From positions 1 to 39,505 of the forward strand of contig CAZWFV010000002.1 of the NCBI GenBank assembly GCA_964633405.1: 39,505 nucleotides of DNA, in the 5' to 3' direction. Position 1 is the stretch's first letter, and every line of letters starts with the position of its first letter. The DNA comes from an uncultured Candidatus Saccharibacteria bacterium. GTDB lineage: Bacteria > Patescibacteriota > Minisyncoccia > UBA6257 > Colwellbacteraceae. A program made the position numbers and the translations under genes. Shown one piece after another: positions 1 through 39,505 of the stretch. Below the pieces are notes generated by a model. The model was not told the origin of the DNA. It did no database searches and saw only the letters and a program-made list of their open reading frames with translations.

Positions 1-60
1 ATCCGCGGGGATCGTTGTTCCCAAAGGTCGTTACTTTAACAAACTAATAAATTTTTCTAT

Positions 61-552
61 ATGAGGAAGTCGATCAAGGATTGGCTGTCGAGCTTCTCCT
101 TCGTCCTGCCCGGTGTTAGTCAGTATCTCAACGGTGACAATAAGCGGGGGACAGCGCTGGCTTCGACCGCGGTCGTCGGATTGCTCCTGTATAGGTTCGG
201 CGGGGTTTCCTGGTCGGATATAGGCCTTACGATGCTTTTCTTGGCCGTAGCGGTGAACTTGCTTGACATGGTCTTCCAACCTATTTTCTATACGTTGGAT
301 GAGATACATGAATCTCTGCAACGCATAGCCCTGTCCCTTGAGCGGATTGCTCCTCAACTTGAGCTGATCGCCGCCGGATTGAGCCGGATGGACCGGATGC
401 TGCCGGAAAGCGAATACGTTATAAGGCTGGGCAGCGGAGAACTTAAACTCCTGCCGGCCCCGAAACGGTTGCTGATGCTGCCGCCGCCCGAGAAACGGAT
501 ACTGCTCGGAGCAGTAGAGAAGCGCGCAAACGCCAGAAAAGAGTCGGTTTGA
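61..552 (+). CDS. hypothetical membrane protein (163 aa)
   Basis: ATG ORF from the six-frame track. Hydrophobic segments lie in the N-terminal half (FSFVLPGV, ALASTAVVGLLLY, LTMLFLAVAVNLL). The stop is embedded in hairpin 541-562 and followed by hairpin 574-602. No family recognised. Confidence 0.55.
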   Translation: MRKSIKDWLSSFSFVLPGVSQYLNGDNKRGTALASTAVVGLLLYRFGGVSWSDIGLTMLFLAVAVNLLDMVFQPIFYTLDEIHESLQRIALSLERIAPQLELIAAGLSRMDRMLPESEYVIRLGSGELKLLPAPKRLLMLPPPEKRILLGAVEKRANARKESV

Positions 553-573
553 TAGCCGACTCTTTTGCTTAAT

Positions 574-602
574 AAAACACCCCGCCGTAGGCGAGGTGTT
601 TT
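574..602. terminator. bidirectional intrinsic-terminator-like hairpin between convergent genes
   Basis: AAAACACCCCGCC (574-586) pairs with GGCGAGGTGTTTT (590-602) at 12 of 13 positions with a 3-nt loop. An A-run flanks one side and a T-run the other. It lies between the stop at 552 (+) and the stop at 622 (-). Confidence 0.65.
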
Positions 603-621
603 AGTGATATCAGAGACTATC

Positions 622-771
622 TTACACTCCCGGTTTCTTCTCCAACGCAGCCCATAACGCCAGAATGGCGATGATGATACCGAGGACAGCAAGCCAGGCT
701 GGAGTGGCTCCAGTGTACGCGACAACCACTACGAGAAGACCTAGGACTAAGTTTACCCACTGTTTCCACAT
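622..771 (-). CDS. small hydrophobic protein, 49 aa (below the ORF-track cutoff)
   Basis: Hand translation gives MWKQWVNLVLGLLVVVVAYTGATPAWLAVLGIIIAILALWAALEKKPGV, i.e. two predicted TM helices. ATG at 771-769, TAA at 624-622. A TAATAA box (785-780) lies 8 nt upstream of the ATG, matching the leaderless pattern seen elsewhere. The terminator hairpin 574-602 lies downstream. Confidence 0.45.
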   Translation of the reverse strand: MWKQWVNLVLGLLVVVVAYTGATPAWLAVLGIIIAILALWAALEKKPGV

Positions 772-966
772 AGTTTTAGTTATTAAAATTTGTTTTGCGA
801 CCTTTGATTTATTATATCATGATTCGTTCGGTGGCAATCCGAACATGTTGATGACCGTTTTGCGGAGGACAAGCGCTTTGGTTATCTGTCAAGGCGATCT
901 TGTAATCACTAACTGCACCTTAATTACATTATACACCTCGTCGATAGCTGACTGTGGATTGCAATA

Positions 967-975
967 TGGTATAAC
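967..975 (+). promoter_or_regulatory. extended -10 promoter element TGGTATAAC
   Basis: TGnTATAAC lies 6 nt upstream of GTG 982 (12 nt upstream of ATG 988). The same motif class recurs at 4284-4276, 17309-17301, 2346-2354, 26683-26691 and 27730-27722. Confidence 0.45.
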
Positions 976-981
976 TTAATA

Positions 982-1977
982 GTGCAAATGGCTGATACAG
1001 GAAATATGATCAATTCGGGTCCCAGGAGTTTCTCCTACTGGTTTCTAAGAGTGCTCTTCGTGGTTGTCCTATTCTCGGTGGTCTATATAGCTTGGGGAGC
1101 CATAAATCACAGAGCATCTGTTTTTCAGTCTCTGCTTATACCGCAGGTGGTCACCCAGGTATATGACGTCAATGGATATACCATCAGCGGCAGGAGCGTC
1201 GTTGCCGGTACGCCTATACATGATGTGGCGATAGTCTCCCCGGAGGCGACATCGACCGGCCCGGTACCGACAGGTAAGGTTAACTTCAGTCTGTTTAACA
1301 ACGGCAGTTGTACCGAACCGTCGCTGTATGCGGAGAGCGGAGTTGTCCTAAATGCGGCTGTGGCTTCATCCACGCCGACTACCACCCCAGTGGGGACTTA
1401 CTCGTTCTTCGTGAATTACAGTGGCGACGTCGATTACACCTCGGCTACGGCCACATGCGAATACTTCACGGTCGCTCCAGGTTCGCCTTCTACGACTGCG
1501 ACACTCGTGACTAGGACACCCGGTTTCTGGCAGGGACACACCTCTTTTACCGAATTTGTGTTCAATACCCAACTTGGCGGTTCGATGCAGATAGGCAACG
1601 CTCCGCACAAGGGGGTTATAACCACCTACGGACAGCTCTTCGGCGCATTCTATGCCGGCGTATCTACCCAGACTGACGGGACCAATAGGTCAGCTTTGGG
1701 CCGGGCACGGATGCAGCTCTTGGAGCAACTGGTCGCGGCCAAACTCAATTGTGCCACCTTCGGTTGTTCTTCTGGTGCTAGTAATGAGATTGCGGTGGCC
1801 GATACCGCCTATGCCGGGAATTCCGCCAGCGATATATTTAACGCGCAGAGCCAGCTGGATACCTACAATAACAGCGGAGACACTGCGGACATTCCGGCGA
1901 CCTTAGGTTCACCGGGCAACGCAACCCCCAAGACATCTCAAAGTCTGGCCGACCTGTCTTTCTGGGACAACCCCTAA
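982..1977 (+). CDS. secreted/membrane-anchored protein with an Ig-like beta-rich domain (331 aa)
   Basis: An N-terminal TM/signal anchor (FLRVLFVVVLFSVVYIAWGA) is followed by a T/S/V-rich beta-type region and a C-terminal Cys-containing domain. The start is GTG 982 or ATG 988. No precise family recognised. Confidence 0.7.
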   Translation: MQMADTGNMINSGPRSFSYWFLRVLFVVVLFSVVYIAWGAINHRASVFQSLLIPQVVTQVYDVNGYTISGRSVVAGTPIHDVAIVSPEATSTGPVPTGKVNFSLFNNGSCTEPSLYAESGVVLNAAVASSTPTTTPVGTYSFFVNYSGDVDYTSATATCEYFTVAPGSPSTTATLVTRTPGFWQGHTSFTEFVFNTQLGGSMQIGNAPHKGVITTYGQLFGAFYAGVSTQTDGTNRSALGRARMQLLEQLVAAKLNCATFGCSSGASNEIAVADTAYAGNSASDIFNAQSQLDTYNNSGDTADIPATLGSPGNATPKTSQSLADLSFWDNP

Positions 1978-1990
1978 CGTTCTGGTCGAA

Positions 1991-2341
1991 ATGGCCAAAA
2001 CGGTCTTTATAGCCCATCCTATAGCCGGAGACGTAGAGAGAAATATGAAGAAGGTCCTCGAGATCTGCGAGGCCGTGCATACAAAGGACATCATTCCAGT
2101 GGCCCCTTATCTTGTGTCATTGCAGTACCTGGACGATAAATTGGTAGAGGAGAGGGAGCTCGGTGCTGCCGCCAATATGGAATGTCTGCACAAGAGATAT
2201 GTGGACGAGGTATGGCTTTTCGGGGATCGTATATCGAATGGGATGTCGAAGGAGATATCGCTGGCGATGGAGCTGGGCATACCGGTGATCCCCAAAACGA
2301 CCGAGACAAAGGGGGCCTTGGAAAAATTGATGGGCAAATAA
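1991..2341 (+). CDS. nucleoside 2-deoxyribosyltransferase-like / DUF4406-like small protein (116 aa)
   Basis: The N-terminal MAKTVFIAHPIAGD and C-terminal VWLFGDRISNGMSKEISLAMELGIPV resemble the Rossmann-like NDT/DUF4406 fold pattern. The assignment is from memory of the family. Confidence 0.6.
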   Translation: MAKTVFIAHPIAGDVERNMKKVLEICEAVHTKDIIPVAPYLVSLQYLDDKLVEERELGAAANMECLHKRYVDEVWLFGDRISNGMSKEISLAMELGIPVIPKTTETKGALEKLMGK

Positions 2342-2354
2342 GATATGATATAAC
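2327..2354 (+). promoter_or_regulatory. promoter of the riboswitch unit (-35 TTGATG, extended -10 TGATATAAC)
   Basis: TTGATG at 2327-2332, a 16-nt spacer with TG at 2346-2347, and TATAAC at 2349-2354. It overlaps the stop codon of the upstream gene. The predicted TSS is near 2361, about 10 nt before riboswitch helix P1. Confidence 0.5.
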
Positions 2355-2370
2355 TCTATTAACAACTTAA

Positions 2371-2474
2371 GATTTTATCGCGAGCGGCGGTTAGAGTTCT
2401 GGCTCGGTGACCCGCCCGGCAACCCTTCGAGGGAGAAGGTGCCACATCCAGCCTGCAAGGGAAAGATAAAAGTC
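2371..2474 (+). promoter_or_regulatory. SAM-I (S-box) riboswitch aptamer
   Basis: Element-by-element match to the remembered SAM-I consensus. P1: TTTTATC 2373-2379 / GATAAAA 2465-2471. J1/2: GCGAG. P2: GGCGG 2386-2390 / CCGCC 2412-2416, with GA-rich k-turn-like strands. P2 loop CTGG 2399-2402 is complementary to CCAG 2448-2451 (pseudoknot). P3: GGCAACC 2418-2424 / GGTGCC 2438-2443. J3/4: ACATCC. J4/1: GAAAGATAA. Confidence 0.85.
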
Positions 2475-2486
2475 GGAAAACATCAA

Positions 2487-2516
2487 CCTCTTTTCTTGTA
2501 GAAGAGGATTTTAATT
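2487..2516 (+). terminator. intrinsic terminator / expression platform of the SAM-I riboswitch
   Basis: The stem CCTCTTT 2487-2493 / GAAGAGG 2501-2507 has a 7-nt loop and is followed by ATTTTAATT. The reverse strand also folds and is followed by TTGATGTTTT, so it may also terminate the convergent def-fmt-tRNA transcript. Confidence 0.75.
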
Positions 2517-2643
2517 CAAACAAACGAAAGACAAACATCTATCGAACTCTTGGATTGATAGCGAAACCCAGAACGACTATCACCAGCTGCTTATGGAGTT
2601 TGAGGAGAAGTTGTAGCTAGGGGTGCTTGCAGGGGTAAAACTG

Positions 2644-2714
2644 CTGCGGGACAGGGATTCGAACCCCAGTTTTTTGGTTCAGAGCCAAACGTCCTACCAC
2701 TAGACGATCCCGCA
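2644..2714 (-). tRNA. tRNA-Gln (anticodon CUG)
   Basis: Hand-folded 71-nt cloverleaf. Acceptor TGCGGGA/TCCCGCA, D arm GTCT-AGTGGTA-GGAC, anticodon arm TTTGG-CTCTGAA-CCAAA, T arm with the GGTTCGAATCC motif, discriminator G. No encoded CCA. Confidence 0.93.
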
Positions 2715-2725
2715 ATATAAGCTTC

Positions 2726-3574
2726 TTAGCTTAAAAAACGAGGCTTTCTGCCTTCTTCTTGAATTGTAGTTAGTTTAAGCCGAGAGTCAACGATTTCAGC
2801 CCTAAGTAGTTTTACTCGCTTGCCGTCTCGTATCGTATAGGTTCCGGGTTCGGGATTCATCCCTAGTATCTTTCTGAGTATACCCATGGCCATTTTCATA
2901 TCTTGTCCGCTTTCTGCGGAATCCAAATCAGCCGGTTCTATATAAGCATCCTCAGATTTTATCTTTTTCGTGAAGGTAGTATTGGCTTCTACTTGCGGTT
3001 CCGGTTTTATCCCTGAAGCAGCGAATTTCGGCAGTGTCTTTAAAAGCAACTCCCCGGCATATCTGGCTAGTGACTCCTCCAATTCAAGATAGGTCCTCGA
3101 ATCGACAGTTATCTTTTCCGATCTGGCTATAACCGGCCCGTGATCGACTTTCTCATCCATCATATACAAAGTAACTCCCGTCTCGGATTCCCCGGTCAGT
3201 ATAACGCTCTGGATAGGGGAGGGACCACGGAATTTAGGAAGAATAGATGGATGTGTGCCAACGACTCCTAAGTGAGGTATTTTCAGTAAAGAATCGGGCA
3301 GAATCTTCGCATATGCGACGACAACAAAGAAATCCGCATTCAGCTGCTTCAGCTTATCTAAGAATTCATCGTCTATTTTAACCGGCTGTAATATTTGGAT
3401 ATCCGCTTTATTATCCAGAATGACCTGCTTAACTGGCGGGGGAGTGACAACCTTCTTCCTGCCAACCGGTTTGTCGACATTACAAACCACCGCTATCGGC
3501 GGCAGGCCGCCGTCAATAAGTCTCTCTAGGACTATCGCCGCGAATTTCGGGGTACCAAGGAAGACGTATCTCAT
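2726..3574 (-). CDS. fmt: methionyl-tRNA formyltransferase (282 aa, short form)
   Basis: N-terminal MRYVFLGTPKFA and the formyltransferase core (VVAYAKILP, GVVGTHPSILPKFRGPSPIQ). ATGA start/stop overlap with def. Confidence 0.93.
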   Translation of the reverse strand: MRYVFLGTPKFAAIVLERLIDGGLPPIAVVCNVDKPVGRKKVVTPPPVKQVILDNKADIQILQPVKIDDEFLDKLKQLNADFFVVVAYAKILPDSLLKIPHLGVVGTHPSILPKFRGPSPIQSVILTGESETGVTLYMMDEKVDHGPVIARSEKITVDSRTYLELEESLARYAGELLLKTLPKFAASGIKPEPQVEANTTFTKKIKSEDAYIEPADLDSAESGQDMKMAMGILRKILGMNPEPGTYTIRDGKRVKLLRAEIVDSRLKLTTIQEEGRKPRFLS

Positions 3575-4032
3575 CTTCTCTTCACGTGATCTAGAAATAT
3601 CTTACCGTTCAAGTGGTCAACCTCGTGCTGGAATGCCCTGGCCAGTAACCCGAAGGCCTTTATTTTTAATTTCTTGCCGTTTTTGTCATAACCGATCAAG
3701 GTGACCCTCTCGGCTCTCGTGACTGGTTTGAAATCGTTGGGAACGCTGAGGCACCCTTCATCCATTATCGACTTGTCCTTGGAAACCTTGGCTATCTCCG
3801 GATTGAACACGGCATAGAACTTGCGTTCCACCCTAGCGACAAACACCCGCATATTCAACCCGATCTGGTTGGCGGACAAGCCAATGCCGTTCGCATCCTC
3901 CATGGTCTTGCGCATCATCCTCACCAGATCGCCGATCTCTTTCCTAGAGAAGGCCTTAAAATCAAACGGCGCTGTAGCCTTGCGGAGGAATTTCTCCTCG
4001 CTGCTATTTTTTATGGTCAGAATCTTTCCCAT
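3571..4032 (-). CDS. def: peptide deformylase
   Basis: The three PDF motifs are present: GIGLSANQIG, EGCLS and HEVDHLNG. Confidence 0.95.
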   Translation of the reverse strand: MGKILTIKNSSEEKFLRKATAPFDFKAFSRKEIGDLVRMMRKTMEDANGIGLSANQIGLNMRVFVARVERKFYAVFNPEIAKVSKDKSIMDEGCLSVPNDFKPVTRAERVTLIGYDKNGKKLKIKAFGLLARAFQHEVDHLNGKIFLDHVKRR

Positions 4033-4267
4033 GATAGAGAAGCCTCATGAAATATGCTCCCTTATTCTTCACATTCTTGCGCTCGGCTATGTCCTTAGCG
4101 AGCTTTATAAGTTTATCGGGATTGTACGATTTAGCCAATTTCATGTAGAGGGCCTTGTGTTCTTCGTCCTCGAGCGTTTTGGCCAGGGTTAGTCCGACCA
4201 GTTGATGAAATGAATATACCTTCGATTCCTTGGTCCTCTTTTTTAATGTCTCGAGGTACTTATCCAT
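4004..4267 (-). CDS. hypothetical basic protein (87 aa), first gene of the def-fmt operon
   Basis: ATG at 4267. A consensus extended -10 box TGGTATAAT (4284-4276) sits 8 nt upstream. The ORF overlaps the def start by 29 nt. No family recognised. Confidence 0.65.
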   Translation of the reverse strand: MDKYLETLKKRTKESKVYSFHQLVGLTLAKTLEDEEHKALYMKLAKSYNPDKLIKLAKDIAERKNVKNKGAYFMRLLYHGKDSDHKK

Positions 4268-4270
4268 TTG

Positions 4271-4299
4271 TTGCCATTATACCAGAATCCCCGTAGAAT
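4271..4299 (+). promoter_or_regulatory. sigma70-like promoter of ctpA-rplI
   Basis: TTGCCA 4271-4276, a 17-nt spacer, TAGAAT 4294-4299. The predicted TSS near 4306 would favour ATG 4312 over ATG 4303 as the ctpA start. Confidence 0.5.
4276..4284 (-). promoter_or_regulatory. extended -10 promoter TGGTATAAT (leaderless start at 4267)
   Basis: The reverse complement of 4276-4284 is TGGTATAAT. An 8-nt spacer separates it from the ATG. It overlaps the divergent ctpA promoter. Confidence 0.6.
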
Positions 4300-4302
4300 C
4301 TT

Positions 4303-5652
4303 ATGGTAAGTATGCCTGGAAAAATTAGGAAGATAGAGGAAGAGCGTGCCGAGATCGACATCAAGGTTGAAAGGGACACCAGAGAGGACAATACCGACGT
4401 AAAACCGAAGAGACGTTGGCATTCTTTGTGGTACAGCAAGGTCATAATCGTGATTCTTCTGGCCGTTATTTTTAGTTCCGGCGTCTATGGAGGATATTAT
4501 TACGGCTTCAAGAAGGGTTTATCGCAGACCAAGACAATAAATATCACCGGCATAGCCGGTGGCACCACCCCCAAGAATGTGACTGCCGACTTCTCGGAGT
4601 TCTGGCAGCTATGGGATCTATTAAAAGGCTCTCAGGTGGACTCGAAGTCCGTGAGCGACCAGCAGTTATTGTACGGTGCCATGTCCGGCCTGGCTGGAGC
4701 ATACAACGACCCATACACGGTTTATTTCGACCCCAAGAGCGCCAACGAGTTCCTCGGCGACGTTAACGGCAGTTTCGGCGGGATAGGCGCTGAGCTCGGT
4801 TCCAAGGAGGGGCAGCTCATAATCATCGCCCCGCTGAAAGATACTCCGGCGGCCGCGGCCGGCCTGCAGGCCCAGGATCAGATACTGGACATTGATTCAA
4901 CCTCAACTGCCAATATGACCATAGATCAGGCGGTGCAGCTAATCCGCGGCGACCCGGGAACGAAAGTAGATCTCACTATATTTAGGGACAGCTGGAGCCA
5001 GCCCAAGGTGATCACCATTACCCGGGCGGTGATCAATGTTCCTACGGTTGATTCGAGCATAAAGGACGGCGATGTACTGTACCTGCAGTTGGATAGCTTT
5101 GATGCCAATGCCAGCCAGCTGTTCGGCAGCGCCGTCATCAATGGTCTGCTAAAGGGAGCTCACGGAATGGTCTTGGATCTGCGTGACGATCCGGGAGGCT
5201 ATCTTGACCAGGCGGTTAATATAGCCGGATGGTTTCTGAACCCCGGCTCAGTGGTGGTAAAAGAACGTTATGCCGACGGGACGGAGACGATCCTGACCGC
5301 CGAGGGCAACGCGGCCCTCAAGAACTTCCCGGTAGTGATCCTTATAAACGGCGGTTCGGCCTCAGCCTCCGAGATCCTGTCCGGGGCATTAAGGGTGGAC
5401 AGAGGAGTTAAGCTGATCGGTGACAAGAGTTTCGGCAAAGGATCGGTCCAGCAGGTAACCCAGTTCTTGGATGGCTCGGCGGCGAAGATAACCATTGCCA
5501 AGTGGCTACTTCCGGACGGCAGCGCAATAGATAAAGTGGGTCTGGTTCCGGATTACAACGTATCTATGTCGGCTACGGATACCCAAGCCGATCCTCAGTT
5601 GGCTAAAGCCCTGCAGGTGCTCCAGGGCGAGATGTCTGGCGCGAACAAGTAA
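4303..5652 (+). CDS. ctpA: carboxy-terminal processing (S41) peptidase with PDZ domain
   Basis: An N-terminal TM anchor, a PDZ-like region (GGIGAELG...IIAPLKDTPAAAAGLQAQDQIL), and the S41 core (VVILINGGSASASEILSGAL, FGKGSVQ). The alternative start ATG 4312 is favoured by the promoter position. Confidence 0.9.
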   Translation: MVSMPGKIRKIEEERAEIDIKVERDTREDNTDVKPKRRWHSLWYSKVIIVILLAVIFSSGVYGGYYYGFKKGLSQTKTINITGIAGGTTPKNVTADFSEFWQLWDLLKGSQVDSKSVSDQQLLYGAMSGLAGAYNDPYTVYFDPKSANEFLGDVNGSFGGIGAELGSKEGQLIIIAPLKDTPAAAAGLQAQDQILDIDSTSTANMTIDQAVQLIRGDPGTKVDLTIFRDSWSQPKVITITRAVINVPTVDSSIKDGDVLYLQLDSFDANASQLFGSAVINGLLKGAHGMVLDLRDDPGGYLDQAVNIAGWFLNPGSVVVKERYADGTETILTAEGNAALKNFPVVILINGGSASASEILSGALRVDRGVKLIGDKSFGKGSVQQVTQFLDGSAAKITIAKWLLPDGSAIDKVGLVPDYNVSMSATDTQADPQLAKALQVLQGEMSGANK

Positions 5653-6101
5653 TGAAGGTGATTCTCCTGCAGGACCTCCGCGGTTTAGGCAAGAAAAATG
5701 ACATTAAAGATGTCTCCGAAGGCTACGGCCGTAATTTCCTGATCCCTCGGGGCATAGTTAAAATCGCCGATCAGGCTGCACTGGCTGAGCTCAAATCTAA
5801 GGCTGAGGAAGAGAAGAAACACATTGAAGCAAACAGGGTGAAGTTAAACGAGCTGATCAGAGCCACCGAGGAGGCCCCGCTCATATTCAAATTGAGAGTG
5901 GGAGAGAGAAATGAGATCTTCGGCTCGGTGACGCCCAAAGACATAAAGGCAGAGATAAAGTCTGTCTATCCGAAATTAAGCCCCGATGAGTTAGATATAA
6001 AAAACGAGCGCCCCATTAAGGCTCTCGGTTCGCATGACGTTATGATTAGCTTGAGGGGGGGAGTGGAGGGTAAAGTCAGGGTGCTTATCGAAAAGGCTTA
6101 A
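5652..6101 (+). CDS. rplI: 50S ribosomal protein L9
   Basis: [34 protein letters not shown] is the canonical L9 N-terminus. TAATG overlap with the ctpA stop. Confidence 0.93.
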
Positions 6102-6376
6102 TTTGGGACTACCGAAACAAGTTTGGCATAGCGGATGTTGCGGTCAAAACGCACCTTCTTCTTAGTGGTGAACTTAACCGTCCCGGCTTTGGCTGCAAAC
6201 AGGGTATCGTCACTGCCTATGCTTACATTCTTCCCGGCGATGAAGTGCGAGCCGCGCTGCCTTACTATTATTTGTCCAGGCATAGCCTTCTGGCCATCAT
6301 GAAGTTTAACGCCAAGCCTCTTGGCGGCGGATTCACGGCCTAACTTTGTTGAACCTCCTGCTTTTGTATGTGCCAT
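6098..6376 (-). CDS. rpmA: 50S ribosomal protein L27
   Basis: [24 protein letters not shown]...IIVRQRG is canonical L27. The stop overlaps the rplI stop in a TTAA palindrome. Confidence 0.95.
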
Positions 6377-6486
6377 CCACTTATATAGATATGCTTATTT
6401 AGAACGGTATCATTATGGCTTTTGATTGGCGGTTATGTCAATCCCTTATCGACACGTCTGGCCTTTAATGATTAAATTATATCAAT

Positions 6487-7050
6487 ATGGAGATTCAGAA
6501 CGGCAAATATTATGAGTTGGGCAGGCATGCTCTTATGTATTCTATAGTTCAACACAGCACCGTACCCCTCGTTACGCTGGTGATAAGCGGCATTCTGGGG
6601 GTTATAGCCTCATCCCTGCCCGGCGCCTCATCCTTCGGACAGATCCTGGCCGTAGTCTCCCTTCTGCTTGTGGGTCTAGCGATAGTAATAGAAGTAATAG
6701 CCGCGATTGTGGCAAAGCTGGAATACTCCGTCTCTAAAATTATGCTGGATGACACCTCTTTGAGAGTGGTATCCGGTATCTTTAATAAAGAGGAAGTGGC
6801 TATACCCTTCAGGCGTATCGAGAGCGTTGAAATAAAACAGGGCATGTTGCATCAGATGATGCACGTAGGCCACGTGGTTGTGTCTACAATAACCGATTTT
6901 GAAATGCCCGGTCAGAAAGAGAACGAGTCTGACGAGGAGGTGGTGCCGATTATGGATTACGACCTCTCAAAAGCAGTAGCCGACGCCCTGACCTCTAGAG
7001 CTGAAGTGGAGCGTATGCATGTGGAGGGGGCATCCAACATCGCCAAATAA
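6487..7050 (+). CDS. membrane protein with bacterial PH domain (YdbS/YdbT-like)
   Basis: Two TM helices are followed by LRVVSGIFNKEEVAIPFRRIESVEIKQGMLHQMMHVGHVVVST, typical of the bPH_2/DUF304 family. Confidence 0.75.
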   Translation: MEIQNGKYYELGRHALMYSIVQHSTVPLVTLVISGILGVIASSLPGASSFGQILAVVSLLLVGLAIVIEVIAAIVAKLEYSVSKIMLDDTSLRVVSGIFNKEEVAIPFRRIESVEIKQGMLHQMMHVGHVVVSTITDFEMPGQKENESDEEVVPIMDYDLSKAVADALTSRAEVERMHVEGASNIAK

Positions 7051-7070
7051 GCATCCCATCTAAGGCTAGT

Positions 7071-7832
7071 TTAGTAACCTATCTTCTTAAGCCAATACTC
7101 ATTCTCCCATTCCCACAGCTTCTTGGCTGCTAGAAAGGCATGATAATCCTCGTACCAGTAAGGGAATTCCCTTAACTCGACTATCCCGGTAACGTCTGAC
7201 CACTCGTGCGTCCCGGGAAGACACGCCTTGCCGTTTCTGCCGTTCTTAACTTTTTCACGGCCCCCCTTGGCCCTTCTAGTGGCTCCGCACTTCAGGCAGG
7301 TTTGCGCCTGATCTATTCTTAATATCCAACGGGTCTGCAGGTTCTTCATAGTATCCTGCAACGCAGCCATATAAGCGGAGGTCTGTAAATTGTAATCGCG
7401 GTACACCGCCTGTGACGTCTTGATGTCCAATACGCCGAACTTACCGTCGATCAACGCCAGCGAGTCTACCGTCCCGGCATAACGGTCGTTGTAGTTGATG
7501 ACCTGCTTTTCGATATAGTCTTTGTCGACCTGGATCTTCGTCTTTCCCAGGAAATCATTGAAGGCTTTGATCGACGGTTCGATCTGAGGATTGATATCAA
7601 CCTCCTCACCCTTTAGAAGAGCCTCCACGGTTTCGTGAACAAGCGTCCCTTCCTCAGCGGAGTTCTTCTTTATACTTTCACCCTCGGCATAATTGGAAAG
7701 CTCAGCGTAAAAGCGATATAGGGCTGGCTTGGCCTTTATAGACACTATGCTGGTGACCCGTGGATACCAGACCCCGTCTATAACATAACCATTGAGAGCC
7801 TTGAAGCCCTTTTCGTCGTTAACCGGATACAT
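7071..7832 (-). CDS. PD-(D/E)XK nuclease family protein with inserted Cys/His zinc-ribbon-like segment
   Basis: GTVDSLALIDGKFGVLDIKTS supplies the D...D-x-K motif and QTSAYMAAL the QxxxY motif. The insertion reads CLKCGATRRAKGG...KACLPGTHEW. Confidence 0.75.
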   Translation of the reverse strand: MYPVNDEKGFKALNGYVIDGVWYPRVTSIVSIKAKPALYRFYAELSNYAEGESIKKNSAEEGTLVHETVEALLKGEEVDINPQIEPSIKAFNDFLGKTKIQVDKDYIEKQVINYNDRYAGTVDSLALIDGKFGVLDIKTSQAVYRDYNLQTSAYMAALQDTMKNLQTRWILRIDQAQTCLKCGATRRAKGGREKVKNGRNGKACLPGTHEWSDVTGIVELREFPYWYEDYHAFLAAKKLWEWENEYWLKKIGY

Positions 7833-7847
7833 CGCCGTAAAATCGGT

Positions 7848-9185
7848 TTATTGTAGCAAGCGGTCGGTGAGTTTAATAATATCACCGGCGCCCATCATCA
7901 CCGCAACGTTAGACTTCAATCCATTCTCGTTTACGATGCCTTTCAGGAGCCCTTTTATGTTCTGAGGGGAGGGGAGATAAGTGACATCCAATTGTCGATT
8001 TCGTTTCGCTATGGCTTTGGCCAGCTTGGCTGAGTTAACGTTATGCGACGTATTATCACGGCCGTTAACCCTATAAGTATCTATCAGGATAAGCGAATCT
8101 ACATCATTGAAACTATTCCTGAAATCATCGAATAGGACTTTCAATCGATGCGATTGGTGAGGTTGGAATACGCATATCAATTGTGAACGGTGGAAGTGAT
8201 CACGAAAGGCTCGAAGCGTCGCTTTGATCTCCGTAGGGTGATGGGCGTAATCGTCGTAGATTTCAATAATATATTTGCCGGCCCTTAGCTTACCGCGATA
8301 TTCCATGCGGCGCCAGGCACCCCTATAACCCGAGATTGCTTCAAGTATATCTTCCTCGGCTATTCCCAGTACATCTCCGACCAGAGAAGCCGCTAGCGCG
8401 TTGGATACGTTGAATTCTCCATATATCTGTAAAATCTTTCTCAATTGTTTTACGCGTTTCACGTATTTTCTGCCGTTTAGACTAAACCAGACGGTCTCTT
8501 CCGGAAGTTCGTCGGCTAGGCCCCGTATTCCGGGATCGTCATAGTTGGCGATGATTACGCCGCCGTCCTTCACGTTCTCAGCGAATTCTAAGAATGCCTT
8601 CTGGACATTGCGGAGATTTTTATAGTAATCGAGGTGTTCTCGGTCAACGTTATTCAACACAAGGACGTCCGGTTCATAGTTTGCGAACGCCCGACGATAC
8701 TCGTCGGCCTCAATCACCAGATACCCGCACTTGCCCATCCTGAAATTAGTGTTATCGAACTCCCTTAATCTGGTGCCGACGATTACGGTCGGATCCAGTC
8801 CGCCAGCCATCAGAACCCTGGCAGCTAAGGCCGTAGTCGTGCTCTTGCCGTGCGATCCGGCCACGGCCACTGTCCGATTTTCTCTGGTTAGGGCTCCCAA
8901 GGCCTCCGGATAGCTCGAAACTGGTATCTCTAGCCGTTCAGCCTCTGCCAGTTCAGGGTTGGTCAGGGGAATGGCCTGACTGTAGATGACCAAGGCCGTA
9001 TCTGTGTCCAAGTTATTCTTATAGTGGCCAATTTTAATTTTTGCGCCTTCGCGGCGCAAATCATCGGTCATAATGCTTTCCTCGGCATCAGAGCCCGTTA
9101 CAGCCCAATTTTGAGCCAAGAAATAGCGGGCTAGGGCGCTAACGCCAATTCCGCCTATACCTATGAAATGAACCTTTAAATGCAT
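7848..9185 (-). CDS. murC: UDP-N-acetylmuramate--L-alanine ligase
   Basis: HFIGIGGIGVSALA (N-terminal Rossmann), GSHGKSTTTA (P-loop), and Mur ligase middle and C-terminal domains. Confidence 0.95.
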   Translation of the reverse strand: MHLKVHFIGIGGIGVSALARYFLAQNWAVTGSDAEESIMTDDLRREGAKIKIGHYKNNLDTDTALVIYSQAIPLTNPELAEAERLEIPVSSYPEALGALTRENRTVAVAGSHGKSTTTALAARVLMAGGLDPTVIVGTRLREFDNTNFRMGKCGYLVIEADEYRRAFANYEPDVLVLNNVDREHLDYYKNLRNVQKAFLEFAENVKDGGVIIANYDDPGIRGLADELPEETVWFSLNGRKYVKRVKQLRKILQIYGEFNVSNALAASLVGDVLGIAEEDILEAISGYRGAWRRMEYRGKLRAGKYIIEIYDDYAHHPTEIKATLRAFRDHFHRSQLICVFQPHQSHRLKVLFDDFRNSFNDVDSLILIDTYRVNGRDNTSHNVNSAKLAKAIAKRNRQLDVTYLPSPQNIKGLLKGIVNENGLKSNVAVMMGAGDIIKLTDRLLQ

Positions 9186-9202
9186 GCAGCTAATCTATAT
9201 AT

Positions 9203-9226
9203 GTCGTATAACATACATTATACGAC
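9203..9226. promoter_or_regulatory. 8-bp perfect inverted repeat in the murC upstream region
   Basis: GTCGTATA 9203-9210 / TATACGAC 9219-9226 with an 8-nt loop. It overlaps a minus-strand TATAAT (9222-9217). A second box, TATAGA (9199-9194), lies 8 nt from the murC ATG. Confidence 0.4.
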
Positions 9227-9395
9227 GATTATGATTGCTCTTAAACTGGCCTCGGGTAACGCTCCCCCGCGCTATCTGTGTACATCTCAATTTTACTACA
9301 CATGCAACTTAAGAACCATTCTTAATATGTGAATTATGAAATAGTTGGATAAGGGATTTATGCCTGCTGACTCAGGTATAGCTCCGTCGAATTAA

Positions 9396-9420
9396 TAAAA
9401 ACCGCCGTTTTTGAGGCGGC
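9396..9420 (-). terminator. intrinsic terminator of the Q/N/Y-rich protein gene
   Basis: The minus strand reads GCCGCC-TCAAAAAC-GGCGG followed by TTTTTATT, 20 nt after the stop at 9441. Confidence 0.7.
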
Positions 9421-9440
9421 GATCTTTATATTCCCCACCG

Positions 9441-10121
9441 CTAGTAGTTCAGGCACGAATTGGAGTTGATCAATCCGTTTAACTGGCTCTGCAACGTGCT
9501 GAGCTGGGATTGAACGTAACCATAATTCCCATAATAGTACTGACCGTAGCCAATCTGATTCTGTAGCGTCTGAAGCTGACCGGATATCGAGTTGAGCTGA
9601 GACTGGACGTTTCCGTAGCTGCACGGACTATTTACATAATTCTGCAACGAGGTCAACTGACTAGATATCGAGTTGAGCTGAGACTGCATATCGCTATAGT
9701 TCCAATACTGGCTGTAGCCGTTCTCGTCGGAATCCAAGTGGCCTTGCACGTTCTGAATCTGATTCGTTATCGAATTGAGCTGAAACTGCGCATTGCCGTA
9801 ATTCCACGGATTGGAATTAATTACCGACTGTATCGAGCTCACCTGACCGTTCAGAGAATTAATCTGATTCTGCAGGTAGCTGTAGTCGTACTGGTAGTAC
9901 TGGGTATACTGATAGACGCTTACAGACGGGTACTGTATGGATTGCGGAGGCTGCGGGTAATAATAAGAGGAACCGTTCTGGTAATAGTACGAACTATTCC
10001 AGTTCCATGAATTATAGCCACAACCGTAGCCGTAACATTGGGCATTGGCCGCCGGTACGGTCCCCACAATCATAAAGATCCCTATAACTGCTATAAGCAG
10101 GGGTAAGAAATATTTCTTCAT
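9441..10121 (-). CDS. secreted Q/N/S/Y-rich repeat protein (226 aa from ATG 10121)
   Basis: A signal/TM segment (KKYFLPLLIAVIGIFMIVGTVPAANA) is followed by five ~20-aa units of type xQSQLNSISxQLxxLQNxI, separated by Tyr/Gly/Asn linkers. Paired Cys lie near both ends. Confidence 0.75.
   Translation of the reverse strand: MKKYFLPLLIAVIGIFMIVGTVPAANAQCYGYGCGYNSWNWNSSYYYQNGSSYYYPQPPQSIQYPSVSVYQYTQYYQYDYSYLQNQINSLNGQVSSIQSVINSNPWNYGNAQFQLNSITNQIQNVQGHLDSDENGYSQYWNYSDMQSQLNSISSQLTSLQNYVNSPCSYGNVQSQLNSISGQLQTLQNQIGYGQYYYGNYGYVQSQLSTLQSQLNGLINSNSCLNY
9583..9686. repeat. intragenic DNA repeat (81-nt period) inside the Q/N/Y-rich gene
   Basis: The 23-nt perfect copy GATATCGAGTTGAGCTGAGACTG occurs at 9583-9605 and 9664-9686. 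A degenerate copy lies at 9766-9788. Confidence 0.9.
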
Positions 10122-10134
10122 ATTATTAAGGATC

Positions 10135-10256
10135 ACCCTTAGCCGCCAGTCGATTGCAGCTAAGAGTAACCATCAGGTTTACCCTTAGCTGTTCGACTTA
10201 GGGCCTTGCGGCCACAGCTGACTACCCCAGTTATAGAACGGGCTATTGGGGTAGTC
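10135..10256 (-). promoter_or_regulatory. structured leader upstream of the Q/N/Y-rich gene
   Basis: Minus-strand order: a 10-bp hairpin (10256-10247 / 10229-10220), GGCC-GCAA-GGCC (10213-10202), and an 8-bp helix CAGCTAAG/CTTAGCTG (10191-10184 / 10164-10157). The duplicated 9-mer GCTAAGGGT (10189-10181 and 10143-10135) allows alternative pairing over the SD-like AAGGGTGA. Confidence 0.35.
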
Positions 10257-10267
10257 AATACTCTCCC

Positions 10268-10639
10268 CTATCTCAGGTTAAATATGTCGTAGAAAAGCCC
10301 CTCGTCCTCCGGATCGATTGCTCCATACTTGTTGATCGCGACCTGTTCTTTCTTGGCTGCGAGATAGATGAGAAGAATCACGTTAACTCCCGAAATCAGC
10401 AGCAACAATAACCAGTAAGCACTTTGCCCTATATCGTGTATTCTCCTTACACATAGCGCGATGCCCAGCAATAACGCAAGAATTAGTAGAACCAATAGAG
10501 CAAGGTCAGAGATTAAACTGTTTGGGATTATGGAGTAGATCGTAAATACGGATGCGCCGAAGATAACTACCAGAATTATCCCCAAAATGAAATTTTCTCT
10601 GCCTATCCTCCCCAAAAACAGATTCTTGATCCAACTCAT
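10268..10639 (-). CDS. DUF805 family inner-membrane protein
   Basis: RRIHDIGQSAYWLLLLLI is the DUF805 signature. Three to four TM helices. Confidence 0.85.
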   Translation of the reverse strand: MSWIKNLFLGRIGRENFILGIILVVIFGASVFTIYSIIPNSLISDLALLVLLILALLLGIALCVRRIHDIGQSAYWLLLLLISGVNVILLIYLAAKKEQVAINKYGAIDPEDEGLFYDIFNLR

Positions 10640-10646
10640 AATTGAT

Positions 10647-10808
10647 TTATATCTTGGTCAGTAAGAATTTAAGGATGGCTATGATGTACTGGAGTATCTG
10701 TATGAACATCTGGATAAGCGTTACGGCTATGCTTTTGGCAGGTCCGATAAGATTGGAACCCTGCGAGATCAAGTTATTCGTTAGAGTCTGCAGGCCTTGG
10801 TAGTCCAT
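10647..10808 (-). CDS. small hydrophobic protein, 53 aa (below the ORF-track cutoff)
   Basis: Hand translation gives MDYQGLQTLTNNLISQGSNLIGPAKSIAVTLIQMFIQILQYIIAILKFLLTKI. A TACAAT box (10821-10816) lies 7 nt upstream of the ATG. The ORF fills the gap between the M23 peptidase and DUF805 genes. Confidence 0.45.
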   Translation of the reverse strand: MDYQGLQTLTNNLISQGSNLIGPAKSIAVTLIQMFIQILQYIIAILKFLLTKI

Positions 10809-10871
10809 TTGACGTATTGTACTACAAATAGTCTCCCAAGTTAAGGCCGTCCGGCAATTACGGAGTGAATC

Positions 10872-12167
10872 TTACGGTAGATAATTCATCGGATTAACCG
10901 TAACCCCTATGGGCACCATACCTGCTGCGGCAAAGTATTTTAGCGATACGCTGGGCGCCCAATATACCCCGAAATGTACGTGTGGACCAGTAGCATCCCC
11001 CGTCTCTCCCGAATAGCCTATTAAGTCGCCCCTTTTCACCTGTTGACCCACCGTCACAATTTGCCTGGAAAGGTGTGCGTATATCGTCGCTAGATTATCC
11101 GGGTGCTTTATCATGATGTATTTACCGTACTGAAGGCGGCCGTTATTCCCCACCGCATATATTATCCCATCGTCTGCGGCAAATACCGGTGTGCCGATGG
11201 GAACCCCCAGATCTACTCCGTTATGGAAGTGGGTCGCATAAGCTTCCTCAGCGAACTTGGTCGCTCCGTACCCCTGTGTTATTACAACGTTCGTCACTGG
11301 ATAAGACAACGTTCCAGGTATGGAAGGCGGCAGGACGTTGGAGTTGAAGTTAGCCCTTAGCTTGGACTCCAGGTCAAGTATCTCTTGCCCTATTTGGTCG
11401 CGTTGCATATTGAGTGACGTCAGTTGTGCTTGATAAGCGCTCTCACTGTCCTTGGTTTGTTGAAGTAAGGTTGCCTTTTGCGATTTCTCATCCAGGATAA
11501 TGAGTTGCTGATTGGTGGCATTCTTGTAAGCCAAATCAATGGACGCTTTCTTCTGGTTGGTAGTATCTATGGTCTGGGACAGCGAGGAGGACAAAGAGGT
11601 CATATTATCAATATTTTCTCGCAACTTATCTTTAAGGTTCTGCAGATTCTGCAGCTGCTGCACGCTATCAGAGAGATCGCCGTTTCTGAGAATAATTGCC
11701 AGTAAGTCTTGATTATTGTCCGATGTCTGCAGCTCTCTTAAAATCTCCGCTATCGCCGCCTGGCCGTTTGTAATCGCATCTTCTGTCTGAGTAAGCTGAG
11801 CGTCCAAACCCTGGAGTTCTAGGGACAACTCTTGAGCCTGGAGTTCATTAGCTTTTATAGACAATTCTAGCCGGTTTATCGTGTAGTTAAGACTAGTTAT
11901 GTTGTTGTTTAAGGTGTTCTTCTGCTTATTAACCGCATCAATCTGAGCTTGTGCGGCCGCTATCTGGTTGTTAAGGGCCGTTAGCTCCTGGCTTTTTTGG
12001 GTGATTTGCTGGTTGAGCGTATCGGTGCTTGTGGCGACCTCAGAAGAAGACGTGGCGGTTTGAGTTGTTTGAGCTGTGACTTGCGTGGGTGTAATTAACC
12101 AGGCAAACGAGAACACTGCCAGAACAATGAGGTAGATAGACGACCGTGTCCTTGCCTGTTTGAGCAT
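10872..12167 (-). CDS. M23 family metallopeptidase with N-terminal coiled coil (EnvC-like architecture)
   Basis: A signal peptide and ~250 aa of Q/L/N-rich heptad-like sequence precede the M23 motifs HNGVDLGVPIGTPV and GPHVHFGV. Confidence 0.92.
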   Translation of the reverse strand: MLKQARTRSSIYLIVLAVFSFAWLITPTQVTAQTTQTATSSSEVATSTDTLNQQITQKSQELTALNNQIAAAQAQIDAVNKQKNTLNNNITSLNYTINRLELSIKANELQAQELSLELQGLDAQLTQTEDAITNGQAAIAEILRELQTSDNNQDLLAIILRNGDLSDSVQQLQNLQNLKDKLRENIDNMTSLSSSLSQTIDTTNQKKASIDLAYKNATNQQLIILDEKSQKATLLQQTKDSESAYQAQLTSLNMQRDQIGQEILDLESKLRANFNSNVLPPSIPGTLSYPVTNVVITQGYGATKFAEEAYATHFHNGVDLGVPIGTPVFAADDGIIYAVGNNGRLQYGKYIMIKHPDNLATIYAHLSRQIVTVGQQVKRGDLIGYSGETGDATGPHVHFGVYWAPSVSLKYFAAAGMVPIGVTVNPMNYLP

Positions 12168-12175
12168 GATTGTTA

Positions 12176-13570
12176 TTATCTGGCCTTGGCTATGGCATTA
12201 TCGATCCGGCGCAGGCTTTCGGTTTTACCTAGAGCTTCCATTATCTCAAACGGTCCAGGCGACGTCTTGCTACCGGATAGAGCAACTCTCAACGGCCAGA
12301 AGAACTCTCCCCTATTCCCTTCCGGAGCGAGCGGGGAAAGTACATTTTCTAATTTACCCTTGTTGAAATCGCTGTCGGGAATTTTGTTAAGCACGGTCAA
12401 CGCCGATTCCAGATTTAAGGCTACCTGCGACAGTTGCATATCTTTCCATATAAGCAGGCTCGGCTCATAGTCCGGCAGTTTGAAAAAAAACTCTACCAAG
12501 CCGCCGATATCAGACAGCTTTTTGACCCGGCCAGATATGGTCGACATCATCGCGGGGGTAAGCGTCCAATTCTTAGGTATGAACGGTCGTGAAGTCTCAA
12601 TCAACTCTGACAGACTAAGCTTACTTATATAATGGCTGTTCAGCCAATCCAGTTTGTCTATATTGAATACGGCACCCGACTTTTGGACTCTGCTTAAGTC
12701 GAATTCATCGATAATATTGGTTAGAGACATCTCATCCTTGTCCTCTTTCGGGTGCCAACCCAGGAAAGATATGAAATTTACCATGGCTTGGGCCAGGTAA
12801 CCTTTATCGCGATAATAGCGCAAGGCGACATCGGATACGCGTTTGGACATCTTGCTGCGATCCGGATTGAGGATGAGCGGTAAATGCGCAAACTGGGGTA
12901 TATTCAGACCCATAGCCTCTGCCAGGACAATCTGCTTAGGGGTATTTGATAAATGCTCCTCCCCTCTTATAACGTGCGTTATGTCCATCAGCGCATCGTC
13001 TACCACTACCGCGAAGTTGTACAGCGGCTGATCTATATCCTTGGCAATTATTATGTCTCCGGCCAGAGACATATCGAATCTTATATGTCCCCTAATCGTA
13101 TCAGTGAAAGACACCTTTTTCTCGGGAACCTTGAAACGGATGACGTGGCCATCGCCCGCATCCAGACGCTTGGTCACATCTTCTTTCGAAAAGGAACGGC
13201 ATCGTCCGGAGTATTTAGGGGGCAGACCCTGGGTGATCATAGCCTGTCTTTCGGCCTCGAGGTCTTCCTTGGAGCAGAAGCAATAGTATGCCTTGCCGTC
13301 GTCAATCAGTTTTTTCAGGTATTCGTGGTATATACCGATGCGGTCCATCTGTCGATAGAATTCATCCCAAGTTATGCCTAACCAGGACAGTCCGTCCACT
13401 ATATCCGCCTCCGATTCGGGGGTTGAGCGTTCCCTATCGGTGTCCTCCATCCGGAGGATGAAGTGACCATCCTGCGATTTAGCGTAAAGCCAGCTAAACA
13501 GAGCAGTACGGGCGCCTCCAATATGCAGTGGCCCCGTAGGAGAAGGAGCAAACCTAGTTCTTACTACCAT
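12176..13570 (-). CDS. gltX: glutamyl-tRNA synthetase
   Basis: RFAPSPTGPLHIGGARTALF (HIGH motif) and KMSKR (KMSKS motif). Confidence 0.95.
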   Translation of the reverse strand: MVVRTRFAPSPTGPLHIGGARTALFSWLYAKSQDGHFILRMEDTDRERSTPESEADIVDGLSWLGITWDEFYRQMDRIGIYHEYLKKLIDDGKAYYCFCSKEDLEAERQAMITQGLPPKYSGRCRSFSKEDVTKRLDAGDGHVIRFKVPEKKVSFTDTIRGHIRFDMSLAGDIIIAKDIDQPLYNFAVVVDDALMDITHVIRGEEHLSNTPKQIVLAEAMGLNIPQFAHLPLILNPDRSKMSKRVSDVALRYYRDKGYLAQAMVNFISFLGWHPKEDKDEMSLTNIIDEFDLSRVQKSGAVFNIDKLDWLNSHYISKLSLSELIETSRPFIPKNWTLTPAMMSTISGRVKKLSDIGGLVEFFFKLPDYEPSLLIWKDMQLSQVALNLESALTVLNKIPDSDFNKGKLENVLSPLAPEGNRGEFFWPLRVALSGSKTSPGPFEIMEALGKTESLRRIDNAIAKAR

Positions 13571-14711
13571 AACCTCCTAATTCTAGGACGATTTTGGTTA
13601 GATTTAAAGCGGCTTCCGGCCTTGAAAAAGCCTTGGCTGCCTTGCTCATTTGGCTGAGCTTCGGCCGCGATTGCAATAACTTATCTATCTCGATCAGTAG
13701 CCGGTCATCCATCTTATCCTGAGGGATGAACATAGCGGCTCCGGTCCGGCAATACTCTTCGGCGTTCTTGGTCTGGTGATCATTCGCCGCTACATCAGGA
13801 GGAAGGGGTATGAGAATGGAGGGCTTGCCGAAAGCAGCCAGTTCGAAGATACTGCCGCCGCTGGCGCGACTGACGACCAAATCGGATGCTATCAAGGCTT
13901 CGCGTAGATCATTCTTGAAATATGAGACTGGACGATAACGATTTAGGAGATCCTCGTTGATACTATGCCGCGTGGATTCCAATCTGCTTAACACTTCGTC
14001 GTAATTGGCCACCCCCGTCTGATGCAGGACTTGAGTCAGATTAAGGAGTTGGGAGAGATGTTCCAGCACGAAATTGTTTAATGCGGCGGCTCCCTGCGAC
14101 CCGCCCATTACGACTATAAGAGGCAGAGAGGAGTCGAATCCGAGGAAGCCCTTATTTTTGCTTATAGATTCTTGATCAAGATCGTTGATCAGATAGCGCC
14201 TTATCGGGTTGCCGGTCAGGATCACCTGTTTGTTCGGAAAGTATAGAGCTACCGACTCGAAAGAGGTAGCGATCACTTGGGCATACTTGGCGGATATGAG
14301 ATTGGTAAGGCCGGGCACCGAATCGGACTCATGAATTATCACTGGTATCCGGTAGAATCTTGCAGTGAGGACAACCGGCAGAGCCCCGGGTCCGCCTTTG
14401 GACAGCAGTACGTCGGGCATATACCAGAGCATCTTGAAAACAGCCTGAAGAATACTATAGGCGAACTTCGGTACATCTACGAAGTTCATTATCGAAAAAT
14501 ACCTCCTGAGCTTGCTGTCCGCGATGCGCCACGCTTTCAGGCCATTTATCTCCAGCAGGCTTTTGAACGGGCCGTAAGCGCCCAGGTATCGGATCTCAAG
14601 ATCAATGTTGCTCTCGGCGGTTATGATTTGCAGCTCCGCTGCGACCGAAATCAAGGGATAGATGTGCCCCCCGGTACCGCCGCCGGTCATTAGCACCCTT
14701 AGCTTACGCAT
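13554..14711 (-). CDS. murG: UDP-N-acetylglucosamine--N-acetylmuramyl-(pentapeptide) pyrophosphoryl-undecaprenol GlcNAc transferase
   Basis: VLMTGGGTGGHIYPLISV is the N-terminal G-loop. GT28 two-domain layout. The 3' end overlaps the gltX start by 17 nt. Confidence 0.95.
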   Translation of the reverse strand: MRKLRVLMTGGGTGGHIYPLISVAAELQIITAESNIDLEIRYLGAYGPFKSLLEINGLKAWRIADSKLRRYFSIMNFVDVPKFAYSILQAVFKMLWYMPDVLLSKGGPGALPVVLTARFYRIPVIIHESDSVPGLTNLISAKYAQVIATSFESVALYFPNKQVILTGNPIRRYLINDLDQESISKNKGFLGFDSSLPLIVVMGGSQGAAALNNFVLEHLSQLLNLTQVLHQTGVANYDEVLSRLESTRHSINEDLLNRYRPVSYFKNDLREALIASDLVVSRASGGSIFELAAFGKPSILIPLPPDVAANDHQTKNAEEYCRTGAAMFIPQDKMDDRLLIEIDKLLQSRPKLSQMSKAAKAFSRPEAALNLTKIVLELGGYGSKN

Positions 14712-15807
14712 ATTTGCTTATATTCAACATTATTCCGGCCATGGTCATAAATGCGGCTAGCGCCGTTCCGCCGTAGCTTATGAACGGCAACGGCACCCCC
14801 GTCAGCGGTATGAGTTGGGAAACTGCGCCTATATGCATGAAGGCTTGCACGCCGATTATCGTTGAAAAACCGACAAGCATCAATTTGCCCATAGGGTCGG
14901 CAATACGCCGGGCCAGCAATAATCCTCTGGCGACCAGTATAAAGAACAATGTGATAGTGAACACCGCCCCGATGAATCCAAACTCCTCCGCGATTATAGC
15001 GAATATGGCATCGTCCATCCTGGCCGGCAGATACTTCTTCGATATTGAGTTGCCATATCCGACTCCCCATATACTTCCTGAACCGATAGTTATGAGAGAC
15101 TGGTTAATCTGATAGGCTGAACCGTAGACGTTCGTGTTGGTCGAGGCATGAAGGTAGTTTTCTATGCGCGCCAATCGGTACGGCGTTACTAAAATTACGC
15201 CGGCTATAAAAAGTACGCCCACGGCGGCCGTCATTGCGATAAAGGTCTTTCTTGCCCCGGAGGCGAAATACACCGCGACTGCTCCGCTGAGGATTATGAT
15301 CACCGGACTGGTCGAATGTTCCAAAAGAAGCAATACAGCCACCAGGCCGCAGGTGATCCAGAAGGGCAGTAGCCCTTCCGAGAAACTTTTCTTACGGCTG
15401 TCGGCGCGGGACGAGGACAGCCAGGCCGCCAGATAAATTGTGAAAAGCAGTTTGATAACCTCTTCCGGCTGCATGGTGAATCTGCCTATGGCTATCCATC
15501 GCTGGGCTCCGCCGCTTGATATGCCTATGTGGGGTATAAAGACCGCTACCAAGAGGATGAGGGTGGTGATAAGGAAGAACAGTGCGAACTTCTTATATCG
15601 CCTGTAAGGGATAAGCAATCCGGCCAGGAAACCTACTATGCCTATACTGAAGCCGTAGACTATCTGGTGCTTTATGAAATAGTAGGTGTCGTTGAACATT
15701 GTCTTGCCCAGGTCGGACGAAGCTGAGGCAAGCATCAGGAAGCCAAAGGTTATGAGAACTATGAATGTTATCAGGATGACGTAATCGATATGACCTCGTT
15801 CGCGCAT
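14704..15807 (-). CDS. ftsW: SEDS family peptidoglycan glycosyltransferase (FtsW/RodA)
   Basis: About 10 TM helices, the conserved PARMDDAIFAIIAEEFGFIG and PLPFISYGGT motifs, and a position between mraY and murG. Confidence 0.9.
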   Translation of the reverse strand: MRERGHIDYVILITFIVLITFGFLMLASASSDLGKTMFNDTYYFIKHQIVYGFSIGIVGFLAGLLIPYRRYKKFALFFLITTLILLVAVFIPHIGISSGGAQRWIAIGRFTMQPEEVIKLLFTIYLAAWLSSSRADSRKKSFSEGLLPFWITCGLVAVLLLLEHSTSPVIIILSGAVAVYFASGARKTFIAMTAAVGVLFIAGVILVTPYRLARIENYLHASTNTNVYGSAYQINQSLITIGSGSIWGVGYGNSISKKYLPARMDDAIFAIIAEEFGFIGAVFTITLFFILVARGLLLARRIADPMGKLMLVGFSTIIGVQAFMHIGAVSQLIPLTGVPLPFISYGGTALAAFMTMAGIMLNISKYA

Positions 15808-17292
15808 CTATCTTTTCTTTCTTTTGACCCTGTGGCGTAGTATCTCTCCGTTTCGTTTGCCACCGACGATCGTCTCTTTCACTTTAAAATCATCTTTGTT
15901 CACGACCGCCAGATCCGCTATCTTGCCTTCCTTGACCACTCCCCTGCCCTCAAGGTCGAAATACTTTGCCGGAAGCGAGGTTATCTTCTTGACCGCTTGT
16001 TCCAGGGACATCAGGTTCAATTTTGTAGCCATATCCAGAAATTTGGGGAATGTATTTACAGAGCGTTCGTGCTTCATGAATTTTCCGGGTGGAGATGAGT
16101 TGCCGTTGGAGGCTATGAATCCCCTGTCGTTGGAGAGAGTATGGACCAGGAGATCGTGGTCTATATTCCTATAAAAGACCGTGGCTTTTAGCGATGTCAG
16201 CCGTATGATCTCAAACAGGGCCTTGCCGGCGGTGGTTCCCTTGTCCTGGGCTATTTCGCTGAGTGTCTTGCCGATCATGCCCTCATAGCGGGGAGCGCTG
16301 GTGATCCATATCTCTTCTGGGTTTATTTCGGCCAGTTCCTTCTCTATTGCCGTGCGATTGGCCGGCTTGGTGATGTACTCGATAGTCGCAAGCACATTCC
16401 GCTTCTGGGCTTCGCGCGGCAGCAAGGAGTACACGGAATAGATGCTGGTGTCGTGAGGATAGATGTCGAAGAATACGCTGGCGTTGGCTGCGCTGTCATT
16501 TATCAACTTAAGGGCCTTAGTGTACTGCTCTTCATATCCCTTGATGGGACGGAAGTGACTGATCAGCGTTTGGACGCCGGTGCTTGCGGCGACATCTATG
16601 GCCTCTTTTACGGCGGCAAGGAGACGGTCGGTCTGGCTTCTTAGGTGTGTGGCGTATACGGCGTCGAAGTCTTTCAGCACGCTTACGACTTCTTTTATCT
16701 CCTCTGGCTTAGCCACCCTGCCGTGGACATATCCCAATCCGGTGGACAGGCCGAACGCTCCCTCGGACAGAGCGCGACGTACTGTCTCTTTCAGAACAGC
16801 CATCTCGTTCTTGGTCAGAGCCCGTTCGTTATCGCCGGTTATGGCCCGACGTATGGTGGAATGGCCGACCAGCGATCCGAAATTCACTCCCAACCCCAGT
16901 TTCTCAATGGAGGAGAGGAACTCACCCATCGTGTGCCAACCTACGTTTATAAGCGATGGATCGGCCCACTTATCCAGGCTCTCAAGGCTCCCGTACAAGA
17001 GCGGCGCCAAGGAGGAGCCGCAGTATCCACCGATTATCGTGGTCACGCCCTGGGCGGTGAAATCACCTTGTTTGGGGTTGGTGAAGATATCCAGATAGTG
17101 ATCGGAATCGGTGTCTATATCTATAAAACCGGGCGTTAAATAGCTGCCCAGACCGTCTATGATCTCGTCTGTCTTCTTGTCCTTAAGATCTCCGATGGCA
17201 GCGATCTTATTCTTCTGCACCAGAACGTCTGCTTGATATGGTGATGTTCCTTCGCCGTCTATTACCTGCACACTCTTGATAAGTAGGCTCAT
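15808..17292 (-). CDS. D-aminoacylase-like amidohydrolase with substituted catalytic/metal-ligand residues
   Basis: Family landmarks present: PGFID, GGYCGSSLAP, YATHLRS, LISHF, NTFPKFL. The expected HxH reads DTD (GFIDIDTDSDH) and the expected SDG Asp reads SNG. Confidence 0.8.
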   Translation of the reverse strand: MSLLIKSVQVIDGEGTSPYQADVLVQKNKIAAIGDLKDKKTDEIIDGLGSYLTPGFIDIDTDSDHYLDIFTNPKQGDFTAQGVTTIIGGYCGSSLAPLLYGSLESLDKWADPSLINVGWHTMGEFLSSIEKLGLGVNFGSLVGHSTIRRAITGDNERALTKNEMAVLKETVRRALSEGAFGLSTGLGYVHGRVAKPEEIKEVVSVLKDFDAVYATHLRSQTDRLLAAVKEAIDVAASTGVQTLISHFRPIKGYEEQYTKALKLINDSAANASVFFDIYPHDTSIYSVYSLLPREAQKRNVLATIEYITKPANRTAIEKELAEINPEEIWITSAPRYEGMIGKTLSEIAQDKGTTAGKALFEIIRLTSLKATVFYRNIDHDLLVHTLSNDRGFIASNGNSSPPGKFMKHERSVNTFPKFLDMATKLNLMSLEQAVKKITSLPAKYFDLEGRGVVKEGKIADLAVVNKDDFKVKETIVGGKRNGEILRHRVKRKKR

Positions 17293-17300
17293 TACTTTGA

Positions 17301-17309
17301 ATTATAGCA
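17301..17309 (-). promoter_or_regulatory. internal extended -10 promoter TGCTATAAT (leaderless start at 17292)
   Basis: The reverse complement of 17301-17309 is TGCTATAAT, with an 8-nt spacer to the amidohydrolase ATG. It lies in the 60-nt gap after mraY. Confidence 0.55.
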
Positions 17310-17352
17310 TCAGCCGCCGCTTTGCGGATTTGATTCCGACCACCGAATATTC

Positions 17353-18402
17353 CTAGAAGACACGCGCTAAGAAGAAAAGAATCAATCCGAATCCTACGGA
17401 AACCACAGATACTATCCAGAAACGCATGGTCACCTGGTACTCCGGCCAGCCAAGCGCTTCAAAATGATGATGTATCGGCGTAGACAGGAACACTTTATGT
17501 TTGAACAGTTTCTTGCTGATCAGTTGGATGATCACCGAGAGCGATTCTATGACCATAATGAAGGCGAAAAACGGTAGGAGAAGGGTGGTGTTGGTAAGCA
17601 TAGCCATAACGCCTAGGGTTATGCCCATAGCCATACTGCCCGTATCTCCCATAAAGAACTTCGCGGGGTGGATATTAAACCAGAGGAAGGCCAGAAGAGC
17701 CCCGACCAGCGCTCCACCCATAGTCGCCAGGTCATAACGCCTCAATACGAAAGCGACAACGGTGAGGGCAGCGAAGGCAAACAACGATACGCCGCCAAGC
17801 AGGCCGTCTAGACCGTCGGTCTCGTTGGCCGAGAAGGCAGAAGCGATGACTATGAACATGAATATAGGCACGTACCATCCGCCGATCGTGACGTTGCCGA
17901 AGAACGGTATGTAGAGGGTGTTCCAGGTCAAACGCACATAGAACCACCAAGCACCGATGATCGACAAGACGAGGTAGACGAGCAGTTTATGCCTGACCTT
18001 CAGTCCCCCGCCGTTGAGGCCTATTTTCAGTACACCCATGATGTCGTCAGCCAAACCTATTACCGCCGCTATAAGCAGAGCGGCTAGAGGCAGATATGTC
18101 TGGGCGCGGTCTATGAAGTTAAGATATCCGAAGAAACCGCCGAAAAAGAAGTTGAGTAAGGCAAATATCACCGCGAGTAGAAGTACCGTCCCCCAGATTA
18201 CTATCCCACCCATCGTCGGTGTGCCGGCTTTGCCGGCGTGCAGCTGGGAATATATCGGGGCCTTTTCGCTGGTACGTATCTGCTTGCGCGCGTTGAATTT
18301 CTTTAAAAGATCGATGAGGCTGGGAGTCGCGAACAGCGCCACCAAGAAAGCGATTATTGTGAAGGCGAACACCCTGATGGCTTGTAGTACGGTTATGGTC
18401 AT
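17353..18402 (-). CDS. mraY: phospho-N-acetylmuramoyl-pentapeptide transferase
   Basis: GTPTMGG, NETDGLDGL, MGDTGSMA and the HHHFE motif. 10-TM layout. Confidence 0.96.
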   Translation of the reverse strand: MTITVLQAIRVFAFTIIAFLVALFATPSLIDLLKKFNARKQIRTSEKAPIYSQLHAGKAGTPTMGGIVIWGTVLLLAVIFALLNFFFGGFFGYLNFIDRAQTYLPLAALLIAAVIGLADDIMGVLKIGLNGGGLKVRHKLLVYLVLSIIGAWWFYVRLTWNTLYIPFFGNVTIGGWYVPIFMFIVIASAFSANETDGLDGLLGGVSLFAFAALTVVAFVLRRYDLATMGGALVGALLAFLWFNIHPAKFFMGDTGSMAMGITLGVMAMLTNTTLLLPFFAFIMVIESLSVIIQLISKKLFKHKVFLSTPIHHHFEALGWPEYQVTMRFWIVSVVSVGFGLILFFLARVF

Positions 18403-19319
18403 AGTTTGGAAAGTATATCCTTCGCTTCGGTATATCTATCTGTAGCACCGAGTACGATGATGACCTTGGGACCATTCGCGTTGAAAATGGCTATCAAATT
18501 CTGCTTACTTATCGGCAGGGTGCCCGTCTTGCCTCCCAAGAAATCCGCTCTGCCGGCAAATCTGTCTATGTTATTCAGGACCATGGTGACTCTGCTGCCA
18601 CTCGGTTCGGACACGCTTATTGTCGTTTGGGCCTCACGGGTGATTTTGAAGAATCCGGGGTACCTGGACCATATGAATTCTACCAACTTATACAGATCCG
18701 AGGCTGTTGATAAATTGCCCGCCGAAAGACCGGAGGGGCTGACGAATCTGGTGTCGTCCATACCCAGGCTTATGGCCGTGTCGTTCATAGCCTGGAGGAA
18801 ACGCTCCCGGCCATAATTGTCGGCCAGAGCCTCGGCTGCATCGTCGGAAGAGACGACGAACATCGAGGCCATCAGGTCCTTAATAGTGACGGTATCCCCC
18901 ACCTTAAAGATCGGGGCGGCGTTAGCTGCCACGAGCGGCGCTTCGTCAGCGGAAGTTATGGTTATCGGCGTGTCGGTAGCCATTGATTCGCTGACTACGA
19001 TTGCCGTCATCAGTTTGGTAAGTGAGGCAATCGGCCAGCGTCTTTGGTCGTTCCAGGAGAGTATCTCACTATTGTCCCGCAGGGAATAAGCTGCAGCCGC
19101 AGCGGCATCACCTACCATAGCCGACTGTTCGGTGGAAGGGTTGGATTTGAGCGCGGTAGCGACGTCGCTATATTTGTCCGAGATAGTAACCAATGTCTCC
19201 GGTGTGGCGATTTTAGAACTCCGCTCGTTGTTCAGGTAGCCGATAGCGAGGATTGAAGCGACCAATATCACGCCGACCGGGATCGCTATACGGGTTTTGC
19301 TATTTAGCTTCAGTCGCAT
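18399..19319 (-). CDS. D-alanyl-D-alanine carboxypeptidase (S11, PBP5-like)
   Basis: An N-terminal anchor, the SxxK motif in ASLTKLMT, a SxN-like SSDD, and KTG in GGKTGTL. ATGA overlap with mraY. Confidence 0.88.
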   Translation of the reverse strand: MRLKLNSKTRIAIPVGVILVASILAIGYLNNERSSKIATPETLVTISDKYSDVATALKSNPSTEQSAMVGDAAAAAAYSLRDNSEILSWNDQRRWPIASLTKLMTAIVVSESMATDTPITITSADEAPLVAANAAPIFKVGDTVTIKDLMASMFVVSSDDAAEALADNYGRERFLQAMNDTAISLGMDDTRFVSPSGLSAGNLSTASDLYKLVEFIWSRYPGFFKITREAQTTISVSEPSGSRVTMVLNNIDRFAGRADFLGGKTGTLPISKQNLIAIFNANGPKVIIVLGATDRYTEAKDILSKL

Positions 19320-19860
19320 TACTACCGTTCTCGCGCAATCTCTTTACAAGTTCGTGGTACTTATCGTATTTGGGAAGCTCTTTGGGTGAGGCCAGACCGA
19401 TGTGCCGGAGCAAATCGCCACTTACCTGATATAAATAGTTATCGCCGTTATCCGGGTCAGGTTTCCTTGTGACCAGTCCGCGGACGATAAGACTTCTCAG
19501 AATTATGCTCGAGTTGACCCCGCGTACATAGTCTATCTCGGGTCGGCTGCATGGTCCGAGATAAGCTATTATCGTCAGTGCCTCCAAGCTGGCGGGGGTA
19601 AGTTCCGCATCCAGTTCCTCTTTGATCACGTTTTGCAGCAGGCTTCCTAGCTCTGGTTTTGTGGTCAGTGTTGCCTCCCCTTCGTAGAGCATGAGTTTTA
19701 GGCCGCGTTCCTCTGCTTCGAGGGACAGGCGCAGTTCCTCCAGGACTCTGCTGACTGTGTCCTCATCGGTGTTTGCAATCTGGGCAAGTTTCTTTATCTT
19801 AATCGGCTCCCCGTATATGAATAGGAGGGCCTCTATCGTAGCCTTGAGATTATTGGCCAT
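19300..19860 (-). CDS. scpB: segregation and condensation protein B
   Basis: IEALLFIYGEPIKIKKLAQI and the tandem winged-helix pattern. It follows scpA. Confidence 0.92.
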   Translation of the reverse strand: MANNLKATIEALLFIYGEPIKIKKLAQIANTDEDTVSRVLEELRLSLEAEERGLKLMLYEGEATLTTKPELGSLLQNVIKEELDAELTPASLEALTIIAYLGPCSRPEIDYVRGVNSSIILRSLIVRGLVTRKPDPDNGDNYLYQVSGDLLRHIGLASPKELPKYDKYHELVKRLRENGSNATEAK

Positions 19861-20560
19861 TGTTCTGTGACGCTATCTTTATGTTCTCGAATATTCCTGA
19901 TTGGTCGATTTTGATCATGTTGTCTTTCAAGAGGTGTAACAAGGCTAAGAATAGCACTACTATTTCCTTTTTCTCCTTGCCCTTGGCGATCTCACTGAAG
20001 CTGGTCGACATGAGTTTGTTGATGGTCCCGGCCAGTTCGCGTATTTTTTCCTCCAGACTGACCAACTTTACCTTCTCGGACGCCGTCTGGGGGAAGAGTA
20101 CTTCAATTTCCTGATTCAGTCGAGCGATTATGGCCAACAGTTCCTCGATTTTCACCGGCTGGCTGAGATAGAACCCTTCCGGGATATCTTTCAGGAATTC
20201 CCTGTTGAATACGGTGTTCTTGCCCCACATCTTATTGATGTATCTCTCGGCGTTACGTACCTCCCGGTATATGGATAGCCGCGTCTCCAGGTCCGCGATA
20301 TCAGCTTCCTCTTCATTTGTCGGGGCGAGCGAGGGCAGGAGGGTGTGGGATTTTATGAGAATGAGCTTCGCCGCCACGGCAATGAAGTCGGCCAATACCG
20401 GCGCGGGAACATCCTCCAGTGTTTGCAGGTAGCCTACGAAATCGGACGTGACTTCGGCCAGGTTCACCCTGGTTATCTCCAGCTGTTTGGCTTCGATCAA
20501 CTCAAGCAGTTTACTTATCGGCCCCTGGAACTCCGGCAATTTTAGCTGGTAATCATCCAT
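19850..20560 (-). CDS. scpA: segregation and condensation protein A (kleisin)
   Basis: LPEFQGPISKLLELIEAKQLEITRVNLAEVTSDF is the canonical ScpA N-terminus. Confidence 0.92.
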   Translation of the reverse strand: MDDYQLKLPEFQGPISKLLELIEAKQLEITRVNLAEVTSDFVGYLQTLEDVPAPVLADFIAVAAKLILIKSHTLLPSLAPTNEEEADIADLETRLSIYREVRNAERYINKMWGKNTVFNREFLKDIPEGFYLSQPVKIEELLAIIARLNQEIEVLFPQTASEKVKLVSLEEKIRELAGTINKLMSTSFSEIAKGKEKKEIVVLFLALLHLLKDNMIKIDQSGIFENIKIASQNNGQ

Positions 20561-21904
20561 TTAATTGAGGCCCAGTCCGCTTGCGGTGTAATGGTTGCTT
20601 GGATTCCAGAGCATCCATCCGTCCCACATATTCTGGACCTTGGTCAGATTTTTGGCGCACTGCAGCCCTGGAGCCTTGTCCGTAGAGGTGGGGTAATCCC
20701 CCGTCGGCTGGGTTATGCACAGTGAATCCGTTACCGCTTGTATTTCGGACTGGATCATCTGTGGGGTGTAGACCGCGCCCAGGTTGAAGTCCTGCAGCCA
20801 CGGCCTGAACTTGGCTAGGGGCGTACTACTGGAGCTCGAGCTTGATTCCAGGCTGAGGAATTTATCGACGGCGTTCTCCATCGAATAGACGATTACCTGA
20901 TACGGATAATCAGCCGGGTTCTTGTAACCGATGAAACCGTTGGCGTAGTGCGAGGGGTAGACCATGGGAGCGATATAATCGAAGTAAGGCGCCGCGTCCT
21001 GGATTATCTGACCTATGCCCATATCGTCAGTGGCGACTGTGGTCAGTCCGAACACGTCAGCCGAGGTCTTTATACCGGTGACGTGGTCATGAAGGTAACT
21101 GAAGAACTTTTCGATAACGGCGGATTTAACCATTGTCTTTGGATTGAAAAACGGATAAGAGAGATTGCCGATGCTGCCATCGCTTGGGAAACGGACGTAA
21201 TCGAAATTTACTTCGTCGAAGCCCCGCGCGGCCATATCATTGGCGATATCGGCGACATAGTTCCAAGTCTCCTGGTCGCTCGGATCCAACCAAGACAAGC
21301 CGCTTTTATCCTTCCATACCTGTCCGGTGGTGGCGTCCTTTATCGCCAGGTCCGGCCTGGCTGCGGCCAGGACGGGATCTTCAAAGACGACTATGCGGCC
21401 GATGACGTATATGCCGTTATCATGCAGTTCTTTGATGAGTGCATTGGGTCTGGAGATGCGGATCTGATCCTCCGCTCCGGACGATTTCGCCAAAGGTATA
21501 TCCATGGCGTAGGAAACATAACCGGAATAGTCCTTTACATCGATAACTATGGCGTTGAGGTTGGTCGTCTTAATGAGGTCGATGAGGCTGGCCATCCGTT
21601 TCGGCGAGCCGGCCGTCCATGCAGTTGCGTATACGGCTTTTATTACCGTAGGCGGGTCGGAAAGGGGCTGCTGATCGGGAAGATCATTATTGCTTGAGTT
21701 GCCATTTACACTCAGGCTGGTACTGGTTGGCTGAGGGGCTTCAGGCACAGTCAGGTCATTCCCGTTCAAGACCGCACCACTTTGAGCTACGGTCGACGAA
21801 GGGGTTAGGCTGACTTCATAGCCTCTATTTACTATCGAAATAGAGGCTATGGTTATTACGGCCAAGGTTATGGCCATGACTACTATAGCAAGGCGGTACA
21901 CCAT
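20561..21904 (-). CDS. putative glycoside hydrolase, DUF4015-type TIM barrel, membrane anchored
   Basis: An N-terminal TM is followed by IKAVYATAWTAGSPKRMASLIDLIKTTNLNAIVIDVKDYSGYVSY and FDEVNFDYVRFP, typical of the DUF4015 family. Confidence 0.8.
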   Translation of the reverse strand: MVYRLAIVVMAITLAVITIASISIVNRGYEVSLTPSSTVAQSGAVLNGNDLTVPEAPQPTSTSLSVNGNSSNNDLPDQQPLSDPPTVIKAVYATAWTAGSPKRMASLIDLIKTTNLNAIVIDVKDYSGYVSYAMDIPLAKSSGAEDQIRISRPNALIKELHDNGIYVIGRIVVFEDPVLAAARPDLAIKDATTGQVWKDKSGLSWLDPSDQETWNYVADIANDMAARGFDEVNFDYVRFPSDGSIGNLSYPFFNPKTMVKSAVIEKFFSYLHDHVTGIKTSADVFGLTTVATDDMGIGQIIQDAAPYFDYIAPMVYPSHYANGFIGYKNPADYPYQVIVYSMENAVDKFLSLESSSSSSSTPLAKFRPWLQDFNLGAVYTPQMIQSEIQAVTDSLCITQPTGDYPTSTDKAPGLQCAKNLTKVQNMWDGWMLWNPSNHYTASGLGLN

Positions 21905-21947
21905 AACGTCTTTTGATTCAACGACTTCATTTTATGCCGTTTCCACC

Positions 21948-21953
21948 TATAAT
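21948..21953 (+). promoter_or_regulatory. -10 box TATAAT of dnaX (leaderless)
   Basis: TATAAT lies 7 nt upstream of ATG 21961, which yields the canonical DnaX N-terminus MALAIYRKYRPK. Confidence 0.5.
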
Positions 21954-21960
21954 TAAAGCG

Positions 21961-23076
21961 ATGGCGCTGGCGATATATCGCAAATATAGGCCGAAACTTC
22001 TGTCCGAACTGATCGGCCAAGACCTTGTGGTCGAGGTGCTGAAGAACGCGGCCCGCGAGGATAAGCTGAGCCACGCCTATCTCTTCTATGGTCCGAGGGG
22101 AACGGGCAAGACCACCGTGGCCAGACTGATCGCCAAGATCGCAAACTGCGAAAAGAGAGCTTCAGATCCCAAATTCAGAGCCAAGGGAGAGCCATGCAAC
22201 GAATGCAGAGCGTGCCGGGAAATAGATGAAGGACACGCCCTGGATGTTATTGAGATTGATGCGGCTTCGAACAGGGGTATCGATGAGATACGCAGCTTGA
22301 AGGAAGGGATAAGATTGTCCCCTACCTCCTATCGCTACAAGATATTTATAATTGACGAAGCCCACCAGCTTACTAAAGAAGCAGCCAATGCCCTGCTTAA
22401 GACCCTGGAAGAGCCTCCCGAACATGCGATATTCATTTTGGCAACAACCGAAGCCGAGAAGCTTCCGGCGACCATAACCTCTCGTACGCAGCGTTTCCAT
22501 TTCCGGAGGGTGCCCACTCAGGAGGTTTTGCAGAAACTTAACAAGATCATTATCGACGAGAAGTTCAGTATAGATGGAGCGGCTCTGGAGCTGATTGCAA
22601 CCGCTGCCGACGGCAGTTTCCGCGATGCCGAATCCCTGCTCGAACAAGTCGTGTCTATGAGCAGCGGTACGACGCTCGAGAGCGTAGAAAGGCTCTTGGG
22701 CAAGGTCGGACTGGCTCGGACCTCGGGACTTGCCGGATATTTTATATCAGGTGACGCTGCGGGAGCTTTGAGCTATCTTTCGGAAATAAACGAGTCCGGC
22801 TTCAATCTGGTCCAGCTGACCAAGGACCTCATCCATTATTTACGGAGGGTCCTGTCTCTAAAATTTGACCCGAATTTGGAGGAGGTGTTCAAACGCGAGT
22901 TGACCGGAGAGGAAATATCACTGTTAAAGAAACACGGCGCCGCGGTTAAGGACGGCGCCAAACTGATTGCCATCATAAAATCCCTCATACGCGCCTACAG
23001 TGATATGAGGTATAGCCCGTTTGCGATAGTCCCACTTGAGATAGCGATCATAGAGAACCTTGGAAATTCTAAGTAA
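21961..23076 (+). CDS. dnaX: DNA polymerase III subunit gamma/tau (short, 371 aa)
   Basis: YRKYRPK, HAYLFYGPRGTGKTT (P-loop), a CxxC zinc module (CNECRACREI), IFIIDEAH and SRTQRF. The ORF-track start at 21913 would add an atypical 16-aa extension. Confidence 0.93.
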   Translation: MALAIYRKYRPKLLSELIGQDLVVEVLKNAAREDKLSHAYLFYGPRGTGKTTVARLIAKIANCEKRASDPKFRAKGEPCNECRACREIDEGHALDVIEIDAASNRGIDEIRSLKEGIRLSPTSYRYKIFIIDEAHQLTKEAANALLKTLEEPPEHAIFILATTEAEKLPATITSRTQRFHFRRVPTQEVLQKLNKIIIDEKFSIDGAALELIATAADGSFRDAESLLEQVVSMSSGTTLESVERLLGKVGLARTSGLAGYFISGDAAGALSYLSEINESGFNLVQLTKDLIHYLRRVLSLKFDPNLEEVFKRELTGEEISLLKKHGAAVKDGAKLIAIIKSLIRAYSDMRYSPFAIVPLEIAIIENLGNSK

Positions 23077-23168
23077 AGTAGTTTGCAGACGAACAGCAGT
23101 CGGTATATAAAAGGAGTGCGGATTTTAATATAAGAATAAGTGGTTGGATAGATGGAATAGCGAATAAT

Positions 23169-23239
23169 TGCGGGATCGTCTAACGGTAGGACTGCAGGTT
23201 TTGGACCTGCGTATCTAGGTTCGAATCCTAGTCCCGCAG
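23169..23239 (+). tRNA. tRNA-Gln (anticodon UUG)
   Basis: Hand-folded 71-nt cloverleaf. Acceptor TGCGGGA/TCCCGCA, anticodon arm GCAGG-TTTTGGA-CCTGC, T arm CTAGG-TTCGAAT-CCTAG. No encoded CCA. Confidence 0.93.
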
Positions 23240-23309
23240 CAGCAATAAAAATAATCTTATATCGTGAACGAACTATCTTCCTCTGATTTCCTAGCTGAAT
23301 ATTAATAAC

Positions 23310-23540
23310 TAAAGCAAAAGGGACCTTCATCAGGTCCCAAGGTTGCAATTTTCTAGATGGCTTAGGCAGTTCGATGGTTTAAGATCGGTTAACCGTTGAT
23401 ACGCCACTTCCGGCGAAGGAAGCTATTCTCAACATGATCTTACCAAGAGTACGCTTATAGCCTACCCAGTCCGCTATCTATGCGGGCCCGTCCCATTCCA
23501 GCTGTCTAGAATATTACAAATAATTAAAGAACTTAATTGT
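23310..23540 (-). ncRNA. candidate structured non-coding RNA (class unknown)
   Basis: Minus-strand promoter TTGACA-17 nt-TATGCT (23574-23546). Terminator GGGACCT/AGGTCCC (23338-23320) plus CTTTTGCTTT. No ORF longer than 18 codons. Nested helices include a 13-position closing helix (23505-23517 with 23345-23357). Confidence 0.4.
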
Positions 23541-23545
23541 GTTTC

Positions 23546-23616
23546 AGCATAACATATATAACAATATTTGTCAATAGCCCCCTAGCATTGACAGCTACCT
23601 ATATTTATTGCTTAAT
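23546..23616. promoter_or_regulatory. back-to-back divergent promoters
   Basis: The inverted repeat TGTCAAT 23569-23575 / ATTGACA 23587-23593 supplies two divergent TTGACA -35 boxes. The minus-strand -10 is TATGCT (23551-23546). The plus-strand -10-like element is CTTAAT (23611-23616). Confidence 0.45.
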
Positions 23617-23707
23617 TTCAGTAAAGTCGATTCGCCTTGCGAGGCTCGGTCTATAAACTAAATGACGGGGCCGCCGAAAAAGACGGATCCCCGTTCCTTA
23701 AAATCCA

Positions 23708-24040
23708 ATGACTAAAGATATCCTCAGAGATATTGAGTCAGTTATAAGAACTCGGATAAAGAGCGTGCGTTTCATCTATCTGCAGATAAACCGGGGGTTG
23801 TACGATCCGGAAAAGGACGAGGTAACGATTGATACCGCTTGGAGAGGCAATCCGATCAAGACCTTCCTCCATGAGTTGCTGCACAAGATACATCCCGACT
23901 GGAGGGAGACGCCAGCGCTTCATAGGGAGGACTACATATGGCCAAGACTGACCGCTGAGCAGAAGGTCCTTCTGGGAAAGAAGTTGTTCAACCGCAGATG
24001 GAGATATAAGAACGGGGTTTGCTACTCCGTCCGAGGCTAA
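23708..24040 (+). CDS. small HExxH-motif protein (putative minimal zinc metallopeptidase-like, 110 aa)
   Basis: An HELLH motif with a downstream HP/W-rich segment. A strong terminator lies at the stop codon. There is no obvious SD or leaderless -10, so the start is poorly supported. Confidence 0.5.
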   Translation: MTKDILRDIESVIRTRIKSVRFIYLQINRGLYDPEKDEVTIDTAWRGNPIKTFLHELLHKIHPDWRETPALHREDYIWPRLTAEQKVLLGKKLFNRRWRYKNGVCYSVRG

Positions 24041-24068
24041 AAAGACCGGTTAATTAATCGGTCTTTTT
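24039..24068 (+). terminator. intrinsic terminator
   Basis: AAAAAGACCG 24039-24048 / CGGTCTTTTT 24059-24068, a 10-bp stem around a TTAATTAA-containing loop, with a T-run. Confidence 0.75.
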
Positions 24069-24119
24069 GATTGTACAAGGCGCCGTACAGTCGCGATGAT
24101 ATACTCATATATAGCTTAA

Positions 24120-24545
24120 ATGAAAAGCATATATATTCTGACCATAGTCGCCGTTGTCTTGGCCGTAGTGATCCTTGCCTCATTCGCGATCTTTCCCGCG
24201 GCGAGGCAATCTTTCACTCCCCCGCCGAAAATGGGGACACTTGCAGGAAAAATGACCATAGGCCCGATTTGCCCGGTGGAACGCATCGGTCAACCGTGCA
24301 ATCCGACGCCGGAGATATACACCGCCCATGCGGTGTATATCTACAGGAATGATCACAGAACAGTCATCGATACGCTGTTCCCGGATGCCGATGGTCAATT
24401 CAATACCATGTTGCCGGTCGGAGATTATTGGGTTGACGTCACACATCAAGCTGTCGGCAGCGTGACCGGTGTCCCGGCCGAGACACACATAAGCGCGGAG
24501 GCTACCACCACGCTGAACATCAGTATAAATACGGGTATACGCTGA
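24120..24545 (+). CDS. secreted/anchored small beta-rich protein (141 aa), carboxypeptidase-regulatory-like
   Basis: An N-terminal TM (IYILTIVAVVLAVVILASFAIF) and a beta-sandwich-like C-terminus (GDYWVDVTHQAVGSVTGVPAETHISAEATTTLNISI). A TATATA box (24108-24113) lies 6 nt upstream of the ATG. Confidence 0.7.
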   Translation: MKSIYILTIVAVVLAVVILASFAIFPAARQSFTPPPKMGTLAGKMTIGPICPVERIGQPCNPTPEIYTAHAVYIYRNDHRTVIDTLFPDADGQFNTMLPVGDYWVDVTHQAVGSVTGVPAETHISAEATTTLNISINTGIR

Positions 24546-24564
24546 TTCCGTCGGCGGTGGCAAT

Positions 24565-24593
24565 GAAATCACCACCCATGGGGTGGTGATTTC
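24565..24593. terminator. 13-bp perfect hairpin between convergent genes
   Basis: GAAATCACCACCC 24565-24577 / GGGTGGTGATTTC 24581-24593 with a 3-nt loop. It lies between the stop at 24545 (+) and the cspA stop at 24620 (-). Confidence 0.7.
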
Positions 24594-24619
24594 TTCAGAA
24601 CAAACTTGATATAAGAGTT

Positions 24620-24817
24620 CTAGGCGCGGCTGACGTTCGTTGCTGCTGGGCCCTTCTCGGTATCAACGACATCGAAAGTAACGACATCGCCAACCTTGAG
24701 CTCATCGAACATGACACCTTTCAGCTCCTTGGAATGGAAAAACAGATCCTTTGCACCGCCTTCGCGAGCAATGAATCCAAATCCCTTATCCGTGAGCTTC
24801 TTGATAGTTCCTTGCAT
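24620..24817 (-). CDS. cspA: cold-shock protein (CSD, 65 aa)
   Basis: GTIKKLTDKGFGFI (RNP1) and DLFFHSKEL (RNP2-like). Confidence 0.95.
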   Translation of the reverse strand: MQGTIKKLTDKGFGFIAREGGAKDLFFHSKELKGVMFDELKVGDVVTFDVVDTEKGPAATNVSRA

Positions 24818-24873
24818 AAGGATTTAGCTTTTTAGAAACCCGACCTAGTCTCTTTGATTAGTCTTCTGGACGG

Positions 24874-24901
24874 ATTATACATATAATCGGAATTACATCA
24901 A
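24874..24901 (-). promoter_or_regulatory. cspA promoter
   Basis: On the minus strand: TTGATG (24901-24896), a 16-nt spacer, TATAAT (24879-24874). This leaves a 5' UTR of about 50 nt. Confidence 0.55.
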
Positions 24902-24941
24902 TATCTGACCAGATACCGCCAAATCGGGCTATAATTTTGGT

Positions 24942-25380
24942 ATGGACGTTAAGGATAAGGTGGCAGTAGTGACTGGAGCCTCTCAGGGCATAGGATTGGC
25001 CGTCGCCAGACTTGCTGGCCAAGCATGGGGCCAAGGTGGTATTGGCCGCCAGGTCGGCGGGATGATATTGAACATCAGTTCCAGGATCTCCAAGAGCTAT
25101 TTCCCGAATCTGGGCGCCCATGCCTCGACCAAGTATGCCCTTAACGCAATATCCCTGACCGCACGGCAGGAGCTGGCTGAGGACAATATTACCCGTCAGC
25201 GTGATGTATCCGAAGATGACCTCGACCAATTTCGGCAAGAATGCCATCAGGACCACCGAGTTTCAGGGTAACAGGCCGGGAGACCGTCCTCATATTGAGA
25301 CAGATACTCCCGAGCAAGTCGCAGAGAGTATAACTCGGCCTTATAAGTTCGGGGGAGCCGGAGGCTCAAATGTGACGTAA
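24942..25380 (+). pseudogene. short-chain dehydrogenase/reductase (SDR) pseudogene
   Basis: The N-terminal KVAVVTGASQGIGLAVAR is in frame 0. LLAKHGAKVVLAARS appears only in frame +1. The text then jumps straight to the active-site region (ILNISS...STKYALNAISLTARQEL), so about 100 codons are missing. The C-terminal VSVMYPKMTSTNFGKNAI...DTPEQVAESI is in a third frame. Confidence 0.75.
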
Positions 25381-25412
25381 GGATTAGTTTCGGCGGCATA
25401 CCCAAGCAAATT

Positions 25413-25442
25413 AAGAGGGCGGACTGATGCGTCTGCCCTCTT
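25413..25442. terminator. long hairpin between the SDR pseudogene and the zinc-finger ORF
   Basis: AAGAGGGC 25413-25420 / GCCCTCTT 25435-25442 with an inner GAC/GTC helix. The flanking U-tracts are weak. Confidence 0.4.
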
Positions 25443-25501
25443 GGTCGGGATCACCCCCCTTCTCTGGTATCAGTCGTTGTTTATCTCGCCTGACGTGAGA
25501 G

Positions 25502-25723
25502 TTATCGGATGATCAGGAGACCCCGCGCCTGAAGCGCTGGACTGGAAGTGAACTTCCGCATCCTTGGCACGGGAGGCAAAACGGTTGCAGTCATGACTGG
25601 TTTGTGTCCGTTTCCATCTCGCGGACTGTTGGGGCAGTTTACAGCCTGATGGTGGCGCTTGTGAGCTATATCCTCAAAAGCCTCACCACACTTGAAGTCG
25701 CATACGTAAGCTCTATTTGCCAT
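25502..25723 (-). CDS. small CCHH zinc-finger-like protein (73 aa)
   Basis: A strong SD, GAGGAGGG (25734-25727), lies 3 nt before the ATG. The N-terminus YVCDFKCGEAFEDIAHKRHH has C-x3-C-x8-H-x2-HH spacing. The C-terminal half is low complexity. Confidence 0.5.
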   Translation of the reverse strand: MANRAYVCDFKCGEAFEDIAHKRHHQAVNCPNSPRDGNGHKPVMTATVLPPVPRMRKFTSSPALQARGLLIIR

Positions 25724-25740
25724 CGGCCCTCCTCAGAACC

Positions 25741-26383
25741 GAAACTAAGGTACTGCAGTCTATGCTAGACCCCTACATTCCTTTTGGAAAAGCGGACTTG
25801 TTGATAAGTTTCCATCCCGGCATATACGGCAAGTAAGCTATGCGGTTTGACAGGCATCGTAGCCTAGTGTATCAAATTTATAAATCCGATCTTTAACAAT
25901 GATCTTGTGGGTGTAAGGCACCCTGTTTGCTATTACGGATTTGGGTCAAAGGTCGCTCGATAATAATCCGAGCCTAGGCTGAATCGCCAAGAGAAGCCAA
26001 GGCTTAAAAATGTGTCCAAGCTTACCAGCCGCCGCATCGTTGAATATGTCGACATACCGATTCCGTTGAAACATAGATTCTCCCTCAAATTGAGGCGCGG
26101 AGAGATACTCTCCGTCCAGGACGGTTCGTCCTCTACCCCGCCCCATCTTTGTCTATGGACCAGGACAGACGCTCCCATGTCCACTAGGAATCTCCTGTTG
26201 GCCGACAAGGGCTATCCCCCGTGGAAGACAGAGAAGGAATTCGCCTAGGACCCCATAGCTACCTTTTGGGGCTTCGGTAACTATCTCAGGAAAGAGAGTT
26301 CCAACCAGAACAGATTTGTGGTCCATCTCTTTGAGGAAGTTCCAGATAAACGGTCTTGAAAGGCTAGCGCTATATGATGACTT
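25741..26383. other. ORF-poor, hairpin-rich stretch (gene debris or non-coding RNA)
   Basis: Only short overlapping ORFs with alternative starts occur on both strands. Clustered small hairpins lie at 26083-26131. The stretch ends at two strong hairpins. Confidence 0.3.
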
Positions 26384-26411
26384 AAAATCCGCAGAATTGC
26401 CTGCGGATTTT
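26384..26411. terminator. bidirectional intrinsic terminator
   Basis: AAAATCCGCAG 26384-26394 / CTGCGGATTTT 26401-26411 with a 6-nt loop. An A-run and a T-run flank it. Confidence 0.65.
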
Positions 26412-26421
26412 TGGATGCTGA

Positions 26422-26460
26422 AAAAAGTAAGAGGAGGCCGGCAAACTCCGCTTACTTTTT
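26422..26460. terminator. second bidirectional terminator-like hairpin
   Basis: AAAAAGTAAG 26422-26431 / CTTACTTTTT 26451-26460 with an inner GGAG/CTCC helix. Confidence 0.55.
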
Positions 26461-26682
26461 CAGTAATAGCGGAGCAGGGTTGCTCCTCTACAGAGGGCGT
26501 CGTTTTCCTGGTTAAAGAACATTGTTTCACGGTGGTAAATGCCTCATGTGACGCGAGGATGACTCGGTACACAAGGGGGTGATTTAAAGCCACCCAAAGA
26601 CTGATCCACCGGTTTTTAACGACACCAGAGTGATTATCGACCTTCTGCATAAGTATGTCAATATTTGATATCAATAACAGCC

Positions 26683-26691
26683 TGGTATAGA
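26683..26691 (+). promoter_or_regulatory. extended -10 promoter TGGTATAGA
   Basis: TGnTATAGA lies 27 nt upstream of GTG 26719, preceded by the palindrome TTGATATCAA. Confidence 0.4.
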
Positions 26692-26718
26692 CCTAATACA
26701 GATCTTTGGAGGTGGATT

Positions 26719-26961
26719 GTGACGTTCGCCGACTTCTGCATCAGGAATCCCCCGCTCGGTCGGGAGATCATCCTGCAGAACGGCTGTTACTCCGTAACCA
26801 GACATTGGTTCCGAGGAGAAATACCCGGACTTGTGGAGTTCGGCCGTAGCCGCGTGATAGATGACGGCTGGCAGGGCAAAGAAACTACGGTAGACGTAAC
26901 TTCCTTGAAACCGCTGCGCACAATGGAGGTGCTGGCGGCCCAAAGTGAAACAGCAGATTGA
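26719..26961 (+). CDS. hypothetical small protein (80 aa, GTG start)
   Basis: GGAGG (26708-26712) lies 6 nt before GTG 26719. An extended -10 lies upstream and terminator 26990-27020 downstream. No family recognised. Confidence 0.45.
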   Translation: MTFADFCIRNPPLGREIILQNGCYSVTRHWFRGEIPGLVEFGRSRVIDDGWQGKETTVDVTSLKPLRTMEVLAAQSETAD

Positions 26962-26989
26962 CCATATTCCGCCGGCCACACACAACCTC

Positions 26990-27020
26990 GGAGGCGATTA
27001 CGAATCGCCTCCACGTTTTA
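26990..27020 (+). terminator. intrinsic terminator
   Basis: GGAGGCGATT 26990-26999 / AATCGCCTCC 27003-27012 with a 3-nt loop, followed by ACGTTTTA. Confidence 0.7.
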
Positions 27021-27042
27021 TATGAGCACGATTGTATTTAAG

Positions 27043-27066
27043 AGGCGGTTATCTTAACCGCCTTTT
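27043..27066. terminator. hairpin between convergent units
   Basis: AGGCGGTTA 27043-27051 / TAACCGCCT 27055-27063, followed by TTTAAA. It lies 21 nt from the stop of the YtxH-like gene. Confidence 0.55.
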
Positions 27067-27086
27067 AAACCTGTAATTTATATGAA

Positions 27087-27434
27087 TTACTTAAATTCCC
27101 TTCTTAGATGCTTCCAGGAAGATTGCACTTCTTTTAGCAAACGTGCAGTCTCGACCGCAGACATCTTCTTGCCTCTGCTGTAGCCGACCATAGCTTTCTT
27201 GAGGAACGCTTTGTATTCACGCTCGCTCATTCTCTTGGCCTTTCTCAACTTCGGGGCAACGTACCTGTAGAACTCGACCGACTGGCGTTTCGCATCGTGG
27301 GCCACCTCCCTACCTATCTTCTTGCCGGTTTTGGTCCCGGCGAAGATTCCGGCAGCTACGCCCAACGCTGCACCGATCAGGGCTCCTTCTATAAAATTAC
27401 CCCCCGATCTACCATTTATCTTTTTTACAGCCAT
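27087..27434 (-). CDS. YtxH domain-containing protein
   Basis: GALIGAALGVAAGIFAGTKTGKKIGRE is the YtxH glycine-zipper helix signature. Confidence 0.85.
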   Translation of the reverse strand: MAVKKINGRSGGNFIEGALIGAALGVAAGIFAGTKTGKKIGREVAHDAKRQSVEFYRYVAPKLRKAKRMSEREYKAFLKKAMVGYSRGKKMSAVETARLLKEVQSSWKHLRREFK

Positions 27435-27439
27435 AATTG

Positions 27440-27715
27440 CTATTCGTTGTTACGACCTTTCTTGATTACCGCCTTACGCAACGCTTTCCTGGTGAATAGC
27501 GACAATATAGGCGATCCGGACAGTCTATTCAACATTTCCTTTATCATATCCTCCGTTTCTTTGGAAGCAGAGGATATATTCTCGGAGATGTTGCGCAGAT
27601 TATGTGTGATCTTTACCAGTTCATAGGTAACTATGCCGAACAATATGCCCAGCGCTATTATCGCCAAGGACACAACTACGTAGAAGACGGTTTCAGCAAA
27701 AATCAACGCTCCCAT
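27440..27715 (-). CDS. DUF948 domain-containing membrane protein
   Basis: An N-terminal TM plus a coiled segment (THNLRNISENISSASKETEDMIKEML), the usual partner of YtxH. An extended -10 TGTTATATT (27730-27722) lies 6 nt upstream of the ATG. Confidence 0.85.
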   Translation of the reverse strand: MGALIFAETVFYVVVSLAIIALGILFGIVTYELVKITHNLRNISENISSASKETEDMIKEMLNRLSGSPILSLFTRKALRKAVIKKGRNNE

Positions 27716-27808
27716 GGGTTAAATATAACATAAAACCCCTTACGCATCTACGATTGTCAATGATTGCAACTTCACTATCCGTTAATTTAGACTTAGACTA
27801 TTCTGATT

Positions 27809-28876
27809 ATGGATACGGATAGATCATATACCAAGCTCAAGAAACTTAAGGCCTCCGGCAGCGAGGTTGAGTTCCAGGCCGAGATTCCCGTTGGGGTGCT
27901 GGAAAGGAACACCGCCAAGGCGCTGGTTGAGGTAAGTTCGACCTTCGAACTGCCGGGTTTCAGGAAAGGCAAGGCCCCCGAAGACGTAGTCAGGAAGCAT
28001 GTGGACAAAACCCATTTATTCGAAGACGCAGCCAACGAATCTCTTAAAGACGCCATAAGGGAAATAGTTAAGGATTCGGCTATATCTATAGTCGGATCGC
28101 CGGTAATATCCCTGGAGAAGATAGCCTTGGGTAGCCCCATAATATTCAGAGTCAAGCTCGCTCTATTCCCGGAAGTGAAGCTCCCTGATTATCGGTCTAT
28201 AGCCAAGAATATCTATGAGCGCAAGGACGACGTGGAGGTTACAGACAACGATCTTAGACTGGCCATCGAACGCATCCAGAGATCCTTTCTGCCCGGGGAA
28301 GAAAGGAAGAGTCCGGCTGCGTTGCCGGAGCTGACTGACGAATTCGTCAAAAAACTCGGGCCGTTTAAGAGCATCAGCGAGTTCAAGGACGAACTAAGAA
28401 AACAATTACAGGATGAAAAACTAGCTAAGGTTGAGGAGGTCAAGAAGGATGAAGTTGTCAGGGAGATAGTCAAAAATTCCAAACTGTCCATCCCTACCAT
28501 TCTTATAGACCAGGAACTGGAGCGGTTCAGGGTACAGCGCGACGCGAACCTCAAAGAGGCCGACCTCTCATTCGACAAGTACCTTAAGGAATCGGGCAAG
28601 ACAGCAGAATCACTGGCTAAGGAAGAGGCCGCTTTTATAGAGGAGCAGCTCAAATCGCAATTCGTAATCAATAGGATTCAGAGCACAGAAGGCATAGTGG
28701 CGACGGATCAGGAAATCGCCATGAACGCCGAGTTCTTAAAGTTCCGCCACCCCGACCGCAGCGAGAGTTATCTACATAATATGGCCGAGACGATGATTTT
28801 GAACAGAAAGACTTTCGACTTGCTTGAAGGAAAGTCACTTGCCGATAAGGCTACGGAAGTCGCAGGCGAGCACTAG
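27809..28876 (+). CDS. tig: trigger factor, short form lacking the PPIase domain (355 aa)
   Basis: The ribosome-binding signature PGFRKGKAP is in the N-domain. The N-domain joins directly to the C-terminal arm region (LTDEFVKKLG...IDQELERF). No FKBP-type segment is visible. Confidence 0.85.
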   Translation: MDTDRSYTKLKKLKASGSEVEFQAEIPVGVLERNTAKALVEVSSTFELPGFRKGKAPEDVVRKHVDKTHLFEDAANESLKDAIREIVKDSAISIVGSPVISLEKIALGSPIIFRVKLALFPEVKLPDYRSIAKNIYERKDDVEVTDNDLRLAIERIQRSFLPGEERKSPAALPELTDEFVKKLGPFKSISEFKDELRKQLQDEKLAKVEEVKKDEVVREIVKNSKLSIPTILIDQELERFRVQRDANLKEADLSFDKYLKESGKTAESLAKEEAAFIEEQLKSQFVINRIQSTEGIVATDQEIAMNAEFLKFRHPDRSESYLHNMAETMILNRKTFDLLEGKSLADKATEVAGEH

Positions 28877-28877
28877 G

Positions 28878-29585
28878 TTACCACTCTTTGATAGCCTTCT
28901 CCCAACGTTCCAGGTTGCCGCAGTCGTACCATCTAGCGTCATCGAACCTTACTCCGGCCAGCCTATTATCCTTAGCCAAAGTTGGGAATATGTCTTTCTC
29001 TACCATGACGAATTCCTGACCTGGGATTGAGTAGTCGATAATATCCGGACTGAGTACGTACAGACCGGAAGAAACGTAGGGTGAAGGCGGATTCTCCGGT
29101 TTCTCCAGGAATTCGATAATATAATTGCCTTTCATTATAGGGACTCCATACTCTTGCGGCCTATCCACCTTGACTAGAGCTATGGTAGCCAGAGGTTTCT
29201 TGATTTTGTGGAACGAGATCAGTTTAGACAGATCCAGATCCTTCAATTCATCGCCATTGGACAAGATGAAATCCTCGTCGCCAATCCAGTCCCTCAATTC
29301 GGGGACCATGCCGAAGGTGCCTCTGGGCACATCCTCAAAGAACAGATCTATACTGTTTGTGGGTACAGGCAGTTCCCTCCCCCACGCGTCCTTCCAGCGC
29401 ATAAAGTCTGACTCGTGCGACCGCGAGGCGATGAGAGCTATGTCGTCGACGCCATAGCGAGCGAAGAACTCTATTAGGTGGTTGACTATAGGCTTCTTTT
29501 TAACGGTAACCAACGGTTTCGGGATTTCGTATGTCACCGGCCGCAGACGGGTTCCCGCACCGCCGACCAGGATTATCGCTTTCAT
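28878..29585 (-). CDS. sugar-phosphate nucleotidyltransferase
   Basis: MKAIILVGGAGTRLRPVTYEIPKPLV is the canonical NTP-transferase G-loop. Confidence 0.9.
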   Translation of the reverse strand: MKAIILVGGAGTRLRPVTYEIPKPLVTVKKKPIVNHLIEFFARYGVDDIALIASRSHESDFMRWKDAWGRELPVPTNSIDLFFEDVPRGTFGMVPELRDWIGDEDFILSNGDELKDLDLSKLISFHKIKKPLATIALVKVDRPQEYGVPIMKGNYIIEFLEKPENPPSPYVSSGLYVLSPDIIDYSIPGQEFVMVEKDIFPTLAKDNRLAGVRFDDARWYDCGNLERWEKAIKEW

Positions 29586-29713
29586 CTAAAATATATGGGA
29601 ATATTCTACTAGATATGCCGCAGCTTATAAAGCAATTCTGGCCGCCGATAGCCTCGGTTTCATGTTTCGTAGTTTATTGATAGTATTTATGGGCATATGA
29701 GAACGCTTGAACA

Positions 29714-31060
29714 ATGAGCGTGTCCAGAATAAAAGCCTTAATACTCTGTTTGGGGGACATTTTACTGCTCTATCTTTCCCTAGGGGTCGCGCTGCTCGTA
29801 CGTTACAATATCCGCACTCGTCCGGCGTTTACCGACCTGCTCAACCGGCACCTTACCCCCTTCACGCTCATATTCATAATCTGGGTGATAGTTTTCTACC
29901 TGGCCGATATGTACGATCCCAAGAATTTCAAGAATAACCTGGGGTTCCTAAGGACATTCTTGACCGCATTGCTGATCAACGCCCTGCTGGCCGTCTTGTT
30001 CTTCTACGTATTTACTTTCTACGGCATATCGCCGAAAACAGTCCTATTCATAATATTGGTGGCATTCGCACTGATTGACTTGCCGTGGAGGTATCTATTC
30101 AACCGTTACAGCGGGACTGTGGGCACCAAGGAGAACGTAGTCCTCATCGTGCCCAAGAATGATCCGGAGATGGCCGCGGAACTTGTCGATTTTATAGAAA
30201 ACAACCCACAGTTGGGCTACGAGGTAAAGCTCCAGCTCAAGGAGGGCCAGAATTACGGCAGCCTGTCGGAGATAATTAGGAACAACGCCATAGACCTGAT
30301 AGTTATACCCAGGTATCTGCGGGAGAGATCCGACCTTTCCAAGGAGCTGTACCGCAATCTGTCCCTGGGCATAGGGGTGGTCAGCCTATCTGAGTTCTAT
30401 GAATCTATCTTCAAGAAAGTCCCGCTTTCCGAGCTGGAAGAAGCCTGGTTCATAGAGCATGTCGTGCACCGTCACCACTTCTTCGATTCGGTAAAAAGAC
30501 TGCTGGAGTTCGTGGGGGCGTTGGCGCTGCTGGTCGTTCTCTCCCCAATATTCCTGATCATAGCCATAATCGTAAAGGCATCCTCTAGGGGTTCGGCGAT
30601 ATACATGCAAACTAGGGTCGGCAGGAACGAGCTGCCCTTTACCCTCTATAAGTTCAGGACTATGGTGGTCGATGCCGAGAAGACTGGGCCGCAATGGTCC
30701 AACGGCAGCGAGGATTCTCGGGTGACCGGTTTCGGTAGATTTCTGCGGCGCAGCCACCTGGACGAACTACCTCAGCTGTTCAATATCCTAAAAGGAGACC
30801 TGCATTTCGTCGGTCCAAGACCGGAACGGCCAGAGTTTGTCGATCAATTGAAGGCCCAAGTCCCCTATTACGACATCCGTCACATTATCACCCCCGGCGT
30901 GACCGGTTGGGCTCAGATCAACTATCGTTACGGATCCTCGATTGAGGATGCGATAGAGAAGCTGCAGTACGAGATATATTATATGGAGAATCGGTCACTC
31001 ATCCTCGATCTGATAATCGCTGCCAAGACAGCCAAGAGGTTGTTTTTCAATCCGGAATAG
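29714..31060 (+). CDS. polyprenyl-phosphate glycosyl-1-phosphate transferase (WbaP/EPS-type bacterial sugar transferase)
   Basis: Four to five N-terminal TMs, a central linker domain, and a C-terminal catalytic domain (RVGRNELPFTLYKFRTM, DELPQLFNILKGDLHFVGPRPERPEF). Confidence 0.92.
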   Translation: MSVSRIKALILCLGDILLLYLSLGVALLVRYNIRTRPAFTDLLNRHLTPFTLIFIIWVIVFYLADMYDPKNFKNNLGFLRTFLTALLINALLAVLFFYVFTFYGISPKTVLFIILVAFALIDLPWRYLFNRYSGTVGTKENVVLIVPKNDPEMAAELVDFIENNPQLGYEVKLQLKEGQNYGSLSEIIRNNAIDLIVIPRYLRERSDLSKELYRNLSLGIGVVSLSEFYESIFKKVPLSELEEAWFIEHVVHRHHFFDSVKRLLEFVGALALLVVLSPIFLIIAIIVKASSRGSAIYMQTRVGRNELPFTLYKFRTMVVDAEKTGPQWSNGSEDSRVTGFGRFLRRSHLDELPQLFNILKGDLHFVGPRPERPEFVDQLKAQVPYYDIRHIITPGVTGWAQINYRYGSSIEDAIEKLQYEIYYMENRSLILDLIIAAKTAKRLFFNPE

Positions 31061-31062
31061 GT

Positions 31063-33357
31063 TTAGAGAGAGTTCAAGTCGATGGCCGACCATTTACCCG
31101 CTTGGGTAGATGATGACGCCGCATTTATAGCTTCGAGATTGCTCGGCTCAAGTATACTCAAACCCTGCATGGTCAGGAGAAAGTTGGCTACATCCTTCCT
31201 GCTGTAGAAGTATTGCGCGAAGGAGTGGTACATCGTATCTACCTGGCTTCCGAGTTTGCTGATGTTGTTGGCATAGGTTTTCAATCCCGTGTTGAGTAAC
31301 GGAAGGGCCTGCGCATAGTACTGCGGTCCGGCCAGCTGCAAGACGAAGCCGTATTCATAATCAACCGAGACGACCTTGGGGTCTTCGTTGTAAACCTTGT
31401 CGAGCAGGACCAACGCATCGCTTAACCTGCCCTGGTAAACCAGGTTCTGAGCCAGCGGCAGGATCACGTCCTGCCTCAACGGCGCTAAAGCGAGGGCCAT
31501 CCTGTAGTATTTCTCGGCCTCCTGGAAATCAGCCAGAGCTGTTTTGGAGGAGCTGGCCGTTGCCTCTGCCCTACCTTCGACGTCGTATGCCTGGGCGACA
31601 ACCAGCATCTGTCTTGGGTCATGCGGATCCCGGTTAATTACGTCTTCTTCGGCGGCTATCGCGGTGCTAAGCAGCTGGTCTATCGCAGCGTTCTTCGGGT
31701 TATAATAGCCGGACAATTCCGATACCAGATCGGAGCGTATATCCTGCTGGGAATAAGTATATGGGGAGAGTACGCCGTTGAGGTCACTTTCCAGGACGTC
31801 CAGACTGAGGCCACGGCTCTCCAGTACGCTCACATATCTCTGCATCTGGTTATAGGCGATATAACTCATAACCAGAACGTAGGAGAAGAATGCGGCAATA
31901 ATGCCGAAGGCCACATACATAATGTAGTGGAGGGTATTAGGCGGCGCCTCACTCACTTCCTCAATATGATTCTCGTCGCGAATAAAGGCCATGAACCCCA
32001 AGGCGGCGAATAAAGGGATATACGTCGATATCTGATCGAACAGCGCCAGTAAGCTCACGAAAAAGGCGGCGCCGAAAAACAGCAGCGCCATATTCTCCAT
32101 CGAGAACTCTTTCCTCTTAAGGCCGACCCAGGCGAATGAGACCCAGATGGACAGGTAAGCCAATAGGCCCAAGGCACCCTGCATCACCAAGGCGTCCATC
32201 AGTTTGTTGTGTGCCCTGTCGAACCACTGCTGCTCGAACTCGAAGTAACGTGGGTTATAGTAAAGGTTATAGGCGATACCAAAATTCTCCTGGCCCCAGC
32301 CGAACAGGAAGCGGAAGTAGCCGTTGGTGACCGGATTTATCGCATTCAGACCTATGCCGATTGATATGAGCCTAGTCTGGATGGTCCCATCGTTAGGACC
32401 GGTAAGTGCGGTAAATCTGTCCATGCCCGGCACGCTCTTCCAGAATGGTTTGTTGCTGGTGAGCAAGAAAGATGCCGCGAAGATCACCAGCAGGCATAAT
32501 ACTATGAGTGATATATTCCTGAGGTTGAGCTTCTTATATACAGTGATGCCTTTGCCTCTGATAATGAGGTAAGTGGCCACGGCTACGACGCCGGCAACTA
32601 ACCCCAAAATTGTTCCCCTAGTTTGGGTTAGAAAGATACCGACGATCGAAGCCAGGATCATAAGTATGGAAAATACATTCCACGATATCTTCAGATACTT
32701 CCCTCCGCTCTTGCTGTTATGGATGACAATTAAGGCAGCAGCGATGACAAACAGGAAAAAGCCGGCTAGAAAAGATGGGTTGCCGGTGAACGATCCTGGC
32801 CTTGCCGCGGCGACATCCGTAGGAAGGGTCAATACCTCGTTCACGAACAGGATTAGTCCGCTGACCAGCGTCGCTTTGAAGAACCATACCCAGTCTTTGC
32901 GCTTGAATATCAAGTAGGCCAGCGGGAAGAAGGCGAAGTAGAAGGCTATGCCCGCAAATCCCTCGGCGCGTTCGATATTTCCCCAGAATGCCCGGTATTT
33001 GTCGATTGCGAACAGTACGCTCAGGCCGATCAGGAACATGAAAGACCCAGCGGTTATGAATATCGGGTTGTGGAAGAGCCTTTTTAGTTTGGAATATATC
33101 TCCTGTCTAAATCCCTTGGAGATGATGAAGCTGAGGCAGATGAGCAGGGAGACCAAGGTTATCATCGTCCTGATCAGAATCATCTTCACCGATATGTACG
33201 GGAAGATTACATCGGGTATGAAAGGAAATGTAGAGCTGCTCGATACGAGTAGGGGGACGAAGGCCAATAAAATAAGCCCTATCTTGAGCAGTCTTTTTAT
33301 GATTACCACTGCGCGGCCAGGGTTAGGTACCGACTGCGCTTTAGGATTAGTCTGCAT
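31063..33357 (-). CDS. O-antigen ligase (Wzy_C)-like polytopic membrane protein with C-terminal TPR-like domain (764 aa)
   Basis: More than 10 TM helices, a Wzy_C-like loop (FLTQTRGTILGLVAGVVAV), and C-terminal helical repeats (AEKYYRMALALAPLRQD...). Confidence 0.85.
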   Translation of the reverse strand: MQTNPKAQSVPNPGRAVVIIKRLLKIGLILLAFVPLLVSSSSTFPFIPDVIFPYISVKMILIRTMITLVSLLICLSFIISKGFRQEIYSKLKRLFHNPIFITAGSFMFLIGLSVLFAIDKYRAFWGNIERAEGFAGIAFYFAFFPLAYLIFKRKDWVWFFKATLVSGLILFVNEVLTLPTDVAAARPGSFTGNPSFLAGFFLFVIAAALIVIHNSKSGGKYLKISWNVFSILMILASIVGIFLTQTRGTILGLVAGVVAVATYLIIRGKGITVYKKLNLRNISLIVLCLLVIFAASFLLTSNKPFWKSVPGMDRFTALTGPNDGTIQTRLISIGIGLNAINPVTNGYFRFLFGWGQENFGIAYNLYYNPRYFEFEQQWFDRAHNKLMDALVMQGALGLLAYLSIWVSFAWVGLKRKEFSMENMALLFFGAAFFVSLLALFDQISTYIPLFAALGFMAFIRDENHIEEVSEAPPNTLHYIMYVAFGIIAAFFSYVLVMSYIAYNQMQRYVSVLESRGLSLDVLESDLNGVLSPYTYSQQDIRSDLVSELSGYYNPKNAAIDQLLSTAIAAEEDVINRDPHDPRQMLVVAQAYDVEGRAEATASSSKTALADFQEAEKYYRMALALAPLRQDVILPLAQNLVYQGRLSDALVLLDKVYNEDPKVVSVDYEYGFVLQLAGPQYYAQALPLLNTGLKTYANNISKLGSQVDTMYHSFAQYFYSRKDVANFLLTMQGLSILEPSNLEAINAASSSTQAGKWSAIDLNSL

Positions 33358-33416
33358 TCAACAGTTTTTATTTACCGTTATTCTACAGCCATATTATATA
33401 GTAATATAGAGATACA

Positions 33417-34388
33417 ATGGAAATATTGGTTGCGGGAGGCGCCGGCTACATAGGTTCCATAACCTCCAAAAAACTGGTTGAGCTGGGACATAATGTAACT
33501 GTCGTCGATAGCCTGGAGAAGGGTAACAGATGGGCGGTGGACAGAAAAGCCGTCTTTATGCAGGGCAATCTGCTCGACAAGCAGTTCGTAAAGGACGTCT
33601 TTAGCAAGCGTTTCGACGGCGTTATAGATTTCGCCGGGTATATCGAAGTCAAGGAATCGGTAGATAAACCGGGACGTTACTTCACCAATAATGCCGTCTC
33701 GGTCCTGAACTTACTGGACGGGATGTTGCTCAGCAAATCCAACAATCTTATTTTCTCTTCCAGCGCAGCCGTGTATGGCAACGCGCAGAAAGTTCCCATT
33801 CCGGAGGATTCCGAGTACGTCCCCACCAGCCCTTACGGTCAGAGTAAGTTGATGGTCGAACAGATGTTGAGATGGTATCCGATTCGGCACATTGCCCTAC
33901 GTTATTTCAATGTGGCTGGGGCGATGCCCGATTCCAGCCTGGGACAGTTTTATCATCCGGAGGCGCACCTTATAGCTATAGCGATAAAGAAGGCCGTTGA
34001 GGGAGACGAGTTCAAACTGTTCGGGACGGACTACAATACGCCTGACGGCACATGCGTAAGGGACTACATCCACGTACTAGATCTGGCTGAGGCGCACATC
34101 CTGGCCCTGCAGGCCCTGTGGGACAATAAGGAGGTGCATGCCGCGTATAACGTCGGGGCGGGCAGCGGCTATTCGAATAAAGAAGTGCTGGGAATGATAG
34201 AACACGTATCCGGATTGAAGATGGACATAAAGGAGGAAGGCAGGAGAAAAGGTGATCCGACCAAATTGATAGCCGACAATTCCCTAATCAAAAAAGAGCT
34301 TGGGTTCAGCCCTAAATACTCGGATCTCGAGACCATAGTTAAGACGGCTTACAACTGGTACCTGAAATCGAAAGATATAAAGGCCTAG
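33417..34388 (+). CDS. galE: UDP-glucose 4-epimerase
   Basis: ILVAGGAGYIGS (GxxGxxG), a YGQSK catalytic YxxxK, and extended SDR length. A TATAGA box (33405-33410) lies 6 nt upstream of the ATG. Confidence 0.93.
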   Translation: MEILVAGGAGYIGSITSKKLVELGHNVTVVDSLEKGNRWAVDRKAVFMQGNLLDKQFVKDVFSKRFDGVIDFAGYIEVKESVDKPGRYFTNNAVSVLNLLDGMLLSKSNNLIFSSSAAVYGNAQKVPIPEDSEYVPTSPYGQSKLMVEQMLRWYPIRHIALRYFNVAGAMPDSSLGQFYHPEAHLIAIAIKKAVEGDEFKLFGTDYNTPDGTCVRDYIHVLDLAEAHILALQALWDNKEVHAAYNVGAGSGYSNKEVLGMIEHVSGLKMDIKEEGRRKGDPTKLIADNSLIKKELGFSPKYSDLETIVKTAYNWYLKSKDIKA

Positions 34389-34395
34389 ATTACAG

Positions 34396-34980
34396 ATGTT
34401 CTCTTTGCCCGTAGCCCAGCTATCAGGCTTGTTAATTCAGTATAAGTACGCGATTCTGTTCCCTATCGTGGTTATCGAGGGTCCGATAATAACCGTGATC
34501 GCCGGGTTTCTGGTGGCGCAGGGTTATATGGCTTTCCTTACCACCTATATCGTGGTGGTGGTGGGAGATGTCGTCGGAGACGTTATGTACTATGCCATAG
34601 GCCGCTGGGGAAGAGAGGGATTTATAAACAGGTGGGGACGCTATCTGGGTCTGAACTTGAGCGGGATCGAGAAAGTAGAGGACCACTTCAAAAAACACGG
34701 TGAGAGAACGCTGATTATAACAAAACTGACGCATGCAATCGGTCTGATAGCCATAATCGCTGCTGGTTTGGTCAGGATGTCCTTATTTAAGTTTGTCAGA
34801 GCCAACGTTGTCGGCTCGGCCATAAAATCGCTGGCCCTGGTTTTGGTCGGATATTACTTCGGGCAATTAATCGGCAGGATAAATTCCGTACTGCAATTAG
34901 TAAGCTATCTGACGGTGATCGTCGTTGCCAGCGTTGCAGTGAGCGCATTTGCCTATAATTACTATAATAAGGAATATTGA
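34396..34980 (+). CDS. dedA: DedA/SNARE-associated family membrane protein
   Basis: The VVIEGPIITVIAGFLVAQGYM and ERTLIITKLTHAIG motifs. Confidence 0.9.
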   Translation: MFSLPVAQLSGLLIQYKYAILFPIVVIEGPIITVIAGFLVAQGYMAFLTTYIVVVVGDVVGDVMYYAIGRWGREGFINRWGRYLGLNLSGIEKVEDHFKKHGERTLIITKLTHAIGLIAIIAAGLVRMSLFKFVRANVVGSAIKSLALVLVGYYFGQLIGRINSVLQLVSYLTVIVVASVAVSAFAYNYYNKEY

Positions 34981-34986
34981 TCAACG

Positions 34987-35130
34987 ATGAACAACACAAC
35001 CATCTATTCAAAACCCGTCGTAATAATCGCTCTGGTGGTACTACTTTTACTTGGATTCTACTTGGGATATACCTATGGTCTGAAAACGGCCCCGAACACG
35101 ATATCGTCGACAGCCTCAAGCTCTGTTTGA
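34987..35130 (+). CDS. possible small membrane protein (47 aa, below the ORF-track cutoff)
   Basis: Hand translation gives MNNTTIYSKPVVIIALVVLLLLGFYLGYTYGLKTAPNTISSTASSSV. An AAGGAA lies 13 nt upstream. One TM helix. Confidence 0.35.
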   Translation: MNNTTIYSKPVVIIALVVLLLLGFYLGYTYGLKTAPNTISSTASSSV

Positions 35131-35156
35131 AACCAGGATAACTCGCTGCCTGAATA

Positions 35157-35618
35157 CTATACGAACGCATACTGGATGTATTTCAACCATTTGCCGGCAC
35201 GGGAGATGAATCCCCTGGCCTGATCGACGAATAACCCCACCAAAATGAAAGGCAGGCCTATGCCCAAGGTATAGGCAAAGAGAAGTAGGAAGGCGTTGCT
35301 TGTCTGGGTAGCGGCCAGCAAGAGTATCGCCCCTAGAGCCGCGCTTACGCACGGCATCCACCCCAGGGCGAACGCGGCTCCGAACACGAAGGAAGTTATA
35401 AAATACGACCCGAACCTCCTGCTTACAACTAGTTTATGGTCTTCCTTCAGGAAATCGGGAGTAATCAAGTCCAGCAGGAACAGGCTGAAGAGGATTATCA
35501 TGGTTCCGCCGATCCAACCCAGCCAGTTCTGGGCCGCGTGCGAGACATGAGCCAGGACTGTCTGAAGCAGCATGCCGACTATCGAGAATACAAAGGAGAA
35601 ACCCAGCACGAAGAACAC
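35157..35618 (-). CDS. cytochrome c biogenesis CcdA/DsbD-like transmembrane protein, N-terminally truncated (153 aa)
   Basis: The second conserved Cys motif is retained (GWMPCVSAALGAILLLA). The first TM with the SPC..P motif is missing. The start is GTG, preceded by GGAG. Only 54 nt separate it from the upstream gene. Confidence 0.7.
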   Translation of the reverse strand: MFFVLGFSFVFSIVGMLLQTVLAHVSHAAQNWLGWIGGTMIILFSLFLLDLITPDFLKEDHKLVVSRRFGSYFITSFVFGAAFALGWMPCVSAALGAILLLAATQTSNAFLLLFAYTLGIGLPFILVGLFVDQARGFISRAGKWLKYIQYAFV

Positions 35619-35672
35619 GCTGCTCCAGAATACATTCCAGTCTCTTGAGGGTATCCATATCAGATTATGCCG

Positions 35673-36089
35673 CTATAGGCCGATGTAATTGATGCTGTTC
35701 TCCTGGTTTTGGATATATTGCTGGAACTGAGTTATTCCGGCCCACGTGCCCCAGACAAGAAGGATAATTGAGATAATCAATAGAATTATGGCTATGAGCC
35801 CGATCTGCCTGGCCTTGGGGTCATTAGATCTGAAATATCTCAGACCCTGCCAGCGGGTGTAAATCAAGTAACAGGTAATCGGCATGAGGATCAGGGTAAA
35901 GAAATACAGCCAGATCTGAGCCCACACGGAAGTAGAAAGTGGCCTCTCCTCCAGTTTTTTGCCGCAATTGGGGCAGAAATAATATTCAGGCCGGACAGGT
36001 TGATGACATTGCGGACACACCGCCATCTTTGCAACTGACTCGGGTTGGGACGCGGGCACGGTGTTCGTCGGCGATCCTACTGTTTCCAT
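35673..36089 (-). CDS. zinc-ribbon domain membrane protein (138 aa)
   Basis: A CPQCHQPV...FCPNCGKKL zinc ribbon is followed by two TM helices. Confidence 0.75.
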   Translation of the reverse strand: METVGSPTNTVPASQPESVAKMAVCPQCHQPVRPEYYFCPNCGKKLEERPLSTSVWAQIWLYFFTLILMPITCYLIYTRWQGLRYFRSNDPKARQIGLIAIILLIISIILLVWGTWAGITQFQQYIQNQENSINYIGL

Positions 36090-36116
36090 ACCTCTATTAT
36101 ACCTGGCTTATCCTAC

Positions 36117-37967
36117 CTACAGTAAACCTCTCTTGGCACGGCTCTCGTCGGCCTCTCTTAGCCACACTTTACGCAATCTTATCGATTTCGGGGTTATCTC
36201 CACCAATTCGTCATCTCCGATGAACTCTATCGATTCTTCCAACGTCATGGTATGGGGTACCTTCAGAAATTCCATCGCCCCATCGGATTTGGCACGCATA
36301 TTGGAAAGTTGCTTTTCCTTGCATACGTTGATCCTCAAATCGTTGGTCTTGGCGTTCTGTCCGACGATCATTCCCTCATAGACATCGACGCCTGGTCCGA
36401 CGAACAATTCTCCCCTCCCCTCAGCGTTGAGCAGGCCGTAGGTTCTGGTAACACCCATTTCCGTGGAAACTAATGAGCCGTGGGGATTGGCCTCGAATGC
36501 CCCTTTATATTCATCATATCGCTCGAAAATAGAGTTCATTGTGCCTGTGCCCTTGGTGCTGGTCATTAATTGGTTACGGAAACCTATGAGGCCGCGGGTA
36601 GGGGTAAGAAATTCCAGGTAAGCAGTCCCGCGTTCTACCTTCATGTCCACCATCATCCCTTTCCTTGAACCCATTTGTTCGATGACCGTACCGGTGTAGC
36701 TCTCGGGCACCTCTATGGAGATCCGCTCGATCGGCTCGAGTTTCTTGCCGTCTTTCTCGTGGAATATAACCTGAGGCCTGGAGACTTGAAACTCGTACCC
36801 TTCTCTGCGCATCTTCTCGATCAATATCGAAAGGTGTAGCTCTCCCCGGCCGGAGACGACCCACGTATCCATTGAGTCTGTCGGGTCCACCCGCAGAGCG
36901 ACGTCCGTTTCCAGCTCATGCATCAGTCGGTCGCGCAGGTTATTGGAAGTGGAATAAGTCCCTTCTTTGCCCGCAAAGGGAGAGTTGTTGATGAGGAAGT
37001 TCATCTTGACCGTAGGTTCCTCGATGGCTATCGTCGGCAGTGGCTGCGGACTACTCAGATCGGTGATGGTTTCGCCTATAGACACATCGGGTATGCCGGC
37101 TATGGCCACTATGTCGCCAGGCACGGCTGCTTCCGTTTCGACCCTGTTCAGCCCGTCGAAAATCATGACCGAGCTAAGTGTGGCCTTCTTTAACGCCCCG
37201 GAACGGTCTATATAACCGACCTCCATGCCTTTCTTCAGGCTGCCGGAATAAAGTCTTCCCACCGCTATTCTTCCTTTGAAATTATCGTAGATGAGGTTGA
37301 CTGTAAGCATCTGCAGCGGTTTGGATGGATCCACTTTCGGCTTGGGGATGTATTTAACTATCGAATCGAAAAGAGGGGTGATGTCTTTCATGTCACTTAG
37401 GTTGTGGTCGTACCCCGCCTTTCCTGCCGCGCCTGAGGCATAGACTATTGGAAAATCGGCCTGCTCTTCTGATGCGCCTAGATCGACGAATAGGTCAAAA
37501 GTCTTGTCTAGGGCCCAGACTGGCCGCGCCTCCGGCTTGTCTATCTTATTTATAACGACGATTATCTTGTGTCCGGCCTGTATAGCTTTCTTTAACACGA
37601 ACTTTGTCTGGGGCATGGGTCCCTCTTTGGCGTCGATGACCAATAAGGCTCCGTCGACCATGCGCATTATCCGCTCCACCTCCCCCCCGAAATCAGCGTG
37701 GCCAGGCGTGTCGACTATGTTTATCCTAGTATCCTTGTAAATCACTGCGGCATTCTTGGAAAAAATGGTTATACCTCTTTCCCGCTCCAGTTCGTTGGAA
37801 TCCATGATCAACTCGGTATTGGCCAGGTTCTTCTGCTTGAAGTTCTCGGATTGCTTCAACAAAGCATCCACCAGGGTGGTCTTACCGTGGTCGACGTGGG
37901 CGATTATGGCAATGTTGCGCAATTTCATCTTTAAGATAAAAAGGGGCGCTTTCGGCCCCGCGACCAT
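36117..37967 (-). CDS. typA: translational GTPase TypA/BipA
   Basis: NIAIIAHVDHGKTTL (G1), DTPGHADF (G3), NKID (G4), and the BipA C-terminal domain. The start is either ATG 37967 (TATTAT box 8 nt upstream) or ATG 37928, which gives the canonical MKLRNIAII N-terminus. Confidence 0.93.
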   Translation of the reverse strand: MVAGPKAPLFILKMKLRNIAIIAHVDHGKTTLVDALLKQSENFKQKNLANTELIMDSNELERERGITIFSKNAAVIYKDTRINIVDTPGHADFGGEVERIMRMVDGALLVIDAKEGPMPQTKFVLKKAIQAGHKIIVVINKIDKPEARPVWALDKTFDLFVDLGASEEQADFPIVYASGAAGKAGYDHNLSDMKDITPLFDSIVKYIPKPKVDPSKPLQMLTVNLIYDNFKGRIAVGRLYSGSLKKGMEVGYIDRSGALKKATLSSVMIFDGLNRVETEAAVPGDIVAIAGIPDVSIGETITDLSSPQPLPTIAIEEPTVKMNFLINNSPFAGKEGTYSTSNNLRDRLMHELETDVALRVDPTDSMDTWVVSGRGELHLSILIEKMRREGYEFQVSRPQVIFHEKDGKKLEPIERISIEVPESYTGTVIEQMGSRKGMMVDMKVERGTAYLEFLTPTRGLIGFRNQLMTSTKGTGTMNSIFERYDEYKGAFEANPHGSLVSTEMGVTRTYGLLNAEGRGELFVGPGVDVYEGMIVGQNAKTNDLRINVCKEKQLSNMRAKSDGAMEFLKVPHTMTLEESIEFIGDDELVEITPKSIRLRKVWLREADESRAKRGLL

Positions 37968-38045
37968 GGTACCAGATAATAGATGGCAGGTAAACCTGCG
38001 GTTTGGGCCAAGACAGGACTTTTCTGATAAGATATATTAATACTT

Positions 38046-38642
38046 ATGTCCATTCCCGAAGTTGTCGCTCGCATTTACCACAGAACCAGACTGAGCAGAG
38101 GTTTAAGGATATTGCTCACGGTGAACACTATCCTCGTGTTTGCCATGGGACTTTTCTCGCCGTTCTACGCCGTGTTCATAGAGAAGTTAGGCGGGAATAT
38201 AGCCTTTGCCGGGCTTGCCTGGGGGCTTTTCTCCATAGTTACGGGCGTGCTGGTTCTGATCTTCTCCGCCTGGGGGCTTAAGGTGCAGCGGGAGAGCAAA
38301 CTTGTCTCTCTTGGCTATGCGATCCGGGGAATCGTGTTCGTCAGCTATGCCTTCATGACCAATATTCCCCAACTAATAATTACCCAGGTGTTATGGGGTG
38401 TGGGTGCGGCCCTGGGTGCGCCGGCTTTTGACTCCCTGTACAGCAAACACACCGATAACGAGACATCGATGTGGCAATGGGGACAGTACGAGGGAGTCAC
38501 TTCCATAGCAGTCGGCTTATCGGCCCTGGTGGGGGGCCTGGTGATAGAGTTGTTAGGCTACCAATCCCTATTCATCGGCATGGCGCTTATCTGTCTGATC
38601 AGCGGCGCATATATATGGTCGTTACCGGCTGATGTGCTGTAA
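38046..38642 (+). CDS. half-size (6-TM) MFS-like transporter protein (198 aa)
   Basis: Six hydrophobic helices with MFS-like spacing. A TATATT box (38033-38038) lies 7 nt upstream of the ATG. No second six-helix half follows. Confidence 0.7.
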   Translation: MSIPEVVARIYHRTRLSRGLRILLTVNTILVFAMGLFSPFYAVFIEKLGGNIAFAGLAWGLFSIVTGVLVLIFSAWGLKVQRESKLVSLGYAIRGIVFVSYAFMTNIPQLIITQVLWGVGAALGAPAFDSLYSKHTDNETSMWQWGQYEGVTSIAVGLSALVGGLVIELLGYQSLFIGMALICLISGAYIWSLPADVL

Positions 38643-38656
38643 TTTGATTACAAACC

Positions 38657-39427
38657 ATGACCCAATACTACAAGGTTAAGAGTGCGCGTGGATTGTTTGA
38701 TCCCTCCTCAAAGGAAGCATTCAGGCTGAGCCGCAGCAAAATAGAGTCGTTCATAAAATGTCCAAGGTGTTTCTATTTAGATTTGCGTTTGGGTATCCCC
38801 CAGCCCGCTGGTTACCCGCTTAGCTTAAATACGGCGGTGGATGCGCTGCTCAAGAAAGAATTCGATATATATAGAGTTAAAGGCAATCCTCACCCTTTGA
38901 TGAAGAAATATGGGTTGGATGCCGTCCCCTTTAACCATGAGTACCTGGATCTATGGCGTGAATCTCGTCGTGGAGGGGTTGAGTATATCGATCCCAAGAC
39001 AAATTTCAGGGTTACCGGAGGCATTGACGATGTATGGGTAAACCCGGCCGGCGAGCTTATAGTTGTGGACTATAAAGCTACGGCCAAGAGCGGCAACGTA
39101 GGCTTGGATGCGGAATGGCAGGACAGCTATAAACGTCAGGTTGAAATATACCAGTGGCTATTCCGGAAGAACGGTTTTAAGGTCTCACCCACCGCCTATT
39201 TCGTGTATGTCAATGGCAAAACAGATGCGAAGGCTTTCGACGCGAAGTTGGAGTTTGATGTTAAGCTTCTGCCCTACACCGGGAACGATTCTTGGATACA
39301 GGAGACACTGATCAAGGCTAGGAAGTGCCTGGAGGGAGATGCGCTGTCCCCCTCCTCCCCGAACTGTGACTATTGTGCTTATGTCAAAGCGAGATATGAG
39401 AAGGAAGGCGGTGATATCGAATACTAA
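38657..39427 (+). CDS. Cas4/RecB-like PD-(D/E)XK nuclease with Cys cluster
   Basis: GGIDDVWVNPAGELIVVDYKAT supplies D...D-x-K and QVEIYQWLF supplies QxxxY. An N-terminal CPRC plus a C-terminal C..CDYC suggests an Fe-S or Zn cluster as in Cas4/AddB. Confidence 0.8.
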   Translation: MTQYYKVKSARGLFDPSSKEAFRLSRSKIESFIKCPRCFYLDLRLGIPQPAGYPLSLNTAVDALLKKEFDIYRVKGNPHPLMKKYGLDAVPFNHEYLDLWRESRRGGVEYIDPKTNFRVTGGIDDVWVNPAGELIVVDYKATAKSGNVGLDAEWQDSYKRQVEIYQWLFRKNGFKVSPTAYFVYVNGKTDAKAFDAKLEFDVKLLPYTGNDSWIQETLIKARKCLEGDALSPSSPNCDYCAYVKARYEKEGGDIEY

Positions 39428-39505
39428 AATATAAAACAACCGCGATCGTCTTGAACCTAGATTAAAAGAAGAAAAGAAGAACGGTGTAACTAATTGCCCG
39501 AGGCC

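Follow-up and report, generated by a model that had tools for sequence, protein, structure and literature searches.

The window—the whole stretch of DNA analysed here, 39,505 nt long—holds a complete SAM-I riboswitch leader that has no gene to control and that faces, head-on, a tRNA-Gln(CUG), fmt and def encoded on the opposite strand. We hold with moderate confidence that this is a still-active OFF-switch leader whose cargo gene was probably lost and which the turnover of a variable genomic island would have left stranded; antisense read-through would then be a by-product. The RNA family itself is very well known, and riboswitches that lack cargo or are placed antisense to genes have also been described already. 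The features on which our reading depends are given below, with the aptamer helices and pseudoknot as read from the sequence.

982-1977, + strand: gene for an Ig-like (Big_3_5) secreted/surface protein (PF16640, below the curated cut-off)
1991-2341, + strand: DUF7768/DUF4406 gene, directly upstream of the riboswitch (PF24963, 88.6 bits)
2327-2354, + strand: putative promoter, with -35 TTGATG at 2327-2332, a 16-nt spacer and extended -10 TGATATAAC at 2346-2354 (layout as in class relatives)
2362-2371, + strand: leader motif ACAACTTAAG, class consensus ACAAYTGAATA (from class comparison)
2373-2379 / 2465-2471, + strand: aptamer P1, UUUUAUC/GAUAAAA, 7 Watson-Crick pairs
2386-2390 / 2412-2416, + strand: aptamer P2a, GGCGG/CCGCC
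GAG / CUC, + strand: aptamer P2b
2399-2402 / 2448-2451, + strand: aptamer pseudoknot, CUGG in the P2 loop with CCAG in J3-4
2418-2424 / 2438-2443, + strand: aptamer P3, plus a distal stem
CCU / GGG, + strand: aptamer P4, short, around a GCAA loop
2454-2466, + strand: upstream strand of the antiterminator (P4 loop, 3' strand and J4/1), predicted by RNAduplex to pair with 2489-2500
2487-2516, + strand: intrinsic terminator, an 8-bp hairpin at 2487-2507 plus AUUUUAAUU (terminator scan and folding)
2517-2642, no strand assigned: spacer of 126 nt without a credible ORF, gene remnant or known RNA (ORF list, tblastn, Rfam and folding)
2643-2714, - strand: tRNA-Gln(CUG), convergent with the riboswitch (ARAGORN, Rfam)
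2726-3574, - strand: fmt (Pfam Formyl_trans_N/C)
3571-4032, - strand: def (Pfam Pep_deformylase)

An earlier note, made from the letters alone, had recognized a SAM-I/S-box core here, and the covariance model bears this out: Rfam cmscan matches 2372-2472 (+ strand) to SAM-I/S-box, RF00162, over the full model (1-108) with 54.3 bits and an E-value of 6e-10, the gathering threshold being 44.4 bits, and the match is repeated at E 7e-12 when the 461-nt region is searched alone. Besides SAM-I and the tRNA, Rfam finds no RNA family at E<=1 within 2300-2760. Our reading agrees with the earlier note on the positions of P1, P2, P3 and the pseudoknot, and all pairs of the four helices P1-P4 around the four-way junction are possible in the window copy. 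In the Rfam consensus alignment the J1/2 GAG, the bulged A of GCAACC, the U of GGUGC and the UAUC/GAUA of P1 are all present; these residues are invariant in the class described below, and we take them to be the SAM contacts, as in the T. tengcongensis structure. By analogy with other S-box aptamers, the window copy would bind S-adenosylmethionine.

Two details of the aptamer deserve mention. In the putative k-turn of P2, where tandem sheared G.A pairs are typical, the 3' strand is UGA (class-invariant) and the 5' strand is UA, not GA, and the second pair would be A.U; a U at the 2n position is common to 9 of 38 relatives, which have real ORFs. P1 comprises 7 bp, equal to the longest in the class, in which the mode is 5 bp, and so the terminated state should be favoured. 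A plain minimum-free-energy fold of the whole leader does not recover the aptamer and was set aside as evidence—such folding leaves out tertiary and ligand energies, so the miss is no surprise.

The leader belongs to a wider class, for which we searched metagenome contigs with a degenerate pattern based on the aptamer's 5' half. At least 120 loci with this aptamer variant came up, and the AT-rich majority of the loci listed has one leader layout throughout: a sigma-70-like promoter whose -10 is TGn-extended, a gap of 6-7 nt, ACAAYTGAATA, the aptamer, a terminator, a U-run and an ORF. Among the matches listed, ACAAYTGAATA lies 6-7 nt past the -10 in nearly all AT-rich members, and the spacing to the ORF is usually 20-60 nt, reaching about 300 nt at a few loci. 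The 5' arm of the class terminator, CUCUUUC, has two complementary partners: the aptamer's GGGAAAGA (P4 3' strand/J4-1) and the 3' arm of the terminator itself.

That this class is a genuine set of SAM-I riboswitches is indicated by both the Rfam model and covariation. All 10 class loci tested with Rfam, each with a downstream ORF, pass RF00162 at 48.1-72.1 bits, a span that includes the score of the window aptamer. When the SAM-I structure is imposed on 39 aligned class sequences, 91.7% of cells are paired, slid controls give 35-46%, and the helices covary: 13 pairs change on both sides, a value attained by 0 of 500 shuffles, and in P2a covariation extends to 5 of 5 pairs. The pseudoknot strands CUGG/CCAG are invariant in the class and thus offer no covariation evidence. 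At class columns that are at least 90% conserved the window aptamer has 0 deviations, a comparison of modest power as about 28 such positions were preset by the search pattern; a search for helix-breaking substitutions against the class alignment found none. Every class module is intact in the window copy and, judged by its sequence, the window element is a complete member of this Patescibacteria-type SAM-I leader class.

Among the matches listed, the cargo of the class leader is mostly a short MetK of 310-350 aa (Pfam confirms this for locus L049), and other cargo falls into at least five small-protein families without a Pfam match. The leader precedes at least six unrelated gene families in all, and hence has evidently been shuffled between genes. 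Two of the downstream MetK proteins have identical counterparts in MAGs of Candidatus Paceibacterota and Moraniibacteriota, which makes part of the class, at least, Patescibacterial. Four loci (L047, L073, L124 and L151) were considered as further orphan leaders and rejected; at each, a palindromic insert merely precedes the ORF.

The promoter is best judged against the same relatives. The earlier note described an extended -10 promoter lying over the upstream stop codon; the stop codon of the DUF7768 gene does fall within the element at 2327-2354, and the description gains from the class, in which the layout (TGnTAnnnT, 6-7 nt, ACAAYT leader) is shared. The string TTGATG-16 nt-TGATATAAC-7 nt-ACAACTT is nearly identical to that of locus L072. 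A generic promoter scan does not list the element because the scan demands a T at the last -10 position. We also considered whether the C that ends the -10 (TATAAC) marks a promoter crippled by decay, and rejected this idea: loci L099 and L110 carry TGnTATAAC before real ORFs. The resemblance to these relatives suggests that 2327-2354 is active as a promoter, with a probable transcription start near 2361-2362. The leader motif shows no general pairing with downstream sequence over 39 loci (mean z ~0).

Past the aptamer lies an expression platform in which antiterminator and terminator exclude each other, a design homologous to that of the class. The antiterminator, 2454-2466 : 2489-2500, consists of 12 pairs with an energy of about -8.8 to -9.7 kcal/mol (RNAduplex -9.7) and agrees with the GGGAAAGA : UCUUUCUC design of the class. 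The hairpin at 2487-2507, followed by ATTTTAATT, had been called an intrinsic terminator in the earlier note, and it is the sole + strand terminator-like site within 1900-3000, with an energy of about -7.0 to -8.1 kcal/mol (z -2.1 at -8.1). In the class comparison the terminator stands at -7.0 versus a median of -10.4 kcal/mol and the antiterminator at -8.8 versus a median of -12.1 kcal/mol; both rank among the weakest 20% of the class, still within its range, and the energy gap between the two resembles the gap of the class medians. By analogy with the class and the S-box paradigm, the platform would be expected to switch.

What sets the window copy apart is its missing cargo. On the + strand, ORFs that start within 450 nt past the aptamer end reach 37 aa at most, in keeping with the first reading, which saw no plausible ORF here, and the coding potential of the spacer amounts to a 21-aa TTG ORF (2555-2620) and a 7-codon ATG ORF (2593-2616). 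Among the matches listed, every one of the 72 relatives that has at least 500 nt downstream is followed, on the same strand and within 450 nt, by the start of an ORF of 60 aa or more; of the 73 distinct copies in this comparison (the window's and those of 72 relatives), the window's is the only one without an ORF. The ORF list contains no gene of Met, Cys or SAM metabolism or transport 3' of the switch, and Pfam and class-cargo searches of the 39,505-nt window revealed no Met/SAM metabolism gene that it could serve. When all class cargo proteins were compared by tblastn with 1900-2760 and with the whole window, no cargo remnant came to light. The 33-codon open frame at 2515-2613 was rejected as a gene, as it matched only translated tandem-repeat junk among 1.84 billion representatives. 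Nor is a structured RNA convincing in the spacer, with a fold z of -1.76 on the + strand and +0.93 on the - strand.

The switch sits at the edge of an unstable neighbourhood. ARAGORN, Rfam and Pfam agree with the earlier assignment of tRNA-Gln(CUG), fmt and def to the opposite strand, and the tRNA lies 127 nt past the terminator. The nearest fmt genes are those of Patescibacteria (Colwellbacteria/Paceibacteria-like MAGs), the best being 72% identical, and at this distance the ancestral state is not recoverable from close relatives. The adjacency of fmt and tRNA-Gln is kept in loci L001-L004 and L164-L169, and the order Mur ligase ... L27, L9, CtpA, 87-aa ORF, def, fmt, tRNA-Gln is syntenic in L001, L002/L166 and L164. 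Past tRNA-Gln, the same loci and the window hold the following.

L001: five unrelated genes
L002: a 188-aa protein and a Znu transporter
L164: a restriction-modification enzyme
Window: the Ig-like gene, the DUF7768 gene and the riboswitch

The tRNA-Gln marks the border between a conserved core block and a variable island, which differs in L001, L002/L166, L164 and the window although synteny is kept on both sides of it. In L001 synteny returns on the far side of the island, where a homolog of window 622-771 is found. Loci L168 and L169, whose fmt proteins are the same, share 99.6% identity over 1870 nt and lose all similarity about 36 nt beyond the tRNA, which makes the tRNA-Gln flank a recombination hot spot even at the level of strains. 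No att-like repeats of the tRNA 3' end were found around the island. The earlier note had asked whether the unit is conserved opposite def-fmt-tRNA-Gln in related genomes, and the pairing is not conserved: a SAM riboswitch occurs at 0 of 24 fmt-anchored loci of other Patescibacteria, in the sequence examined per locus. An assembly chimera is unlikely: the junction that runs from the Ig-like gene to tRNA-Gln recurs with 100% identity in Logan contig L037 (SRR12217123), which was assembled independently.

The window-specific island opens with the Ig-like gene, which is missing at the equivalent position in relatives. The Ig-like protein was tried as a tracer of the island and proved uninformative, with 19 partial homologs only, at no more than 57% identity. 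The DUF7768 protein has 191 homologs; linkage of this gene to the riboswitch was rejected, since four of the closest homologs (six loci) lie in unrelated surroundings, with no SAM riboswitch after them. The remainder of the window is ordinary Patescibacterial housekeeping: Mur ligase, MurG, FtsW, MraY, ScpAB, DnaX, trigger factor and BipA.

The earlier note offered three options—antisense transcription, a stand-alone small RNA and a relic left by gene loss—and our comparison leans toward gene loss because of the cargo seen in relatives, the island hot spot and the lack of the arrangement at the 24 fmt-anchored loci. The relic option stands in one part and falls in another: the regulated gene is absent here and relatives carry the leader before metK or other ORFs, but its helices are unbroken. 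Preservation of the promoter, aptamer and platform, free of the decay of an old relic, counts against a pure relic and suggests that the recombination was recent, so that the stranded leader is still intact and has not decayed. Most likely, the island (Ig-like gene, DUF7768 gene and leader) arrived, or was truncated, by a recombination ending just past the riboswitch terminator. Among the points against gene loss, no remnant of a cargo gene was found in the window, and a useless 300 nt should not persist in a streamlined genome, so that retention could reflect selection.

If the leader is stranded but active, its behaviour can be sketched from its anatomy and the S-box paradigm. Transcription would begin near 2362; with SAM bound, the 7-bp P1 would hold, the hairpin at 2487-2507 would form and an RNA of about 155 nt would be released. 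Lacking SAM, 2454-2466 would pair with 2489-2500, and some polymerases would continue antisense to tRNA-Gln, fmt and def. The + strand past the switch has no terminator-like site until 3985, and a read-through transcript would be antisense to both fmt and def. The state of its sequence suggests that the unit probably still fires, and the antisense read-through could have regulatory consequences; we see no sign of selection for them.

An antisense regulator maintained by selection is the first alternative to be weighed, and we consider it unlikely. Read-through at low SAM would, by antisense RNA or polymerase collision, lower the expression of tRNA-Gln(CUG)/fmt/def, and would tie Met/SAM status to the N-terminal formylation and deformylation of methionine, much like the S-box of ubiG-mccBA in Clostridium acetobutylicum (PMC2566862). 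The convergent geometry, the leader's own promoter, the open run of + strand up to 3985 and the lack of a cargo ORF all speak for such a role, as do an intact switch balanced like the class, the thematic tie of SAM/Met to fmt/def, the Clostridium precedent and the 292 antisense-acting cases, over all riboswitch families, inferred in a published survey (PMC9943018). However, the arrangement is unique to one genome, with none of the 24 fmt-anchored Patescibacterial loci sharing it, the flank turns over even between strains, and tRNA-Gln has a promoter-like site of its own inside fmt, listed by the promoter scan. In that survey, 56 of 8,095 SAM riboswitches lie antisense to genes (P = 1.0), which shows no tendency of the family toward this placement (PMC9943018). 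It is because of this uniqueness, the unenriched SAM family and the tRNA's own promoter-like site that we judge any antisense effect probably unselected. A P1 as long as any in the class, together with a weak antiterminator, also favours termination, and the physiological logic is weaker than that of ubiG. A more specific proposal, in which selection would keep the orphan switch as a SAM-gated antisense promoter that throttles tRNA-Gln(CUG), fmt and def when methyl-donor/methionine supply is low, seems to us decidedly doubtful.

Less probable again is a stand-alone SAM-sensing small RNA, in which the terminated leader of about 155 nt would act in trans, either through base pairing or by buffering SAM, in the manner of SreA/SreB. 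A complete promoter-to-terminator unit, a stable 7-bp P1 and a bias to the terminated product would suit this role, and SreA/SreB are a reported precedent; on the other side, the unit occurs once in 73 class copies among the matches listed, with no conservation, and SreA/SreB are reportedly also ordinary cis leaders with cargo, which the window copy is not. A cryptic coding target—the 7-codon ATG ORF, the 21-codon TTG ORF or the distant ctpA at 4303 (+)—is highly improbable: some class members do precede ORFs as small as 53 aa, but both mini-ORFs lack a ribosome-binding site and resemble no class cargo, and ctpA lies 1.8 kb off, beyond three antisense genes, with its own promoter-like site at 4271-4299. 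The rest of the probability we assign to something not considered here.

Read as a stranded leader, the window would offer a clean natural example of a riboswitch leader just after gene loss, and would suggest that such leaders move as cassettes at tRNA-linked variable islands in Patescibacteria. To our knowledge, almost nothing is known of gene regulation in these bacteria. The antisense reading, if true, would add a rare case of riboswitch-gated antisense control; if selected, it would be the first case of a riboswitch governing translation-initiation chemistry through antisense transcription, and the Patescibacteria phylum would have its first described regulatory RNA circuit. The more useful by-products may be the leader family and its small-protein regulon, rather than the orphan copy. 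Patescibacteria are hard to engineer, and a leader family with a defined promoter, motif and terminator could provide them with a native, ligand-controlled expression part; membership in its regulon also makes a link to SAM or methionine likely for several uncharacterized families of small proteins.

Several known systems are useful for comparison. The closest is the SAM-I/S-box OFF switch upstream of metK, which shares with the window copy the four-way junction P1-P4, the pseudoknot, the conserved core and the competing antiterminator and terminator; in Patescibacterial relatives this leader stands before a short MetK. The window copy differs in being without any downstream gene, and is a lineage variant with P2b GAG/CUC, a U at the k-turn 2n position and J1/2 GCGAG. 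As reportedly described by Loh et al. in 2009, the trans-acting SAM riboswitches SreA and SreB of Listeria monocytogenes have a mapped target, prfA, and keep their cis cargo. The window's terminated SAM-I leader could likewise exist as a discrete small RNA; the cargo genes and the prfA target are on the Listeria side, whereas the window copy has no cargo.

The nearest parallel in geometry is the ubiG-mccB-mccA operon of C. acetobutylicum, where a SAM-I riboswitch with its own promoter converges on the 3' end of a Met-related operon, and where read-through at low SAM would, as in the window, yield antisense RNA (PMC2566862). There the antisense arrangement was shown experimentally and is metabolically coherent, serving Met-to-Cys conversion (PMC2566862); in the window the target would be tRNA-Gln/fmt/def, the case is known from sequence alone, and the arrangement is absent from all relatives examined. 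The catalogue of Serrano-Gutierrez and Merino (2023) covers KEGG genomes, and the parts consulted describe no Patescibacterial case at a tRNA island hot spot (PMC9943018). In that catalogue, antisense-located riboswitches are found by pseudogenes, transposases and orphan small genes, and about 0.7% of SAM riboswitches are, like the one in the window, aimed against the next gene (PMC9943018).

This Patescibacterial lineage has a hot spot for islands in the 3' flank of tRNA-Gln(CUG), downstream of the def-fmt genes—gene content past the tRNA is different in every relative compared, and two strains that are 99.6% identical (L168 and L169, both fmt-anchored relatives) part ways about 36 nt past it (at about 1894 and about 1870, respectively). 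A search of the window for att-like repeats showed none. The features of this neighborhood are as follows:

Window 2517-2642, variable flank past tRNA-Gln(CUG)
L001 (fmt-anchored relative) 4941-8590, variable flank past tRNA-Gln(CUG)
Window 2643-2714, - strand, tRNA-Gln gene
Window 23169-23240, + strand, tRNA-Gln gene
Window 12176-13570, - strand, class I Glu/Gln-type tRNA synthetase gene
Window 4004-4267, - strand, conserved 87-aa ORF overlapping the def start

The two tRNA-Gln genes within the 39-kb window carry the anticodons CUG and UUG. The 87-aa ORF, which is kept upstream of def in 10 relatives at 46-75% identity, gave a weak DnaJ-like match and no other. The terminator hairpin of the riboswitch (2487-2507), read in the - direction, is followed by UUGAUGUUUU; because it is the sole - strand terminator-like site between tRNA-Gln and the DUF7768 gene, it might have a second role in terminating tRNA-Gln/fmt transcripts.

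Among the matches listed, the metagenome loci L044-L163 define a Patescibacteria-type SAM-I leader family with P2b GAG/CUC, and short MetK is one gene type under such leaders. Examples of the leaders and the products linked to them are:

L100 751-865, - strand, SAM-I leader
L072 2830-2931, - strand, SAM-I leader
L099 about 2715-2830, + strand, SAM-I leader
L100/L159/L094, Cys-rich small-protein family, 93-96 aa
L099/L075/L110/L145/L054, small-protein family of about 140 aa, motif 'FVPxRLEI...NFPLNV'
L093/L112/L091, small-protein family, 80-110 aa
L056/L066, leader-linked ORFs, 53 aa
Window 2362-2371, ACAAYTGAATA-type motif, at the equivalent position in most of L044-L163

By eye, the C-terminal motif of the Cys-rich proteins (...PIS..., W-H-x-P-Y-F) recurs in the 166-196 aa leader-linked proteins of L072/L070/L114. 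These several small-protein families had no match in a Pfam search; SAM- or methionine-linked functions are candidates for the families behind these leaders.

Nearly all AT-rich class members among the matches listed carry the conserved motif ACAAYTGAATA 6-7 nt past the -10 and directly 5' of P1; it is probably the transcript start. The motif does not in general pair with sequence further downstream (mean z about 0); its complement occurs 3' of the terminator in a few loci (L087, L096, L162).

The SAM-I terminator is in some loci separated from the downstream ORF, by TTCGAAA-type tandem repeats in L139 and by GC-rich palindromic inserts (GGGCGCAAACGGCC...GGCCGTTTGCGCC) in L047, L073, L124, and L151—the latter resemble miniature inverted-repeat elements.
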